Below, one piece after another: positions 1-55,919 of a stretch of DNA of 55,919 nucleotides. The translations under genes and the position numbers were made by a program. The notes below the pieces were generated by a model. It saw nothing but the letters and a program-made list of their open reading frames with translations. It ran no database searches and had not been told where the DNA came from. Source of the DNA: an uncultured virus (IMG/VR IMGVR_UViG_2061766007_004183) (Duplodnaviria > Heunggongvirae > Uroviricota > Caudoviricetes); IMG/VR virus record IMGVR_UViG_2061766007_004183. One strand, written 5' to 3'. Numbering within the stretch: the stretch's first letter is position 1; each line of letters opens with the position of its first letter.

Positions 1-4
1 GCCT

Positions 5-880
5 TTGCAGCACGATCATTTTACCCTCGGCCGCAGTTTCACCCCTGGACAGATGAAAGCCCTGCGCAAAGGAAATGTCCCCCAGGAGATGGAGGACAAG
101 TGGTTCTGGTACATGGAGGGCGATACGCTGTTTGCCCATCGGAGCTGGACCGGATACTGCATCTACAGGATCGACTTTTCACCGGACAATCATCATAAAG
201 TGACCGTCAATCGCGATCCCGAGCAGTATACATGCACCAGCACTGATGAGGATAGGGATCAGCTGAACAAACTCCTCGACTGGTGGACCAAGGACTCATA
301 CGATTATTATCATGAATGGCTGTCCGAGACAGTAGATTCTTTGAAAAAAGCAGGTATGATCAAGGACCAACTGAATGTCGCCGGTCAGGAAGTTGATGCG
401 ATCTTCTTCCACAAACCGTCTGAACCTCACGGTTTCCTGAGTAACTGGCATCCTTCTCCCTTCGACCTCGACGGCGTCCATTTCACTTCCGCTGAACAAT
501 ACATCATGTTCAAGAAGTGCATGCTCTTCGGTGACGTGGCTTCTGCTAAGAAGGTTCTTGCAACAGAAGACACAGAGGAACAGCAAGCCATTGGCCAGAA
601 CGCAAAAGGCTACGTCGGCAAGGTGTGGGAAGGAATGCGTCAGCTTGTTGCCGTTCGCGGTCTGCTTGCGAAGTTCTCCCAGAACGAGGACTTGAAGCAG
701 ATGCTGCTGGATACCGGCGATGCCTGGCTAGTGGAGTGTGCGCACAGAGACATCATCTGGGCTTGCGGCATCCGTCTCAATGAGGATGAGCGTTTTGATT
801 CGAGCAAATGGCGCGGGAAAAACATCCTCGGCTTTGCTCTGATGGAAGTTCGATCAATTCTGCGTGGGGCTAAAGGCTGA
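5..880 (+). CDS. NADAR (YbiA-like) domain protein with an N-terminal EDKWF/HRSWTG domain; probably 5'-truncated
   Basis: C-half has NADAR motifs FLSNWHPSPF, SAEQYIMFKK, AKFSQN..L..MLL.TG, LVE....D.IW..G, WRGKNILG.ALM.VR; frame is open to the window edge. Confidence 0.85.
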   Translation: MQHDHFTLGRSFTPGQMKALRKGNVPQEMEDKWFWYMEGDTLFAHRSWTGYCIYRIDFSPDNHHKVTVNRDPEQYTCTSTDEDRDQLNKLLDWWTKDSYDYYHEWLSETVDSLKKAGMIKDQLNVAGQEVDAIFFHKPSEPHGFLSNWHPSPFDLDGVHFTSAEQYIMFKKCMLFGDVASAKKVLATEDTEEQQAIGQNAKGYVGKVWEGMRQLVAVRGLLAKFSQNEDLKQMLLDTGDAWLVECAHRDIIWACGIRLNEDERFDSSKWRGKNILGFALMEVRSILRGAKG

Positions 881-955
881 CTCTGCGCACCAGCCTTGAA
901 AGGCAACTCGAAACATTATCTGCTCAGGAGAAGCGATAATTTCAGGTAAAGATTT

Positions 956-1717
956 ATGACTAGGAAAAAAGCTCGCTATGGCGATTACAAGAAGCGGCAG
1001 AAGATCCGAACAATTGTAATCGCTGTGATTTGTACTATCGCGATTATTTCTCTCCCGCGGATAATCAGCGCTTTGCGGACCCTTCAAACGCCTAAACCTT
1101 CTGTCCTGGGAACAGGTTCATATTCCGCAACAGACTTCAGTATTCCGCAATACTCCGGGTCAGCTTATGTAGAGATCAATGATAATATTCCCTTTTTCCA
1201 GGAGTCAGATATCACGACTACGGCATATGAAGAATACTGCCCTTTAGACAGACTTGGAAGATGCGGTCCTGCCATAGCCTGCCTCGGGCGTGAACTGATG
1301 CCAACTGAAGAGCGCGGGGAAATCGGCATGATAAGGCCTTCGGGGTGGCACACGGTAAGATATGACGATCTTATCGAGGACAAGTATCTCTATAACCGCT
1401 GCCACCTGATCGCCTATATGCTGGCGGGAGAGAATGACAACGAGCTAAATCTGATCACCGGGACAAGATATATGAATACTGGAGGTATGCTCCCCTTTGA
1501 GATAGAGATCGCAGACTATATCCTGGCGACCGGAAATCATGTGCTTTACAGGGTGTCCCCCTACTACTTTGAAAACGATCTGGTCGCAACTGGGGTGCTT
1601 ATGGAAGCATATTCCGTCGAGGACAACGGTCGGGGGCTGACCTTTAACGTATTTGTCTTTAATGTCCAGCCAGGGATCGTTATCGATTATAAGACCGGAA
1701 ACAGCAGTCGCCGATAA
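956..1717 (+). CDS. Membrane-anchored DNA/RNA non-specific endonuclease (DNA-entry nuclease family)
   Basis: N-terminal TM segment; LDRLGRCG, RPSGW, YNRCHLIAY, NLITGT..MN motifs. Confidence 0.9.
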   Translation: MTRKKARYGDYKKRQKIRTIVIAVICTIAIISLPRIISALRTLQTPKPSVLGTGSYSATDFSIPQYSGSAYVEINDNIPFFQESDITTTAYEEYCPLDRLGRCGPAIACLGRELMPTEERGEIGMIRPSGWHTVRYDDLIEDKYLYNRCHLIAYMLAGENDNELNLITGTRYMNTGGMLPFEIEIADYILATGNHVLYRVSPYYFENDLVATGVLMEAYSVEDNGRGLTFNVFVFNVQPGIVIDYKTGNSSRR

Positions 1718-1768
1718 TCTGCAGGTATTCGTATTTCTTATTATGTCTAGCGCAAGAGAGGTGTCAAA

Positions 1769-3211
1769 ATGGCGAGAAAGCGAATCGAAAACCCGAAAGT
1801 GTTCCTTTCATACGCATGGGGTGAAAAAGAGTACCAAAACATGGTCCTTGCATTTGCCACTCAACTAGTTCGTGATGGAATTGATGTTGTCTTCGATAAA
1901 TGGGATTTGGCTGAAGGAAATGACACAAATGCATTCATGGAAAAGTGCGTAAACGACCCAACTATCACAAATGTGCTGATGCTCCTCGACCCGCTGTATG
2001 CGACTAAAGCAAATGAGCACGCTGGCGGAGTTGGCACTGAGACGCAAATCATATCTGCCAAAGTCTATAGCGAAGTAGAGCAATCCAAGTTTATCCCTGT
2101 GGTGATGAAACGTGATCCTGAAGGAAACGTTTGCAAACCCACTTATCTCCAAACGAGATTGCACTTCGATTTGTCCATTCCTGAACGATATGATGAAGAG
2201 TATAAGAGACTTGTCAAAACACTATATGGCGAAGAAGTGTATCCAAAGCCCGAGTTGGGAAATAAGCCTTCTTGGGTAGAAAAACCAATTGCTGTCAAGC
2301 ACAGAGAATTAGTGACCTATGATACCATAAGAGGCGTCCAACCTAATGCGGTAAAGAGAGGTGCCTTTATTACGTACTTAAAGGAAATCTCTAACGATCT
2401 CATTACGTTTTGTGGTGGTGATATGTCAGGAATCTCCAACCCAAACGATTACATCTCCCAATATGATGAGACCGAGAGTATACGGACAAGGTTTCTGCAA
2501 TTACTGAAATACTCTGGCTATGTTGAGAATAGTCGACAGTTCGTTGCCGACTTTTTTGAGGAAACGGCCAATGGAATTACTCAGGCGAGTGGGAGAGTAG
2601 AACTCGCAAGGATAAGACTCCACGAGTTACTCATATATGTAATCGCATTCTTTCTCAGAGGTAAGGACTATTCTTCCATAGGGTATATCCTTGGAAAAAC
2701 GTATTACAATTGTCGCCGTTCCAACAGCCGTTCATTGGACAGCTTTAAAATGTTCTATAGCGGAAGCGATCATGAAAAGCTTGATATAGCCGTTCGGAAG
2801 CGAGACAACAAGAGATATATCACCGGCACAGGACAGCATTGGTTGGAAACACTGGCAACGGACCTATGTTCAAAAGAGCAATTCATTTTGGCAGATATTA
2901 TTTGTTTCAATTACTCCGTCTACGGAGCCGCTTTCGATGAAACCGGAATATGGTTCCCTATTACTTATATATTTGATTCTGAGTATAATAGTGTTATGGG
3001 TGCTTTCAGCAAAAAGCTCATTTCACGTGAGTATGCACAAGAACTACTTCCTCTGTTTGGATATAAGACTGTGGATGAACTGAAGGCTAAAATGAAATCA
3101 GTAGAAGACAGTCAAAGCGAACGCAGAGAAACAAGGTATTCCGACGCTTTTGAAAGCGCTCCTTTATTATGTGATTTCATTAAGGCTGGAGACGTTGGGA
3201 TTCGTCGATAA
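1769..3211 (+). CDS. SEFIR/TIR-domain protein, candidate anti-phage NADase
   Basis: N-terminus PKVFLSYAW...L..DGIDVVFDKWDL.EG.D...FME, GGVGTE, KFIPVV. Confidence 0.8.
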   Translation: MARKRIENPKVFLSYAWGEKEYQNMVLAFATQLVRDGIDVVFDKWDLAEGNDTNAFMEKCVNDPTITNVLMLLDPLYATKANEHAGGVGTETQIISAKVYSEVEQSKFIPVVMKRDPEGNVCKPTYLQTRLHFDLSIPERYDEEYKRLVKTLYGEEVYPKPELGNKPSWVEKPIAVKHRELVTYDTIRGVQPNAVKRGAFITYLKEISNDLITFCGGDMSGISNPNDYISQYDETESIRTRFLQLLKYSGYVENSRQFVADFFEETANGITQASGRVELARIRLHELLIYVIAFFLRGKDYSSIGYILGKTYYNCRRSNSRSLDSFKMFYSGSDHEKLDIAVRKRDNKRYITGTGQHWLETLATDLCSKEQFILADIICFNYSVYGAAFDETGIWFPITYIFDSEYNSVMGAFSKKLISREYAQELLPLFGYKTVDELKAKMKSVEDSQSERRETRYSDAFESAPLLCDFIKAGDVGIRR

Positions 3212-3446
3212 GATACAACCCTATCGCTCTCACAGAAATAGCCTGTGAATACAAAGTGAAGATATTTAAGAAGAGAGTAGCCCATTCATCATGTCTCAAA
3301 AAGTGGTTCAGACTTTTGAGACGGGAAATCCCTGGGTTTTTGCGGCAGAATCTAGTCTCTCAAAAAGTATACCTTTTGATACGCACCTTAGGGTATGATA
3401 CCGTCAGCCATTTTTTCTGCGAGAACTGCATAAGGAGGTTTCGTCC

Positions 3447-5216
3447 ATGGCAGATGGCGACAAGACCGGGAAGAAGATCCCAAAATCAGTCATATTCAAG
3501 CATTTTCTTTCACTGCCCGAGGAGCAGCGGGTCAAGCTGCTGCAGTCGCACATATCCCCTCGGCTCAAGAACGAGTTGGCGGAGAGCGAATTCAGTTTAA
3601 CGCTTAACGCCCTCAAGAAAAAGCCGGAGCCTGAGATCCGCGCGTATCTGACTAATGACAAAAACTTCGGCGGCCCCTGGCAGGACCTGATCCCTTACGG
3701 AGAAAGGCTGGCCGGCGATTACATGGACGATATCTACTCCCGATACGGCGGCACAAAGCGGATCAGCGATGAGGACAGGCTTTACGCGCTGGTCACGGAT
3801 AAAACGACCATGCCCAACCGTTTGGGGATTTTCTGGGGCGGCGTGAAGGGGGAGGTCAGGAAGGCCTACGAAAAGAAGTCTCTCGGGACCTTGAAGGATA
3901 TGAAGGCCATGGCGGTTTTCCTGGAGGATTCCAGGAATTATGCGCCGGGAAAAACCCAGGAGGACTTCCTGGAAGCAGTGAAGGAGACCATGGATCTCTC
4001 TAAAGAGAAGTCCATGATGGAACATATCCGGGAAGGTGCGCCGGAGGGCGATCCGGACCGAGGGGAGAAGATCCAGCGTGCCGCGCAGCTGTTCATGATC
4101 CAGCCGGAAAGCCGGGTCGATCATGAAGACCTGGTCAAAAAACTTCAGGGAAAAGGCTGGAAAAAGACTATCGATCCGAAGAAAGCGTTGGAGGCCGCCC
4201 ATCAAGGCGGATGGGTCAAGATAGAGGAGGTCATCCCGCGTATCCAATCTGCGATGGAGATCCCCGAGACAGAAGAAGAAAAGGCCCTTTTCAAGGAGGC
4301 GGCGATCCAGTCCGCGAAGGATATCTTCATGTCCTTCGGTGAGGGAACAAGGGAGAGCGCGGAAGGACAAGAGATCCTGAACTACGCCAAGAGACTGCAG
4401 GAGGAACTGTCGGCGTCGTACCTGAAGCAGCAAGAAGTGCAGGAGCTCCGGGAGAGCCTTGCCGGGGAGATCCGCACCCTGGAAAAGGAAAAGAGCGGCT
4501 GGTTCCTCAGCAAGACTAATACGAAGGAATACGACGACATGATGAAGGGCGTTCGCCTCTTCAACGCCAAGCTGGACATGATGAACGGGCAGCAGCCGGC
4601 GGGCCTTTCGGAGGGAGAACTGAAGACCGTACGGGAGGCCGACGCGGAGACGCTTCTCGCAAACGCGAAGACCGGCGTCTACAACTACGGCTGCCTGAAG
4701 ACTACGAACGGCAGAAAGGGCTTCGTTCACGACGCCGGCGAGGAACGCTTCGACTCCTCCATGAAGACGCTGGCGGGGCTGAACGAGCTGGGAAAAAAGC
4801 TCCATCTGGGCGATCCCGCAGCCGCGGTCCGGGACGAAGCTCAGCAGAAACTGCTGCAGAACCGCCGGGATAAGAACTGGATAAAGGAGAACGCTACGGA
4901 TCTGGCCGCGCAGACCATCTGCGCCCAGGCCATGCTGGGCAAAGGCATGCCGGCCTATCAGCAGCGCGCCATGCTGGAGGGCGACGCCTTCCGGAAACAG
5001 GTCGAAAAGATCAAGGCCGACGAGTCCTTCCAGCACATGATGAAGAAGGTGGGAGAGGAAGGCGTCGCCGACGCCATGATCAAGGGCGTCTCGGGCCTTG
5101 CCGAGGTCTATATGAAGTCGAGAAACGCCGTCCGCGGGGAGAATGCCGCCGAGATCAGCGAGAAGGATCTGACCCCCGTGGCCGAGACGCAGGGTCTCAC
5201 CTCTCCTGTCCGATAA
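3447..5216 (+). CDS. Hypothetical alpha-helical protein (589 aa), GC-rich
   Basis: AAGGAGG RBS before ATG; long ORF with strong GC3 bias. Confidence 0.75.
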   Translation: MADGDKTGKKIPKSVIFKHFLSLPEEQRVKLLQSHISPRLKNELAESEFSLTLNALKKKPEPEIRAYLTNDKNFGGPWQDLIPYGERLAGDYMDDIYSRYGGTKRISDEDRLYALVTDKTTMPNRLGIFWGGVKGEVRKAYEKKSLGTLKDMKAMAVFLEDSRNYAPGKTQEDFLEAVKETMDLSKEKSMMEHIREGAPEGDPDRGEKIQRAAQLFMIQPESRVDHEDLVKKLQGKGWKKTIDPKKALEAAHQGGWVKIEEVIPRIQSAMEIPETEEEKALFKEAAIQSAKDIFMSFGEGTRESAEGQEILNYAKRLQEELSASYLKQQEVQELRESLAGEIRTLEKEKSGWFLSKTNTKEYDDMMKGVRLFNAKLDMMNGQQPAGLSEGELKTVREADAETLLANAKTGVYNYGCLKTTNGRKGFVHDAGEERFDSSMKTLAGLNELGKKLHLGDPAAAVRDEAQQKLLQNRRDKNWIKENATDLAAQTICAQAMLGKGMPAYQQRAMLEGDAFRKQVEKIKADESFQHMMKKVGEEGVADAMIKGVSGLAEVYMKSRNAVRGENAAEISEKDLTPVAETQGLTSPVR

Positions 5217-5304
5217 GGACAAATTGGTTTAAGGGAGGAAACGCTCTCTTTTATGTGGTATAATGGGCCCAACAAGAAGCTTAAGTAGAAAGGGCATGAT
5301 ATAA

Positions 5305-5823
5305 ATGACACAGCTGGAAGTTGGAAAGCCTTTTCCGGTTATGGCCGGTCGTGGTGAGGGAGTGATTTTCAACATCGATGATGCTGGAGCGATGTTGATC
5401 TATAACTTTGCGAGGCCAACTGATAAGGAGATTGCAGCGGTAAAACAGGACCAGCCATTTGAGATCCGATTTCTCGAACTGAACGGGATCATTTGGATCC
5501 TGTCAAAATGCGGGAGCCTCGAATGGACAGATGCTCCGTATAACCCCAGGACCAGCCAATTGGGTAATCTGCCTCGTTTTGGAGAGAATCAAGGGTTGGG
5601 CCTGACGCTGATGATGACCGATGCTAATACTGCAATTATCAAAAGCCTTCGGATGATCGGCTTAGGGACCAAGTTCAGCATGGCCTTGATTGAGGCGACA
5701 GCCAATCAGAGAGCAATGCCAATGGATGATTATGAAGTCGCTGCATCAATCAACAACACAATGAATAGATACAGCACATCACAGCTCTGTCAAATGGCCC
5801 AGTACTATTTCAAGTTGAAATAA
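5305..5823 (+). CDS. Hypothetical protein
   Basis: 172-aa ORF; TG.TATAAT upstream and terminator downstream. Confidence 0.7.
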   Translation: MTQLEVGKPFPVMAGRGEGVIFNIDDAGAMLIYNFARPTDKEIAAVKQDQPFEIRFLELNGIIWILSKCGSLEWTDAPYNPRTSQLGNLPRFGENQGLGLTLMMTDANTAIIKSLRMIGLGTKFSMALIEATANQRAMPMDDYEVAASINNTMNRYSTSQLCQMAQYYFKLK

Positions 5824-5861
5824 GCTCCTGTTAACACCAACAAAACTGAAAAGCAAAACCA

Positions 5862-5897
5862 TGACAGCCGTGGAGATCCATGGCTGTCAGTTTTTTT
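5862..5897 (+). terminator. Intrinsic terminator
   Basis: TGACAGCCGTGGA/TCCATGGCTGTCA stem followed by T7. Confidence 0.75.
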
Positions 5898-6099
5898 GCT
5901 CGCTTTGTTGTTTTTCCCTTCACTAAATCGTAAGAAGGTATGGAGGCATTTATACCACAGGTTGAATGACAAAAGGCGAATTAGCAGTTATGATATCTGC
6001 TTAACTGAAACGATGAGCTTACGCTGCCTCCTGATGGCGGCAGCAGAAAACAGCAAAACAAATTTTCTAAGAACCAAAGGAGACTCACGCAATTTCACC

Positions 6100-6591
6100 A
6101 TGACAGCAATACTACACCTCGGAATACTCTTCCTCGCAAAAATCCTGGATAACGCACTCGGTACTTCCAAGACCATTCTGATCCAGCACGGGCGGAGCAT
6201 CCTGGCCGGAGCGACCCTGGCTGTTTCCAACTATATCGGATATCGGATCACAAAGCAGATAGTCACGGCCGACAGCAATATGGCCATGATTGCAGTTTCC
6301 GTCGCCAGCGGCTTCGGTTGCTGCCTGGCAATGGCCATCAACAAGAAGCTTTCCAAGGACAGGCTCTATGTGAACATCCTGATGTCAGACAACAAGCAGG
6401 CAATGCAGGAACTGAGAGATTATTTAGCCCAGCACCACATCACGAACGTTGCGGCCGACAGTTATACCCGCAATTGGGACACCAAGACCATTACCGTAAC
6501 CGCTTACGCACAGACCCGAGCCGAAAGCGAACTCATCAATTCGTATATCAGCCAGAGTCAGCAGAAAATCAAGCGCGTCGTCCAAAAATAA
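6100..6591 (+). CDS. DUF5698/DUF2179-like membrane protein
   Basis: LAKILDNALGT.KTIL motif, three TM segments, AAAGGAG RBS. Confidence 0.6.
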   Translation: MTAILHLGILFLAKILDNALGTSKTILIQHGRSILAGATLAVSNYIGYRITKQIVTADSNMAMIAVSVASGFGCCLAMAINKKLSKDRLYVNILMSDNKQAMQELRDYLAQHHITNVAADSYTRNWDTKTITVTAYAQTRAESELINSYISQSQQKIKRVVQK

Positions 6592-6664
6592 GGGCACGTG
6601 ATTATCTGTTGAAGAGTCCGGCTGAATTCGGTATCATTATTACAATCATCTGCACGGCAAAGGG

Positions 6665-7429
6665 GTGACAGACGTGCGGAATATAATCATTGAAAACCTG
6701 AAAAGAATCGAAGAATCTGAAAACGTACGTATTCTTATGGCCGTAGAATCTGGCAGCAGAGCATGGGGCTTCGCGTCTCCGGACAGCGATTATGACGTCC
6801 GTTTTATCTATGCTCGCCCTGCCGAAGAGTATCTGCGTCTTGACGAGCAGAGGGACGTGATCGAACTGCCTATCAACGATATGCTGGATATCAACGGCTG
6901 GGATATCAATAAGACCCTCCGGCTTCTCTATCGCTCAAACCCGACTCTGTGTGAATGGGCGTCTTCCCCGATTATCTATATGGATAATGGCTTCCTGGAA
7001 GTGATCAGGCCTCTTCTGCCAAAGTATTTCCATTCGAAGAAAGGGCTCTATCACTACCTCAGCATGGCCAAGTCCAATTATCGGGAATTCCTGAAGGGCG
7101 ATGTAGTCAAAACCAAAAAGTATTTCTATGTCCTTCGTCCGATCCTTGCGTGCAAATGGATCCTAGACAAACACAGTCCGCCGCCCATGCCGTTTGAAGA
7201 ACTGGTTGCAGCCGAACTGGATCCGACTTTGAAGCCAGAAATCGACCGGCTCCTGGACATCAAAATGAATGCTCCGGAATTGAAGCTCATACCGCGAATC
7301 GACGCGCTCAACCGCTTTCTAGACGATAGTATTGAAACCGTTGAGCAGGCTCTGGAACAAGCGCCGGATGAAGAGAGAAACAACTGGAGCGAGCTCAACA
7401 GACTATTCCTGGAGATCATCAAGAACTGA
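6665..7429 (+). CDS. Nucleotidyltransferase (YcgL/RlaP-like, Pol-beta superfamily)
   Basis: AVESGSRAWGFASPDSDYDVRFIY, DINGWD, SNPTL.EW, KKYFYVLRP. Confidence 0.9.
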   Translation: MTDVRNIIIENLKRIEESENVRILMAVESGSRAWGFASPDSDYDVRFIYARPAEEYLRLDEQRDVIELPINDMLDINGWDINKTLRLLYRSNPTLCEWASSPIIYMDNGFLEVIRPLLPKYFHSKKGLYHYLSMAKSNYREFLKGDVVKTKKYFYVLRPILACKWILDKHSPPPMPFEELVAAELDPTLKPEIDRLLDIKMNAPELKLIPRIDALNRFLDDSIETVEQALEQAPDEERNNWSELNRLFLEIIKN

Positions 7430-7444
7430 GGGTTCAGCAAGACT

Positions 7445-8191
7445 ATGAGATACTATGTCACAGCCGACATACATGGCTTCTATACGCCGCTTTACAAAGC
7501 ACTGACCGAGGCGGGATTCTTTACGGATACTGAGCCGAATAAGCTCATCGTTCTCGGTGACCTCTTTGATCGCGGCGCGGATGCACTGAAGATGCAGGAA
7601 TTCACCTTAAGCCTGATGGAAGATAATCGGGTCATCCTGATCAAGGGCAATCATGAGGATCTGTTTGTAGACTTGGCCACTAAAGACCACGGGTTAGCAT
7701 ACAGCCATCATGTCTCCAACGGCACATACGATACTGCTCTGCAGTTGACTGGGTTCAGTACGTCTGCGGCCGGGAGAAGGCCTTATGGCTTTGCTGACGC
7801 AGCCAGAAGGACTCCGTTTTTCAAGCAGATCATTCCCTCAATGCTGGATTATTACGAGACGGAGCACTATGTTTTCGTGCATGGCTGGATTCCGTGTGTC
7901 TACGAAAATGGTGAATTCAGCTATATAACAGACTGGCGGAATGCCGGCAAGGACGAGTGGACAAGTGCGCGATGGTATAACGGCATGGAAGCTGCGCAGA
8001 CCTGCCTGGAAGAAAAGACAATCGTATGCGGCCACTGGCATACTTCATATGGGCATTTCATGTTTGAGCACAAAGGGTCTGAGTTTGGCCCGGATGCGGA
8101 TTTCTCGCCCTTCTACGGCAACAGGATCATCGCATTGGACGCATGCACAGCCTTGAGCAGACGGGTCAATGTTGTTGTACTTAAGGACTAG
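7445..8191 (+). CDS. Calcineurin-like metallophosphoesterase
   Basis: ADIHG, LGDLFDRG, KGNHE, FVHG, CGHWH motifs. Confidence 0.9.
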   Translation: MRYYVTADIHGFYTPLYKALTEAGFFTDTEPNKLIVLGDLFDRGADALKMQEFTLSLMEDNRVILIKGNHEDLFVDLATKDHGLAYSHHVSNGTYDTALQLTGFSTSAAGRRPYGFADAARRTPFFKQIIPSMLDYYETEHYVFVHGWIPCVYENGEFSYITDWRNAGKDEWTSARWYNGMEAAQTCLEEKTIVCGHWHTSYGHFMFEHKGSEFGPDADFSPFYGNRIIALDACTALSRRVNVVVLKD

Positions 8192-8247
8192 GCCTGCACA
8201 GACAGTCCGCACGTCAAGTGGGTGAAATACCCAATCAACAGAACACT

Positions 8248-8295
8248 GACAGCCTTTCCTGCTTGTTCCATCAAGAGGGAAGGCTGCCGTTTTTT
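8248..8295 (+). terminator. Probable intrinsic terminator
   Basis: CAGCCTTTCC/GGGAAGGCTG stem followed by a T-run. Confidence 0.55.
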
Positions 8296-8305
8296 CCGCA
8301 CATTA

Positions 8306-8334
8306 TTGCCATGAACCATGCGGTGTGGTAGAAT
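8306..8334 (+). promoter_or_regulatory. SigA-type promoter
   Basis: TTGCCA-17-TAGAAT with extended TG; predicted +1 near 8341, the first base of a long stem. Confidence 0.65.
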
Positions 8335-8340
8335 GACCTC

Positions 8341-8497
8341 GCTACACAATCTTAAGTTTTCACCTGTAGGGTGGGTTTTTGTTTCGGCAAAAACGCACCT
8401 CCTCTTCTCATCCCTACAGGTGACGAAGGATTGTGTAGCAGCAAATGGAGCTCTGCGTTTTTCAGTGCGTGGTTCCATTTGGGGCTGCGCACTTTTT
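8341..8497 (+). ncRNA. Candidate structured sRNA or cis-regulatory leader
   Basis: Nested stems GCTACACAATCTT/AGGATTGTGTAGC and TCACCTGTAGGG/CCCTACAGGTGA, then a terminator at 8464-8497. Confidence 0.55.
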
Positions 8498-8528
8498 ATT
8501 ATCACGGATACAGAGAGTTGGCCCGCTA

Positions 8529-8903
8529 ATGGATAATATATCGGAAGATAAAACCTCTGGCAGGACAGACGGAAGTGCGTTTTTCATCTTCTCGCCGCGA
8601 AATGCGGACGAGTTCAGACGGCCGTTCCCGCTTGATAGTATTCAACCTTACCGAATCATCGAGACCATTACTCTGAACGGAATGGACTATGAAAACTTTG
8701 CGACCGACATGCTGGTCGAACGCGAATACTTAGAGCCGTTCGAAGGGTTGTGCTGCACCGGGGCCGTATATGAATGCGTTCTCGTTTGCCGGCAAGGGAA
8801 CAACAGAACGGGAATTCTCGTCATACCGGACAGCGGAGGATATATAAAATGCGCTGCCTATTACGATGATCGGGAGGTCAGTGAAGATGAAGTCCAAGTA
8901 TGA
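8529..8903 (+). CDS. Hypothetical protein
   Basis: ORF with YENFATDML motif; start uncertain. Confidence 0.55.
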   Translation: MDNISEDKTSGRTDGSAFFIFSPRNADEFRRPFPLDSIQPYRIIETITLNGMDYENFATDMLVEREYLEPFEGLCCTGAVYECVLVCRQGNNRTGILVIPDSGGYIKCAAYYDDREVSEDEVQV

Positions 8904-9147
8904 AGACTATTCTGTCGACGAACTGAGGAAAGCTTTCAAAACCCTCTTTGGCTCTATTGATCCTAATTGGGATTACAACGAAGACCCTCAGATAACCGAC
9001 GAGGAGATTGCTGAGCTCGAAGAGATCATAGCCATACTCCGTGTTAAAGATCCCCTTCCGCCACCGAAGCACACTGCCAAAGAGAGTTGGGCAATCTTTA
9101 AGGCAGAACACGCGGAGGAATTCGCCAAGCTGGGCCAGATCAGTTGA
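8887..9147 (+). CDS. Hypothetical small acidic protein
   Basis: GGAGG RBS; 86-aa ORF. Confidence 0.6.
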   Translation: MKSKYEDYSVDELRKAFKTLFGSIDPNWDYNEDPQITDEEIAELEEIIAILRVKDPLPPPKHTAKESWAIFKAEHAEEFAKLGQIS

Positions 9148-9168
9148 ACCCTTTATACCACAGGTATA

Positions 9169-9197
9169 TTTACAAGACAAAATCGGTGTGCTATAGT
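9169..9197 (+). promoter_or_regulatory. SigA-type promoter of the rtcB-tRNA operon
   Basis: TTTACA-17-TATAGT with extended TG. Confidence 0.7.
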
Positions 9198-9237
9198 AGC
9201 CGCAGAAATCGGGCTATGCCCAGAAAGGACACAAGAC

Positions 9238-9363
9238 ATGCTTTCGTTTGCTTTTGCTTTGTCATTAAAAGAGCAAGAACGGTTCCAGTCCAGCTATTAT
9301 TGCCTGGGCAATGTCAGTGTGCGCTCATATAAGGCAAAGTATAACGGCAGCATGATCAGATAA
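9238..9363 (+). CDS. 41-aa leader peptide MLSFAFALSLKEQERFQSSYYCLGNVSVRSYKAKYNGSMIR
   Basis: AAAGGA RBS; ATG 9238 to TAA 9363; overlaps the antiterminator strand; below the ORF-track size cut-off. Confidence 0.75.
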   Translation: MLSFAFALSLKEQERFQSSYYCLGNVSVRSYKAKYNGSMIR

Positions 9364-9425
9364 TCCCTTTCGGATAAGATCATAACCATCGGCCGCTTGC
9401 CTTGTATGAGGCAAGCGGCCTTTTT
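9324..9425 (+). promoter_or_regulatory. Transcription attenuator (terminator/antiterminator)
   Basis: Terminator GGCCGCTTGCCT-tgtatg-AGGCAAGCGGCC-TTTTT (9391-9425); CTCATATAAGGCAA (9324-9337) pairs over 14 bp with TTGCCTTGTATGAG (9397-9410). Confidence 0.8.
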
Positions 9426-9453
9426 CTGCCCACAAATGGAGGAGAACAGCAAA

Positions 9454-10653
9454 ATGCTTGAAGTCAAAGGAAAAGTGAATACCGCGATTTGCTACGCCAA
9501 GGTCATTGAGAACGAGGCAGTCGAGCAGATCCGGCGCATGTGCGACTACGGCTTCACGGAGGGCAGCCAAATCCGAATCATGCCCGACGTTCACGCCGGC
9601 GCGGGTTGCACGATAGGAACGACGATGACCGTTCTTGATAAGGCTGTTCCCAATGTAGTTGGTGTGGATATCGGTTGCGGCATGTATACCGTACGACTCG
9701 CGGAGCAGGAGATCGATTTTGAAAAGCTGGACGAAGCCGCGCACTTCATTCCCTCCGGCATGAACGTATGGGAAGGCCGCCAAGAACGCTTTGACCTGAC
9801 CGGACTTCGCAGTTACCGCGCCTTAAAAGACACACGACGTCTGGAAAGAAGCCTGGGCACCTTGGGCGGCGGCAACCATTTCATTGAAGTCGACACCGCA
9901 ACTGGCGGAACGAAATATCTTATCATCCACTCCGGCTCCCGCAACCTGGGCAAGCAGGTAGCAGAATACTATCAGCGTTTGGCCATTGATCTGAGCAAAG
10001 GAAAAGCGGAATACTTCGCGAAACGCGATGCTCTGATTGCGGAATACAAGGCTGCCGGACGAAGAGCTGAGATCCAGCAGGCACTGAAAGAACTGAAATG
10101 GAACTCCAAAGAGTCGGAGATACCTGAGGATCTGTGCTTCGTCTACGGTCAATACCTGGATGACTATCTTATCGATGTAGAAATCTGCCAGAGCTTTGCC
10201 CGCAGGAGCCGCGAACTGATGGCGGAGATCCTCCTGCAGCGTAGCGGACTGACGGCGTTGGATTCCTTCCACACCATTCATAATTACATCGACACGAAGG
10301 AAATGATCCTGCGCAAGGGTGCCATTGCCGCCCATGACGGTGAGAAAGTGCTGATTCCCATCAACATGCGCGACGGCAGCGTTTTGGCAGTCGGTAAGGG
10401 CAATCCCGAATGGAATTTCTCTGCACCCCACGGTGCGGGGAGGATCATGTCCAGGACCGCGGCAAAAGCGAATCTGGATATGGAAGAATACCGCAGGGAG
10501 ATGGCCGGCATCTTCACCACTTCCGTGAGCGAGGCCACCATCGACGAAGCGCCCATGGCCTACAAGTCCCTGGAGGATATTATCGGCGTGATCTCAGACA
10601 GTGTCGACGTGATCGAAGTACTGAAACCCATTTACAATTTCAAGGCTGGCTGA
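9454..10653 (+). CDS. rtcB: RtcB family RNA 3'-phosphate/5'-OH ligase
   Basis: MPDVHAG.G..IG, VGVDIGCG, GTLGGGNHFIE, IHSGSR, HNY, RKGA, SAPHGAGR, DEAPMAYK; GGAGGA RBS. Confidence 0.95.
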   Translation: MLEVKGKVNTAICYAKVIENEAVEQIRRMCDYGFTEGSQIRIMPDVHAGAGCTIGTTMTVLDKAVPNVVGVDIGCGMYTVRLAEQEIDFEKLDEAAHFIPSGMNVWEGRQERFDLTGLRSYRALKDTRRLERSLGTLGGGNHFIEVDTATGGTKYLIIHSGSRNLGKQVAEYYQRLAIDLSKGKAEYFAKRDALIAEYKAAGRRAEIQQALKELKWNSKESEIPEDLCFVYGQYLDDYLIDVEICQSFARRSRELMAEILLQRSGLTALDSFHTIHNYIDTKEMILRKGAIAAHDGEKVLIPINMRDGSVLAVGKGNPEWNFSAPHGAGRIMSRTAAKANLDMEEYRREMAGIFTTSVSEATIDEAPMAYKSLEDIIGVISDSVDVIEVLKPIYNFKAG

Positions 10654-10700
10654 GCCGGACTCCTGTTCCGGCTCAGGGCCGGAACAGGAGAGAAAAACAG

Positions 10701-10955
10701 ATGAATAACATGCCGGTCATAGACATGACCGCCACCGGGATGAATATCACCCGGCTCCGAATAAACGCAGGCCTCACCGTCCGCGATCTTCAGACAATAT
10801 TCGGTTTCAGCACCCCGCAGGCCATCTACAAGTGGCAGCGCGGTGATGCCATGCCCACTCTCGACAATATGCTGGTGCTTGCCGCTGTTTTCGGAGTGAC
10901 GATAGACGATATTCTTGTCGTTCAAAACCCTAACGCGATCCGTGTGATCGCATAA
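10701..10955 (+). CDS. XRE-family helix-turn-helix regulator
   Basis: I.RLR...GLTVRDLQ..FGFSTPQAIYKWQRG..MPTLDN..VLA..FGVTIDDIL. Confidence 0.9.
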   Translation: MNNMPVIDMTATGMNITRLRINAGLTVRDLQTIFGFSTPQAIYKWQRGDAMPTLDNMLVLAAVFGVTIDDILVVQNPNAIRVIA

Positions 10956-10986
10956 TAAATCCGCCCGGTTCTCCGGGCGGACACCT

Positions 10987-11063
10987 GGCCCCTTGGTCAA
11001 GCTGGATAAGACGTCGGCCTTTCAAGCCGGAAGCGCTGGGTTCGAGTCCCGCAGGGGTCACCA
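10987..11063 (+). tRNA. tRNA-Glu(TTC)
   Basis: Cloverleaf; anticodon arm TCGGC-CTTTCAA-GCCGG; encoded CCA. Confidence 0.9.
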
Positions 11064-11067
11064 ATAA

Positions 11068-11141
11068 ACCGGATTGGTGTAACGGCAGCACGCCTGGTTC
11101 TGACCCAGGAAGACGTGGTTCAAATCCGTGATCCGGTGCCA
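11068..11141 (+). tRNA. tRNA-Gln(CTG)
   Basis: CCTGG-TTCTGAC-CCAGG; GCCA end. Confidence 0.9.
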
Positions 11142-11144
11142 TAT

Positions 11145-11221
11145 GGTCCCTTAGTCAAGCTGGATAAGACGCCGGCCCCTCAAGCCGGAGGCGTAGGGTT
11201 CGAGTCCCACAGGGATCACCA
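11145..11221 (+). tRNA. tRNA-Glu(CTC), C33
   Basis: CCGGC-CCCTCAA-GCCGG; ACCA end. Confidence 0.88.
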
Positions 11222-11227
11222 TTATTC

Positions 11228-11313
11228 GCTTGCGTGGTGGAATTGGAATACACATCCGGCTTAAGTCCGGATGCCAGACCGGCTTAAGGGTTCAAGTCCC
11301 TTCGCAAGCACCA
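11228..11313 (+). tRNA. tRNA-Leu(TAA)
   Basis: TCCGG-CTTAAGT-CCGGA; long variable arm; ACCA. Confidence 0.9.
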
Positions 11314-11314
11314 T

Positions 11315-11402
11315 GCGCGAGTGGCGGAACAGGTATACGCACCGGCCTCAAGTACCGGAGCCCGGACTGGGCCTGTGAGTTCGAATCTCACCTCGTGCAC
11401 CA
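11315..11402 (+). tRNA. tRNA-Leu(CAA)
   Basis: CCGGC-CTCAAGT-ACCGG (C31-A39 mismatch); long variable arm; ACCA. Confidence 0.88.
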
Positions 11403-11405
11403 TGA

Positions 11406-11480
11406 TCCGGGTTGGTGTAACGGTCAGCACGATCAGCTTTGACCCGATGCGTTGAGGTTCGAATCCTCAACCCGGAGCCA
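11406..11480 (+). tRNA. tRNA-Gln(TTG)
   Basis: ATCAG-CTTTGAC-CCGAT (A30-C40 mismatch); GCCA. Confidence 0.85.
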
Positions 11481-11483
11481 TAT

Positions 11484-11557
11484 GGTCCCGTGGCCAAGAG
11501 GCAAGGCTGCGGATTGCAAATCCGTGATCGTCCGTTCGACTCGGACCGGGACCTCCA
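11484..11557 (+). tRNA. tRNA-Cys(GCA)
   Basis: GCGGA-TTGCAAA-TCCGT; U73 discriminator, TCCA. Confidence 0.9.
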
Positions 11558-11561
11558 TAAT

Positions 11562-11650
11562 GCAGGATGATTCCGGGCGGCCTCGGAACCGGTCTAGAAA
11601 ACCGTGGGCAACAGTGATGTTGTGGGGATCGACACCTCCGTCCTGCGCCA
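11562..11650 (+). tRNA. Non-canonical 8/4 tRNA-Sec-like 'allo-tRNA', anticodon AGA, Ser identity
   Basis: 8-bp acceptor GCAGGATG/CGTCCTGC, 6-7-bp D-stem with 4-nt loop, CGGT-CTAGAAA-ACCG, 6-bp variable stem, 4-bp T-stem GGGG-ATCGACA-CCTC, G73-CCA. Confidence 0.75.
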
Positions 11651-11659
11651 AAATAACAT

Positions 11660-11749
11660 GCTGCGATATCCTAATTTGGTAAGGAACCTCCCCGCTAAGG
11701 AGGCGGTGCTTCACGGCCCATGGGCGTTCGAATCGCTCTCGCAGCGCCA
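11660..11749 (+). tRNA. tRNA-Ser(GCT), C33
   Basis: CCTCC-CCGCTAA-GGAGG; long variable region; GCCA. Confidence 0.82.
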
Positions 11750-11753
11750 ATAT

Positions 11754-11839
11754 GCACAGGTGGTGGAATTGGAATACGCGCCAGGCTAAGGACCTGATCC
11801 CTCTGTGGATTGCGGGTTCGAGACCCGCCCTGTGCACCA
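11754..11839 (+). tRNA. tRNA-Leu(AAG), A34 anticodon
   Basis: CCAGG-CTAAGGA-CCTGA; long variable arm; ACCA. Confidence 0.85.
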
Positions 11840-11842
11840 TAT

Positions 11843-11918
11843 GCGCTTTTAGCTCAGTTGGTAGAGCAGCAGCCTTTTAAGCCGCAGGTCGTGGGTTCGA
11901 GCCCCGCAAAGCGCACCA
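11843..11918 (+). tRNA. tRNA-Lys(TTT)
   Basis: GCAGC-CTTTTAA-GCCGC (A29-C41 mismatch); ACCA. Confidence 0.88.
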
Positions 11919-11922
11919 CCAT

Positions 11923-11999
11923 GTCCGCGTAGCTCAGTCTGGCAGAGCATCGCTCCTATTTGGAGCGCCAAGTCACCGGTTCAAATCCGGCCGCGGACG
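11923..11999 (+). ncRNA. tRNA-like RNA or pseudo-tRNA (aberrant anticodon arm, no encoded CCA)
   Basis: Acceptor GTCCGCG/CGCGGAC, D-arm GCTC..GAGC and T-loop TTCAAAT present; anticodon arm CGCTC-CTATTTG-GAGCG; followed by GTACCG. Confidence 0.6.
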
Positions 12000-12005
12000 T
12001 ACCGT

Positions 12006-12081
12006 GGGATCTTAGCTCAGTTGGTAGAGCGGCAGGTTGAAGCCCTGCGCGTATCTGGTTCGAATCCGGAAGATCCCACCA
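12006..12081 (+). tRNA. tRNA-Phe(GAA), G37
   Basis: GCAGG-TTGAAGC-CCTGC; ACCA. Confidence 0.9.
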
Positions 12082-12085
12082 CAAT

Positions 12086-12171
12086 GCACAGATGGCGGAA
12101 TGGTATACGCTCCAGTTTCAGGAACTGGTGTCCTCCGGGATGTGCGAGTTCGAGTCTCGCTCTGTGCACCA
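12086..12171 (+). tRNA. tRNA-Leu(CAG)
   Basis: CCAGT-TTCAGGA-ACTGG; long variable arm; ACCA. Confidence 0.9.
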
Positions 12172-12176
12172 TATAT

Positions 12177-12261
12177 GGGGGAATAGCCAAGTGGCCAAAG
12201 GCGCCTGACTGTAAATCAGGTGGTTTATCCTTCAGTGGTTCAAATCCACTTTCCCCCACCA
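12177..12261 (+). tRNA. tRNA-Tyr(GTA)
   Basis: CCTGA-CTGTAAA-TCAGG; ACCA. Confidence 0.9.
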
Positions 12262-12342
12262 GAACTGAGTTGACTCACAAGCTTGACGGCCTGTGGGTCA
12301 CTTCGATATAATCTGTCTGTATCTTACTAAAAGGAGCACACC

Positions 12343-12603
12343 ATGACTGTATATCGAATTTTCGTCGCCGATATAGGCGAGTATAAAAACTCCACGAAGT
12401 ACAGGTTCATTGCAGATTTCTCAGATGCGAAAACCGCATCTGATTATGTCGGCTTCATGCGCGGAAAGAAACGGTATGCAAAGCAGGATATTATCGTCAA
12501 GGAAGTGACGGTCACGGAAATTGACACTGCTGCAGGAGCGGTAGTCGGCGTGATCAGTGTCCTCGGAGAATCACTTCCTATTGAAGAAATCGATTTTAAA
12601 TGA
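12343..12603 (+). CDS. Hypothetical protein
   Basis: AAGGAG RBS; TTGACG-18-TATAAT upstream. Confidence 0.65.
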   Translation: MTVYRIFVADIGEYKNSTKYRFIADFSDAKTASDYVGFMRGKKRYAKQDIIVKEVTVTEIDTAAGAVVGVISVLGESLPIEEIDFK

Positions 12604-12668
12604 TGAAGGTATCATCTGCCTGGGCCCATTTGGGAATATTCCTTATTACTATGATTTGAGGTGGTCGC

Positions 12669-13076
12669 ATGAAATACAACGATGAGATGGCCGGCTTAAT
12701 TGCAATAATGGAAGCTATCGTTGGGCAATTCTATCACAACGAGCAAAAACGGGGCGGTTTCTTTTTCCGGTATCCCGTTTCATTTATGAGAGACGGCACC
12801 AAATACGAATGTAGAGGAGGGCATATTCCTGATCTCACAATTGAGGAATTAAACTCCATGCATTACAAAACTGGTGCCAACTCACTTTATATCGGTGCGG
12901 CCTTGTTTCAAGTCCTTCAGTTTCTGGAGGAGCGGTATGCAGGAAAACTCGACTTTGCTGAGCTGGAAATGGAGTATCAGTTAAGCCAGATTAGAGCGCC
13001 ATTTTCACTTTTCGATTTATTCAATGACAATGGTGAGAGTGATGACGAAGACGAGGACTATGACAATGATGAATGA
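12669..13076 (+). CDS. Hypothetical protein with acidic tail
   Basis: GAGGTGG RBS; 135 aa. Confidence 0.65.
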   Translation: MKYNDEMAGLIAIMEAIVGQFYHNEQKRGGFFFRYPVSFMRDGTKYECRGGHIPDLTIEELNSMHYKTGANSLYIGAALFQVLQFLEERYAGKLDFAELEMEYQLSQIRAPFSLFDLFNDNGESDDEDEDYDNDE

Positions 13077-13087
13077 CGGTGATATGT

Positions 13088-13576
13088 ATGCAAAAGAATA
13101 AAATGTGCGAGATTGATGGTAAAAGATATGTTATTCCAAGCGTTTTTGGTGACGGAATTGGCTGGAATTGTTCAAAAGTCACTGCAGCCTGTAAGGACGG
13201 CAGAATAGTCGGTGCTTGCAAGGACACGAGTGGTAAGTGGATCATACCAACAGATACTGTGAAACCCCTCGAGACAGATCAGATCAGGTCGTTGATGATA
13301 ACCACAGTTTATTTGAAGAACAAGCCGAACCATGTGCTTGACTATTCAGAGCATGATAGCATAGTGGCTGTTTATTCATATTTACAACAAACCGGCTACA
13401 TAGAACCGTTCAACTCTTCAAGTGAAAGAATTACGTACGAAGTCGTAATGACCGAAAAAGGTCTTAAGCTGGCAACAGAAGGGAAGCAACTAAGTCTTAA
13501 CTGGTTGAGTATTGGAACAACTGTTATTCAGGTCGCTGCTAGTATACTCACGATTGCACAGGCATTAGGAGCGTAA
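13088..13576 (+). CDS. Hypothetical protein (possible N-terminal HTH, C-terminal hydrophobic segment)
   Basis: VTAACKDGRIVGA.K...GKW.IP resembles excisionase-type HTH; start uncertain. Confidence 0.5.
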   Translation: MQKNKMCEIDGKRYVIPSVFGDGIGWNCSKVTAACKDGRIVGACKDTSGKWIIPTDTVKPLETDQIRSLMITTVYLKNKPNHVLDYSEHDSIVAVYSYLQQTGYIEPFNSSSERITYEVVMTEKGLKLATEGKQLSLNWLSIGTTVIQVAASILTIAQALGA

Positions 13577-13785
13577 TTAAGCCTAGGTTTGCAACTACCA
13601 TCGGTCAGCATCTCCAGCTGGCACCGCCGTGCAGCCGTTATCGCCGCATCAGCTGCCGCCGACCACAGTACACGCCTATCGGAGTTCGAGAAATAGCCTG
13701 AACCGAGGAATTCTCGGCTCGGGCTATCTGCTTATTTGGCCTATATTCCGGTTTTAGAATGACAACGACAAATTTTCGGTGACAA

Positions 13786-13842
13786 ATTTTCTGCGTATCT
13801 GATTCAAAAAAGTGTTGACACGCAGAAAATACGTGCTATAAT
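13786..13842 (+). promoter_or_regulatory. SigA promoter with flanking inverted repeat
   Basis: TTGACA(13815)-16-TATAAT with TG; ATTTTCTGCGT/ACGCAGAAAAT inverted repeat brackets the -35. Confidence 0.7.
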
Positions 13843-13931
13843 GTGCTATTCCAAGCTTGCTTGGACAGGGCAACATCATAGTCTACCGTTTATTGATTCT
13901 TGGGGCTCTGCCCTGGAAAGGAGGTAGTGCT

Positions 13932-14099
13932 ATGAGCTTTGTAGTCACGATCGACTGGAAGTCCGTTGTTGCCCTTGGCTTGGCTGCGGGCGTGATAATC
14001 CTCTGCACGAAGATGACGCCTGACGCAGCTGAGAGAGTGTCAATCCATACGATTGATGCTTGCAAGGAGTTTGCGGTTGCTGGAAACGGCAACCAATGA
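13932..14099 (+). CDS. Small single-TM protein (55 aa)
   Basis: AAGGAGGT RBS; VVALGLAAGVIILC hydrophobic stretch; own promoter and terminator. Confidence 0.65.
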   Translation: MSFVVTIDWKSVVALGLAAGVIILCTKMTPDAAERVSIHTIDACKEFAVAGNGNQ

Positions 14100-14113
14100 C
14101 TCCCATATGTCAG

Positions 14114-14148
14114 GGCACGTAATCTTCGGGTTATGTGCCATTTTCTTT
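14114..14148 (+). terminator. Intrinsic terminator
   Basis: GGCACGTAATC-TTCG-GGTTATGTGCC then T-rich tail. Confidence 0.7.
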
Positions 14149-14175
14149 ATTTCACTTCAAAAGGAGTTTGCATTC

Positions 14176-16869
14176 ATGGATATCATTGACAATGCTATCA
14201 ATCAAAGAATAATGTCCGGCAGTTTCCCAACAGAAAAACTGTTTCCCGCTTCCATAGAAGCTGGACGTGATATAGATATTTTGGCTCATGCTGAGCCTAC
14301 GCTCGAAATGCTCAAGCATAATCCGGATTTGTTGTTTTTGTTCTTTACTGGCTTTAGTAAGAAAGTTAAGGAACTGGACTTGCTTCAACGTCCTGAGGGT
14401 TACATCCAAGATGTCAATTATCTTATCAACGCAAAGTGTTCAGAGGATTATTTGCTTATCGACGGTTCCCTTCAAGCTGCTGCTAACCTTTGCCCCGTAG
14501 TTACCCCTTTGGATAAAACAATGTGGTTTGGTGCATATGCCTTCTCTATGGAGATTGCGCTGAATCAAGATGCACCTATCGAAGAGTCAACCAATATGAT
14601 GTTTGCATGGATTCATCTGTTGCATCTTGCGCAAGAAATGGAAATAAAGACGGGATTAACAATCGAAATTGAAGATGTCAGAACGTCAACACAGATTTTT
14701 GATTTTCTCAATGGTAAGTATGAGGAGAGTAAACCCCATGGCGTCTTTAGACAGTTAACAAAAGATGAGATTGATGGACTCCATACGCTATCTAAGAAAA
14801 GGATTGAGCTGCTCTCAGAAATCGAAGAAGAAAGAAGACTTGCAGAGGAAACAGCGAAGAAAACAGACAGAGAGTGGGAAATCTTCCTTCAGATTGTTAA
14901 CGATTTGTCTGAAAGGGAAGCTGTTGTCATAAACAAAATATGTGATGCAGTTTCTTCAAAAGACAAAATTCGAGCTATCCAGGATTATTACTCCGTTCTT
15001 TACGGAATTGAGAAAGGCCATTATGCCCTTCACGGAGAAGACATCATTCTTGTCCCGGTATTTGAAGCAGTAAATGAACGGATGAATAAAGCTTCTACAT
15101 ATGCAAGTGCGTTTGTTGAAGAGAGTACTCCGTTTAGGATTCATCCTGCTTTGTTTTCACTGGCAATGAATCCAAAAACATATAATTACCTTTTCATGTC
15201 TTTCCATCATTTTAGATTGGATCCCAGCAAAGATACTGCGAAGAGGTTTTTTTCCTTGGCATTGACGTGCATAAAGAGGAATCTTGGAGGGGACGAGCGG
15301 GAGTGGATTTCACTTAGTGAAATGATTAAGGACTTCTATACTACTGTCTTCAATTATATGCAAGAGAACAAATCAACCATCGAACACCTCTCGTTTTCTA
15401 GACTGCTTAAAAATGTTGTTGCTGTGGAAGGGGCTTCGTTTGAAGCTGCTGAAGCATCGGAACTGTATAAAGAATTATGGTCCGCCAAACTCAGGGAATA
15501 TCTTAATAGTGATGCTTATGAAAAAGATATTGCAAATTTCGCAGATTTAAATACTCCTACACTGGGAATAGATGAATTGCTTACCCAAGTGAACGATGCG
15601 GAGTCAGAAATTGCCCAGCTTGAAAATGAAGTAAATGCCAAGAAGATTATTGTTTCGCTAAATATCATTTACTTATTCTGCGACGGACTAAGAATAGTGC
15701 TTTCCAACAAGCATGGGAACATCAAAATTAAGAGTCGTGAGGATGTAGAGAAATACCGGAGGTATTTGCTGAATCTAGATGATCAACTAGTTCATACCGT
15801 TTATGCGCATATGGATGAACATGAGATCGGAATGCTTGAATATAGAGAGATGAATGGGGTGTTCTCATTTACTCTGTCCGAGCAAGAGGCACAAGAAGAG
15901 GCCTGCAGAAACTCAATATTCTCCGGTATTCTCAAGGATTCCATTGAAACGCTGGCAGTAGGTATCGAAAGCAAAAACGCAGAACAGATTTTGGATACTA
16001 ATAGGCAAATAAGATCTGAGATCTTGAGATTTCCAGATTGTGATGCGAAGCAGCAATATGCAAGCTGGCTGGATTCTATAAGCAGCAGAATTTGCTCGGC
16101 ACTAGTTGAGAACTGCAAGAAACAAAAAGATGACTATAAAGCTGTAAAGCAGGGTATCCTGACTTCATTAGGCAGCAAAAGCGGGATTTTACCTTCTTCA
16201 ACAGTTGACACATTAACCACCGCTGAGATACTCTATGCAAGATATGCATCCGATGATTATGCCAGAGAAGGATTCGATTTTAGTTGCATTTCAGCTTTGT
16301 ATTACCAAGCCTTTGAAGAAGCCTATAATGATTTGATATGGAGTGGATACGCCACTAAACTCAACGGCCTTGAAATTCGGAAAGGCGTCAAGTATACAGA
16401 CATTCTTGACTTGTTTCGTAATGGACCAATAACTGATCCCTCTGCACAGGGATATCTTGATGACAACTGCCCATCTCAGCGAGGTTATTATGTTCAGTAT
16501 AAGAACAGAAAGAATCCTCAAACAACCATTAAGTCCAGTCTCATGTATACGAACTTTGCGATACTCATGAAAAACATCGCCAATCCAAGCAAACTCAATG
16601 GGTTTTGTGATTACTTTGCCCGGTTGACGGGTTTTTCAGGAAGAGCAGAGATGTTCCTCGATACGCCATTCATGCTAATATGCAGCGATTTCATCAAGAA
16701 CATTGACCAATCTTCAAAAAATCGAAATAATGCATCTCACGGCGGATCCCTTATCAGTATCACGCAATGTACAGCTGATAAAAAAACAGTACTGAACGAT
16801 CTGGAAGCTGTACGGAGCACCAGCATTGGATTAGTGCAACAGTTACTCTACATTCTTCAGAAAGACTAA
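14176..16869 (+). CDS. Large AT-rich protein with C-terminal HEPN-like domain
   Basis: LTTAE..Y....DFS.....Y.QAFE and RNNASH (RxxxxH) near the C-terminus; AAGGAG RBS. Confidence 0.6.
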   Translation: MDIIDNAINQRIMSGSFPTEKLFPASIEAGRDIDILAHAEPTLEMLKHNPDLLFLFFTGFSKKVKELDLLQRPEGYIQDVNYLINAKCSEDYLLIDGSLQAAANLCPVVTPLDKTMWFGAYAFSMEIALNQDAPIEESTNMMFAWIHLLHLAQEMEIKTGLTIEIEDVRTSTQIFDFLNGKYEESKPHGVFRQLTKDEIDGLHTLSKKRIELLSEIEEERRLAEETAKKTDREWEIFLQIVNDLSEREAVVINKICDAVSSKDKIRAIQDYYSVLYGIEKGHYALHGEDIILVPVFEAVNERMNKASTYASAFVEESTPFRIHPALFSLAMNPKTYNYLFMSFHHFRLDPSKDTAKRFFSLALTCIKRNLGGDEREWISLSEMIKDFYTTVFNYMQENKSTIEHLSFSRLLKNVVAVEGASFEAAEASELYKELWSAKLREYLNSDAYEKDIANFADLNTPTLGIDELLTQVNDAESEIAQLENEVNAKKIIVSLNIIYLFCDGLRIVLSNKHGNIKIKSREDVEKYRRYLLNLDDQLVHTVYAHMDEHEIGMLEYREMNGVFSFTLSEQEAQEEACRNSIFSGILKDSIETLAVGIESKNAEQILDTNRQIRSEILRFPDCDAKQQYASWLDSISSRICSALVENCKKQKDDYKAVKQGILTSLGSKSGILPSSTVDTLTTAEILYARYASDDYAREGFDFSCISALYYQAFEEAYNDLIWSGYATKLNGLEIRKGVKYTDILDLFRNGPITDPSAQGYLDDNCPSQRGYYVQYKNRKNPQTTIKSSLMYTNFAILMKNIANPSKLNGFCDYFARLTGFSGRAEMFLDTPFMLICSDFIKNIDQSSKNRNNASHGGSLISITQCTADKKTVLNDLEAVRSTSIGLVQQLLYILQKD

Positions 16870-16982
16870 GCGTTAAATGACAACGGCCGCCCAAAGGATT
16901 CATACAGTGAGCGGCCTTGTTTTTCGCCTATGATCTTGAGCTTGTCCTCATCCAGAACCACATATAACCCACAGCTCTTGTC

Positions 16983-17477
16983 CTATATAGAGGGCTTGTT
17001 TTCGAAGTCGGGCAGACCATTTGCCCATTCTGTCAGGCTGGACATTGCCCTGAAAACGTGCTGCATACAGATCAGAGGATCATCGTCGTGTGGCCATCTG
17101 CAGCGAATCGAGTCTGGGACACGATACCAGCCTTCCGGCGGCTGTTCCGGCAGAGTCACGGCAGGATCGAAGGATATGTAAGCCTCGCAGTCTAAAGGCT
17201 GCCGAACAACTACCTTTTGGGCTCCATCCGGCAACTGTTCCACAGAAACGACGCCTGGCATCAGTTCGTGGGGATCCATTCCGTCATTCTCCAGAATGAG
17301 TTCGTTGACCGTGTCATAGGGGTGTCCGCTGCAGCAGAATCTGGTCTTATACCCTTTCAGGTTCAGGATCTGGACCGGCTTAGCGATGTAGTCATCGATC
17401 TCGAAGTAATCGTCCAGGAATCCGTCGATGTTGCTGCTGTATATAATATCAAAGGTCTCGCGATTCATATAGGCCAT
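16983..17477 (-). CDS. Hypothetical protein (LN.KGY.T.FCCSGH motif)
   Basis: GGAG RBS; motif recurrent in phage/MGE hypothetical proteins. Confidence 0.6.
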   Translation of the reverse strand: MAYMNRETFDIIYSSNIDGFLDDYFEIDDYIAKPVQILNLKGYKTRFCCSGHPYDTVNELILENDGMDPHELMPGVVSVEQLPDGAQKVVVRQPLDCEAYISFDPAVTLPEQPPEGWYRVPDSIRCRWPHDDDPLICMQHVFRAMSSLTEWANGLPDFENKPSI

Positions 17478-17544
17478 ACGAACAATCTCCAATCTGCTAT
17501 TAGCTCTAGCCCGCTGGGGACTCCTCATCCCCAGCGGGCCAAAC

Positions 17545-17802
17545 TTACTTTTTCTTCAAAAACTCAAGGACTTCTTCGACCGTTTTCCCGCTGTCAGCAA
17601 CAGCCTTCAGCAGCTTCTCTTTATCCTCCGCAGCTTTTTTCTCAGCCGCGATCTTCAGCGCTGATTCTTTAGCCTTGACCAGTTTCTTCAGTTCAGTTTT
17701 CTTGGCTTTTGCTTTGGCAGTAAGATCAGCGATTTCCTTTTCAACTTCAGCGATTTTCTCCTCTATGTTCTCCGGGATTGCGGTTTTCTTTCCTCTGGGC
17801 AT
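17545..17802 (-). CDS. Small Lys/Ala/Glu-rich coiled-coil protein
   Basis: AAGGAGGG RBS; MPRGKK...SGKTVEEVLEFL. Confidence 0.7.
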   Translation of the reverse strand: MPRGKKTAIPENIEEKIAEVEKEIADLTAKAKAKKTELKKLVKAKESALKIAAEKKAAEDKEKLLKAVADSGKTVEEVLEFLKKK

Positions 17803-17971
17803 GGTCGAGACCCTCCTTCTGTATGGTTGTACACGAAGTATACAACAGAGCAAAACTTGAATCAAGGCAAACAGACTGTCTATTAAGGTATTCCGCCTCT
17901 TGGCATTAACCTAAATTGGATGTAAAGTAAAAGAGGGATGTTTTGTTTTTTGGGACTGGGGGACAATAATT

Positions 17972-18871
17972 GTGAATGTATACCGTATCCACTTAAAAAC
18001 CAACGCAAAAATGAGGCAAAGGCTAATTGATTTTTGCCTAAATCAGAATAATCAACATCTTGCAATCGGCTGGTCCTACTTGCATAAGAGTTTCCCTGAC
18101 ATGAAAACTGCAGTGGAACTCAATGAAGCGTACAAGCGTGAGAACAATGGCGCTGTTAAACGTCCTCTGGCTGCATTTGCTCGCTTACAAAAAGATGATC
18201 TTGTCTGGACGAGGGATCTGAAAGGCTTTTATTACCTATGTCGTGTGACTGGAAGTCCGTATGCATATTGCGATGAGGAACTTGACATAGGAGCGTTGGC
18301 ACCAGTTGAAGCGCACAGTGTAGGTACCAGTATACCCGGAAACATTACTAGTAGATTCACCAGAGCAGGCCGCAGTCCCACTATCGAGCGCATGGCTAAT
18401 GATGCAATCACTATTTACTCCATGTCGCTATATAACGACATCGTAGGAAAAACAGTATATGAGATTCCCAAAGAGAACAAGCATGACCTTTTTGAGTTCC
18501 TTCCCCCGCTTGATCTAGAGGAGTTGGTAATCGACTATTTGCAGATTAAGTATGATTATTATCTGTGCAAAAACTCCGTTGCTAAGAATGACACGACAAT
18601 TAAGGTGGAGTGCGAGCTGTTCCCCAGAAAAAAAGACGGGAACGTGCCTGCGGTGGTTCAGGTCAAAGGCGGTGATGCCAGCGTTCCACCCAGCGATTTC
18701 GATGAATATGTTGCGGCAGGAAAGCACGTCTTCTTGTTCTTTTCAAACCAACGATACGGCAAATCCCGCGAGGGGATGACATATCTCACGAGAGAAGAGA
18801 TTCTTGAGTTTGTTCAAGGCTACTTCGATATCCTGCCTCCTGCAATCCAACACTGGGCGAAGATGGAATGA
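17972..18871 (+). CDS. Putative Mrr-like restriction endonuclease-fold protein
   Basis: N-terminal AIGW/DLVW domain; DLEELV..YLQ and VVQVK (QxK) motif. Confidence 0.55.
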   Translation: MNVYRIHLKTNAKMRQRLIDFCLNQNNQHLAIGWSYLHKSFPDMKTAVELNEAYKRENNGAVKRPLAAFARLQKDDLVWTRDLKGFYYLCRVTGSPYAYCDEELDIGALAPVEAHSVGTSIPGNITSRFTRAGRSPTIERMANDAITIYSMSLYNDIVGKTVYEIPKENKHDLFEFLPPLDLEELVIDYLQIKYDYYLCKNSVAKNDTTIKVECELFPRKKDGNVPAVVQVKGGDASVPPSDFDEYVAAGKHVFLFFSNQRYGKSREGMTYLTREEILEFVQGYFDILPPAIQHWAKME

Positions 18872-18996
18872 TTATTAAACCATATAAGCGGAAAAGCACA
18901 GGACGATAGCATATCCCTAGGATGCCTTTCCACCAATATAATGCCGCGCCGGGTGAATTCAGCCTACTGGCTGCTTCACCCGGCGCAGAAATATGC

Positions 18997-19398
18997 TCAT
19001 TCGCTGAGGAACTTACGAAGATTCACCAGCGCGGCGTTGATAGAATTCAGGGCGGAGTTCATGTGGCAGCCTTCCCGCCTCGCAATTTCACGGATCGAAA
19101 TGTCTTCCATAAAAAACATCAGAATCCTGCGCTGCTGAGTAGGGGTAAGGCGCTTGATCGCAGCATAAAGGGCCTCATACTCCGAGTCGCGGATGACAGC
19201 GTCTTCGGCGTTTTCCCCGTTCGCATAGAAGGTCGTCATATCGAGTTCATCGAGCGTAGTCCTATCACGGTGACGGTATTCCTTACGGTAACCGCGCTGG
19301 TGCTCGTTCTTCATCTCCTGCCACTCTTCAAAGAGTTCGTCACTGACAGGGACTTCCTGGTATTTGCCGTTATAATCCTTAATTCTGATGATCTGCAT
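18997..19398 (-). CDS. Sigma-70 region 4 domain protein (ICE-type)
   Basis: LY.AI.RLTPTQQRRI.MFF.ED.SIREIARREG. Confidence 0.85.
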   Translation of the reverse strand: MQIIRIKDYNGKYQEVPVSDELFEEWQEMKNEHQRGYRKEYRHRDRTTLDELDMTTFYANGENAEDAVIRDSEYEALYAAIKRLTPTQQRRILMFFMEDISIREIARREGCHMNSALNSINAALVNLRKFLSE

Positions 19399-19715
19399 TG
19401 TTTTACCTCCAAGTCGTTAGTTTTTTGAATCGAAAACCAACGGCTCGGAGGGGGCGCTCTCGCCCAAAAGGCACTGAACACAGCGGTCTACTCCCAAATT
19501 CGGGCAGCAAAAAAGCCGGGCACCTGCATTCAGGCGCTCGGCTTTTCCGTTCCCTTATTGGCGGAGAGCATTGAAAAAGGCCCCTTGGGAATCAACCCAA
19601 GGAGCCTAAACGCCCTCTAGCGTAGACCATTATAAGTACCGAAACTCTACACTACAATTTCGCTGGACTGTCATTTCAGAATCGATTTACTGTCACCGGA
19701 TCTCTCATTTGACTC

Positions 19716-20258
19716 TCAGGATACTCTCACTTCCGAATCTCTCGTTTTATACTTTTCGGCGATGACAAGGTCCGGAATGACGACGTGCCACAGATTTCCG
19801 GCCAGGCACCGTACTGCCTTCTTGATATGCCGATAATACGTTGCGGGAGAGATTCCGAGTGCCAGGAAGGCATCTTCGTTGGACCTGCAGTAGGCATCGT
19901 AATAACGCTTGGAAAGGAGCCGATAGTACATTTCACCGCCGTTGGGCTCGGTTTTGACCAGCAGCAGCGCTTCGTCCATCAGATCGAGCAGCTGCATGGA
20001 ATGGCCCATTTCGGCAAGGCGGTCGGCAATACGCTTCCGATCGGCCTCGTGATCGAAATCAATGGCCAGATCAATGAAATCGGTGATGTTCTTATGATGC
20101 CGCTGCAGGCATTCTTCTTCCATCTCCACGATCCCCCGTCCGGCGCGGCGAAGTGTGGCACCGTAAAGGGAAAGCAGGCTTTTGGTGTTGGCCAGTTCTT
20201 CGTCGGTGACCTTGCTGGCCATGTCAAACTGGCGGATATAGCCGGAGAATTTCTCCAT
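19716..20258 (-). CDS. Putative transcriptional regulator with C-terminal HTH (ArpU/RinA-like)
   Basis: LGISPATYYRHIKKAV. Confidence 0.6.
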   Translation of the reverse strand: MEKFSGYIRQFDMASKVTDEELANTKSLLSLYGATLRRAGRGIVEMEEECLQRHHKNITDFIDLAIDFDHEADRKRIADRLAEMGHSMQLLDLMDEALLLVKTEPNGGEMYYRLLSKRYYDAYCRSNEDAFLALGISPATYYRHIKKAVRCLAGNLWHVVIPDLVIAEKYKTRDSEVRVS

Positions 20259-20271
20259 TCTCTGTTCCTCC

Positions 20272-20457
20272 TCACTGATACATTGGCGACGGCATCTTGT
20301 ACCCGATCTCCCGATGGGCCGGCATCTTCAGCCCGTTTGTAAGGGAGGCGAAATTGATCGAGGCAGTTCCGATCCGTCTGCAGATTTCATCTATAGTAGT
20401 CTCCAGCGTGAGGCGTCGCCGGTGCTGCTCATAGTCGTTGAGCGATGGGGGCAGCAT
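20272..20457 (-). CDS. Small protein resembling the C-terminal tail of Y-family polymerases
   Basis: LETTIDEICRRIGTASINFAS resembles LDRAVDAIRGKYGSEVIGRGS at the end of the DinB at 37834-39075. Confidence 0.4.
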   Translation of the reverse strand: MLPPSLNDYEQHRRRLTLETTIDEICRRIGTASINFASLTNGLKMPAHREIGYKMPSPMYQ

Positions 20458-20542
20458 ACACTCAATGCTCGCATCGCTGTTGTTCAGGTCGCTTGCAGGA
20501 TTACTCTTTCTGCCGTAATCATCACTCCCACCACCCGGAATA

Positions 20543-20651
20543 GTTCTAACAAAGTTCTAATTACATTCTAAAAATTCCTGTTGACAAGTGCGAGTTATGC
20601 GGATATACTGCAAATAGTTCTAATTTCGTTCTATTTATTCCAAAATCGTTC
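20543..20651 (+). promoter_or_regulatory. Promoter with 11-bp-phased GTTCTA direct-repeat operators
   Basis: TTGACA(20581)-17-TATACT; GTTC at 20543, 20554, 20617, 20628. Confidence 0.65.
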
Positions 20652-20737
20652 CTGTTACAGCCACACAATAACAGGCCAGCCCGGACTTGTCAATAGAAGG
20701 TTTTAAGACAGCCGGGATCAGCCGGGAGGAGATTGCA

Positions 20738-21175
20738 ATGAAATCGACCGGAGAGAAGATCAGAGACCAGCGCAGAATCCTGGGGATGACCCAGCAGGAA
20801 CTCGCCGCAGCTGCGGGCATGACCAACCGCACCGTATCCAAATACGAAACCGATACGGTTGTGCCGCGCGGCATGAATCTGAAGAAGCTTTGCAGTGTTC
20901 TGCACGTTTCTCAGGCGTACCTGCTGACTCCCAATATCGAAGACCCCTCTTACGGACTGGACGAAGCGCCCTACGTCGAGGCAGCGCATAATGCCTACGG
21001 CAAGAAGGCGGCAGACGATCTTGAAGAACTCCTGCGCGGAGTACAGGCGGCCTTTGCAGGCGGCAAGGTTCCCCAGGCGGACAAGGACAAATTCTTCCAG
21101 GCTGTCACCGAGGCGTACTTCGCGACAAAGGAAGATGCCCACGACAGATTCACTCCGAAGAAGTATCGGAAGTGA
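20738..21175 (+). CDS. XRE-family repressor (ImmR-like)
   Basis: GEKIR..R...GMTQQELA...G.T.RTVSKYE; adjacent to an ImmA-like gene. Confidence 0.88.
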   Translation: MKSTGEKIRDQRRILGMTQQELAAAAGMTNRTVSKYETDTVVPRGMNLKKLCSVLHVSQAYLLTPNIEDPSYGLDEAPYVEAAHNAYGKKAADDLEELLRGVQAAFAGGKVPQADKDKFFQAVTEAYFATKEDAHDRFTPKKYRK

Positions 21176-21286
21176 GGTGCTCCTTCGAACCGCTCGAAAT
21201 CGCTCCCAATGGTGTCCTGTTTATTGGACAGCACCTCGATTATTATGAAGTCGTAGTTTGGGGGCACAGCGTTTTCGGGGAGTGAG

Positions 21287-21835
21287 GTGATCGAATTGCA
21301 GGTAAGTGTTATCAGGCAAGAAGCTCAGCGGCTCAAAGCCAAATACCATACGGATGACCCGTACGACATCTGCCGGGAGATGCGCATTCGTGTGATTCGC
21401 GCATCCATGGGCACGGAACCCGAATCGTGCAAAGGGTTCTTTGTGATTAAGAATCGGTGCAAGGTTATCGTCCTGAACAGTGACCTGCCGGAGAATATCC
21501 AGCGCATCATTCTTGTGCACGAACTGGCGCATGCGAACCTTCACAGCAGTACCGCGATCAGCGCCTTTCATGAGATCCAGTTTTTCGATAATTCCAATGC
21601 GATGGAGTATGAAGCGAACGTATTCGCTGCGGAATTCCTCCTTTCGGACTCCGATGTACTGGAGGCTCTGGAGAATCAACTTGACTTTTACGGGACTGCC
21701 AGTCTGCTGAACGTGCCTCCCGAACTGCTCTCTTTCAAGATCAGGATCCTCCAGCAGGAAGGCTACTCCATCAGATCGCCGATTATTGCCAGAGGAGATT
21801 TCCTCCGTAGGGACATCACCAAGCCGTTAAACTAA
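21287..21835 (+). CDS. ImmA/IrrE family metallopeptidase
   Basis: IVLNSDL, HELAH, EYEANVFAAEFLL. Confidence 0.9.
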   Translation: MIELQVSVIRQEAQRLKAKYHTDDPYDICREMRIRVIRASMGTEPESCKGFFVIKNRCKVIVLNSDLPENIQRIILVHELAHANLHSSTAISAFHEIQFFDNSNAMEYEANVFAAEFLLSDSDVLEALENQLDFYGTASLLNVPPELLSFKIRILQQEGYSIRSPIIARGDFLRRDITKPLN

Positions 21836-21947
21836 TCATGCGGACAGCCGAAGACCGTAAAGGCTATGTTCAGGTCAATGCAAACTTCAAACCTTGGTTT
21901 GCCGCAAAGGCCGGCGGACAGGGCGGGCAGAGAGGAAAGGAGGACCT

Positions 21948-22433
21948 ATGTACAATTCGTATAAGCAGCGGTATTACAACGAGCATCTGAATATCCCGGA
22001 GTCCTTCTATCGTATGCCGAAGGCCTTCATGGTTCGCCTGTTAAAACAGGGCAGCCGTTTCCTCAGTTCTGCATATAACTACACCGACGCAGCGGATGGC
22101 CCGTTCGCCGGACCTTACCGCCAGGGCCAGTTCAAGGTAAGCGTCTTCAAGTCTGGCGACCGATACTGTGCTGCCGCTGAAGTACCGGAACCTTCTGCAC
22201 CAACGCAATGCAGATTGATCGGCTTTTCCGTCAACCACGACGGCACGGATCCGGTATACCGTACAGTGGAGCTGAGCTCTGACGGAACCTATTGCCTGTG
22301 CGGATGGACCGAAGACCGCGTACACATCAATATCGCAGCTGTTGGCAGCAGCTTGTCGGACATGAAGGATGCGATGATCCGAGAACTGCTGAACAGAACG
22401 CCCGTTAGGGACCTTTCCGGAATCACTGCGTAA
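21948..22433 (+). CDS. Hypothetical protein
   Basis: AAGGAGG RBS. Confidence 0.6.
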   Translation: MYNSYKQRYYNEHLNIPESFYRMPKAFMVRLLKQGSRFLSSAYNYTDAADGPFAGPYRQGQFKVSVFKSGDRYCAAAEVPEPSAPTQCRLIGFSVNHDGTDPVYRTVELSSDGTYCLCGWTEDRVHINIAAVGSSLSDMKDAMIRELLNRTPVRDLSGITA

Positions 22434-22468
22434 CGCAGCACGGTGTTTGGGTAAAGGAGGGAGACGAT

Positions 22469-23326
22469 ATGAGCACCAATTCCAATCCTGCGGCGCAGAG
22501 CTCAAACGATCGCCGAACGGCTCCTCAGATACAGAAGGTAGCCGTCAATTGGAAACACGAAATGCTGCTGACCGGTTATAATCCCGGCTATAGTGGTGAC
22601 TCCGACTCCGCATACTATTTCCAAAACAACTACACGAAGATCCCGAATGAGTTCCATGTATGCCCTCCGGAAACGGCGAGGCGGCTGTTCGATCTGGTGA
22701 TCAGGTGTCTGACATCAGTACTGCTGATTTCCGAGGAACAAAAGGAGACTAATTCCGGTGACGGGCTTTATGTGACCTTCTATCTCCGAGACGGCACATA
22801 CAAGGCCTACAGTTGGCGGGATATGATCTTCGGCGATCTGTCCGGTCTTCTGTACTTCAGCGAGTTCGATTACTTCCGAACGGAAACCGGTCCGTACAAA
22901 TATGAGAAGCTATATCTGTCTCCTTCCTTTATGCGCTACGAATATTGGGGCAAGAAGATTACGCTTGAGCATATTCGCCACGTAGTGGAGAAAGGGCAGA
23001 TTCCGTTCAGTTCCTTCTATGATCATCGTGTGAAAGAACTGATCGAGCATGACGAAGGATTCGACTCAAAGCTGGTGATCAACCCGGACAACTCCGTCAG
23101 TATCGTTGGTTTGACGCTGTGGGTTGCTTTTCCCGGTCATTCCATCGAGATCAGCCCGGACGGTCAGATCGTCGAAGACGGTGGATATGCTTATGTGCGG
23201 GTCCTAAAAGAGAACGGCGTAAAAATCGTTTTCTCCGAGCGGGATCGCAAAAGGCTGATCCCCAGAAGTGAAGCAACCTGGAAATGGGGCACCGTGTCCG
23301 CGCCGGAAGAGCCGGCTGATCAGTAA
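22469..23326 (+). CDS. Hypothetical protein
   Basis: AAGGAGG RBS; 285 aa. Confidence 0.6.
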   Translation: MSTNSNPAAQSSNDRRTAPQIQKVAVNWKHEMLLTGYNPGYSGDSDSAYYFQNNYTKIPNEFHVCPPETARRLFDLVIRCLTSVLLISEEQKETNSGDGLYVTFYLRDGTYKAYSWRDMIFGDLSGLLYFSEFDYFRTETGPYKYEKLYLSPSFMRYEYWGKKITLEHIRHVVEKGQIPFSSFYDHRVKELIEHDEGFDSKLVINPDNSVSIVGLTLWVAFPGHSIEISPDGQIVEDGGYAYVRVLKENGVKIVFSERDRKRLIPRSEATWKWGTVSAPEEPADQ

Positions 23327-23365
23327 CCGTCGGAAGTACCGCAGCATCAGAGCCTGTGACCAACC

Positions 23366-24763
23366 ATGGAAAGAGTATATATCTGCATTGATCTCAAATC
23401 CTATTACGCTTCCGTTGAGTGTGTGCATCGCGGACTGGATCCGCTAAAAGCTGACCTTCTGGTAGCGGATCCATCCCGGTCCGATCAGACTATCTGCCTG
23501 GCAGTCTCGCCTTCTCTTAAGGAAAAGGGCGTTCCCAGCCGGCCCAGGCTCTTCGAAGCGAAGCAGAAGATCCGGGATTATGAATTCTCACATCGCACAA
23601 AGGTCGATTATATTATTGCCGTGCCCAGAATGGCGGAGTATGAACGGATCTCAGCGAAGATCTACAGCATCTATCTCAGATACGTTGCTCCGGATGACGT
23701 GCATGTGTACTCCATCGACGAATGCTTCATCGACTGCACGGCGTACCTGCACACATACCGTGCGGAGGCCGAACAGACCGGAACAAACGCTGCGCACGTC
23801 ATGGCCATAACCATGATCCGGGACGTTCTGAAGACGACCGGCATCACCGCGACCGTCGGGATCGGAACGAACTTGTACCTGGCCAAGGTCGCCATGGATA
23901 TCGTGGCGAAGAAACGACCCGCAGATAAAGACGGAGTCCGGATCGCCGAATTGAATGAAGACTCTTATAAGTTTCTCCTCTGGGATCACAGGCCGCTGAC
24001 AGACTTTTGGCAAATCGGGCCCGGAAAGGCCAGACGTCTCCAGAAGGCCTGCATGATGACCATGGGTGACGTTGCCCAGAGATCACAGTGGGATGAAGAG
24101 TGGTTTTACAAGGAATTCGGTATCGACGGCGAGATCCTGATCGACCATGCATGGGGCATAGAGCCGGTCACGATGAAGGATATCAAGTCGTACAGGACCG
24201 AAGGCCACAGTCTTTCAAACGGGCAGGTACTCCCGCGTCCGTACAAATACCCGGAAGCAAAGCTCGCCTTCAGAGAGATGATCGAGGTCTTGTGCTCGGA
24301 CCTGTTTTCAAAGAATCTCGTCACCAGGGGCTGCTCCTGGTGGGTATCCTACGATTATAAAAGTCTGGAAGTCTGCCCAAGTTACGAAGGCCCTGTCGCC
24401 GTAGACTACTACGGCAGGCTCCATCCGACGCACAGCAACGGGACTGTGAAACTGCCGATGCTTACCAACAATTTGCAGATCATCACAGTCCCGTTATTGA
24501 AACAGTTCGATGACAGGACAGACCACCGGCTCCTGTACCGGAGGCTGGGTGTCTGTGCAAACGACGTCGCGGAAGATATGGGTGTTTTCCAGCTGAATAT
24601 GTTCGTGGATTATGAAGCGCTGGAAAGAGACCGGAAACTCCAGGGTGCCATGCTGGAGGTCCGCAGGAAGTTCGGAGCCAATGCCCTTTTCAAAGGCATG
24701 AATCTGATGGAAGGTGCAACGACACTGGAACGCAATCGGCAGATCGGCGGCCACAAGGCATAG
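23366..24763 (+). CDS. Y-family DNA polymerase (UmuC/ImpB/UvrX-like)
   Basis: CIDLKSYYASVEC, YSIDECFID, GIGTNLYLAKVAMD, C-terminal IGGHKA. Confidence 0.92.
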   Translation: MERVYICIDLKSYYASVECVHRGLDPLKADLLVADPSRSDQTICLAVSPSLKEKGVPSRPRLFEAKQKIRDYEFSHRTKVDYIIAVPRMAEYERISAKIYSIYLRYVAPDDVHVYSIDECFIDCTAYLHTYRAEAEQTGTNAAHVMAITMIRDVLKTTGITATVGIGTNLYLAKVAMDIVAKKRPADKDGVRIAELNEDSYKFLLWDHRPLTDFWQIGPGKARRLQKACMMTMGDVAQRSQWDEEWFYKEFGIDGEILIDHAWGIEPVTMKDIKSYRTEGHSLSNGQVLPRPYKYPEAKLAFREMIEVLCSDLFSKNLVTRGCSWWVSYDYKSLEVCPSYEGPVAVDYYGRLHPTHSNGTVKLPMLTNNLQIITVPLLKQFDDRTDHRLLYRRLGVCANDVAEDMGVFQLNMFVDYEALERDRKLQGAMLEVRRKFGANALFKGMNLMEGATTLERNRQIGGHKA

Positions 24764-24797
24764 CCGCTCTTTCTGCTGACGGCAGGAGGAGCAAGCC

Positions 24798-25352
24798 ATG
24801 GATGCAATCGGGGTCATGCCCGTGCCGGAGGATTTCCGCTATCTGGACGTATTTCTGAAGGGAAAACCCCAGCACGACCGCTTTGATCCTTTCAGGGTCC
24901 GCCATCCAAGCATGGACGTCGGGCACAGGGCGAAGATATTCGCCCCCTTTGATGCGCTGAAAGGGTTCAGCGAGGCGATCGCCTCCAAAGACGTTCAGTA
25001 TGAAAGCAGAATTGAGCTGATGCCGGACGATGCCGATGAACTGTCCAGAAGGCTGTCGATCCTCCATAACCTGACTTTTAACAGTCGGATGGCAAGAGCA
25101 AACCACGTTAAGGTTTCGGTCACGTACTATGAGCCCTGCAGGGATAAAGATCACGATGCGTACGGCGTCAAAGGCAGGTACAAGAGCGTAACGGGCATTT
25201 GCTGGAACGTGGACACGGAAGAACACCATACGATCCTGATTGACAGGATGAAGATCCCCTTGGAAGACGTATTAAGAATTGAAAGCTCCGGAGATATTTT
25301 CCGCAGGCATTGGGAGGACGATAATCCGCAGCTGGCCTGTTTTGGAGGATAA
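24798..25352 (+). CDS. YolD-like protein
   Basis: HPSM....RAKIFAPFDALKGF; follows the UmuC-like gene. Confidence 0.8.
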   Translation: MDAIGVMPVPEDFRYLDVFLKGKPQHDRFDPFRVRHPSMDVGHRAKIFAPFDALKGFSEAIASKDVQYESRIELMPDDADELSRRLSILHNLTFNSRMARANHVKVSVTYYEPCRDKDHDAYGVKGRYKSVTGICWNVDTEEHHTILIDRMKIPLEDVLRIESSGDIFRRHWEDDNPQLACFGG

Positions 25353-25387
25353 TCTTCCCTTTTCAATAATCGGTGGAAAGGAAATGG

Positions 25388-26278
25388 ATGGCAATGCAGA
25401 TTCGCGAAGGGACCATTCCCTATCTGAACTATCGGACTTATTACAGGAGCGTCGGGGACCCGGATAGCACAAAAACGCCTCTTCTGCTGCTCCATGGCGG
25501 ACCCGGTTCGACGCACAGTTATTTTGAGGTGCTTGACCGGTTGGCAGATGAAGACGGGCGGCAGATCATCAGCTACGATCAGATCGGCTGCGGCAATTCA
25601 TTCCTTGACGGACACCCTGAGTTATGGAATATGGATACGTGGCTGGGCGAGCTGATTGCCATACGGAATGCCTTGAACTTGAAGGAAGTCATCATCCTTG
25701 GCCAATCCTGGGGCGGAATGCTGCTGCTCGAATACGTCTGCCGCCATGATCATACCGGTGTGAAAGGGATCATACTTGCAAGCACCCTACCATCTGCAAA
25801 GCTTTGGGCACTCGAACAGGAAAGGCTGTTGCGCCAGCTCCCGGAGGATATGCTGAAAGCCGTACGCCAGGCTGTGGCAGACGGAGATTTCTCTTCGCCG
25901 GAATATAAGAAAGCAGAAGCCTTCTATATGGCCCGACATGCCGCCAGAGAATACGGAGCAGATGATCCGGAATGCCTGACCCGGCCCGTGCGTCATGGTG
26001 ATGAATGCTACCTCACCGCATGGGGACCGAACGAATTCACGCCCACGGGGACGCTGAAAGATTTTGACGTGTTGGATGACCTGGGAAAAGTAGACGTGCC
26101 CGTTCTTATTACGAGCGGGGGAAACGATCTCTGTACCCCTTATATCGCAAAGGTGATGCACGACGCGATTCCCGGCTCCCGCTGGGAATTGTTCCGGGAT
26201 TGCCGCCACATGAGCTTTGCTGAAGACACCGACAGGTATTGTTCGCTTCTTATGGAATGGCTCGCGTCAATATCATGA
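25388..26278 (+). CDS. Proline iminopeptidase-family alpha/beta hydrolase
   Basis: LHGGPG, YDQIGCGNS, GQSWGG nucleophile elbow. Confidence 0.9.
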   Translation: MAMQIREGTIPYLNYRTYYRSVGDPDSTKTPLLLLHGGPGSTHSYFEVLDRLADEDGRQIISYDQIGCGNSFLDGHPELWNMDTWLGELIAIRNALNLKEVIILGQSWGGMLLLEYVCRHDHTGVKGIILASTLPSAKLWALEQERLLRQLPEDMLKAVRQAVADGDFSSPEYKKAEAFYMARHAAREYGADDPECLTRPVRHGDECYLTAWGPNEFTPTGTLKDFDVLDDLGKVDVPVLITSGGNDLCTPYIAKVMHDAIPGSRWELFRDCRHMSFAEDTDRYCSLLMEWLASIS

Positions 26279-26330
26279 TCGCCGCAGAAGAATAGCCAGG
26301 CTCCTCTGAACGAACAGAAAGGATAACACT

Positions 26331-26522
26331 ATGGCGTACTGGAAGCAGAAAACGCACCTGCTCCGTCCTAATGAGTTCATCTGCTCCTCATGCAGGGCGT
26401 CTAGCGCAAAACCATATGAAAACTGTCCCTCTTGCGGGGCAATCATGAGAAATGCGCGGTATGAACCGTCCTGGGTCGATGAGGCGGAAGAACTCTCCGC
26501 ACTGCTGGATGATGACTGGTAG
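26331..26522 (+). CDS. Small zinc-ribbon protein
   Basis: CSSC...CPSCGA; AAAGGA RBS. Confidence 0.7.
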   Translation: MAYWKQKTHLLRPNEFICSSCRASSAKPYENCPSCGAIMRNARYEPSWVDEAEELSALLDDDW

Positions 26523-26887
26523 CTGTGAGTTCCGTATCGAAAGGTTTCCGACAACGGGCCTTCCCCGGCGTACTGCCTGACGGGATGGCCCGTTTCCTTT
26601 ACCTTTTGTGTATTTCTGCTCCGGAAGGGAAATTTGGGTATTATAGAACGCCTCAGCGGGAAGCGGTAAGATATCTCTGTTCTTACTAGATTCTTTCTCC
26701 TTTTGGAGCTTCCTAAGTTGTGAGCCATGCGATTTGCTGGCATTGCTGAGGCGAGGATTATCTTTTTTAATCACCGCCTGCCCATTTTGCGCCCTGATTT
26801 GATTCTTCAGATCAGAGCGCTCTTTTTGTCCAGACTCCGAGTGATCGGGTTTGAGAATATGTATTTGGAAAGGCGGTATCAAACAAG

Positions 26888-28033
26888 ATGAAAAACGAAG
26901 TGTACGCGGATCGATTCAGTCAGTCGTTCAGCAGCCCGAAGGATTTCCTGGGCTTCCTGGACGAACGCGCAAGGAACAGCAGCTGGATGACAGCCTGTTC
27001 CAAAGATCTATCCTTTGAGGCGATGGACAGGCTCCCCACTCCTGAGGACGTCACCGCGCCGTTCGGCATCAGCAGCAGCGACGCCGTTCTCCTCGACACG
27101 TTGGAGAACACCAGCCTGCTTCTGAAGGTGAACGGTTACAGGTACCCGGTCCGCTCCTGCGCTCTGAAGACCGTTCTGGAAAGGGCCAGGATCTCGGGTC
27201 ATGCCCTGAACAAGGTATCGAAAGACGTGTTCGCGGAGATCCTGAACCTCTGTATGGGCGTGGCTTCCGGCGACAGCCTCATCCGCATCGCGGACGAGAA
27301 GGTCTCCGCCGTCCACGGCGGCGATCCCAAGGATTACGCCGTCATGGATATGCTGCCCCTGTTCCAGCACGTCTGCGAGTTCCTCGACCGTGAGTTTCCC
27401 GGGCATCAGTTCGTCACTGCACACTTTGAGCACGCAATGGCCACCGCAATCTGGCGGCTGGACGGCCAGTCGGATGAACTTCTGGACACATACCGCCGGG
27501 AAGTGGCGGCGAAGGGCCTGACCCCGTCCAGAATCGTTCCCGCGCTTCGCTTCACGACCTCCGACGTCGGCATGAGCGGAGCGAATCTGTACCCGATCTT
27601 CCTGCACGGGAACGGCGACCGGATCATCCCACTCGGCTATCCCGTCAAGACGGACCATCGCAACGGTGTGGATCTGGATTACTTCGACAGCCAGCTGCAT
27701 CTGCTCTACGCCAGGTTCCGCGATGCGGTCCAGGCTCAGACCAGGCTGCTGAATATCGAAATCCGGTATCCTTCGACCGCCATGATGGGTGTGCTGAAGA
27801 AGATCGGCGCACCGAAGAAGGCGAGCTATGAGGCTCTGGACTACTTTCTGGCGACGCACGGGGATACGCCCTGCACGGCGCATGAACTCTACACGCAAAT
27901 GAGCGACGTTATTTTCTCCGCCCAGTGTGAGGGTGCCACCGGTACCCGGATCGCGCAGCTGGAAGAGATCGTCGCCCGCGCCCTGCACGTCAACTGGAGC
28001 GATTACGATCGCCCCGGTGAATTCAAGTGGTGA
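26888..28033 (+). CDS. Hypothetical MGE protein (possibly DUF932-like)
   Basis: First gene of a coupled operon; LRFTTSD.G.S motif. Confidence 0.6.
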   Translation: MKNEVYADRFSQSFSSPKDFLGFLDERARNSSWMTACSKDLSFEAMDRLPTPEDVTAPFGISSSDAVLLDTLENTSLLLKVNGYRYPVRSCALKTVLERARISGHALNKVSKDVFAEILNLCMGVASGDSLIRIADEKVSAVHGGDPKDYAVMDMLPLFQHVCEFLDREFPGHQFVTAHFEHAMATAIWRLDGQSDELLDTYRREVAAKGLTPSRIVPALRFTTSDVGMSGANLYPIFLHGNGDRIIPLGYPVKTDHRNGVDLDYFDSQLHLLYARFRDAVQAQTRLLNIEIRYPSTAMMGVLKKIGAPKKASYEALDYFLATHGDTPCTAHELYTQMSDVIFSAQCEGATGTRIAQLEEIVARALHVNWSDYDRPGEFKW

Positions 28034-28038
28034 GCCGG

Positions 28039-28245
28039 ATGACGACCTATCGAATCCATCTTATCTGGTCCATGTACGGACACGTTGACGTGGAGGCCGA
28101 CAGTCAGGAACAGGCGATTGAAATCGCGCTCGGACCGAACTGCCCGCTTCCTGACGGTGAATATGTGGACGATTCCGTACAGGTGGACGACCTCATTGGA
28201 ATTGAAGCCTTCTGGCAAACGAAAGGAGTGAATGAGAATGCCTAA
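28039..28245 (+). CDS. Small hypothetical protein
   Basis: VEADSQEQAIEIA motif; coupled to neighbours. Confidence 0.6.
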   Translation: MTTYRIHLIWSMYGHVDVEADSQEQAIEIALGPNCPLPDGEYVDDSVQVDDLIGIEAFWQTKGVNENA

Positions 28246-28786
28246 TTGGGCAATGGGATCTGTTGAAGTGACCGGGAAAGCAGCCGGTGTCATTTCTTTT
28301 ATTGAGCGCTTTCTCGACTGGAACGACCGGGAAGTCCCCAAGAAGAAGTATTTCGCCCGGTCTATCGTTGATGAAGACCGCAGCACCCTTATTGAGCAGG
28401 TCAAGCACGAAGGCCGCAGGCGGCCCGAAAACGAAGATACCAGGATCGTGTTCGGTGCCAGCTTCGCATGGTCGGCGTATTCGTGCCTGATCAGCGGGTA
28501 TCCGCAGGAAGCTCCTGATAAACGCATTACTCTTGAACAGGCCTGCCGTGAAGACGAGGTCTCTGTCCAGATCTACACGGAGGAGCCTGGGATGTATTTC
28601 GAGGAAGCCTTACAATGCGATGCCGACGGGAACGTCGACTATTCGTGTGACGAACTGACCCAAGTTCGCTGCCGTCACTGCGGAGCGACTCAGGGCATTT
28701 CTTCACACGCAGACTTGGACGAAGTCGAATGCTACGAATGCGGCAAGAACGGCTTCGATTACGTGAGAGAACTGGAGGAAGCGTAA
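28232..28786 (+). CDS. Hypothetical protein with C-terminal zinc ribbon
   Basis: MPNW start, EEPG, CRHC..CYEC. Confidence 0.7.
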   Translation: MRMPNWAMGSVEVTGKAAGVISFIERFLDWNDREVPKKKYFARSIVDEDRSTLIEQVKHEGRRRPENEDTRIVFGASFAWSAYSCLISGYPQEAPDKRITLEQACREDEVSVQIYTEEPGMYFEEALQCDADGNVDYSCDELTQVRCRHCGATQGISSHADLDEVECYECGKNGFDYVRELEEA

Positions 28787-29827
28787 ATGGCACTGGATCT
28801 GAATTATGAGCCTGTCGCCCTGGTCGATACCACGAAGCTTACGAACGACGAGTGGCTCGATTGGCGCAGGAAAGGGATTGGCGGCAGTGACGTCGCTGCT
28901 ATTCTGAACCTGTCCCCCTACCGTACCGCGAGGGAGCTGTACTACGACAAGATCGGAGCTGCGCCTGCGATCGAAGAGGAGGACAAAAGCATCACCTTCG
29001 AGATTGGGCATCTGCTTGAAGACGTCGTGGCTCAGATCTTTGCGAAGAAAACCGGCCTCACCGTCTACGAGGACCACACGATGTACCAGCATCCGCTGTT
29101 CCCGTTCCTGATTGCGGACGTGGACAGATTCGTGCTGCTTCCGGACGGGAAAAGGGGACTGCTGGAATGCAAGACCTCCCACTATAACAACATGAAAACC
29201 GCGTGGTTCAACGGCGCGGTTCCCCGTTACTATGAGCTCCAGGTAAAGCACTACCTCTCGGTCATGAATCTGGATACGGCTTATATTGCCTGTCTGTTCA
29301 GCAATAATGAGAACGACTTCGTGTGGGCTAAGATCGACCGTGACCTGGAAGAAGAGGAGAGCACGATCCTGCAGCTTCAGGAATTCTGGGACCGTAACGT
29401 CCGGTCCCGTGTGGAGCCTCCGCTTGTGGAGAAGCCGGACCTGGTCCTGGAAAGCCTGCGACGTTATTACGGCAGTGCGGACAAGAGCGCACCGAAGCTC
29501 AGCCTCCGGCCGGGCTACGGTCCCACACTCGCTCAGATCTGTGACCTGAAGGACGAAAAGAAAGCGCTTGAGGCACAGGTCCGGGCTCTGGATCAGAGAA
29601 TCAAAACGCTGTATGCGCCGATCGTGAACGAAATGGGCACCGCGTGTACCGCCTCGTGCGAAGACGGCGGAGAAATCTACAGCGTCTCTTACAGTCCCCA
29701 GTATCGCGAAGGGATCTGCAAAGACCGCCTGTCGGCTCTGAAGGCACAGTATCCAGAAGTCTACGACGATTTCGTTGAAAGGACGGAAACCCGCATTTTT
29801 AAAGTTACCAGGGATCGGGTCTCCTGA
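28787..29827 (+). CDS. YqaJ-like viral recombinase (lambda-type exonuclease)
   Basis: WL.WRRKGIGGSD, GHLLE, HP..PFL.ADVD, LECKT, YELQV.HYL. Confidence 0.92.
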   Translation: MALDLNYEPVALVDTTKLTNDEWLDWRRKGIGGSDVAAILNLSPYRTARELYYDKIGAAPAIEEEDKSITFEIGHLLEDVVAQIFAKKTGLTVYEDHTMYQHPLFPFLIADVDRFVLLPDGKRGLLECKTSHYNNMKTAWFNGAVPRYYELQVKHYLSVMNLDTAYIACLFSNNENDFVWAKIDRDLEEEESTILQLQEFWDRNVRSRVEPPLVEKPDLVLESLRRYYGSADKSAPKLSLRPGYGPTLAQICDLKDEKKALEAQVRALDQRIKTLYAPIVNEMGTACTASCEDGGEIYSVSYSPQYREGICKDRLSALKAQYPEVYDDFVERTETRIFKVTRDRVS

Positions 29828-29840
29828 GGAGGTTCGGTTC

Positions 29841-32051
29841 ATGAAATGCAGATTTGAGCGGGCGATTTTCCAATCGGCAGCCGGATACTGTGTGTTCTCC
29901 TACAATACCGCGGACAGCTCCGTTCCGGCAGCAGCCCGTACAAACCGTTACTATTCGGATCGGAAAATCCACTTTACCGCCACAGGAGTCAATCTGCCTG
30001 CGACGGACGCGATCGAGGTGGAGCTGGACGGCACCTGGGTGAATTCAAAATACGGTCTCCAGCTGTCTGTTACGGGTATCCGGCAGCTTGCACCCACGAA
30101 TATCGCGGACATGGAAGCCTATCTGTGCTGCGGCCTGATCAAAGGGATCGGGCCTGAAACGGCGAAGGCTATCGTGTCCCGGTTCGGGGCGGACTCGCTG
30201 GAGATCCTGGACAAAAAGCCTGAAGAACTGCTCACGGTAAAAGGCATTGCGGACACAAAACTGAGGCGGATCGTGGACTCCTATCAGGAGACCAAAACGC
30301 TCAGCGAGCTGATGCTCTTCCTCGCGCCCTACGGTGTGTCGACGAAAAAGGCGGCTCTGATCCGGGACAGTTTCGGAGATGACAGCCTGAGGATCGTTAA
30401 GGAGGATCCGTTCCAGCTCTGCCGCGTCAAGGGCTTCGGCTTCATGACCGTCGACAGTATCGCGAGAAAAACGAAGGTCAGCCTGAAGCATCCGCTGCGG
30501 TATTCCGGCGCGGTGAATTATGTGCTTGATGAGGCAAGGCTCTCCGGAGATCTGTTCCTCAGTGAAAAGGAAACGGTCAGCAGATGCCATGAGCTTCTGA
30601 ACCGCGGCTGCGGGGAGGAAGTCGTATCGGAGCAGGAGATCAAAGCCGCGCTCACAAACGAGCGCCTGGAATCGCGGGTATACGTCGACGGTTCCAGGGT
30701 CTACCTCAGTTATGAACGCATGTGCGAAGTGAAAACGGCGAAACGGGTTGTCTCCATGCTGTTGGATGAAGACTTCCGGCCAATAGCGAATCTGCAGGAC
30801 CGAATCACAGCGGTGGAGGCCAGGCTGGCACAGGAACTGTCGCAGTCTCAAAGGCAGGCGGTGGAACTTTGCCTGTCACATCCCTTGTCGATCATGACAG
30901 GCGGACCCGGCACCGGCAAGACGACTACGCTCCGGTTCATACTGGAGATCTACCGGCAGGCCAGGCCCGGATGGGAGATACTTCTCGCCGCGCCGACCGG
31001 CCGGGCCAGCAGGAGGATGGAAGAGCAGACCGGTGTGCCGGCATCGACGATTCATTCCGCACTCGGCCTGATCACCGATGACGACTCATTCCTAAACGAC
31101 GATTCGCTTCTGTCGGCCGATCTGGTCGTGATCGACGAGTTCAGCATGGTGGATATGCGGCTTGCCTACGCTTTGTTTTCAAGGCTCAAGCCCGGCTGCC
31201 AGATGATCATCGTCGGTGATGCGGACCAGCTTCCGTCAGTCGGTGCCGGCAATGTGCTCCGGGAGTTCATTCGCTGCGGTCTTATCCCGACTGCGGCGCT
31301 GGACACGGTATTCCGGCAGGCACACAACAGCAGGATCGCAGTCAACGCACAGGCCGTCAATCACAACGACACCCACCTCCAATACGGAGAAGACTTTCAG
31401 ATTCTGGAGGCAAACGATGCGGAGGAGGCTGCCCAGCTGGTGATCCGCAACTACCTCAGCGAGATCGGCATACACGGGACAGAGGGCGTTCAGATCCTGA
31501 CGCCGTTCCGTAAGAAGGGCGCGGTAAGCGCAAATGCACTCAATGAGAAGTTGCGGGAACTGGTCAATCCGGCGGACAAGTCGAAACCGGAGGTGAAATC
31601 CGGCGCTAAGGTCTACCGAGTCGGGGACAGGATCATCCAGACCTGTAACCGGAACGGCGTTTCCAACGGAGACGTCGGCTTTATTTTCGGGATCCGGGAT
31701 AATGACGGTGAACCTGAAATCCAGATCCGGCTGCTCGACGGGCGCGAACTCACCTATACGCTGGACATGATGGAGGATACGGACCTTTCCTACTGCCTGA
31801 CGATCCACAAGTCCCAGGGCAGCGAGTACCCGTCCGTGATCATACCCCTTCTGAAAGAACACTATATCATGCTGCACCGGAACCTGCTCTATACTGCGAT
31901 CACCAGAGCCAAAGAGAAGGTGATCCTGATCGGACAGAAGCAGGCGGTGTATATGGCGATCCACAAATGCGACGTGGATGAGCGGAACACAGTACTGGCA
32001 GACCGGATCAATGCGTATTACGACCGCGAGGTCCGGAGGTGTGCCAGCTGA
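29841..32051 (+). CDS. recD2: RecD2-like SF1B DNA helicase
   Basis: IKGIG HhH motifs, TGGPGTGKTT, APTGRA, IDEFSM, GD.DQLPSVG, TIHKSQGSEY, YTAITRAK. Confidence 0.92.
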   Translation: MKCRFERAIFQSAAGYCVFSYNTADSSVPAAARTNRYYSDRKIHFTATGVNLPATDAIEVELDGTWVNSKYGLQLSVTGIRQLAPTNIADMEAYLCCGLIKGIGPETAKAIVSRFGADSLEILDKKPEELLTVKGIADTKLRRIVDSYQETKTLSELMLFLAPYGVSTKKAALIRDSFGDDSLRIVKEDPFQLCRVKGFGFMTVDSIARKTKVSLKHPLRYSGAVNYVLDEARLSGDLFLSEKETVSRCHELLNRGCGEEVVSEQEIKAALTNERLESRVYVDGSRVYLSYERMCEVKTAKRVVSMLLDEDFRPIANLQDRITAVEARLAQELSQSQRQAVELCLSHPLSIMTGGPGTGKTTTLRFILEIYRQARPGWEILLAAPTGRASRRMEEQTGVPASTIHSALGLITDDDSFLNDDSLLSADLVVIDEFSMVDMRLAYALFSRLKPGCQMIIVGDADQLPSVGAGNVLREFIRCGLIPTAALDTVFRQAHNSRIAVNAQAVNHNDTHLQYGEDFQILEANDAEEAAQLVIRNYLSEIGIHGTEGVQILTPFRKKGAVSANALNEKLRELVNPADKSKPEVKSGAKVYRVGDRIIQTCNRNGVSNGDVGFIFGIRDNDGEPEIQIRLLDGRELTYTLDMMEDTDLSYCLTIHKSQGSEYPSVIIPLLKEHYIMLHRNLLYTAITRAKEKVILIGQKQAVYMAIHKCDVDERNTVLADRINAYYDREVRRCAS

Positions 32052-32118
32052 ACTGAAAAGCGGTACAGGGGAGCCGCAGTGCCCCCTGTACCTGAATTCA
32101 ATGATGAGGAGAATTAAC

Positions 32119-32874
32119 ATGAGCGAAATGAATGCCAAAGCGATCCAGACGATCAACTGTGTGGATGGATTCAATCCTGCGGACTATGTCCGCGTGACTA
32201 CCGATGAGAACGGAAACAGCGATGCCTATCTGGAAGCGAAGTTCCGTATTCTCTGGTTCAGGCTGCATCATCCCGAAGGGAAACTGGATCCTGAGATCGT
32301 TCATCTGGACGAAAGGTCTGCGTGCGTCTGCTGCCGTGTGTATGCGAACAAGTCTGACCCGCCTGAGCATTATATCGGGAAGGCCTATTCCCACCGCTTC
32401 AGCAGCCAGGATACGCCGTTCGGGGACCGATTCCTCGAAGTGGCGGAGACGATTGCGAAAGGACGGGCGCTCGCCGACGCTGGGTACGGAACGCAGTTCT
32501 GCTTCAGCGGTGACACGAATACGGCGGAGATCGCTGATTCGCCTGTCCGGCTGCCGCAGGAAGACGCCGATGAACGGCCTGTCGTTCCGACTGCCCCGGC
32601 GGCTGCAGCACCCGCTCCGACTCCTGTTCAGGCACCTGCCTCGAAACCCGAACAGCCAAAAACGCTCCAGGAGCTCATCAGCACAATGAGCGTTGAGGAG
32701 GCGAAGGCAGTACGGGTGGACGTCGGCAGGTATGCCGGCCGCACGCTTGGCGAGATCGCTATGCTTCAGCCTGCGGATCTGTCCTGGTACGTGAAGAACT
32801 ACGCCGGGCGGAATCTGGCACTCAAGGCTGGTGCGACTGTCCTGATGAACGAAGTCGAGAAAATGGCAGGCTGA
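32119..32874 (+). CDS. Putative Rad52/Sak-like single-strand annealing protein
   Basis: YL..K.R..WFR..HPEG, AET.A.GRALA.AG.G, Pro/Ala linker; in an operon with YqaJ. Confidence 0.55.
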   Translation: MSEMNAKAIQTINCVDGFNPADYVRVTTDENGNSDAYLEAKFRILWFRLHHPEGKLDPEIVHLDERSACVCCRVYANKSDPPEHYIGKAYSHRFSSQDTPFGDRFLEVAETIAKGRALADAGYGTQFCFSGDTNTAEIADSPVRLPQEDADERPVVPTAPAAAAPAPTPVQAPASKPEQPKTLQELISTMSVEEAKAVRVDVGRYAGRTLGEIAMLQPADLSWYVKNYAGRNLALKAGATVLMNEVEKMAG

Positions 32875-32899
32875 CGGCCCGCAGAGAAGGTGACTGAGA

Positions 32900-33991
32900 A
32901 TGGGCAAGCTGAAGAACCTACCCTGCAGTATTGGGCAGGTGATCGACCTGCTCGGTATCGAAGTGGTCCGGAGGACCGCGACCCAATGGCATTGCAGGTG
33001 CCCTTTCTGCAGCGACCGGAAAGCCCACATGAACGTCCTGCTCAGCGATGATGTATATCGGTGCAACCGATGCGGCAGAGGTGGGGGCTTACTCCACCTC
33101 TACGCGGAATACTGCAGTATTGACCGAAGCACCGCATATGAAGAGCTTTGCAGGATATTCAGCCAGGGCGTAGAGCCGGTACCGCCTGAACGGACCTGTA
33201 CAGTGGAGACAGGAGAACGGACGGTAGCTGATGCAGAAGTGCGGGACAATACCTATACCAATCTGCTTTCTCTTCTGAGCTTGTGTCCGACGCATCAGGA
33301 ATCTCTGATGTCCAGAGGGCTCAGCCTTGCTGAGATTGAGCTGCTGGGATACCGCACGACGCCGACAACGCGCCTGAACAAAATCGTGACCGAACTCTTG
33401 GAGCGAGGCTGCGTGCTTTCCGGAGTACCCGGCTTCTACTGCGAACGTGAAAGCGGACGCTGGGTTTTGGACATCCGAGGATCCGGGATCATGCTGCCCG
33501 ACCGGAATCAGTTCGGCCAGATAGAAGCGATCCAGATTCGCCTCGACAATGCCGAACGCAGCAAATTCTATAACTTGACCAGTACGGATCAGTACTACGG
33601 CACTAAAGCACACTGCTGTGCGCATTTTGTCGGAGTGAGCGGCGAAGATCACGACGAAACCGTCTGTCTCACCGAAGGCATCATGAAAGCAGACATCGCC
33701 TATTTCCTCTCACACCGCGTCGGATACCCTCATGGCTTTGTCGGCCTCACGGGCGTGTCAAATAAGTCGCAGCTTACAGCAGCGTTCACCGCGTTGAGCA
33801 GCTTGGGAAAAAGCAGGATCCTCGTAATGTACGACTCTGACTATCTGAAAAACGATGCGGTCAGACAGCTTCGGGATCATGCGATCACTGCCGGTGCTGA
33901 GTACGGTTTTGAGATGGTCCCGGTCACCTGGGATCCGAATCTCAAGGGGATCGACGATCTGCTGAAGGCGAAGCTTGGCGGTCACCGATGA
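32900..33991 (+). CDS. DNA primase-like protein (CHC2 zinc finger plus Toprim-like)
   Basis: CPFC..H......C..C; LTEG..KAD; YDSD; KGIDD. Confidence 0.85.
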   Translation: MGKLKNLPCSIGQVIDLLGIEVVRRTATQWHCRCPFCSDRKAHMNVLLSDDVYRCNRCGRGGGLLHLYAEYCSIDRSTAYEELCRIFSQGVEPVPPERTCTVETGERTVADAEVRDNTYTNLLSLLSLCPTHQESLMSRGLSLAEIELLGYRTTPTTRLNKIVTELLERGCVLSGVPGFYCERESGRWVLDIRGSGIMLPDRNQFGQIEAIQIRLDNAERSKFYNLTSTDQYYGTKAHCCAHFVGVSGEDHDETVCLTEGIMKADIAYFLSHRVGYPHGFVGLTGVSNKSQLTAAFTALSSLGKSRILVMYDSDYLKNDAVRQLRDHAITAGAEYGFEMVPVTWDPNLKGIDDLLKAKLGGHR

Positions 33992-34071
33992 GCGTCAAGA
34001 AGGCCAAATTGGAAACATGTTTCCGCCAGGTTCGGTAAAACAGAAATCAATAATCTAGAAGGAGAATTACC

Positions 34072-34284
34072 ATGATCGAAGAAGTCAAAAACACAGTGAC
34101 CAAGAACGAAGATACCCGTCCGCTGCTCCTGCATGTGGAGGACCTGATTCCGATTCTGGGTATCAGCCGCAGCGCTGCGTACACACTGGTCCGCAAAAGC
34201 GAGATCCGCTCCGTGCGGATCGGTCGCAGCATCCGCATCCCCAGGGGTGCTCTGGACGAATTTGTCCGGAAACTGTGCGAATAA
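34072..34284 (+). CDS. Excisionase-type HTH protein
   Basis: ILGISRS.AY.LV....I.SVRIGRSIRIP. Confidence 0.88.
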   Translation: MIEEVKNTVTKNEDTRPLLLHVEDLIPILGISRSAAYTLVRKSEIRSVRIGRSIRIPRGALDEFVRKLCE

Positions 34285-34338
34285 CCATTTTGCCAATAAG
34301 AACCGCAACCATTAGTAATCTCACTCAATCTTACAGAT

Positions 34339-34391
34339 GAACACCCCGGAAACCAATCGTTTGTGATTGGCTCCGGGGTGTTCGGCTTTTT
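34339..34391. terminator. Terminator-like hairpin between convergent genes
   Basis: GAACACCCCGGA...TCCGGGGTGTTC. Confidence 0.6.
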
Positions 34392-34474
34392 AAGGAAAAA
34401 CATCCTGCATAACCCCCATTTAGAATAGCTGAAAGAGGGGTTACATAGGATCCGGACTCTAAACGGGCCGGTAC

Positions 34475-35485
34475 TTACTCTTTTACCGGATGGATGGTGA
34501 TGATATTGTCATCTATATCATCTGCATGGATGAAAGTCGGAGCGGTCCATTTCAGAATGAGTTTCCGATCTCCGTCCTTTGGTCCTGTCCAATAGTGGTG
34601 CCAGTGTCCTCTTCTGGAGTGTGGACGCTTAGCGCTTCCAGTCCCTCTGTCTGCGTCAAGGTCGGCCGGCGGCTTTCTCCGTGCCTTCCTTATGGCAGCT
34701 CCTATACGGATTCCTACTGAAAAAGACTTGACCTCACGTGCCTTGTCTGTGATGGTCATAACCTTTTTGTGCCTATCACTCTCAGGGATATGCACTTCAG
34801 GAGGGTCTTCTCGGATATCCGCATTCGATGCGCAAAGGTAAAGGACAAACTGAAGAGCTGTGATGACCATTCCCGCGATTTCTGTAACGGGTTTAGCCTC
34901 AATTATTGCAGGTTCTCCGAGGTTTTCTTTCGTGCGCTCAATGGTGTCCCAAACGCAATCGTGTATGGTAGATCCGGGCATAAGATGCATAACCTGGGCA
35001 AATGACATCTCAAAGCTGGAAATCACCCATTGAATCCGGAGTTCAGTTGTGCCGTGGTTTGCGTCATAGTCCACCCAATAGAAAAAGCCGTCTAAATCCT
35101 CCACCAGCCCCGGAGCCTTGACGTAAACTATCGGATAAGGCGGATGAAGAAGCAGATCTGCCGGGAGGATGTCCGTCTCCTCTGTTTCCTTGGCCTGCTC
35201 TGCCAAGGTAGCTGTAAGCTCGGGATCAAAAGAGAAGATAATTTTGTTTTTCCGCCAGAGATAACACGCCGTCAGTTCAGGGGCTCCAGCCGCCGCAGTT
35301 ACCTCAGATTCCCCGGTTTCAACCAGATAGGTAAAAGCAGCATTGATAGGAAGCTCGCAATAATCCGGCCAGTCGATCTGGCCTTCGGCTTTTGCGCCTT
35401 TCAGATGATCAAGCGTTTCGTAGCACCCGGGAAGCATTTTCGGCCATAATCGGACGAGCTTGAGAGGGGTTTCCTTGTCTTTCAT
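34475..35485 (-). CDS. AcrVA2/FinQ-like protein
   Basis: DWPDYC.LP, W.K.K.IF.FD, LYLCA.NAD, RPHSRRGHWHHYW.G....LILKW.AP. Confidence 0.65.
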   Translation of the reverse strand: MKDKETPLKLVRLWPKMLPGCYETLDHLKGAKAEGQIDWPDYCELPINAAFTYLVETGESEVTAAAGAPELTACYLWRKNKIIFSFDPELTATLAEQAKETEETDILPADLLLHPPYPIVYVKAPGLVEDLDGFFYWVDYDANHGTTELRIQWVISSFEMSFAQVMHLMPGSTIHDCVWDTIERTKENLGEPAIIEAKPVTEIAGMVITALQFVLYLCASNADIREDPPEVHIPESDRHKKVMTITDKAREVKSFSVGIRIGAAIRKARRKPPADLDADRGTGSAKRPHSRRGHWHHYWTGPKDGDRKLILKWTAPTFIHADDIDDNIITIHPVKE

Positions 35486-35702
35486 GCCAGTAGCCCTTTC
35501 GCTTCTGAGGTCAGTTTTAATTCATTTTACAATAACTGAATCTAATAATCCATACTGGAGATTTGCCAAAAAGGACAGTATTCGTCGTGCTTAACGATTC
35601 ATCTAACGCAGAATGTGAAGGCACATAAGCCTGAGACGGTGTCACTTAGGAGCAGATAACGATCATGAGATTGGTTCCCCAGCATGCATTGCTATAGACT
35701 GA

Positions 35703-36134
35703 TTAGGCTAATGGTTCCAAGTTTCTAAGGGAACGCATGACGTTGGTTATCCGTTTATCCCAGTCTATCGCATCATCCAAAGCGCAGCTGAGCTCTTGGG
35801 CATGTTTTGGGCTTCTCACACTGTCTTTGCGGAAAATCACAGGAGTTTCTCCGCAAAAACACTGGTGGACCCAATAATTCCGAGTCTTTCGCAGGTTTTC
35901 CAGAGCCTCAAAATCCTTATCGGAAAACAGAGCCATTTGTTTTTGAGATTGAAGCGACTTTATCTGCATTACCAGTTTTCCGAACGGATCAGATTCATAG
36001 TCATTGAGCCGATCATACCAATCTCTTTCCTGATCTGCGAGGATTTCTGCGCAAATACCTTTCAGATGCATCTCAATATACTGATAGTACTCTATCAGCT
36101 CGCTGTGTTTTTCGCGAAACTCTGCTTTGGTCAC
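35703..36134 (-). CDS. Small HEPN-like protein
   Basis: Q.IE..LK, FGKLV, L..LR..RNYWVH (RxxxxH). Confidence 0.5.
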   Translation of the reverse strand: MTKAEFREKHSELIEYYQYIEMHLKGICAEILADQERDWYDRLNDYESDPFGKLVMQIKSLQSQKQMALFSDKDFEALENLRKTRNYWVHQCFCGETPVIFRKDSVRSPKHAQELSCALDDAIDWDKRITNVMRSLRNLEPLA

Positions 36135-36476
36135 TTGTTTCCCTCACAATCTTCGCTCCAAAGAGATCATACTCAGCCTTGAATCTCATTTCATGTTCTA
36201 TCGGATTAAGCTCGACCCAGTTCCCGTTCATCCCGAACACCCGCGTTTTTGTGTTGCGTTTCGACACGCTCTGTGCTATGCTTCACACACGGGCACCGAT
36301 GACCTTTGTTGTGCTGCATCGTTGCGTGGGCGCGAATGTACTCCACGGCCACTCGTTGGCTAATATATGCCGTCATCGGGTAGGGGTGCAGGAGCAGACC
36401 CACGGTTAAAAAGGGATGTACCAGTGTCATAGGCTGCTTCGGCAGATGCCCACGGGTAGCACTTATATCCACAGGT

Positions 36477-36503
36477 AAACCGGCTTCGAGAAGAGCCGGT
36501 TTT
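36477..36503. terminator. Terminator hairpin
   Basis: AAACCGGCT/AGCCGGTTT. Confidence 0.55.
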
Positions 36504-36531
36504 ATCTATTTGCCAGAATGGGTTCTAGACC

Positions 36532-37233
36532 TCATCTGCTTTCATGATTTGCCTTGGAGAATGGGCACCTCTTGCCGATACACTGATTGTTTTGCGCAGA
36601 ATAACTGCATACGATCTCCGGCTTTTCCATCTCTATTCCAAAGTGTTCTTTTACGAAGTCGATAGCAGACAGAACAGAAAGATAGGAGTCTCTTTTGCAG
36701 CAGCGTGGACCGCCTATTTCACCTATTTTGCCAAGCGAGAGTGCCGTCATCTTGTGGGAAAGCGCAAACGGTTCGTTCGTAAGCGGGGTGGACTTGGAGA
36801 TGATGGATACAAACATCCCAGAACTGATTCCAGCCCCACATGCGCCCCAGAATCCGCACGCACCGCCGGGAACGCTTTTCCCGCGATTGATCATCTCCGC
36901 CAGCGTTTCCGAAAGATTGATATTTCCTCCCGCATTATTGTATGCGGTCAGCAACGCAGCACCGACCATAACATGGTGTTCCGGTCCGTTCATGTGGCAA
37001 AACGGCATAGCCATCATTTTGTCGAGAATCGCAACTGGATTCTTTGATTCTTCTTCAAGGCATAAACCGATTATGCTGTCAAGTCCGCGTGTATGGCACT
37101 CGTTGCATACGTAGTGACCTTTGACGCATCTCGTCTTGCTGTTTTCCCGTTTATGACATATTTCACACTCCATAAGAACATCCGACTCCAGATATTCAAG
37201 AGGTGCTTTGCATATCAGGCATTCTTCTCTCAT
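36532..37233 (-). CDS. Cys-rich DUF5714-like protein
   Basis: CLIC, C..C, GHYVCNECH, GPEHH, GG.CGFWG.CG, GPRCCKR. Confidence 0.75.
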   Translation of the reverse strand: MREECLICKAPLEYLESDVLMECEICHKRENSKTRCVKGHYVCNECHTRGLDSIIGLCLEEESKNPVAILDKMMAMPFCHMNGPEHHVMVGAALLTAYNNAGGNINLSETLAEMINRGKSVPGGACGFWGACGAGISSGMFVSIISKSTPLTNEPFALSHKMTALSLGKIGEIGGPRCCKRDSYLSVLSAIDFVKEHFGIEMEKPEIVCSYSAQNNQCIGKRCPFSKANHESR

Positions 37234-37291
37234 AGAGTTTTCCCCTTTACGAACCGGAAGGCTTTCCTCTTGCCAGGCGTTTCATCATCCG

Positions 37292-37549
37292 TTATTTGCT
37301 CAGCTTTGCCTTTGACGGTTTTTCTGCACTGTACATGATCTGTACAGTGCTTCCCACTTTCGGAACCGGAAGGCCTGCACCAATCCATGCCCTTTTGGTA
37401 TATTCACTGCCGTCCACAGTATACTTGACCTTAATGATATGCGGGAATACTGCCCCGTCCAGGGGGCCCGTTCTGAATGACTTCGTATTGACTTTGAACC
37501 ACCATTGCTTCTTGACGGAAACAACGATCCCTTCCGTTTGATTATTCAT
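37292..37549 (-). CDS. Small hypothetical protein (DUF3592-like)
   Basis: GGAGG RBS; KQWW.K.NTK, V.YTVDG. Confidence 0.6.
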   Translation of the reverse strand: MNNQTEGIVVSVKKQWWFKVNTKSFRTGPLDGAVFPHIIKVKYTVDGSEYTKRAWIGAGLPVPKVGSTVQIMYSAEKPSKAKLSK

Positions 37550-37582
37550 AGGTACCTCCTTAAGAGAGAATCGGGAATTGAA

Positions 37583-37795
37583 TCACTTTTTCTTATCGTC
37601 TGTGTCATCCTCACTGTTTTCTGCTTTCTTTTGCCCCAGCACAAGACCAAGACACATCCCAACTACCAAGCCGATCGGCATCCACAGTCCTATATTATGT
37701 GTTGCTGCACCGATGGCTGTACCGATAGACAAGCCGATGCACATTCCAAGGGCGAGACTCTGTGAATTGTTATTGTTTTTTTGACTTCCTTTCAA
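37583..37795 (-). CDS. Small glycine-zipper membrane protein
   Basis: GMCIGLSIGTAIG / IGLVVGMCLG. Confidence 0.65.
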   Translation of the reverse strand: MKGSQKNNNNSQSLALGMCIGLSIGTAIGAATHNIGLWMPIGLVVGMCLGLVLGQKKAENSEDDTDDKKK

Positions 37796-37833
37796 ATAGG
37801 AACCTCCATTAGCGCCGATTTGTCAGACTGCGC

Positions 37834-39075
37834 TCAGTCTTTTTTCTCTGGATCCATCTGCGCCTTATATCTCCGCCCGATCATTGCGGAGGTCTCCATG
37901 GCGCTGCCGCGTCCGATCACTTCTGACCCGTATTTCCCTCGGATTGCGTCCACCGCGCGGTCCAGCTTCCGCGCCTTCTCGCGGCTTCCGTCGTTAAATA
38001 AGGACATCTGCGCCTCTTCTTCACGGACGAGATTGGTCAGGCTCAGGCCCAACAGCCGCAGCGGTGTCTGCCGGTCCCAAAGCTCGGTAAACAGAGCCGC
38101 TGCGATCTCATAGACTTCGCTGGTCACATCCGTCGGCAGATCCAGCTGACGCTGATGGGACTTGTTCCGGAAGTCATTGCTGCGAATGGTCACCGCAATG
38201 CAACTGGCCTGTGCACCGTCGGCCCGCATCCGAGCAGTCACGCTGTCTGCAAGTGCAAGCAGGATCCGCTTGGCCGCATCGGTTTCCGTGACATCCTCTT
38301 CCATGGTAGTCGATATGCTGTAGCCTTTGGCTTCCTCCGGCTCGGCGAGGACAGGTGAGTCGTCGATCCCGTTGGAAAAGTTATGAAGCTGCTGGCCCAG
38401 CTTACTGCCCAGTTGAGACTGAAGCGTATCCAGCGGCGTCCGGGCGAGATCCCCGATGGTGTTGATGCGGAGCCTGCGCAGTTTTGCGGCGGTGTTCCCG
38501 CCCACGGTGAAGAGATCGCCCACCGGCAGCGGCCACATTTTCTTTTGAATCTCCTCCGGAAACAGGGTGTGGACCTTATCCGGCTTTTCAAAATCGCTGG
38601 CCATTTTCGCCAGCAGCTTGTTTCGGCTGATGCCGACGTTGACCGTGAAACCCAGCGTATCCCGGATTCGGTCCTTGAGTTCAAGAGCCGTTGCGATCGG
38701 GTCGGGATAGAGATAGCCTGTGCCGCTGAAATCGCAGAAGCACTCGTCGATAGAGGCTTTCTCGACCACCGGAGCGTAGCTGCGGCAGATATCCATAAAA
38801 GCCTTTGAGTTCTTCTCATATAGCCGGAAATCCGGCCGGGCCAGAATCAGGTTCGGACATTTCCTCAGCGCGGCCGACAGAGGCTCGCCTGTCTTGACGC
38901 CGAGTTTCTTCGCGGGGATGGATTTTGCCAGGACGACACCCGTCCGCTTTTCCGGGTCGCCTCCAATGGCAGCGGGCACAAGCCGGAGATCCTCTCCGCC
39001 TTCCGATACGCGACGGACAGCCTCCCAGGAGAGATAGGCGCTGTTGACATCAACATGAAAGATCAATCGTTCCAA
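37834..39075 (-). CDS. dinB: DNA polymerase IV
   Basis: HVDVNSAYLS, SIDE, NKLLAKMASDFEKPD, LRLLG. Confidence 0.9.
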   Translation of the reverse strand: MERLIFHVDVNSAYLSWEAVRRVSEGGEDLRLVPAAIGGDPEKRTGVVLAKSIPAKKLGVKTGEPLSAALRKCPNLILARPDFRLYEKNSKAFMDICRSYAPVVEKASIDECFCDFSGTGYLYPDPIATALELKDRIRDTLGFTVNVGISRNKLLAKMASDFEKPDKVHTLFPEEIQKKMWPLPVGDLFTVGGNTAAKLRRLRINTIGDLARTPLDTLQSQLGSKLGQQLHNFSNGIDDSPVLAEPEEAKGYSISTTMEEDVTETDAAKRILLALADSVTARMRADGAQASCIAVTIRSNDFRNKSHQRQLDLPTDVTSEVYEIAAALFTELWDRQTPLRLLGLSLTNLVREEEAQMSLFNDGSREKARKLDRAVDAIRGKYGSEVIGRGSAMETSAMIGRRYKAQMDPEKKD

Positions 39076-39432
39076 ATTATCGCCTCCCTCTCCGATGCTT
39101 TTCCGGCTAGTGCTCGTTCATCTTCTCTTTCAGATCCTGCAGACTCTTGTCATGCTGTTCCTGTGAGATCGCTCCGGTTTTCAAGAACCGATCCAAGGTT
39201 TCTTTTTGATGCAGGTATAGAAGATGGTTTTTCTCTTCATGGGTGAGTTTTTCCCAAGGCTTATTGCCGTTTTCCATTGATCAGCGTACTCCTCTTCGGA
39301 TCAGTGGGAAGCCCCACTTCTTCTCAAACGTAGATTATATAGAAATCTGGTACTCCGGTCAATGTCAGGGAACCAATCCCAGATATGCACTTGGCCAAGA
39401 AACAACCGCGCTTCACTGAGGATTTGCCTGAG

Positions 39433-39608
39433 AAACCCTGTCAGTTCGAACTGACAGGGTTTTGTGCATTGCCAAGACTGCAAAACCTGCGCCAAGACTG
39501 CAAAATAGCAGCGTCAAGACTGCAAAGAGTCCTTGTGTGCGCAAGCTGGAAACCGTTGATAATTCGCGCTTTTAATATCTCAAGGCTGCAAGAATGCAAG
39601 ACTGCAAA
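39433..39608. repeat. 30-bp perfect palindrome followed by CAAGACTG-type direct repeats (possible origin)
   Basis: AAACCCTGTCAGTTCGAACTGACAGGGTTT; CAAGACTGCAAA at 39473, 39493, 39515, 39597; 8-bp-period variants at 39581, 39589. Confidence 0.7.
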
Positions 39609-39859
39609 ATGGTACATGAACTTCTCGAAATCTGTTGTTCTTTCACTACCTCATCCGTAAAGATATATAGAAGGGTGATTTATAGGCCGTAGACGTGGGG
39701 AATGTGATGTACGACGGACTTCGGTGCAATCTAACGCACCATCATCCGCAGGATGTTGACAACCTGGTAACTGAAGTTAACCATCTGTTAACGGGTAACT
39801 GGTAGAATGCAGGAAAGCATCATCTCCACTGGGTCATAGTGCATAGAAAGGGAATGCAC

Positions 39860-40192
39860 ATGGTTGAAACACTAGGGAGCCGGCTGAAACAACTGCGAAC
39901 CAGCAAGAATCTTCGGTTAGACCAGTTGGGTAATCTGCTGGGAGCAAACAAAACAGCGATCCACTATTATGAAAACGACATGCGCCAACCGACATATGAT
40001 ACTTTGATTCGGTTGGCAAGCATTTTTAATGTCACAACGGATTATTTGCTCGGCTGTGAGAAAGAGAAGACCATCGACGTTTCCGGACTAACCACAAATG
40101 AGATAGCCATGATACGTATGCTTGTCGAAAGCATGGCTCAGAAGAATATGAGGCTGGAAAGCCAGGGGAAGACGGAATATGTTCACGACTAA
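39860..40192 (+). CDS. XRE-family HTH regulator
   Basis: LGSRLKQLR, YEN..RQP, FNVTTDYLLG. Confidence 0.88.
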   Translation: MVETLGSRLKQLRTSKNLRLDQLGNLLGANKTAIHYYENDMRQPTYDTLIRLASIFNVTTDYLLGCEKEKTIDVSGLTTNEIAMIRMLVESMAQKNMRLESQGKTEYVHD

Positions 40193-41192
40193 TGACGACA
40201 GCCGCCCATATGAATACTACGACTCCGTCAAGGAGAAAAAGGTTGACTGGCTTTGGTATCCGTACATTCCCTACGGAAAGATCACGCTGCTGCAAGGCGA
40301 TCCAGGCGAAGGGAAATCTACTCTGATCATTCATGTTGCCGCCGCATTGACCACGGGCGGCATGCTCCCCGGTGAGATAAAGGTCGAAAAACCGATCACC
40401 GTTATCTATCAATGTGCAGAAGACAATGCAGAGGACACCATAAAGCCTCGGCTGATTGAAGCAGGAGCCGATTGCTCCAAAGTTGCTTTTATCAGGGATA
40501 ACGAACAGAACCTTTCTCTGGACGATGAACGTATCGAGCAGTGCATTTGCGAGACAGGCGCGGGATTGTTCGTACTTGACCCATTACAGGCATATATCCG
40601 GCAGGATGGCGATTTTCAAAGCGCAACGCGGATGAGAAGTCTGATGCGCCGCCTGGCTTCAGTTGCAGAACGCTGTCACTGTGCGATCGTTTTGATCGGG
40701 CACCTCAACAAGTCATCTGGCGGGAAAACACTTTACCGCGGCCTTGGGAGTATCGACATTGCCGCAATTGCCAGAAGTGTACTTATGGTTTCTAGAGATT
40801 CCAGTTTCCCGGAGATGCGCTATATGCACTCCATCAAGAGCAGTCTGGCCCCGGAACGGTACGGGATCGCTTTTGTGCTGGATTCTGAAACAGGCTTCCA
40901 CTGGATCGGGAGATGCCTGTACAGCAGTGATGAGTCTGCTGTCATAGCAAAGCCATCTCTTTCAAAAAGGGCCAGAGCCAAGGAACTGCTTCAGGTCATG
41001 CTTTCGACTGAAGACCTGAAAAGCACGGAAGTATTCTCGCGCCTTGCATGGCTGGGGATATCCGAACGGACGATTCGAAGTGCGCAGAAAGAGTTGGGCG
41101 TCGAAGCGTATCGAAAGAATAACTGCTGGTATCTCAAACTGTCCTATGAAAGCAATCCGCAGCCTGAGGAGGAAGAGACTGAAAATGAATGA
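40179..41192 (+). CDS. AAA_25 (RepA-like) ATPase/helicase
   Basis: WLWYPYIPYGKITLLQGDPGEGKST, AED, LDPLQAY, GHLNK, GSID...ARSV. Confidence 0.88.
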   Translation: MFTTNDDSRPYEYYDSVKEKKVDWLWYPYIPYGKITLLQGDPGEGKSTLIIHVAAALTTGGMLPGEIKVEKPITVIYQCAEDNAEDTIKPRLIEAGADCSKVAFIRDNEQNLSLDDERIEQCICETGAGLFVLDPLQAYIRQDGDFQSATRMRSLMRRLASVAERCHCAIVLIGHLNKSSGGKTLYRGLGSIDIAAIARSVLMVSRDSSFPEMRYMHSIKSSLAPERYGIAFVLDSETGFHWIGRCLYSSDESAVIAKPSLSKRARAKELLQVMLSTEDLKSTEVFSRLAWLGISERTIRSAQKELGVEAYRKNNCWYLKLSYESNPQPEEEETENE

Positions 41193-41940
41193 GTTCGGGA
41201 CATTCGATCTGGAAATGCTCGGGATCACGCAGGAGCAAATTGAGGAGGTGGATTCCTCCGAGGCAGAAGTAGTCAGCCGCGTGCTGATGCCGCGCATCAA
41301 GGATATCAGCGCAACCTTCAGACCGGACGGGATCATCTTCAATACGACCTGCATAAGGAGTATGGTCGATGTTGTTTATATCGAGATGTCCATCCATCGA
41401 GAAACACATATGCTTTATGTTGAACCGGCTCTGGAATCGGACAGGGATTCCCGTCGTTGGTGCAGTGAAAAAGAGGGAAAGCGTTATAGTCGAAAGATCA
41501 CAAGCAGACCTTTTGGAGATCGTGTATACAAAATGATGGGCTGGAGCAAAGGGTACTCATTCCGTGTATGCGGCTATCCAAGCAAACAGGTCGGAAGTGA
41601 ACATGAGTATCTTCTGGCTTTCGTGATGGATGAATATGACCAGACTCTCCTAACGGAAAAAGGTTTGAAAGCTGCCGGCATCGAGGATGCCGATCTTGGT
41701 GAGCACGCTGAGCAGATCCATGCCGATATCGCTGAGGAAAAGGCTCAAATTGAAAAAGCCAAAGAAGAAGCCAAGGCTTCCGGAGAAAAAAGACGGACCA
41801 GGAAAAAAACTACATACTTCCGGACGGTTGAGGATGGTGCTTTTGGTGTGAAAAAGAAAGAACATGTCGGCCGGATTGAAGTTCCGCCGCTTGAGCAGTT
41901 GGAACTTGTGGAAATGATGAATGAAAATGAGCCAGCATAA
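41185..41940 (+). CDS. Hypothetical recombinase-associated protein
   Basis: GGAGG RBS; shares a domain with the recombinase C-terminus. Confidence 0.7.
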   Translation: MNEFGTFDLEMLGITQEQIEEVDSSEAEVVSRVLMPRIKDISATFRPDGIIFNTTCIRSMVDVVYIEMSIHRETHMLYVEPALESDRDSRRWCSEKEGKRYSRKITSRPFGDRVYKMMGWSKGYSFRVCGYPSKQVGSEHEYLLAFVMDEYDQTLLTEKGLKAAGIEDADLGEHAEQIHADIAEEKAQIEKAKEEAKASGEKRRTRKKTTYFRTVEDGAFGVKKKEHVGRIEVPPLEQLELVEMMNENEPA

Positions 41941-41975
41941 CCGAGTGTTCCGTTTCGTGAAGGAGGTAAAGTACC

Positions 41976-42389
41976 ATGGCCGACGAAGTGGGTATAGGTG
42001 CCTATTTCAATCAGGGCAGAATCCGGATTCGCTATAAGACAATAGAGAATCTCGGTTTTCCGGAATATATCCATCTTAGACTCAATGAGGAAAAGAAATA
42101 CCTCTTTATTGAAGGCTGCGAACAGGATATAGATGCGTTCCGCATTAGATACGTTCAGGATCAAGATGGGAAAAAAGTAATAGAACCCAGTTGCTATATC
42201 AATTCGAAAAAGTTCCTTGAATACCTGGCTGATGTGATCGGGGTATCTGCAGATTCCCCATCTCTTCGGTTTGCAGGTCGGATCATGCCGGACGGGACGG
42301 TGTTTATTGATCTCAACCGATACATGTTGTCGAATGATCCCAGAATTCCGCGGAGCGCTTTAGCTTCCGGTACTTCGGGGCATGAATAG
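41976..42389 (+). CDS. Hypothetical recombinase-associated protein
   Basis: AAGGAGG RBS; RIRI...T...LG.P.YI.L..N. Confidence 0.7.
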   Translation: MADEVGIGAYFNQGRIRIRYKTIENLGFPEYIHLRLNEEKKYLFIEGCEQDIDAFRIRYVQDQDGKKVIEPSCYINSKKFLEYLADVIGVSADSPSLRFAGRIMPDGTVFIDLNRYMLSNDPRIPRSALASGTSGHE

Positions 42390-42470
42390 GGGGTGTAGTC
42401 TATCAGTCAGAAGATACCGAGCCTGAGCCAAGGACTGCATAAGACAGAGCACGTCGAGGATCAGCAGTCT

Positions 42471-44840
42471 TTGATCCCTGAAGGCTTGAGCGAACGGGAA
42501 AAGATCGAGTTTGACTACAGCCGGCAGCGGGATATGTCAAAAGTGACCTTCTTCCCAGCGAAGAAAGCGCCTGGTCTTTATGACCTGATGGGAAGGCTCC
42601 GAGTAGTCGTGTACTGCCGCGTGTCGACGGACGGGTTATCTCAGGCAACCTCATTTGACTTACAGCGGACCTATTATTTGCAGTTTGTTCGGAAGCACGT
42701 CCAATGGAAGCTGATTGCCATGTATTCAGATGAGGGTATAACGGCAACAAGTACTGAGAAACGAATCGGCCTGCTCCGGATGCTCGAGGACGCCAAAGCC
42801 GGGAAGTTCGACGTCATTATAGTCAAGAACCTATCACGACTGAGCCGCAACCTGATGGACTGCATGAATATCATCTACGCGCTTCGCAATCTGCCAAATC
42901 CGGTCGGGATTTACTTCGAATCAGAAAACCTGTACACCCTTGATAAATCCGCGGATTTCACGCTTCAGGTCCTTTCCCTGGTCGCTCAGGAAGAGAGCCA
43001 CAAAAAGTCTGAAGCGATGCTCGCCTCTTATTACATGCGCTTCTCCCAGGGACAGTATCTGGTCCCCGACCTTCTGGGGTTCCGCAAAGTTGGCAAGAAC
43101 ATGATTGCCGTAGACGTGGAGGAGGCGAAAACAGTCCAGCTTATCTTCATGATGTTCATGGCTGGATACCGGCCGAGGACAATCGCCAAAGTCCTGGTGC
43201 GACTTGGGCGAAAGACACATACACACGTTTCAAAAGATGGAACGGTAAAAGAAGGCCAGGTCAAATGGACCGCAGAATCCGTAAAGAACATACTGAAAAA
43301 TGAACGCCGTTGCGGTGATGTCCTGGCGCAGAAAACCGTTACGGAAAGCTATTTGACGCACAAAAGCAAGCCAAACAATGACATACTGCCTCAGTTCTAC
43401 GCCATTGATCAGCACCAGGGTATCGTCAGTCCGGAAGACTTCCTCCTGACTCAGCGGTTGCTCGCGGCCAACCGCGGTGGCTGGGAAGGTGACCTTCCGA
43501 ACATGCATATCTACAGCGACGGTCCGCTTAAGGGCTTTGTTTCAGTAGTTCCGCGCTGGTGCGGTTATACTTCGGAAGACTACAGCAGAGCGTCACTTCG
43601 TGCATACGGGGTTGAAGAAAGCGAGCTTGTGCGCCTTGGCGGTGTGATTGAAGCCGATCTTTCCCAGCGAGGTCAACAGATCATGGGAAAAGCCGGTCAG
43701 AAGGCGACGGAGAGCGAAACCTTCCAGTACCGGACCAGTATCGATTCGGATGACTATACGATGTATCCTGAGTCGGATGAGGTTCAGGATAACAGTGAAG
43801 AGGAGGAGCAGCTTTCGGCGTTTGCTGAGCAGATTCGTAAGCGCCAGAAGGAGCTTGCTGCGATGGCAGTCGATAAGCGGGAATTTGGCCCTTATGATCT
43901 TACCGGCTGTGAGAGAGTACAGGCAGAGCTGTTTCCCACTAATGACAAAGTCTGCTTTACCATCGACAGAAACGGAATCCTCTTTAATTCCTTTGCACAG
44001 AAACGCCTCAGAGGTGCAACTGATGCTATTCAAACTGTGGAGATCGCATATAATCCGGTCATGAAACTGATTGTGATCCGCAGTACCGACGCTGACGACG
44101 AACACGCGTTGAAGTGGGCAGCGGAGCGGAACAACTCGCTCACCATGCGCAAGTGCTCTTGCAGAGGTTTTGCCAGCGCTCTGTTTGACAACATGGGATG
44201 GAATCTCGATTATAAGTACAAGTTGATAGGGTCGTCGATGATTATTGATGGTCAGCCGGTTCTTCTTTTTTCTCTGGATAACCCGATCAGGACAGTCCCC
44301 ATTGTCAGAGAGCAGAAGCCCAAGATCGATAACAGCAAAAAGACAAGAAGCAGGCAAACGGCAGAATTACTGGAAGCTGGCTTTGCTCCTGAAGATTTCC
44401 AGATTCCAACCGCAGTGACCGGCATTGACCTCGGTAACGACACTCTCAATGAAAAAGCCAGGAACGCAGCCAAAAGCAGAGCAATCTATTACGATAACAT
44501 CACTTCAGCATCCGGCGTAATTCATGTGAATGATTTGGGACCAGAGAGATTTGATCCGGAATGCATCCGGCAGATTATCCAGAAAAACAGGGCACCGGAA
44601 GAAGGCTGGGGTTATCTAAAAGGAATGGCTGTATTCCGAAAGAACAGCTTTACGATTCTATCCGAAAGTCTCCATGATAGTTTTGGGGCTGAAATGTATT
44701 CCAAGCCAAAGCTAAAACTGCTTGATGGAGCGATTGCAGAAAGGATCCCGTATGGCTGGGTTCGGGGGATATCCGTTCCGTCCAGAGAGACTGTCGAAGA
44801 AACGATCAATATGCTGTATGAAGAGTTGCTGACAGGTTAG
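42471..44840 (+). CDS. Large serine recombinase with long C-terminal extension
   Basis: YCRVST, YSDEGITATS, R.G..RML.D, SRLSRN, AQEES..KS, ILKNE...GD...QKT; true start uncertain. Confidence 0.9.
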   Translation: MIPEGLSEREKIEFDYSRQRDMSKVTFFPAKKAPGLYDLMGRLRVVVYCRVSTDGLSQATSFDLQRTYYLQFVRKHVQWKLIAMYSDEGITATSTEKRIGLLRMLEDAKAGKFDVIIVKNLSRLSRNLMDCMNIIYALRNLPNPVGIYFESENLYTLDKSADFTLQVLSLVAQEESHKKSEAMLASYYMRFSQGQYLVPDLLGFRKVGKNMIAVDVEEAKTVQLIFMMFMAGYRPRTIAKVLVRLGRKTHTHVSKDGTVKEGQVKWTAESVKNILKNERRCGDVLAQKTVTESYLTHKSKPNNDILPQFYAIDQHQGIVSPEDFLLTQRLLAANRGGWEGDLPNMHIYSDGPLKGFVSVVPRWCGYTSEDYSRASLRAYGVEESELVRLGGVIEADLSQRGQQIMGKAGQKATESETFQYRTSIDSDDYTMYPESDEVQDNSEEEEQLSAFAEQIRKRQKELAAMAVDKREFGPYDLTGCERVQAELFPTNDKVCFTIDRNGILFNSFAQKRLRGATDAIQTVEIAYNPVMKLIVIRSTDADDEHALKWAAERNNSLTMRKCSCRGFASALFDNMGWNLDYKYKLIGSSMIIDGQPVLLFSLDNPIRTVPIVREQKPKIDNSKKTRSRQTAELLEAGFAPEDFQIPTAVTGIDLGNDTLNEKARNAAKSRAIYYDNITSASGVIHVNDLGPERFDPECIRQIIQKNRAPEEGWGYLKGMAVFRKNSFTILSESLHDSFGAEMYSKPKLKLLDGAIAERIPYGWVRGISVPSRETVEETINMLYEELLTG

Positions 44841-44885
44841 TAGTAAAAGCAATTCAAGGCTATAACATTCCTCCTAGAGAACACT

Positions 44886-44920
44886 ACGGATTGCGGTAGC
44901 AGTTGCTGCCGCAATCCGTT
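44886..44920. terminator. Hairpin after recombinase
   Basis: ACGGATTGCGGTAGC/GCTGCCGCAATCCGT. Confidence 0.55.
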
Positions 44921-45093
44921 CGCATTGAGAACAAGAAATACAGGTCATTTCTGTGTTTGACCACATTATTTGACCCTATTCAGGGTGAAAATGAATAGAA
45001 CTATTGGACTGACAAGTACAAATAATACTGATTTCATAGCTGATTATTCAATATATAAGATTGAATAACAAACAATGGACAATTGAGGTCAAA

Positions 45094-45116
45094 TTCGAAT
45101 CCACCCGCCCCCACCA
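45094..45116 (+). other. Duplicated tRNA 3' end, putative att site
   Basis: TTCGAATCCACCCGCCCCCACCA with no upstream tRNA body; TTTGACC direct repeats at 44956 and 44969. Confidence 0.7.
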
Positions 45117-45153
45117 TCGTCGTCGCGGACTTCGTATCGTTCGNNNNNNNNNN

Positions 45154-45468
45154 AGCGCCATGCAGGGCATGGGCAAGCCCGGCCGCGCCTTCTGGGGCCC
45201 CGGCTGCGGCGCTCCCATGAACTATAACTTCTGGTTCGGCGGCTATTCCGATCCTCTGGCCTCCATCGCCAAGGCCCCCGTCGCCGACGATGTGCCCATG
45301 AACAGCGTGGAGCAGGTGCTTTACCGGCCCAACCTCCCCGACGCCATCCTGAACGGCCATTATGAGTGGTACGGCGAGGGCTTCTGCGGCGGCGGCATCG
45401 ACCTGGAATTCACCCGGCATAGAAATCTCGGATTCCCAGTGGCATAAATCGCGCCAAACTTCGTTGTC
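45154..45468 (+). other. GC-rich coding fragment between gaps, possibly a molybdopterin oxidoreductase subunit
   Basis: AMQGMGKPG..FWG; no termini visible. Confidence 0.3.
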
Positions 45469-45478
45469 NNNNNNNNNN

Positions 45479-46697
45479 CAGCTCAAACGGTTTGCGGACA
45501 GCAGGCAGATTTGCCTTTTGCTCGTCCATCACACCAGAAAGCAGCCGGCAGAGGACAGCTTTGAAACTATCTCCGGTACCACCGGATTGCTGGGCTGCGC
45601 GGACGGAGCCTTCATCCTNNNNNNNNNNGCTGGTCATCATTGACACGCTGCAGAAGGTACGGGCGGTATCCGGGGAAGCGTACAGCTATGCNNNNNNNNN
45701 NCCAGGCTGATACAGCTCCCGTTCCGATTGTGGCTGACCGTCAAGGCTATCCCGTACTCGTTTCTCAGTTCGCCGCTCTTGACGTTCAGCCTTCGGGTGA
45801 GGATATTCGGTTTCATATCCTCCCCCAGCAGCGCCAGCAGTTCCGTTGCACTGCCGGTCCATGTGGGCCTGTCCGCCATCACCAGCGCCGCGACCTTTTC
45901 CAGCAACGGGTCAGGCGGCGCGATCCAAGGCTGCGTTTCCGCATGGTCGAGCTGCCNNNNNNNNNNTGTACTCGCTTCTCAGTTCGCCGCTCTTGACGTT
46001 CAGCCTTCGGGTTAGGATATTCGGTTTCATATCCTCCCCCAACAGCGCCAGCAGCTCCGTTGCGCTGCCGGTCCATGTGGGCTTGTCCTCTGTCACCAGC
46101 GCCGCNNNNNNNNNNCGTACTCGCTTCTCAGCTCGCCGCTCTTGACGTTCAGCCTTCGGGTGAGGATATTCGGTTTCATGTCCTCCCCCAAAAGCGCCAG
46201 CAGTTCCGTTGCGCTGCCGGTCCATGTGGGCTTGTCCTCTGTCACCAGCGCCGCNNNNNNNNNNTGTTTCTCAGTTCGCCGTTCTTGACGTTCAGCCTTC
46301 GGGTGAGGATATTCGGTTTCATGTCCTCCCCCAGCAGCGCCAGCAGTTCCGTTGCACTGCCGGTCCATGTGGACTTGTCCTCTGTCACCAGCGCCGCGAC
46401 CTTTTTCAGCAGCGGGTCAGGCGGCGCGATCCAAGGCTGCGTTTCCGCATGGTCGAGCTGCCAGGTCAGCGTGGATTCGTCCCGCGTGAGATAGAGCTTT
46501 TGATCCGGCTGATCCCGACTGACGATCTCCAGCACGGCGGTCAGATCCGTGCGTTTGGCTTTTTTGAGGATGAAGGCTCCGTCCGCGCAGCCCAGCAAGC
46601 CAGTGGTACCGGAGATGGTTTCAAAGCTGTCCTCTGCCGGCTGCTTTCTGGTGTGATGGACGAGCAAAAGGCAAATCTGTCTGCTGTCCGCAAACCG
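45479..46697. repeat. Collapsed, gap-separated copies of the 3' half of an AAA_25 ATPase gene
   Basis: Near-identical LLVHHTRKQ/ISGTTG and WTGSATELL segments separated by 10-N gaps. Confidence 0.8.
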
Positions 46698-46800
46698 NNN
46701 NNNNNNNTCCTGTGTATGCACTGATCAGAGTATAGCAAATGCGTTTAGTTGAGTCAAGAAAAACATAAACAAAAAAGATAAATATTCTCTTCAAAACCTC

Positions 46801-46829
46801 TTGACTTTAACTGATTCGTTTAGTATAAT
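46801..46829 (+). promoter_or_regulatory. SigA promoter upstream of oriT/mob
   Basis: TTGACT-17-TATAAT. Confidence 0.65.
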
Positions 46830-46953
46830 GAGCCGCAATTAAACGAATAGAGTTAAGCGCGACAACTGAATAACCTCCCGCATCAGAGTCATGATGCAAC
46901 CCGCCCGGGCGAATCGGATGGCGGCTAGAAAGTATTCCGACACTAAATAAGAG

Positions 46954-46996
46954 AAGTGTCATAGTGGGTTACACACTTTGAAAAAGGTGTGTAACC
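46954..46996 (+). other. MOB_V (pMV158/RSA-type) oriT
   Basis: AAGTGT-CATAGTGGGTTAC-ACACTT with overlapping GGTTACACAC/GTGTGTAACC inverted repeat, directly before the Mob gene. Confidence 0.7.
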
Positions 46997-47039
46997 GCGT
47001 CCCGACGGCTTAGTTTTCCGGGAAAGGAAGTGATTACGA

Positions 47040-47399
47040 ATGAGCACAAACTACAGCGTGGCCCGCGTCGAGAAGCACACTGCCGCAAGCATCGGGAAAT
47101 CCGAACGGCACATTGAACGAAAAAACGAGAGCTATGAAAACATGAACGTGGATCTGAGCCGGACGCCGATGAACGTCCACTACAAGAGCTGCGGCGATTT
47201 GACCTATAATGCCTATCTTGACAAGCTGGTGACCGATGGCACTGTTTCCATGCGAGGGCTGAGGGCCAATGCCGCGCTCTTCAACGAAATGGTCTTGGAC
47301 GTGAACACAGCCTATTTCGAGGAGCACGGCGGTTACGATTACGCCAGGCAGTTCTTCGCGGAGGCATTCCGCTTTGCTGAAAAGGAGTATGGACCGAGA
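47040..47399 (+). CDS. Mob/Pre (MOB_V) relaxase, N-terminal fragment cut by a gap
   Basis: ARVEK, ERHIERKN..Y.N..VD.SRT..N.H, GLRANA. Confidence 0.8.
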
Positions 47400-47409
47400 N
47401 NNNNNNNNN

Positions 47410-48596
47410 TGCCAGGTAGAGTACTCCTCCCTGACGGACAGGATGCTCCCAGAGAGGTGTCCCCGTGCTGACGTGATAGGCCACCTGCGCTACCAGGAAG
47501 GATTTGCCNNNNNNNNNNGTCCGTCCCCTCCACGCCGAACATCCGGGACATTCGTTCCTGCAGTCGTTGCTTGTCGTCCTCCAGCGCCAGGTAGAGGACA
47601 CCGCCCTGGCGGACAGGATGCTCCCAAAGAGGTGTCCCCGTGCTGACATGATAGGCCACCTGCGCCACAAAGAAGGATTTGCCGACCTTGGGAGCCCCGG
47701 CGACGAAGTAGGTGCCGGTGGNNNNNNNNNNGGTTTCAAAGCTGTCCTCTGCCGGCTGCTTCCTGGTGTGATGGACGAGCAAAAGGCAAATCTGCCTGCT
47801 GTCCGCAAACCGTTTGAGCATCCCGATGACTTCATAGTCCTTGGCGTAGCTGTACGCTTCCCCGGATGCCGNNNNNNNNNNTTTGAGCATCCCGATGACT
47901 TCATAGTCCTTTGCGTAGCTGTACGCTTCCCCGGATACCGCCCGCACCTTCTGCAGCGTGTCAATGATGACCAGCCTGGTACCGGGATGCTCCCGGAGAT
48001 AATTGTCCAGCTGCGTCTCCAGACCAGCCCCAACCTGGCTGGAATAGATGGCGAAGCTCAGATCGTCCGTCCCATCGACGCCAAACATGCGGGACATTCG
48101 CTCCTGGAGTCTTTGCTTGTCATCCTCCAAGGCAAGGTANNNNNNNNNNTGTCCCCTCGACGCCGAACATCCGGGACATTCGCTCCTGGAGTCTTTGCTT
48201 GTCATCCTCCAAGGCAAGGTAGAGGACGCCGCCCCGGCGGACAGGATGATCCCAAAGCCGGGTCCCCGTGCTGACGTGATAGGCCACCTGGGCCACCAGG
48301 AAAGACTTGCCGACCTTGGGAGCCCCAGCAACGAAGTAGGTGCCGGTGGGAAGCAGGCCGTCGATGAGCGGCGGCCTGCCGGTAAACGCCTGGTCATACA
48401 AGTCGTTCATGGAGAAGGTATGGAGATATGACGGATCTAATAGCCGCTCCGTTTCCCGCATCTCTCGCAAATATTGCTTGTAATCGTCTTCCCCGTCTGC
48501 TATACTGCCTGTGGTTGAGTTGAGTGACTGCCCTTCATCTGCGCCAACAGATGATCCCAGGGCGGTCATTCTTTTTTCTTCCGTCATGTCGCTCAC
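47410..48596 (-). CDS. AAA_25 ATPase, gap-fragmented and redundantly assembled 5' half
   Basis: IDGLL..G.Y..AGAPKVGKSF, VLYLALED, LVIIDTLQK. Confidence 0.75.
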
Positions 48597-48971
48597 TCCT
48601 TCATTCCTTCCAGAGTGACCGCAATCAGCCGGATGTTGTCAAGGAGTTCGTCGCTGACATCGCTGCCGCTCTCGATTCTGCGCAGCTCGTTCAGTACGGC
48701 AGCAAGCTCATTCCGCAGCGCCTTATAAACGCGGGGATTTCCTTGCACCACGATGTCCCTTTTCATGCACCGCCGATAGCAGTATTCCTGTTTNNNNNNN
48801 NNNCTGCACCACGATGTCCCGTTTCATACACCGCCGATAGCAGTATTCCTGCTTGGAAAGCCCGGACAATGCCACGGCGATATTGATCTGCTCGTTCTCT
48901 TCCGGCGACACACGGAAGCCTACGGTGATATTCCTCCAACGGTTGTGTTCATCTCTGTTCTTTGCCGACAT
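48593..48971 (-). CDS. Ribbon-helix-helix mobilisation protein (MobC-like), interrupted by a gap
   Basis: TVGFRVSPEE...I......SGLSKQEY...GNPRVYKALRN. Confidence 0.7.
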
Positions 48972-48973
48972 AC

Positions 48974-49135
48974 TCAGCTGCTCCTTTCCATATTCAATTT
49001 ATCTGCCATCTCCGTCTGCTTCGACGGGAACAGGTGCGCGTAGTTATAGGTGATGTCAATGCTCTCATGTCCGACCCGATCTGCAATCGCGGTGGCGCTG
49101 AAGCCCATGTCGATGAGCAAGCTCACATGGCTGTG
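48974..49135 (-). pseudogene. C-terminal remnant of a tyrosine integrase
   Basis: Translates HSHVSLLIDMGFSATAIADRVGHESIDITYNYAHLFP...; breaks off just before the catalytic R of HxLRH. Confidence 0.8.
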
Positions 49136-49586
49136 CCCTTGCGGTATAATTCCGACAAACCGGAAAAGTCCCGTATTTTCAAGGGGTTTAAAGGTTTCAA
49201 GCCTGATTTTTGATCCTTTTCCAAACCAAGAATCAAGCTGGAAAAACGTCGAATCGCAGGGGGTGTTTTATTATCGACATGTAATTCCCTGGCAGCCGAG
49301 GGCACTATCCCGGCATCTTGTGGGCGTTTCAAGCTGCTGAAAAGCAGCTATGAAGCCCCTTTTTCATGCTCACGATTATTCCTTTGTGGTATTATACTGC
49401 TCACAACTTATTTTGCCACAAACAAGTAACCGGGGCGACTATTCTCAGTCTCCTCGGTTTCTTGTTTCATGGGGCTGTTTCGCTACAGCCCCTTTAGTGG
49501 TTGTGGGGAAGGGATTTCTCTTTATTCATGAATCGGTAAGTGTTCGGTATCTAAGGGTGCTTTCTATAGGTCTTTATCTCAGTTTG

Positions 49587-50642
49587 CTATTCTGCACATA
49601 GGCAATAATCTAAACCTAGCCTGCACCCTGATCTGCATAATCGAAGAAAGGTGCAAGCTCTACACTTTTTATCATTGTGGTTCCTATAACGTGAAAAGAA
49701 CTCACTGTTCCAAACTTCGCGAAGTGAAAATTCTTTTAACGATATCTGTTCAGGAGAATCCCAGATACCAAAAGAACAAGGATAGCAATACAAATTACTG
49801 TCAATATACATTGAAAATGTTGCCGCTTCACATGCATCCACCGACGCGGGTGAAATGTCTTTACACCAATGTAAAACCGCCGGAGTAAAACAGGTATCAA
49901 AGCCAACTTGATAAGGGTGACGAAGCAGTGCATTTGCGAAAAACAAGTCCAATCGTGAATCATCCGCTGATAGCACTTTCTCACTTCTACCTAATCCTAC
50001 AGGTTTATACAAGATAAAAACGACAGCATTGATTCCTTCACAAAATCTATCAGCTTGAAGCCTTTCAATAGCCTCATCAATTGTATCTTTCGATACGACG
50101 AAATGAATATTGGTGGTACATCCAGCAGAAAGAAAACGCTTTACGGCATTTATAGTGGCACAGTTACTCTCTTTTCCCTCAATCAGTCTCGAATACCAAG
50201 ATACTGCAACAGCCCCACAGTAACGTCGAATTAAGCTAATCTCTTTTTCAGTCAGATGGAAACCACTCGTTGTAATGTTAGGGACGATATGATAATGACG
50301 GCATATGCGAAGAATCTCCTCAAAACCAGGGTGCTTATTAGGGTCACCTGCTCCACCTAATGCAATTTGAAATGTCTTGCCGCTTGCTTGACGTGCAATA
50401 GTCTCAAAATCATCTACTGTCATATGCTCTCTATAGTTGTCTTTGCCGCGCTGGTAACAATCCACTCCCGCAGCGCTACAATAAACACCGTTACTACAAT
50501 GCCCCATAATCCCAACATCAAGCAATTCAGGAAAAGATCTCATGTAAGGATCCACGCCATTAATATCGCTTCGTATTAGTGTTCCATTATCCTCATTGAA
50601 TAATTCATAAAAGCCAAACTGCTTGTCATAATATAAAATCAT
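49587..50642 (-). CDS. Radical SAM/SPASM protein with expanded Cys motif
   Basis: PELLD.GIMGHCx5Cx6CY, QIALGGAGDP, NITTSG, YKPVG.G, SPASM CEA...YPCSF and CxxCx5CxxxC. Confidence 0.85.
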   Translation of the reverse strand: MILYYDKQFGFYELFNEDNGTLIRSDINGVDPYMRSFPELLDVGIMGHCSNGVYCSAAGVDCYQRGKDNYREHMTVDDFETIARQASGKTFQIALGGAGDPNKHPGFEEILRICRHYHIVPNITTSGFHLTEKEISLIRRYCGAVAVSWYSRLIEGKESNCATINAVKRFLSAGCTTNIHFVVSKDTIDEAIERLQADRFCEGINAVVFILYKPVGLGRSEKVLSADDSRLDLFFANALLRHPYQVGFDTCFTPAVLHWCKDISPASVDACEAATFSMYIDSNLYCYPCSFGIWDSPEQISLKEFSLREVWNSEFFSRYRNHNDKKCRACTFLRLCRSGCRLGLDYCLCAE

Positions 50643-50657
50643 AGTTTTTTTCTCTGC

Positions 50658-51050
50658 TTACCACACACAAGCTCTTCCATTTAAGTAAAAGTCCTTATCT
50701 TCAATTTCAAAACTGTCGGTGGTAAAAAACTGTGTTATCGGAGAATCATCGCTACTAGTGAATCCCCAATAGGTAAATGCGCCTTTCAAACTTTCAAACC
50801 GTTCAGCAGCTTTGACACCAAATGCTTCGCGGATTTTTCCACTAGAAGGTTCCTCATAATCATAGTACCTCAACCCATGATCAATCCCATCCATAATCTC
50901 TCTACATAATTCATATCCTTTTTCTTCAAGTTTTCCCCCCTTGATAAAACCGAGTTTTTCAAAAAGGTATTCAATAGTTAGCCGCTCTCTCGAAATAATC
51001 AAGAAATTCGTTGACGAACTATTAGTAATAAATCCCGTCCGGATCTTCAT
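50658..51050 (-). CDS. MKIR..F.TNSSS-motif small protein
   Basis: MKIRTGFITNSSSTNF; AGGAGG RBS; overlaps the upstream gene. Confidence 0.75.
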   Translation of the reverse strand: MKIRTGFITNSSSTNFLIISRERLTIEYLFEKLGFIKGGKLEEKGYELCREIMDGIDHGLRYYDYEEPSSGKIREAFGVKAAERFESLKGAFTYWGFTSSDDSPITQFFTTDSFEIEDKDFYLNGRACVW

Positions 51051-51450
51051 CTATAATTCCTCCTACTGCTTCAGAGAAAAGCTTCTTAAACTCATGATCA
51101 TAATTTAGTGTTTCAATGTTCCTTTCAATAGACATTGCCGAACAATCCTTCTTAGCATAGCTGCCTTTAGTCAATTCACATGCCATGCCCTTTTCTATGT
51201 TGTAGTGTTCCTCGATGAATTCAGCTAGGGAGGAGAACTCTTTTCGGTAATACTTGCGGTATTCTTTTTGAAAGTCTATTGCTCCAGCAAAGTAGTAATC
51301 ATACATTCTTGATATGAGATTACCCGCAAAAGACTTTCGCCTGACTCCAAGACGCCTAATGACAGTAGGTTTTCGTGGAATTCTTTTTCGCGGAAAATAG
51401 ATTACTCCATGTGTCTTTTTGCATAGTTCTTGGCTCGTATTACATTTCAT
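51022..51450 (-). CDS. Hypothetical protein
   Basis: Overlaps both neighbours, suggesting translational coupling. Confidence 0.65.
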   Translation of the reverse strand: MKCNTSQELCKKTHGVIYFPRKRIPRKPTVIRRLGVRRKSFAGNLISRMYDYYFAGAIDFQKEYRKYYRKEFSSLAEFIEEHYNIEKGMACELTKGSYAKKDCSAMSIERNIETLNYDHEFKKLFSEAVGGIIDEDPDGIYY

Positions 51451-53695
51451 TTCTAATTGCCTCATTCAGCCGATTCTGTATTTGCTGTTTTACTTGCTCG
51501 TGATCAGGCAAAAGTTCAAAATACCGGCGAAGATCATGATCCTTGACGTGGTCCCGTAAAGAGAATAACAGTAAAAACAGTTCAGCAATCTCCTGAATCT
51601 GGTATGCTTTCTTGGCACCATCTGGCTTAGATACTAATTCACGATGATAATTTACAAGATCTAGCGGCATATCAATACCTAAATAGTCAGAGTAGCATAC
51701 CATTTGTTTGAAAACCTCTAGGATGTCTTCGATGTTGTCAAAACCAAACAGTATGTCGAGGTATTCTTCCAGATCATTTTCCATTCCAGTTAAAGTACCA
51801 TAGAAGAGGGTGTCAAACAGTTTTCCTCCATCCTCTTTCGGCATCTTCTTTATACATTCTCTGATAAAACATTTCTCAAAAGCTGCTAAAGGTAAGTCGG
51901 TTTTAAAAACTAATCTGATCCCATAATTCATAAACTCTTCTCTATGATGCAAATGTATCTGTGGTTTTCGCGTAGTATCTTCGCGGTAAAGACTCAAGAC
52001 CTCAAGGCACAAATTTGCCCGTTCCACGTCAGTAATGCATGAAACTGTTCTAAAGAAGGTATAAGCATACTGGATCACACCCTCCTCACATGACGCCTGT
52101 AAGCTACGTAATGTATTAATTGTACTTAGAACTCGAGTGCCATCGATCTTTGATTCCTTTAAGTCTGTGTTTCTTTGTATTATACGACGCGCAATATAGT
52201 AATCACGAAGTTCGTCGAAAACAAAATAAAGCACTTCATAATTGCTCTTTGCAATGGTGTTTTCAAAGCGAGGTAGCTTTTTATTGATCAGTATTGTCTC
52301 ATCAAACGCTTTTTCAAGATCCTCGTGACCTACCCCCATTTTAATAAGAGAGTCAATACCAATCTGGTCAAAAGAATTGGTTGTGATCATAGCATCAACG
52401 GTACAATCAAGTATTCTTTCTATATTCGGAAAACCGTTGTTCTTTACGTAACTGATATATTCCTCAAATAATTCGTGCTTCCTGATTGTTAGTATCTCTT
52501 TGCTGCTGTTTCTATTTACTTCAAAAAAGATTCTTAATAGTAGTAGCTGTTCATATAGAACGTGTTTCACATTATCGGATATATAACCGCTATAATGAAA
52601 GTGAGATCTATACTTACTCAGTATTCGCTCTTTTGCACTAAGTGGGTATGTTACACTCTTTAGATCAAATAAAAAGAAAGTCGATTTTAAATCTTTTGTG
52701 AGGCTTTTCGCAAAACGTTCTTCGAAATACTCATTACGGCAAGAAATAATTAGTTTAAATCTACTATATGCTGCAATCATGTTTATGAAATCATGAAGGC
52801 GTTCTCGATAATCTGGGTCATCGTTCTCATTTACTGCATCGATTACGACCATAAGATGCTTTCTTTTGATTCTGAGTATCGTGTTTAATATTCTAAAGTA
52901 TACAGATTTGTGCTTTTTCCAAAACTTATGTATATTGAGTTGAGATAATATATAATCATCAACACTTCCACGAATGTTTTTGGAGTTGAGAAATACTACG
53001 GACTCTTTTAATCTGATGGCCAATTCAGTTATGCTGCAGAGCAGGTTCGTCTTCCCGTTTCCAGCACTTCCTGTAATAACAATATAATTCCTATTAGCCG
53101 CCTTCACATAAGACAAAAGGGTTCCTAATGCCTCTAAATATGGTCTTTGTGTAATCTCAAAAAGTGGCAAGGATTCGGAAAAACCATCCTTAAACTTAAT
53201 CGAGCGTCTTCCAAAGTTCTCGTGATACTTATAAGCCGTAGTAATTACATCCTCAATTTCGCTTAATGCTGCAAACCTTCTAAGATGGAAAGAAACGGCG
53301 TTATCTGTGTTTGCTTCTTTGAGAATCTCACCATAATGATTATCATAGATGGAATTATACTGATTTATAATACGGCGTTTCCAACGCTTCCCATTAATAA
53401 AGTATCGTAGTATTTCCTTGCTATTATTCAGCTCTACAAAGACTCCAGGTATGTATTTTCCGTTCCGCTTAAGCTCCTTTACTTGGCTTTCGGAAAATCT
53501 GCTTGTTTTTCTCCGAATGGAAAACACAGAAATAAAGATTAAAAATAACGCAAATACTGTAGCGATAACCCACAGAGAATTCTGAATAGCCTCAACAACA
53601 TGATTGAAAGAATCGATATAGTTAATCGTAGCGTTTGTTGTTTCAATTGCGCCGATTGTGTCGCCAGTTACTTCATAAAGCTCAATGAATCTCAT
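51440..53695 (-). CDS. Membrane-anchored STAND/NACHT-like P-loop NTPase
   Basis: N-terminal TM; Walker A GSAGNGKT; Walker B VVIDAVNE; IISCR; F.FDELRDY..A. Confidence 0.75.
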   Translation of the reverse strand: MRFIELYEVTGDTIGAIETTNATINYIDSFNHVVEAIQNSLWVIATVFALFLIFISVFSIRRKTSRFSESQVKELKRNGKYIPGVFVELNNSKEILRYFINGKRWKRRIINQYNSIYDNHYGEILKEANTDNAVSFHLRRFAALSEIEDVITTAYKYHENFGRRSIKFKDGFSESLPLFEITQRPYLEALGTLLSYVKAANRNYIVITGSAGNGKTNLLCSITELAIRLKESVVFLNSKNIRGSVDDYILSQLNIHKFWKKHKSVYFRILNTILRIKRKHLMVVIDAVNENDDPDYRERLHDFINMIAAYSRFKLIISCRNEYFEERFAKSLTKDLKSTFFLFDLKSVTYPLSAKERILSKYRSHFHYSGYISDNVKHVLYEQLLLLRIFFEVNRNSSKEILTIRKHELFEEYISYVKNNGFPNIERILDCTVDAMITTNSFDQIGIDSLIKMGVGHEDLEKAFDETILINKKLPRFENTIAKSNYEVLYFVFDELRDYYIARRIIQRNTDLKESKIDGTRVLSTINTLRSLQASCEEGVIQYAYTFFRTVSCITDVERANLCLEVLSLYREDTTRKPQIHLHHREEFMNYGIRLVFKTDLPLAAFEKCFIRECIKKMPKEDGGKLFDTLFYGTLTGMENDLEEYLDILFGFDNIEDILEVFKQMVCYSDYLGIDMPLDLVNYHRELVSKPDGAKKAYQIQEIAELFLLLFSLRDHVKDHDLRRYFELLPDHEQVKQQIQNRLNEAIRNEM

Positions 53696-54002
53696 TTTAA
53701 TCTCCAATTATACTTGCCTCTGCACTCTAAGGGTTACAGCTATTATAAACCGATCAGATCTAGCTTTATCGCTCATGTTATACTTGATATGGAAAAACAC
53801 ATCGTAATGACTCATTCTTCACAGTTTTATCATTTTAACCTAGTAAATAGCGAGATGCAAGAACAAACTCCTTCGAATAATCCACACGGGAAATCCTGAT
53901 TAGCTAATGAATACCTAAGAAACTATAGCGGTATTTGAGTATATCTGATAACAATGGTTCAAAAACATTTTGCATTACTATTCTCAAATAGGAGGAAAAC
54001 AA

Positions 54003-54262
54003 ATGCTAAGAGGGAGTTCACCGCTCCAAAAAAACAAAACCGCAGAGCAGATCGTCCGCATCCCGCTGACTGAGTTACACCCTTTCCCGGACCATCCTTA
54101 CGGCATACGGGAGGATCAGGCTATGCAGGACATTGTGGACAGCGTGAAGCAGAATGGCGTTGTGGTTCCGGCCATCGTCCGCCCCCGCGCAGAAGGCGGG
54201 TATGAGATCGTAGCCGGGCACAGGCGCAAGCTGGCATCCGAACGGGCAGGCTTTACGGATAT
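54003..54262 (+). CDS. ParB-like protein, fragment
   Basis: IPL.ELHPFPDHPY, GV..P.IVRP, YEIVAGHRR; cut by a gap. Confidence 0.7.
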
Positions 54263-54670
54263 NNNNNNNNNNGCGGCGCATATAGACATACAGCTCCGCC
54301 TTGACGCCCACGTCCACGCCCACGGTGGGCTCGTCCAGNNNNNNNNNNTCGCAGAAATGGCTTGTTTTCACTGGAAAACGAGCCATTTTCCTATCCAAAA
54401 GTTCATATCTTTTTTTGTGATTCGGAAAAAGCAATGTACGCCCCCCTATGAAGCGGGTGCATCAGCTATACCCCCAATTACACAAACAAAAACAAAGAAG
54501 GATGCCTGCACACTCCGCGCTGAACAAGCGCTACCCTCCCCTGCTTAGCTGCATCTCCTCTGATAATAGCAATTCCCATTTCATATCTTTTGGGCGTTTC
54601 AATCTGCTGAGAAGTAGCTTTGAAGCGCCCTTTTTTCATACCCAAAATCAAGAATAACGGAGGGAAGAAA

Positions 54671-55919
54671 ATGCCAACAGAGACTTCCCCGCCCGAACGG
54701 GGACGAAAACCGAAACAGCCCTTACCAGTAAAGCCAATGCAAGGTACAGAGCAGATCGTCCGCATCCCGCTGACCGAGTTACACCCTTTCCCCGATCATC
54801 CCTACGGTATCCGGGAAGATCAAGCTATGTTGGACACTGTGGACAGTGTGAAGCAAAACGGCGTCGTAGTGCCTGCCATCGTCCGGCCCAGGGATGAGGG
54901 TGGTTATGAGATCGTCGCCGGGCACCGACGAAAGCTGGCTTCTGAGCGGGCAGGCTTTACGGATATGCCCTGCATCATNNNNNNNNNNCGATCATCCCTA
55001 CGGTATCCGGGAGGATCAAGCTATGTTGGATACTGTGGACAGTGTGAAGCAAAACGGTGTTGTTGTGCCTGCCATCGTCCGGCCCAGACCAGAGGGCGGC
55101 TATGAAATCGTCGCCGGGCACAGGCGCAAGCTGGCATCCGAACGGGCAGGCTTTACGGATATGCCCTGTATCGTCCGTAATCTTACCGATGATGAGGCGA
55201 TCATCCAGCTTGTGGATTCCAACGCCCAGCGGGAGGACGTGCTGCCCAGCGAAAGGGCAAAGGCGTACAAGATGCGACTGGATGCCATCAAGCGCACGGC
55301 GGGAAGGCCGCCAAGACAAGCACAGGAAAATGTNNNNNNNNNNTTGCCCAGCGAACGGGCTAAGGCATACAAGATGCGGCTGGAGGCCATCAAGCGCACG
55401 GCGGGAAGGCCGAGGAAGGAACTTTCAGACGAAGAACCATCTTCAGGAAATTCGCTGAATAATTCGGCGAATTTCCGAAGCGACGATGAAGTGGGAAATA
55501 CGGACGGTATCAGCGGAGATACCGTCCGTAATATTATCTCCCTCAACAACCTGGTCCCAGAGCTGATGCAGATGGTGGACGATAAGAAGATCTCCCTGAC
55601 GCCTGCATATCAGATCGCGGCGCTGACCGAACCGGAGCAGCGCCTCTTGATTGAAACGATGGACAGTGAGCAGGCCACCCCTTCCGTTTCCCAGGCACAG
55701 CGGATGCGGAGGCTCAGTCAGACGGGCGAGCTGAACGAGGACAATATGCTCCAAATCATGATGGAACAGAAAAAGCCGCAGAACTCCAGCATCACGATTC
55801 CACTGGACAAGCTCCGCAAATACTTCCCCAAAACCTACTCCCCCGCGAGGATCGAGGAGACGATCTTCAAACTCCTGGATCAGTGGCTGAAGCGCCGCCA
55901 GCGGAGCCAGGAAAGATAA
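54671..55919 (+). CDS. ParB/RepB/Spo0J family protein (gap-fragmented, redundantly assembled)
   Basis: YEIVAGHRR, DSN.QRE..LPSERAKAY, ATPS.SQAQR, KYFPK; stop at the window end. Confidence 0.8.

What the first reader, a model, noticed from the sequence alone, without database searches (positions are those of the whole stretch)
9169..12261. Leader-peptide 'codon checklist' attenuator controlling rtcB and a matching tRNA array: candidate tRNA-damage sensing and rescue system
Seen: promoter, 41-codon leader (9238-9363), terminator (9391-9425) with a 14-bp antiterminator (9324-9337), then rtcB, XRE and 15 tRNA-like genes, with no obvious internal terminator. Leader codons 2-23 are CTT TCG TTT GCT TTT GCT TTG TCA TTA AAA GAG CAA GAA CGG TTC CAG TCC AGC TAT TAT TGC CTG. 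Nineteen of these 22 encode the eight amino acids served by the array (L,S,F,K,E,Q,Y,C). The exact complement of 12 of the 14 CCA-bearing tRNAs' anticodons occurs, each once: all four Leu (CTT, TTG, TTA, CTG), both Glu, both Gln, AAA, TTC, AGC, TGC. Tyr(GTA) and Ser(AGA) are covered by wobble codons (TAT; TCC/TCA). The block ends at 9306, 17 nt before the antiterminator, about a ribosome footprint. Established: ribosome-stalling attenuation; RtcB ligates 2',3'-cyclic-P/5'-OH breaks made by anticodon nucleases; a stress-induced tRNA operon co-regulated with rtcB is known in Anabaena but is run by a protein repressor. Inference: loss of any of these host isoacceptors stalls the ribosome, frees the antiterminator and induces ligase plus replacement tRNAs. 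I know of no described attenuator that multiplexes isoacceptors this way.
Basis: partly seen in the sequence, partly recalled or inferred. Interest (0 to 1): 0.95.

Follow-up and report, generated by a model that had tools for sequence, protein, structure and literature searches.

The report
Leader codons track downstream tRNA genes
A small translated leader in front of an RNA-repair ligase gene and a bank of spare tRNA genes acts as a switchable stop signal, and across related gut bacteria its codons change in step with the tRNA genes that follow, which suggests a sensor that turns on repair and spare tRNAs when those tRNAs run short.

Summary

The switch is not peculiar to this window. I found it in 107 of 354 rtcB loci from gut and rumen Clostridia (68 distinct leaders). 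It comes with a conserved dyad beside the -35 box, a strong Shine-Dalgarno sequence, and a reading frame that stays open while the peptide diverges. Antiterminator and terminator pairings show compensatory changes.

Thirty-seven of the 68 leaders have no tRNA gene behind them (4 of these are cut by a contig end). So the attenuator primarily controls rtcB-xre, and the tRNA arrays (1-28 genes) are variable cargo.

The predicted co-variation is nevertheless real. In 18 phylogenetically independent locus pairs, the leader segment before the antiterminator is enriched for the amino acids served only by its own array (15+/2-, Wilcoxon p 1e-4). The match is array-specific (permutation p 2e-4). It is absent from the leader tail, rtcB, xre and the other two reading frames.

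The match is at amino-acid/codon-box level. An exact-anticodon preference is not supported family-wide. The tRNA-damage trigger is untested. This is a new variant of leader-peptide attenuation. Earlier notes of this scan proposed similar switches on other DNA, without this test.

The parts
9154..9168 (.). Inverted repeat TATACCACAGGTATA abutting the -35 box; candidate operator for the operon's own XRE protein
   Evidence: A degenerate form of this dyad lies 85-115 nt before the leader ATG in 51 of 68 distinct leaders, against 5 hits in 495,325 nt elsewhere in the same loci. Binding by XRE is inferred.
9169..9197 (+). Sigma-70-type promoter, TTTACA-17-TATAGT with TG extension
   Evidence: 10 of 12 matches. 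The same -35 / TGnTATAGT layout recurs in relatives (listing).
9211..9221 (+). Small 5' hairpin GGGC-TAT-GCCC directly before the Shine-Dalgarno sequence
   Evidence: Present in the MFE folds. G/C columns are conserved in alignment A1. Role unknown.
9223..9229 (+). Shine-Dalgarno sequence GAAAGGA of the leader ORF
   Evidence: GGAAAGGA is nearly invariant in A1. 61 of the 64 leader ORFs found from the dyad anchor have a purine-rich SD.
9238..9363 (+). Leader ORF, 41 codons plus stop
   Evidence: Anchoring on the dyad alone, 64 of 68 regions have an ATG ORF of at least 30 codons. Stop codons in the first 39 codons: 13 in frame 0 versus 138 and 221 in the other frames.
9241..9324 (+). Sensor segment of the leader (codons 2-29, before the antiterminator arm), carrying the codons that match the array
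   Evidence: Covers 13 of 15 exact cognate codons. Co-variation with the arrays is confined to this segment and this frame.
9235..9274 (+). Region 1: 5' strand of the anti-antiterminator, pairing with 9323-9357
   Evidence: MFE of the transcript cut before region 3. In A1, 64% of cells are paired versus at most 47% in slid registers; the shuffle control is not significant. This is weaker support than for the other helices; across the family, region 2 pairs far upstream in only 20 of 68 folds.
9324..9337 (+). Region 2: antiterminator 5' arm, inside the leader ORF
   Evidence: Pairs with 9397-9410. 95.6% of cells paired in 18 sequences; 2 pairs (4 cells) with compensatory change; slid registers at most 57%.
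9391..9425 (+). Intrinsic terminator (stem 9391-9403 / 9408-9420, T-run 9421-9425). Its 5' arm and loop (9397-9410) form region 3.
   Evidence: 99.6% of cells paired, 3 pairs (8 cells) compensatory, 0 of 500 shuffles as high.
9454..10653 (+). rtcB, RNA 3'-phosphate/2',3'-cyclic-phosphate ligase family, 399 aa
   Evidence: Pfam PF01139, E 2.2e-55. Relatives of 72-87% identity in Clostridia.
10701..10955 (+). XRE-family HTH protein, 84 aa
   Evidence: Pfam HTH_3, E 1e-8. Follows rtcB in 59 of 68 distinct leader-bearing loci.
10959..10982 (+). G+C-rich hairpin between xre and the first tRNA, with no T-run on the + strand
   Evidence: One search lists it as a terminator only for the - strand. Read. 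Function unknown (a processing site or weak pause is possible).
10987..12261 (+). tRNA array: Glu(TTC), Gln(CTG), Glu(CTC), Leu(TAA), Leu(CAA), Gln(TTG), Cys(GCA), Sec-like(AGA), Ser(GCT), Leu(AAG), Lys(TTT), Asn(ATT), Phe(GAA), Leu(CAG), Tyr(GTA)
   Evidence: ARAGORN and Rfam. Homologous arrays with tRNAs gained and lost occur in L173-175, L277 and L001/L172.
11561..11647 (+). tRNA-Sec-like gene (long acceptor, 6-bp D stem, long variable arm) with anticodon AGA instead of TCA
   Evidence: Rfam RF01852, 44.4 bits (gathering score 47), alignment. Not called by ARAGORN.

Best explanation
This is a ribosome-dependent transcription attenuator of the classical three-helix type. It sits in front of an rtcB-xre-tRNA operon on a mobile or defence-rich stretch of a rumen Clostridia genome.

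Proposed sequence of events:
1. Transcription starts at the 9169-9197 promoter and a ribosome loads on the strong SD.
2. If the ribosome runs smoothly through the 41-codon leader, region 2 (9324-9337) is either covered by the ribosome or re-pairs with region 1. The terminator (9391-9425) forms and transcription stops.
3. If the ribosome stalls anywhere in codons 2 to about 25-29, region 2 is free to pair with 9397-9410. The terminator cannot form, and RNA polymerase reads into rtcB, xre and the tRNA genes.

The sensor segment holds one or a few codons for every amino-acid family whose tRNA is encoded downstream, so a shortage of any of these tRNAs can switch the operon on. The induced spare tRNAs and the ligase then relieve the stall, which closes a feedback loop. 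The XRE protein probably binds the dyad beside the -35 box as a second, slower shut-off.

Shown by computation: the parts; the conservation and compensatory changes of helices 2:3 and 3:4; the conserved open frame; and the frame-specific, segment-specific co-variation of leader codons with array content.

Inferred: that the leader is translated; stall-dependent read-through; the nature of the trigger (tRNA cleavage, general translation stress or antibiotics); and XRE-operator binding.
For: Anatomy.

Spread: the same architecture occurs in 107 of 354 rtcB loci, 68 distinct leaders.

Helices: antiterminator 95.6% paired with 4 compensatory cells; terminator 99.6% paired with 8 compensatory cells, 0 of 500 shuffles as high.

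Open frame: 13 stops versus 138 and 221 in the other frames.

Operator-like dyad: 51 of 68 leaders.

Co-variation:
- 18 independent locus pairs on the RtcB tree give 15+/2-/1 tie at amino-acid level (sign p 0.0012, Wilcoxon 1e-4) and 16+/1- at codon level.
- Permuting arrays among pairs gives mean D 0.028 +/- 0.0145 against 0.0825 observed (p 2e-4; codon level p below 1e-5).
- Controls are flat: leader tail 6+/10-, whole rtcB 7+/8-, first 30 rtcB codons 5+/6-, xre 5+/8-, sensor DNA read in frame +1 7+/7- and in frame +2 7+/8-.

Window's own clade:
- All 40 of 40 array amino-acid types occur in their own sensor.
- The true array-leader assignment is the best of 24 permutations, with p about 1e-4 against random clade leaders.
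- L277 gained Trp, Met, Asn and His tRNAs and lacks Cys; its leader has W, M, N and H and no C. Its array-less sister L179 has R, V, S/D and L at the aligned positions.

Other observations:
- GAA is in 64 of 68 sensors, and Glu(TTC) is the commonest array tRNA (22 of 31 arrays) and the first one after xre (19 of 30).
- In one host genome the array tRNAs are extra, divergent copies, 70-85% identical to that genome's other tRNAs; 58 tRNA hits passed the cut-off.
Against: - 37 of 68 distinct leaders have no tRNA behind them (4 on cut contigs), yet their leaders are similarly diverse in amino acids. The leader therefore cannot be only a mirror of the array.
- One identical leader occurs with tRNA-Tyr (7 loci) and without it (15 loci).
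- L299 has a His tRNA but no His codon in its leader. The large arrays L033/L055 are not matched better by their own leader than by other leaders.
- No family-wide preference for exact anticodon complements (114 of 269 versus 123.9 expected, z -1.34). Only a weak one for isoacceptor-readable synonymous codons (z 1.56).
- 21 of 40 amino-acid types absent from the four clade arrays are still present in the sensors.
- The anti-antiterminator is poorly supported outside the window's clade (20 of 68). A perfect antiterminator complement beats shuffles in only 27 of 68 leaders.
- No transcript ends, ribosome footprints or reporter data exist. The RNA-library contigs over the tRNAs may be DNA carry-over.
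- Leader finding and tRNA calls are heuristic (regex plus ARAGORN). Three sensor definitions were tried, and all were significant.
Confidence: 0.62

Rival explanations
1. A general translation-stress attenuator. Any ribosome slowdown in the leader (ribosome-targeting antibiotics, damaged rRNA or mRNA, global tRNA damage) induces rtcB. The tRNA arrays merely landed behind xre and profit from stress-inducible transcription. On this view the leader's codon make-up has no array-specific role, and the co-variation is a weak by-product.
For: - The attenuator occurs without tRNAs in 37 of 68 distinct leaders.
- An identical leader occurs with and without tRNA-Tyr.
- Leaders everywhere are rich in different amino acids.
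- No exact-anticodon preference.
- Precedents: the PA5471.1 leader before RtcB-like armZ responds to ribosome-targeting drugs and other ribosome defects (PMC12057347, passages read). The Anabaena trn operon and rtcB are induced by translation inhibitors (PMC8421152, passages read).
Against: Array-specific co-variation that is confined to the sensor segment and to the leader frame is not expected if codon identity is irrelevant. Permuted arrays explain only about a third of the effect (0.028 of 0.0825).
Confidence: 0.25
2. An amino-acid starvation attenuator. On this view the leader senses uncharged tRNA for several amino acids, as in trp/his/leu/ilv leaders, and the operon is a starvation response.
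For: It has the same three-helix layout as the classical amino-acid operon attenuators. The match to the arrays is at amino-acid level rather than anticodon level.
Against: The operon makes an RNA ligase, a repressor and tRNAs, and none of these supplies amino acids. There are no runs of one codon: each served amino acid appears one to five times among up to 13 different ones. tRNA genes do not relieve starvation.
Confidence: 0.05
3. The small ORF is not translated. On this view the leader RNA is a protein- or tRNA-binding riboregulator (T-box-like or bound by an antiterminator protein), or the terminator is simply a constitutive damper under XRE control.
For: There is no direct evidence of translation. 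The conserved dyad suggests that protein control exists anyway. RNA parts of the leader (region 2, terminator) are far more conserved than the peptide.
Against: The frame is kept open (13 stops versus 138 and 221) behind a conserved strong SD. Co-variation is seen only when the DNA is read in the leader frame. No Rfam family, T-box included, reaches threshold in 9198-9453.
Confidence: 0.05

Closest known systems
PA5471.1 leader peptide attenuator of armZ (PA5471, RtcB-like)-PA5470 in Pseudomonas aeruginosa
   Same: A short translated leader followed by terminators in front of an RtcB-family gene. Read-through occurs when ribosomes stall. A tRNA defect (cca mutant) increases stalling, and specific leader codons (3Q, 4F) matter (PMC12057347 passages; PMC13041342 abstract).
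   Different: It is in a different phylum, and no sequence relation was tested. ArmZ acts as an anti-repressor of an efflux pump. There are no tRNA genes and no XRE gene in that operon, and no reported match between leader codons and operon products.
Classical leader-peptide attenuators of amino-acid operons (trpL, hisL, leuL, thrL, ilvL, pheL; recalled textbook knowledge)
   Same: Region 1:2 / 2:3 / 3:4 alternative helices. The regulatory codons lie before region 2. The leader codons correspond to what the operon supplies.
   Different: Those leaders use runs of one or a few codons and sense tRNA charging. Here there are single or few codons for up to 12-20 amino-acid families, and the 'product' is the tRNAs themselves plus an RNA ligase.
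Anabaena sp. PCC 7120 trn operon (26 tRNAs) and rtcB under the TrcR repressor
   Same: A normally silent accessory tRNA array is co-regulated with rtcB and induced by translational stress. The array is horizontally mobile (PMC8421152, PMC10272220; passages read).
   Different: Control there is by a ribbon-helix-helix repressor binding direct repeats at the promoters. rtcB is at a separate locus. The words 'leader' and 'attenuat' have 0 occurrences in either paper. Here rtcB, an XRE-type HTH gene and the tRNAs form one operon behind an attenuator.
uORF/leader sensors of translation stress (ermBL/ermC, B. subtilis yxjB leader, E. coli toiL-topAI, mycobacterial whiB7 uORF)
   Same: Ribosome stalling in a short upstream ORF remodels the mRNA and switches on a downstream stress gene (search listings and abstracts only).
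   Different: Those respond to drug-bound ribosomes or to a single amino acid. None is reported to track tRNA genes of its own operon.

Membership tests
Leader-peptide (ribosome-mediated) transcription attenuator | Intrinsic terminator between the promoter and the first structural gene | tested here: met
   Stem 9391-9420 plus T-run. 99.6% of cells paired across 18 relatives with compensatory changes.
Leader-peptide (ribosome-mediated) transcription attenuator | Mutually exclusive antiterminator that uses the terminator's 5' arm | tested here: met
   9324-9337 pairs with 9397-9410. 95.6% paired, 2 compensatory pairs, slid registers at most 57%. Family-wide, a perfect complement beats shuffles in 27 of 68 leaders.
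Leader-peptide (ribosome-mediated) transcription attenuator | Anti-antiterminator (region 1) that sequesters region 2 when no ribosome stalls | tested here: inconclusive
   Present in the window's MFE. 64% paired in the clade versus at most 47% in slid registers, but the shuffle control is not significant. Seen in only 20 of 68 leaders by MFE.
Leader-peptide (ribosome-mediated) transcription attenuator | Short ORF with a ribosome-binding site that overlaps the switch and is conserved as an open frame | tested here: met
   64 of 68 dyad-anchored regions have an ORF of at least 30 codons, 61 with an SD. Stops: 13 versus 138 and 221 by frame.
Leader-peptide (ribosome-mediated) transcription attenuator | Regulatory codons that correspond to the operon's product | tested here: met
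   Frame-specific and segment-specific co-variation with array content. This holds at amino-acid/codon-box level only.
Leader-peptide (ribosome-mediated) transcription attenuator | Read-through depends on translation of the leader and on stalling | not testable with these tools
   Needs reporter fusions, Term-seq or Ribo-seq. Only contig-level RNA-library data were found.
RtcB RNA ligase family | Match to the family profile over the catalytic domain | tested here: met
   PF01139, E 2.2e-55, 189 bits against a cut-off of 27. Active-site residues were not inspected.
T-box riboswitch | Match to the T-box covariance model (specifier loop plus conserved T-box sequence) | tested here: not met
   No T-box hit at E up to 1 in 8800-12700. 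The only hit in the leader is a sub-threshold sRNA model (21.4 bits).
Long accessory tRNA arrays (L-arrays in the sense of PMC8421152) | Dense same-strand array of many tRNA genes added to a housekeeping set and spread horizontally | tested here: met
   15 genes in 1.27 kb. Homologous arrays sit patchily on the RtcB tree. In G289 the array copies are 70-85% identical to that genome's other tRNAs. The window's own genome was not available. Many family arrays are far shorter (1-9 genes).

The most novel reading that the evidence does not exclude
A modular 'sense, repair and replace' system for tRNA. On this reading the leader ORF is a multiplexed checklist that samples, one codon at a time, each tRNA family that a mobile element can replace from its own cassette. 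The leader is re-written by selection whenever a tRNA gene is gained or lost. Cleavage of any listed tRNA, for example by an anticodon nuclease of a competitor, phage-defence system or toxin, would then switch on the ligase and nuclease-insensitive spare tRNAs. Their supply, together with XRE, would switch the operon off again. It would be the first attenuator whose regulatory codons co-evolve with tRNA genes rather than with an amino-acid pathway.
Probability: 0.4. Interest if true: 0.95.

Novelty: new variant of a known kind. Interest (0 to 1): 0.85.

Why it matters
How bacteria without RtcR know when to make the RNA ligase RtcB, and how accessory tRNA arrays are kept silent until needed, are open questions. 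This locus family offers a simple, testable answer: a translated leader reads the state of the tRNA pool directly.

The co-variation gives a rare case in which the 'regulatory codons' of an attenuator can be predicted from the genes downstream, locus by locus. That allows clean swap experiments.

If the trigger is anticodon-nuclease damage, these operons would be a widespread counter-measure in gut and rumen Clostridia, with relevance for phage-defence and toxin biology. Some carriers are cultured, for example Fusicatenibacter saccharivorans (locus L040), so the idea can be taken to the bench.

Tried and rejected
- The whole genome of the window is not held. Codon usage therefore came from 35 window ORFs, and host-tRNA checks were done on a relative's genome (G289).
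- Rfam gave no known cis-regulatory family for the leader.
- Plasmid and phage collections gave only distant rtcB hits. Four were fetched, and one of them (L243) added an array-bearing locus.
- A viral-contig pattern scan for region 2 gave a single locus.
- Binary presence/absence contrasts with treekit were uninformative, because most amino acids are present in most leaders. Nearly all pairs were ties, and none went the opposite way in the part of the output that I saw. I replaced them with count-based contrasts.
- One search used a register two bases off, which was my slip. It was corrected.
- The SD / anti-SD pairing 9223-9228 with 9366-9371 seen in the window's fold is only 47.7% paired in the clade (helix 1), so I dropped it as a conserved feature.
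- Sequencing runs: the stretch is held by bovine gut metagenome runs. An RNA-library run (X19, contigs only) has two exact 151-nt contigs over 11635-11943. This cannot show a transcript, its ends or regulation, and the parts without cover say nothing.
- My first, stricter leader finder missed real leaders (L009, L010, L179, L278, L290, L291, L299, L331), which I then found by eye. L179, L278, L290 and L331 stayed outside the 68 used for statistics.
- No structure or complex prediction was run, because no claim here depends on one.

Full report
**1.

The window has a sigma-70-type promoter (TTTACA-17-TATAGT with a TG extension, 9169-9197) and one strong + strand terminator (stem 9391-9420, 13 pairs, then TTTTT). 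Between them lies a 41-codon ORF at 9238-9363, eight bases after GAAAGGA. Bases 9324-9337, inside that ORF, are complementary to 9397-9410 (the terminator's 5' arm and loop) over 14 positions with one G-U (register confirmed).

Downstream follow:
- rtcB, 9454-10653, Pfam E 2e-55;
- an 84-aa XRE-type HTH gene, 10701-10955;
- 14 tRNAs called by ARAGORN;
- a tRNA-Sec-like gene with anticodon AGA, 11561-11647, 44.4 bits against a gathering score of 47.

The consensus scan shows no convincing + strand promoter or terminator between 9426 and 12261.

Twelve exact anticodon complements occur once each in codons 2-23, and 13 of 15 occur in the whole leader. Against draws from the window's own codon usage, at least 12 of 15 in 22 codons occurred 11 times in 300,000. 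The less cherry-picked figure, at least 13 of 15 in 40 codons, occurred 514 times in 300,000. On its own that is suggestive, not decisive.

**2. The switch is a family trait of rtcB-xre operons in Clostridia.**

I collected rtcB loci as follows:
- genome, viral and metagenome collections, the best 80 of 482, 127 and 521 relatives;
- four phage or plasmid records;
- three samples of 401 genomes each, with wider flanks fetched.

This gave 354 loci in all. An SD, a 36-56-codon ORF, a region 2 complementary to the terminator's 5' arm, and a terminator were found in 107 loci, which is 68 distinct leader sequences. XRE follows rtcB in 59 of the 68.

A dyad like the window's TATACCACAGGTATA (9154-9168) sits next to the -35 box in 51 of 68 leaders. 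It has 5 hits in 495 kb elsewhere in the same loci.

Anchoring on that dyad alone, 64 of 68 regions carry an ATG ORF of at least 30 codons. Stop codons in the first 39 codons number 13 in the leader frame against 138 and 221 in the other two frames. The peptides themselves are very divergent.

In an alignment of 18 leaders of the window's clade:
- the antiterminator is 95.6% paired with 2 compensatory pairs, against at most 57% in slid registers;
- the terminator is 99.6% paired with 3 compensatory pairs, and 0 of 500 shuffles are as high;
- the anti-antiterminator (9235-9274 with 9323-9357) is register-specific (64% against at most 47%) but not better than shuffles.

Across all 68 leaders the anti-antiterminator shows up in only 20 MFE folds. 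A perfect antiterminator complement beats shuffles in 27 of 68. No Rfam family explains the leader.

**3. The tRNA arrays are variable cargo.**

Of the 68 distinct leaders, 31 are followed by 1-28 tRNA genes. These lie after xre, and in some loci also between the terminator and rtcB. The other 37 have none detected, 4 of them on contigs that end within 300 nt. One identical leader occurs with tRNA-Tyr in 7 loci and without it in 15.

Glu(TTC) is the commonest array tRNA (22 of 31 arrays) and the first one after xre (19 of 30). GAA is present in 64 of 68 sensor segments.

**4. Leader and array nevertheless co-vary, and this is the main result.**

*4a. The window's own clade.* The arrays are clearly homologous, with single tRNAs gained or lost:
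- window: E Q E L L Q C (Sec-like) S L K N F L Y;
- L173: E Q D E L L Q C S L K I H F L Y;
- L277: E Q W D E L L Q S L K N K L M H F Y;
- L001/L172: E I M Y L S L H K.

The leaders follow these differences:
- The window's sensor has no D, H, I, M or W.
- L173's sensor has D, H and I.
- L277's sensor has W, M, N, H and D but no C.
- L277's array-less sister L179 has R, V, S/D and L at the positions where L277 has W, M, N and H.

All 40 of 40 amino-acid types in the four complete arrays occur in their own sensor. Of the 40 types absent from the arrays, 21 are nevertheless present. The true pairing of arrays and leaders is the best of 24 permutations, and beats random clade leaders at p about 1e-4.

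*4b. The whole family, with relatedness controlled.* I built an RtcB DNA tree of the 68 leaders (IQ-TREE quick). I then took 18 locus pairs that differ in array content and whose connecting paths share no branch.

For each pair, D measures how much more the sensor (codon 2 up to region 2) uses the amino acids served only by its own array. D was positive in 15 pairs, negative in 2 and zero in 1 (sign p 0.0012, Wilcoxon 1e-4). With wobble-readable codon sets it was 16+/1-. Per-amino-acid contrasts gave +41/-22 with 29 ties (p 0.011), and +30/-10 for close pairs.

Swapping the array sets among pairs lowers mean D from 0.0825 to 0.028 +/- 0.0145 (p 2e-4; codon level p below 1e-5). So the match is to the locus's own array, not to arrays in general.

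Controls on the same pairs are flat:

| Region tested | + / - |
|---|---|
| Leader tail, from region 2 onward | 6 / 10 |
| Whole rtcB | 7 / 8 |
| First 30 rtcB codons | 5 / 6 |
| xre | 5 / 8 |
| Sensor DNA read in frame +1 | 7 / 7 |
| Sensor DNA read in frame +2 | 7 / 8 |

The signal therefore sits where a stalling model puts it, and it exists only in the leader's reading frame. That is also the best available evidence that the leader is decoded by ribosomes.

**5. Limits of the match.**

Given the amino acid, sensor codons are not significantly biased toward those the array's isoacceptors can read (91 of 143 against 83.1 expected, z 1.56). They are not biased at all toward the exact Watson-Crick complement (114 of 269 against 123.9).

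L299 has a His tRNA but no His codon. The 21-28-gene arrays of L033/L055 are not matched better by their own leader than by other leaders, although the L055 leader does contain all 20 amino acids.

The rule is 'at least one codon for every tRNA family in the cassette'.

**6. Most likely mechanism.**

This is classical attenuation logic:
- No ribosome, or a ribosome that runs through: region 2 is paired with region 1 or covered, the terminator forms, and transcription stops.
- A ribosome held up in codons 2 to about 25-29: region 2 pairs with 9397-9410, and polymerase reads into rtcB, xre and the tRNAs.

Because the sensor lists each tRNA family of the cassette, shortage of any of them can induce. 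The induced tRNAs and the ligase relieve the stall. XRE, probably acting at the dyad, adds repression.

In the one host genome I could examine (G289), the array tRNAs are additional and divergent copies, 70-85% identical to that genome's other tRNAs. Fifty-eight tRNA hits passed the cut-off. That fits a spare set.

What causes the shortage is not shown. RtcB as the first gene, RlaP and a metallophosphoesterase nearby, and the defence-rich surroundings (TIR/SEFIR, NADAR, endonuclease) all point to RNA damage. General translation stress is the main rival.

**7. Comparison with what is known.**

The closest experimentally studied case is the PA5471.1 leader before RtcB-like armZ in P. aeruginosa. 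It reads through when ribosomes stall, including in a cca mutant, and specific codons are involved (PMC12057347 passages; PMC13041342 abstract). That operon has no tRNA genes and no reported codon-product match.

The Anabaena trn operon and rtcB are co-induced by translational stress, but through the ribbon-helix-helix repressor TrcR at separate promoters. The words 'leader' and 'attenuat' do not occur in either paper.

Six full-text searches found no description of an attenuator before rtcB or a tRNA array in Clostridia, nor of leader codons tracking tRNA genes. That statement covers only the held library.

Earlier notes of this scan proposed leader attenuators before tRNA/RtcB arrays in marine phages, Hymenobacter and flavobacteria. 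I did not test those. One of them led me to the PA5471.1 literature.

**8. Verdict.**

This is a new variant of leader-peptide attenuation and deserves experimental follow-up.

Noticed in passing
window 11561-11647: A tRNA-Sec-like scaffold (long acceptor stem, 6-bp D stem with 4-nt loop, long variable arm) carrying anticodon AGA instead of TCA, with encoded CCA. It resembles the 'allo-tRNAs' described from Clostridia and metagenomes (recalled, not looked up). ARAGORN does not call it.
   Followed up: partly
window 11922-12000: tRNA-Asn with the unusual anticodon ATT. It is 79 nt long with the anticodon at position 37, and is the only array member without encoded CCA. The leader has AAT at codon 25. 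Leu(AAG), another A34 tRNA, recurs in 8 of 31 arrays.
   Followed up: no
window 6665-8191; L001 6276-7792: RlaP (RNA-repair-pathway nucleotidyltransferase, Pfam E 2e-93) and a calcineurin-like phosphoesterase lie upstream of the promoter in the window. In L001/L172 the same pair lies downstream of the tRNA array on the same strand. In several leader-less loci RlaP directly follows rtcB.
   Followed up: partly
window 2-5216: The neighbourhood is rich in conflict-type genes: a NADAR domain protein, a DNA/RNA non-specific endonuclease and a SEFIR/TIR protein. Further on there are an HTH-ImmA/IrrE pair, a Y-family polymerase and a YqaJ recombinase. This suggests a mobile element or defence island.
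   Followed up: no
window 10654-10700: Between rtcB and xre, two mutually exclusive hairpins share the segment CTCCTGTTCCGGC. Neither is followed by a T-run (read). Possibly a processing or translational-coupling element.
   Followed up: no
window 9247-9265 (run X5): A variant of this leader in another sample differs by a one-base insertion and a one-base deletion four bases apart, plus three substitutions. The reading frame is kept, and TTA and TTC codons are moved rather than lost.
   Followed up: no
L048/L309, L051/L331, L290/L291, L289, L293, L076: In some relatives 1-3 tRNA genes (often Lys(TTT), Ser, Leu) sit between the attenuator's terminator and rtcB, so rtcB itself is transcribed behind tRNAs.
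   Followed up: partly
L278 (G313): A clade member whose leader and both helices are intact has lost the T-run after the terminator stem (GGCCTTATCC). This may be a constitutively read-through variant.
   Followed up: no

Follow-up and report, generated by a model that had tools for sequence, protein, structure and literature searches.

What does a tRNA with the outline of tRNA-Sec, a serine anticodon and a position in the middle of a tRNA array do for the element that carries it? Such a gene lies in the stretch of DNA analysed here (the window, 55,919 nucleotides). tRNAs of the (8/4) tRNA-Ser type, with eight base pairs in the acceptor stem and four in the T-stem, have been recorded in phages, proteobacteria and bovine rumen Clostridia, and other 8/4 allo-tRNAs inserted serine in E. 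coli (Mukai 2017, PMC5389517).

Fold of the tRNA

The stretch from 11562 to 11650 is confirmed as a real 8/4-folded tRNA-Ser gene of the allo-tRNA type. Its parts, with the support for each in brackets, are as follows.

11562..11650, + strand: (8/4) tRNA-Ser(AGA) of allo-tRNA type, 89 nt including the encoded CCA (fold and homologues)
11562..11569, + strand: 5' strand of the 8-bp acceptor stem, paired with 11639-11646 (homologue alignment)
11572..11587, + strand: D-arm, 6-bp stem with CGGC tetraloop (6 of 6 pairs changed on both sides)
11589..11606, + strand: anticodon arm, 4 bp, a bulged base and 1 bp, with AGA at 11596-11598 (alignment)
11608..11623, + strand: long variable arm, 6 bp and a tetraloop (5 of 6 pairs changed on both sides)
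11624..11638, + strand: T-arm, 4-bp stem and loop AUCGACA with A54 (sequence and homologue alignment)
11639..11650, + strand: 3' half of the acceptor helix, G73 (11647) and CCA (11648-11650) (homologue alignment)

A8 and U9 link the acceptor stem to the D-stem (11572-11577 with 11582-11587), whose six pairs include one G.U. The anticodon loop, 11594-11600, reads C32 U33 A34 G35 A36 A37 A38, the variable stem (11608-11613 with 11618-11623) is closed by a GUGA loop, and the T-stem (11624-11627 with 11635-11638) again has one G.U among its four pairs. The 2:71 pair is C-G, in place of the G2-C71 that is usual in bacterial tRNA-Ser. The anticodon stem has an irregularity that the original prediction had missed: four base pairs are followed by the unpaired U11605, the pair C11589-G11606 and an A.G apposition. 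Among the 50 distinct family members described below, a pair of the C11589-G11606 type is formed with the bulge in 49 and without it in one, and the last D-loop base (the pyrimidine at 20, by inferred numbering) is C in 47 and U in 3. The same irregular stem occurs in the rumen sequences of Mukai 2017.

The original prediction had described an 8-bp acceptor stem, a 4-bp T-stem, a long D-stem with a 4-nt loop and a long variable arm, all of which are borne out by the sequence and the fold of its homologues; the predicted G73, T-loop AUCGACA with A54 and anticodon AGA can be read directly in the letters. The minimum free energy fold of the single sequence is also the 8/4 cloverleaf. Its z-score is weak (-1.04, with 31 of 200 shuffles folding equally well), and support for the fold is therefore taken from the homologues. 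The proposed covariance-model comparison with SelC placed the tRNA under the threshold of the Rfam tRNA-Sec model RF01852 (44.4 bits, E 5e-8, cut-off 47), while our own covariance model R1, partly built from this very tRNA, gave 107 bits. The gene was missed by ARAGORN at default settings and by Rfam at gathering thresholds; since standard scanners miss the fold, counts of A34 tRNAs are likely too low.

A conserved family of 8/4 tRNA-Ser

Searches with T-arm patterns yielded 9 loci in GTDB genomes, titled Oscillospiraceae, Clostridiales or Clostridia, 6 in viral contigs and 64 in metagenomes. With the window's copy this makes 80 loci, which are not independent counts, as metagenome loci overlap some MAG and viral loci; removal of the incomplete L050 left 79 full-length copies, of which 50 are distinct. 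The T-arm and the 3' acceptor bases are fixed by the search patterns, so the T-arm cannot covary among the 50. RNAalifold, run unprompted on the 50 distinct members, returned the same 8/4 structure, with 16 of 28 pairs changed on both sides. Under the 8/4 model itself, standard pairs make up 98.8% of pair cells, as against roughly 40-50% paired when the pairing partners are slid as a control, and both sides have changed in 17 of 29 pairs. In more distant 8/4 relatives, which our own model detected, the eighth acceptor pair and three of the four T-stem pairs vary in a compensatory manner; the eighth pair is G-C in 10, C-G in 3, A-U in 2, U-A in 1 and unpaired in 2 of 18 distinct sequences, in an alignment that was fitted to the model and includes two tRNAs with a GUA anticodon. 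All 79 full-length copies have G73 and CCA; in L001-L009, these bases were partly set by the search pattern. The 8/4 structure is thus supported by compensatory change across the 50 distinct members.

The canonical 7/5 tRNA-Ser fold was rejected. It pairs 91.8% of cells, its additional fifth T-stem pair is mismatched in 50 of 50 members, and column 8 is an invariant, paired G in place of U8; as the original prediction implied, the canonical fold is not the better one. The tRNA is likewise intact in the homologous arrays, as that prediction required, and the same 98.8% of intact pair cells set aside a pseudogene or decaying selC. A role in the selenocysteine pathway, or descent as a decaying selC remnant, is very improbable. 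The best Rfam match is indeed tRNA-Sec and the D-arm is Sec-like, but tRNA-Sec needs a 13-bp branch (8/5 or 9/4) or an 8/4 branch with a 51a bulge, whereas this tRNA has a 12-bp 8/4 branch without the bulge, the UCA anticodon occurs in none of the 50 members, and SelA did not exceed the cut-off in any of the five incomplete host genomes.

Other searches delimit the family. The exact 29-nt pattern had no match in genome contigs, and blastn against phage (50,697) and plasmid (72,556) records gave none either. A 13-nt T-arm pattern matched 56 of 401 genomes; among the 30 loci inspected only the known tRNA was genuine, and the others resemble coding sequence. An HTH search of the viral contigs gave nothing beyond one known locus.

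The array, its neighbours and its hosts

The tRNA is the eighth of 15 units in an array that is preceded by genes for RNA repair and regulation.

6665..8191, + strand: RlaP nucleotidyltransferase and calcineurin-like phosphoesterase genes (Pfam PF10127, PF00149)
9454..10653, + strand: rtcB RNA ligase gene (Pfam PF01139, E 2.9e-55)
10701..10955, + strand: small Cro/C1-type HTH gene directly before the array (Pfam HTH_3)
10987..12261, + strand: tRNA array with Glu x2, Gln x2, Leu x4, Cys, the 8/4 Ser, Ser(GCU), Lys, an aberrant unit, Phe and Tyr (ARAGORN, Rfam and reading)

This arrangement, in some loci without rtcB, recurs in gut Clostridia. Of 51 loci that include 1.5 kb or more of upstream DNA, 37 have an HTH gene ahead of the tRNA (AGA 25, UGA 10, CGA 2), and the other 14 are for the most part UGA copies from phage-like contigs. 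Of the 33 HTH loci that extend at least 2.8 kb upstream, 27 contain rtcB, and the RlaP and phosphoesterase genes adjoin the array in several homologous loci. The 8/4 tRNA had been called the array's only UCN reader, which agrees with the finding that ARAGORN detects a second UCN tRNA in just 1 of 79 loci (L022), many of which are partial. In the HTH arrays L106-L109, no UCN tRNA was seen over a distance of about 1.5 kb, and such arrays therefore need not contain a UCN reader; in the smaller HTH arrays L107 (1878-1966) and L109 (2243-2328), an 8/4 tRNA-Ser with a GCU anticodon is found.

Several array members are unusual in their own right. The unit at 11922-12004 is tRNA-like; its anticodon stem has 6 bp and its loop 5 nt, and it lacks a clean CCA. 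ARAGORN names it Asn(att), it folds strongly (z -4.0), it is present in one other full array, and it can be read as a pseudogene or a decoy. Ser(GCU) at 11660-11749 has a 7/5 fold and C33, and was missed by Rfam at the gathering score. Further loop oddities are C33 in Glu(CUC), in 7 of 22 Leu(CAA) and in 6 of 27 Tyr copies, and G37 in Phe(GAA) in 16 of 16 distinct array copies. The phage-like contigs L010-L016 carry two or three 8/4 tRNAs each, including Ser(GCU) beside the UGA copy.

The window belongs to a 117.9-kb record with genes for a recombinase, a primase, RecE/RecD, ParB and defence; its RNA-repair genes are RlaP, phosphoesterases, Thg1, a kinase-like AAA_33 protein and RtcB. No virion gene occurs among the subset of its ORFs that was scanned, and the record, filed as a virus, looks like a defence and repair island on an integrative element. 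The segments G000:C1:1610-11905 and 27111-56422 encode Thg1, the AAA_33 kinase, an ADP-ribosylglycohydrolase, a WYL protein, a vWA/AAA pair and Shedu, together with GmrSD, an Eco57I-type methylase and SbcCD. A NADAR protein, a non-specific endonuclease and a TIR/SEFIR protein follow one another at window positions 5-3211. Just upstream of the window, at G000:C1:57517-61800 (L118), lies a second RlaP-phosphoesterase-leader-rtcB-HTH copy without a tRNA array, whose leader is nearly identical to the window's.

Four public runs matched, of which one is RNA (share 0.06), and three were compared. On the array, the RNA run supplies two contigs of 151 nt and depth 4 (11635-11785, identical, and 11792-11943), which cover 16 nt of the 8/4 tRNA, leave its anticodon outside and are too thin to show transcription; the same run also has two weaker pieces on a 19.9-kb control stretch.

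Canonical Ser-UCN tRNAs, two or three in number, are present in four of five hosts: GGA and UGA in G002, GGA, UGA and CGA in G003 and G005, and GGA and CGA in G004, with none seen in G001. AGA is not among the Ser tRNAs found in the five genomes. The 8/4 tRNA itself is patchily distributed. Among 151 genomes of the family, with 29 candidates scored in each, it reaches full score in 2, and among 400 class genomes (G521 left out) in 1, the centre genome being included in both counts. The 8/4 tRNA-Ser is therefore accessory: it adds to the hosts' canonical Ser tRNAs and is no genomic replacement for them.

A leader whose codons match the tRNAs of the array

Upstream of rtcB lies a short reading frame with the elements of a putative attenuator.

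9169..9197, + strand: predicted sigma-70-like promoter match, 10 of 12 with a TG motif (3 such matches found in the region, 2.8 expected by chance)
9238..9363, + strand: leader ORF of 41 codons behind a GAAAGGA ribosome site (conservation and codon match)
9325..9338, + strand: predicted antiterminator arm that pairs with 9397-9410 and overlaps the conserved S-Y-K-A-K codons (fold)
9391..9425, + strand: intrinsic-terminator-like hairpin of 13 pairs with a T run, ahead of rtcB (fold)

A leader arm able to pair with a terminator is the established layout of a ribosome-stalling attenuator, and the S-Y-K-A-K arm with its terminator is predicted, from folding and conservation, to have this layout. 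The conserved leader with its GAAAGGA site was found in 35 loci. When the codons upstream of the S-Y-K-A-K arm are considered, the leader of the same locus offers a readable codon to 92% of the array's other tRNAs. Random codons give 58% (70% at most in 2000 draws) and swapped leaders 84%, with 0 of 2000 swaps reaching 92%; the test covers 22 distinct leader/array pairs, and the swap ignores the shared ancestry of leaders and arrays. In the window, this holds for 13 of 13 other array tRNAs. The leader codons act like a checklist of the array's tRNAs and vary with array content from locus to locus, which is probably the larger novelty of the locus.

Serine is on this list throughout, with a UCN codon in the sensing part of 35 of 35 leaders. 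The window's leader contains TCG, TCA and TCC, all three of which the original prediction had named.

Variation of the anticodon

The 50 distinct members comprise 24 with an AGA, 24 with a UGA and 2 with a CGA anticodon; G never occurs at N34. N33 is U in 23 and C in 27, and 20 of the 24 AGA members lack the U33 that is near-universal in tRNAs. In contrast to these positions, G35, A36, A37 and A38 are invariant in all 50, though they lie outside the search patterns. At least 11 changes at N34 are needed on a poorly resolved tree, and L033 and L072 differ at N34 alone. The anticodon flips repeatedly while staying within the Ser box. An anticodon held in the Ser UCN box on a serine-type body argues for a working tRNA-Ser.

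The view that N33 and N34 are hypervariable was discarded: each has undergone 12 changes, a rate about that of other unpaired positions (9-17). In near-identical pairs, which are not independent of one another, the N34 differences are 7 A/U, 1 C/U and 0 A/G, whereas 77 of 113 differences in the other columns are transitions. A binomial test for the missing N34 transitions, with 11 changes, gives p values from 0.23 to 0.006 depending on the assumed transition share, and is treated as a hint because it fails if recombination spread one A34. The absence of G34 and the rarity of C34 run counter to the usual excess of transitions and hint at a preference for broad readers; recombination could also explain them.

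Decoding range and possible alternatives

As to how many UCN codons the tRNA reads, the evidence points both ways. An AGA tRNA in E. coli read UCU at 19.7% and UCC at 1.4%, with UCA and UCG below detection, in an assay that used another tRNA body and competition with native tRNAs (PMC11066159); an in vitro study on a Ser backbone agrees, as cited there. E. coli serX-AGA matured unmodified and without fitness cost (bioRxiv 10.64898/2026.05.15.725136), and a 2026 preprint describes the near-absence of unmodified A34 tRNAs as a paradox. It is quite improbable that a broadened host TadA converts A34 to inosine, which would allow reading of UCU, UCC and UCA like the eukaryotic tRNA-Ser(IGA). A TadA-like deaminase match (PF14437) is present in five of five host genomes, TCC occurs in 20 of 20 leaders of AGA arrays, and the arrays carry Leu(AAG), which is edited in some Firmicutes (PMC11472039). 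TCC is, however, also present in 8 of 9 leaders of UGA arrays, engineered AGA tRNAs stay unmodified in E. coli, and the widespread lack of U33 among AGA members also tells against editing. The broadened S. pyogenes TadA motif is YUAMGRA (PMC11472039), which the loop CUAGAAA misfits, while the array's Leu(AAG) fits it in 16 of 16 distinct copies and serves as an internal positive. Since the loop misfits and Leu(AAG) fits, the A34 of the 8/4 tRNA probably stays unmodified, as judged from the loop sequence.

A wider role, along the lines of the original prediction, has also been considered. C32/C33 and the bulged stem would help A34 to read all four UCN codons, and its alien shape would let the tRNA escape nucleases that destroy the host's three Ser-UCN tRNAs. 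This is a tentative possibility. Each array has one UCN tRNA, whereas 28 of 29 distinct leaders have two or three different UCN codons, and the preference for A or U at N34 (48 of 50), with no A/G differences in near-identical pairs, is consistent with broad reading; recombination between arrays could inflate the number of N34 changes, and the rate of change at N33 and N34 does not exceed that of unpaired bases elsewhere. Of the leaders of AGA arrays, 12 of 20 contain TCG, as against 0 of 9 for UGA arrays (Fisher p 0.003); for TCA the figures are 8 of 20 and 8 of 9, respectively, but neither link is significant after correction for ancestry, which leaves five independent pairs (for TCG, none contrary, sign test p 0.125-1). 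The measured AGA tRNA, moreover, barely reads beyond UCU. The leader is presumably read first by host tRNAs, in hosts with canonical Ser GGA, UGA and CGA, so that coverage of the whole UCN box by the 8/4 tRNA is unproven; weak wobble might matter more once competing native tRNAs are destroyed. As for evasion, C33 occurs in 27 of 50 members and in 15 of 23 distinct array copies of the neighbouring Ser(GCU), and phage tRNAs with altered loops have been proposed or shown to evade nucleases (PMC10264068). Against it, VapC cuts Ser tRNAs, including AGA, at the anticodon GA (PMC10264068), which is invariant here, and the Anabaena array tRNAs are partly cut while the housekeeping ones tested are uncut (PMC8421152). 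Judged from C33, A54, the bulge and RtcB, nuclease resistance is plausible. Both whole-box reading and inosine are refinements of the main reading, set out below, and not alternatives to it.

An alternative is that the RNA is made, and perhaps charged, mainly as a nuclease sponge or RtcB substrate. C33, A54 and the bulged stem are atypical of efficient decoders, a sponge has been suggested for the Anabaena array (PMC8421152), and some allo-tRNAs are inactive in E. coli translation (PMC5389517). This structured decoy is improbable: in all 50 members, G35 and A36 agree with the body's serine identity, whereas most non-cognate allo-tRNAs have scattered anticodons (35 codons; PMC5389517). A decoy for Ser nucleases could likewise keep GA.

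Comparison with known systems

The original prediction had presented the tRNA as an (8/4) allo-tRNA with a cognate Ser anticodon, and this identity holds; its novelty does not, as the cognate Ser-AGA rumen type is already in Mukai 2017. The supplement of that paper (PMC5389517) has 17 "allo-tRNASer" entries, two of them from rumen. The sequence of row 663 (sheet 1) has an AGA loop and differs by eye from the window's tRNA at 7 of 89 positions, four of which make up two compensated V-stem pairs, the others including a D-stem G-C to G.U change and N33; that of row 682 equals, by eye, locus L008. The anticodon labels of the two rows (UGA, AGA) look exchanged relative to the printed sequences. In the text of Mukai 2017, the rumen entries stand as two sequences without genomic context or functional test, and that text mentions neither the array with leader, rtcB and HTH gene nor the 24/24/2 split of anticodons, the switch between U33 and C33 or the bulge in the stem. 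The 8/4 tRNA-Ser(AGA) is thus a member of an already catalogued group, and its genomic context is new. No description of the operon or of the anticodon pattern was found in the literature searched, in which subscription papers are mostly uncovered.

The closest counterpart in organisation is the trn operon of Anabaena PCC 7120, an L-type array (PMC8421152), which shares an accessory array, a linked or co-regulated rtcB and a proposed role in translational stress; 23 of its 26 tRNAs are charged. Its control operates through promoter repeats and the repressor TrcR, whereas a codon-rich leader and a terminator are predicted here. L-arrays mostly add no new anticodons, in contrast to AGA, which is not seen among the host Ser tRNAs. 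Patchy spread together with rtcB linkage, by which L-type stress arrays are recognised, is found for the present arrays as well. The string "Clostridi" is absent from the main text of PMC8421152.

With tRNA-Sec (RF01852) and the SelC* tRNA-Cys, the 8/4 tRNA shares the long D-stem with a tetraloop, the long variable arm and the 4-bp T-stem, and differs in its 8/4 branch without the 51a bulge, G73, a Ser sense anticodon and the lack of a detected SelA in its hosts. Bacterial Leu-AAG and Thr-AGU of lactic acid bacteria likewise have A34 in a four-codon box in Firmicutes; they replace a chromosomal G34 isoacceptor, whereas the 8/4 tRNA-Ser is accessory and interchanges with U34. Phage anti-defence tRNAs (PMC10264068; T5 tRNAs against PARIS and retrons) are similarly mobile, redundant with the host and atypical in the anticodon arm, and close UGA relatives of the 8/4 tRNA are found in the phage-like contigs L010-L016. 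Unlike those tRNAs, the window's array sits on a defence and RNA-repair island and not among virion genes, as far as the scanned subset of ORFs extends.

Proposed role and significance

The analysis establishes the 8/4 fold, an anticodon that belongs to the Ser box, linkage to the leader, the HTH gene and rtcB, and the match of leader codons to the array. Beyond them, the 8/4 tRNA is probably an inducible spare tRNA-Ser, the only UCN-box tRNA of a mobile tRNA/RtcB array that is predicted to be switched on when ribosomes run short of intact tRNAs and stall. If host tRNAs were damaged or scarce, a ribosome would stall in the first 25 or so codons of the leader, which would free 9325-9338 to pair with 9397-9410; the terminator would then fail to form, and rtcB, the HTH gene and the array would be transcribed. 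The 8/4 tRNA would be processed and charged with serine by the host SerRS, which would recognise the long variable arm and G73. Because 8 + 4 gives an ordinary 12-bp branch, carriage by EF-Tu is proposed, and the charged tRNA would help to restore serine decoding. With an unmodified A34 it would read UCU well and UCC weakly, and UCA and UCG poorly or once the host's own tRNAs are gone; its efficiency may be reduced by C33, seen in 27 of 50 members, and by the bulge in the anticodon stem.

A bolder version joins these elements into a mobile rescue operon of gut Clostridia, in which the leader serves as a codon checklist and cutting of host tRNAs releases RtcB and spares, among them a Sec-shaped tRNA-Ser. 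With unmodified A34, C/U33 and a bulged stem, this tRNA would cover every UCN codon and evade the nucleases specific for Ser tRNAs. In this full form the version is doubtful. If it is true, an allo-tRNA would have a natural role for the first time, and selection for an unmodified A34 would have an example from nature. Mukai 2017 (PMC5389517) left the function of these tRNAs open, and the array context would give them a testable natural job, while the regulatory context indicates when to look for the RNA. The arrays also offer a natural family with equal numbers of A34 and U34 members, with a pair of single-base variants, L033 and L072, already in existence.
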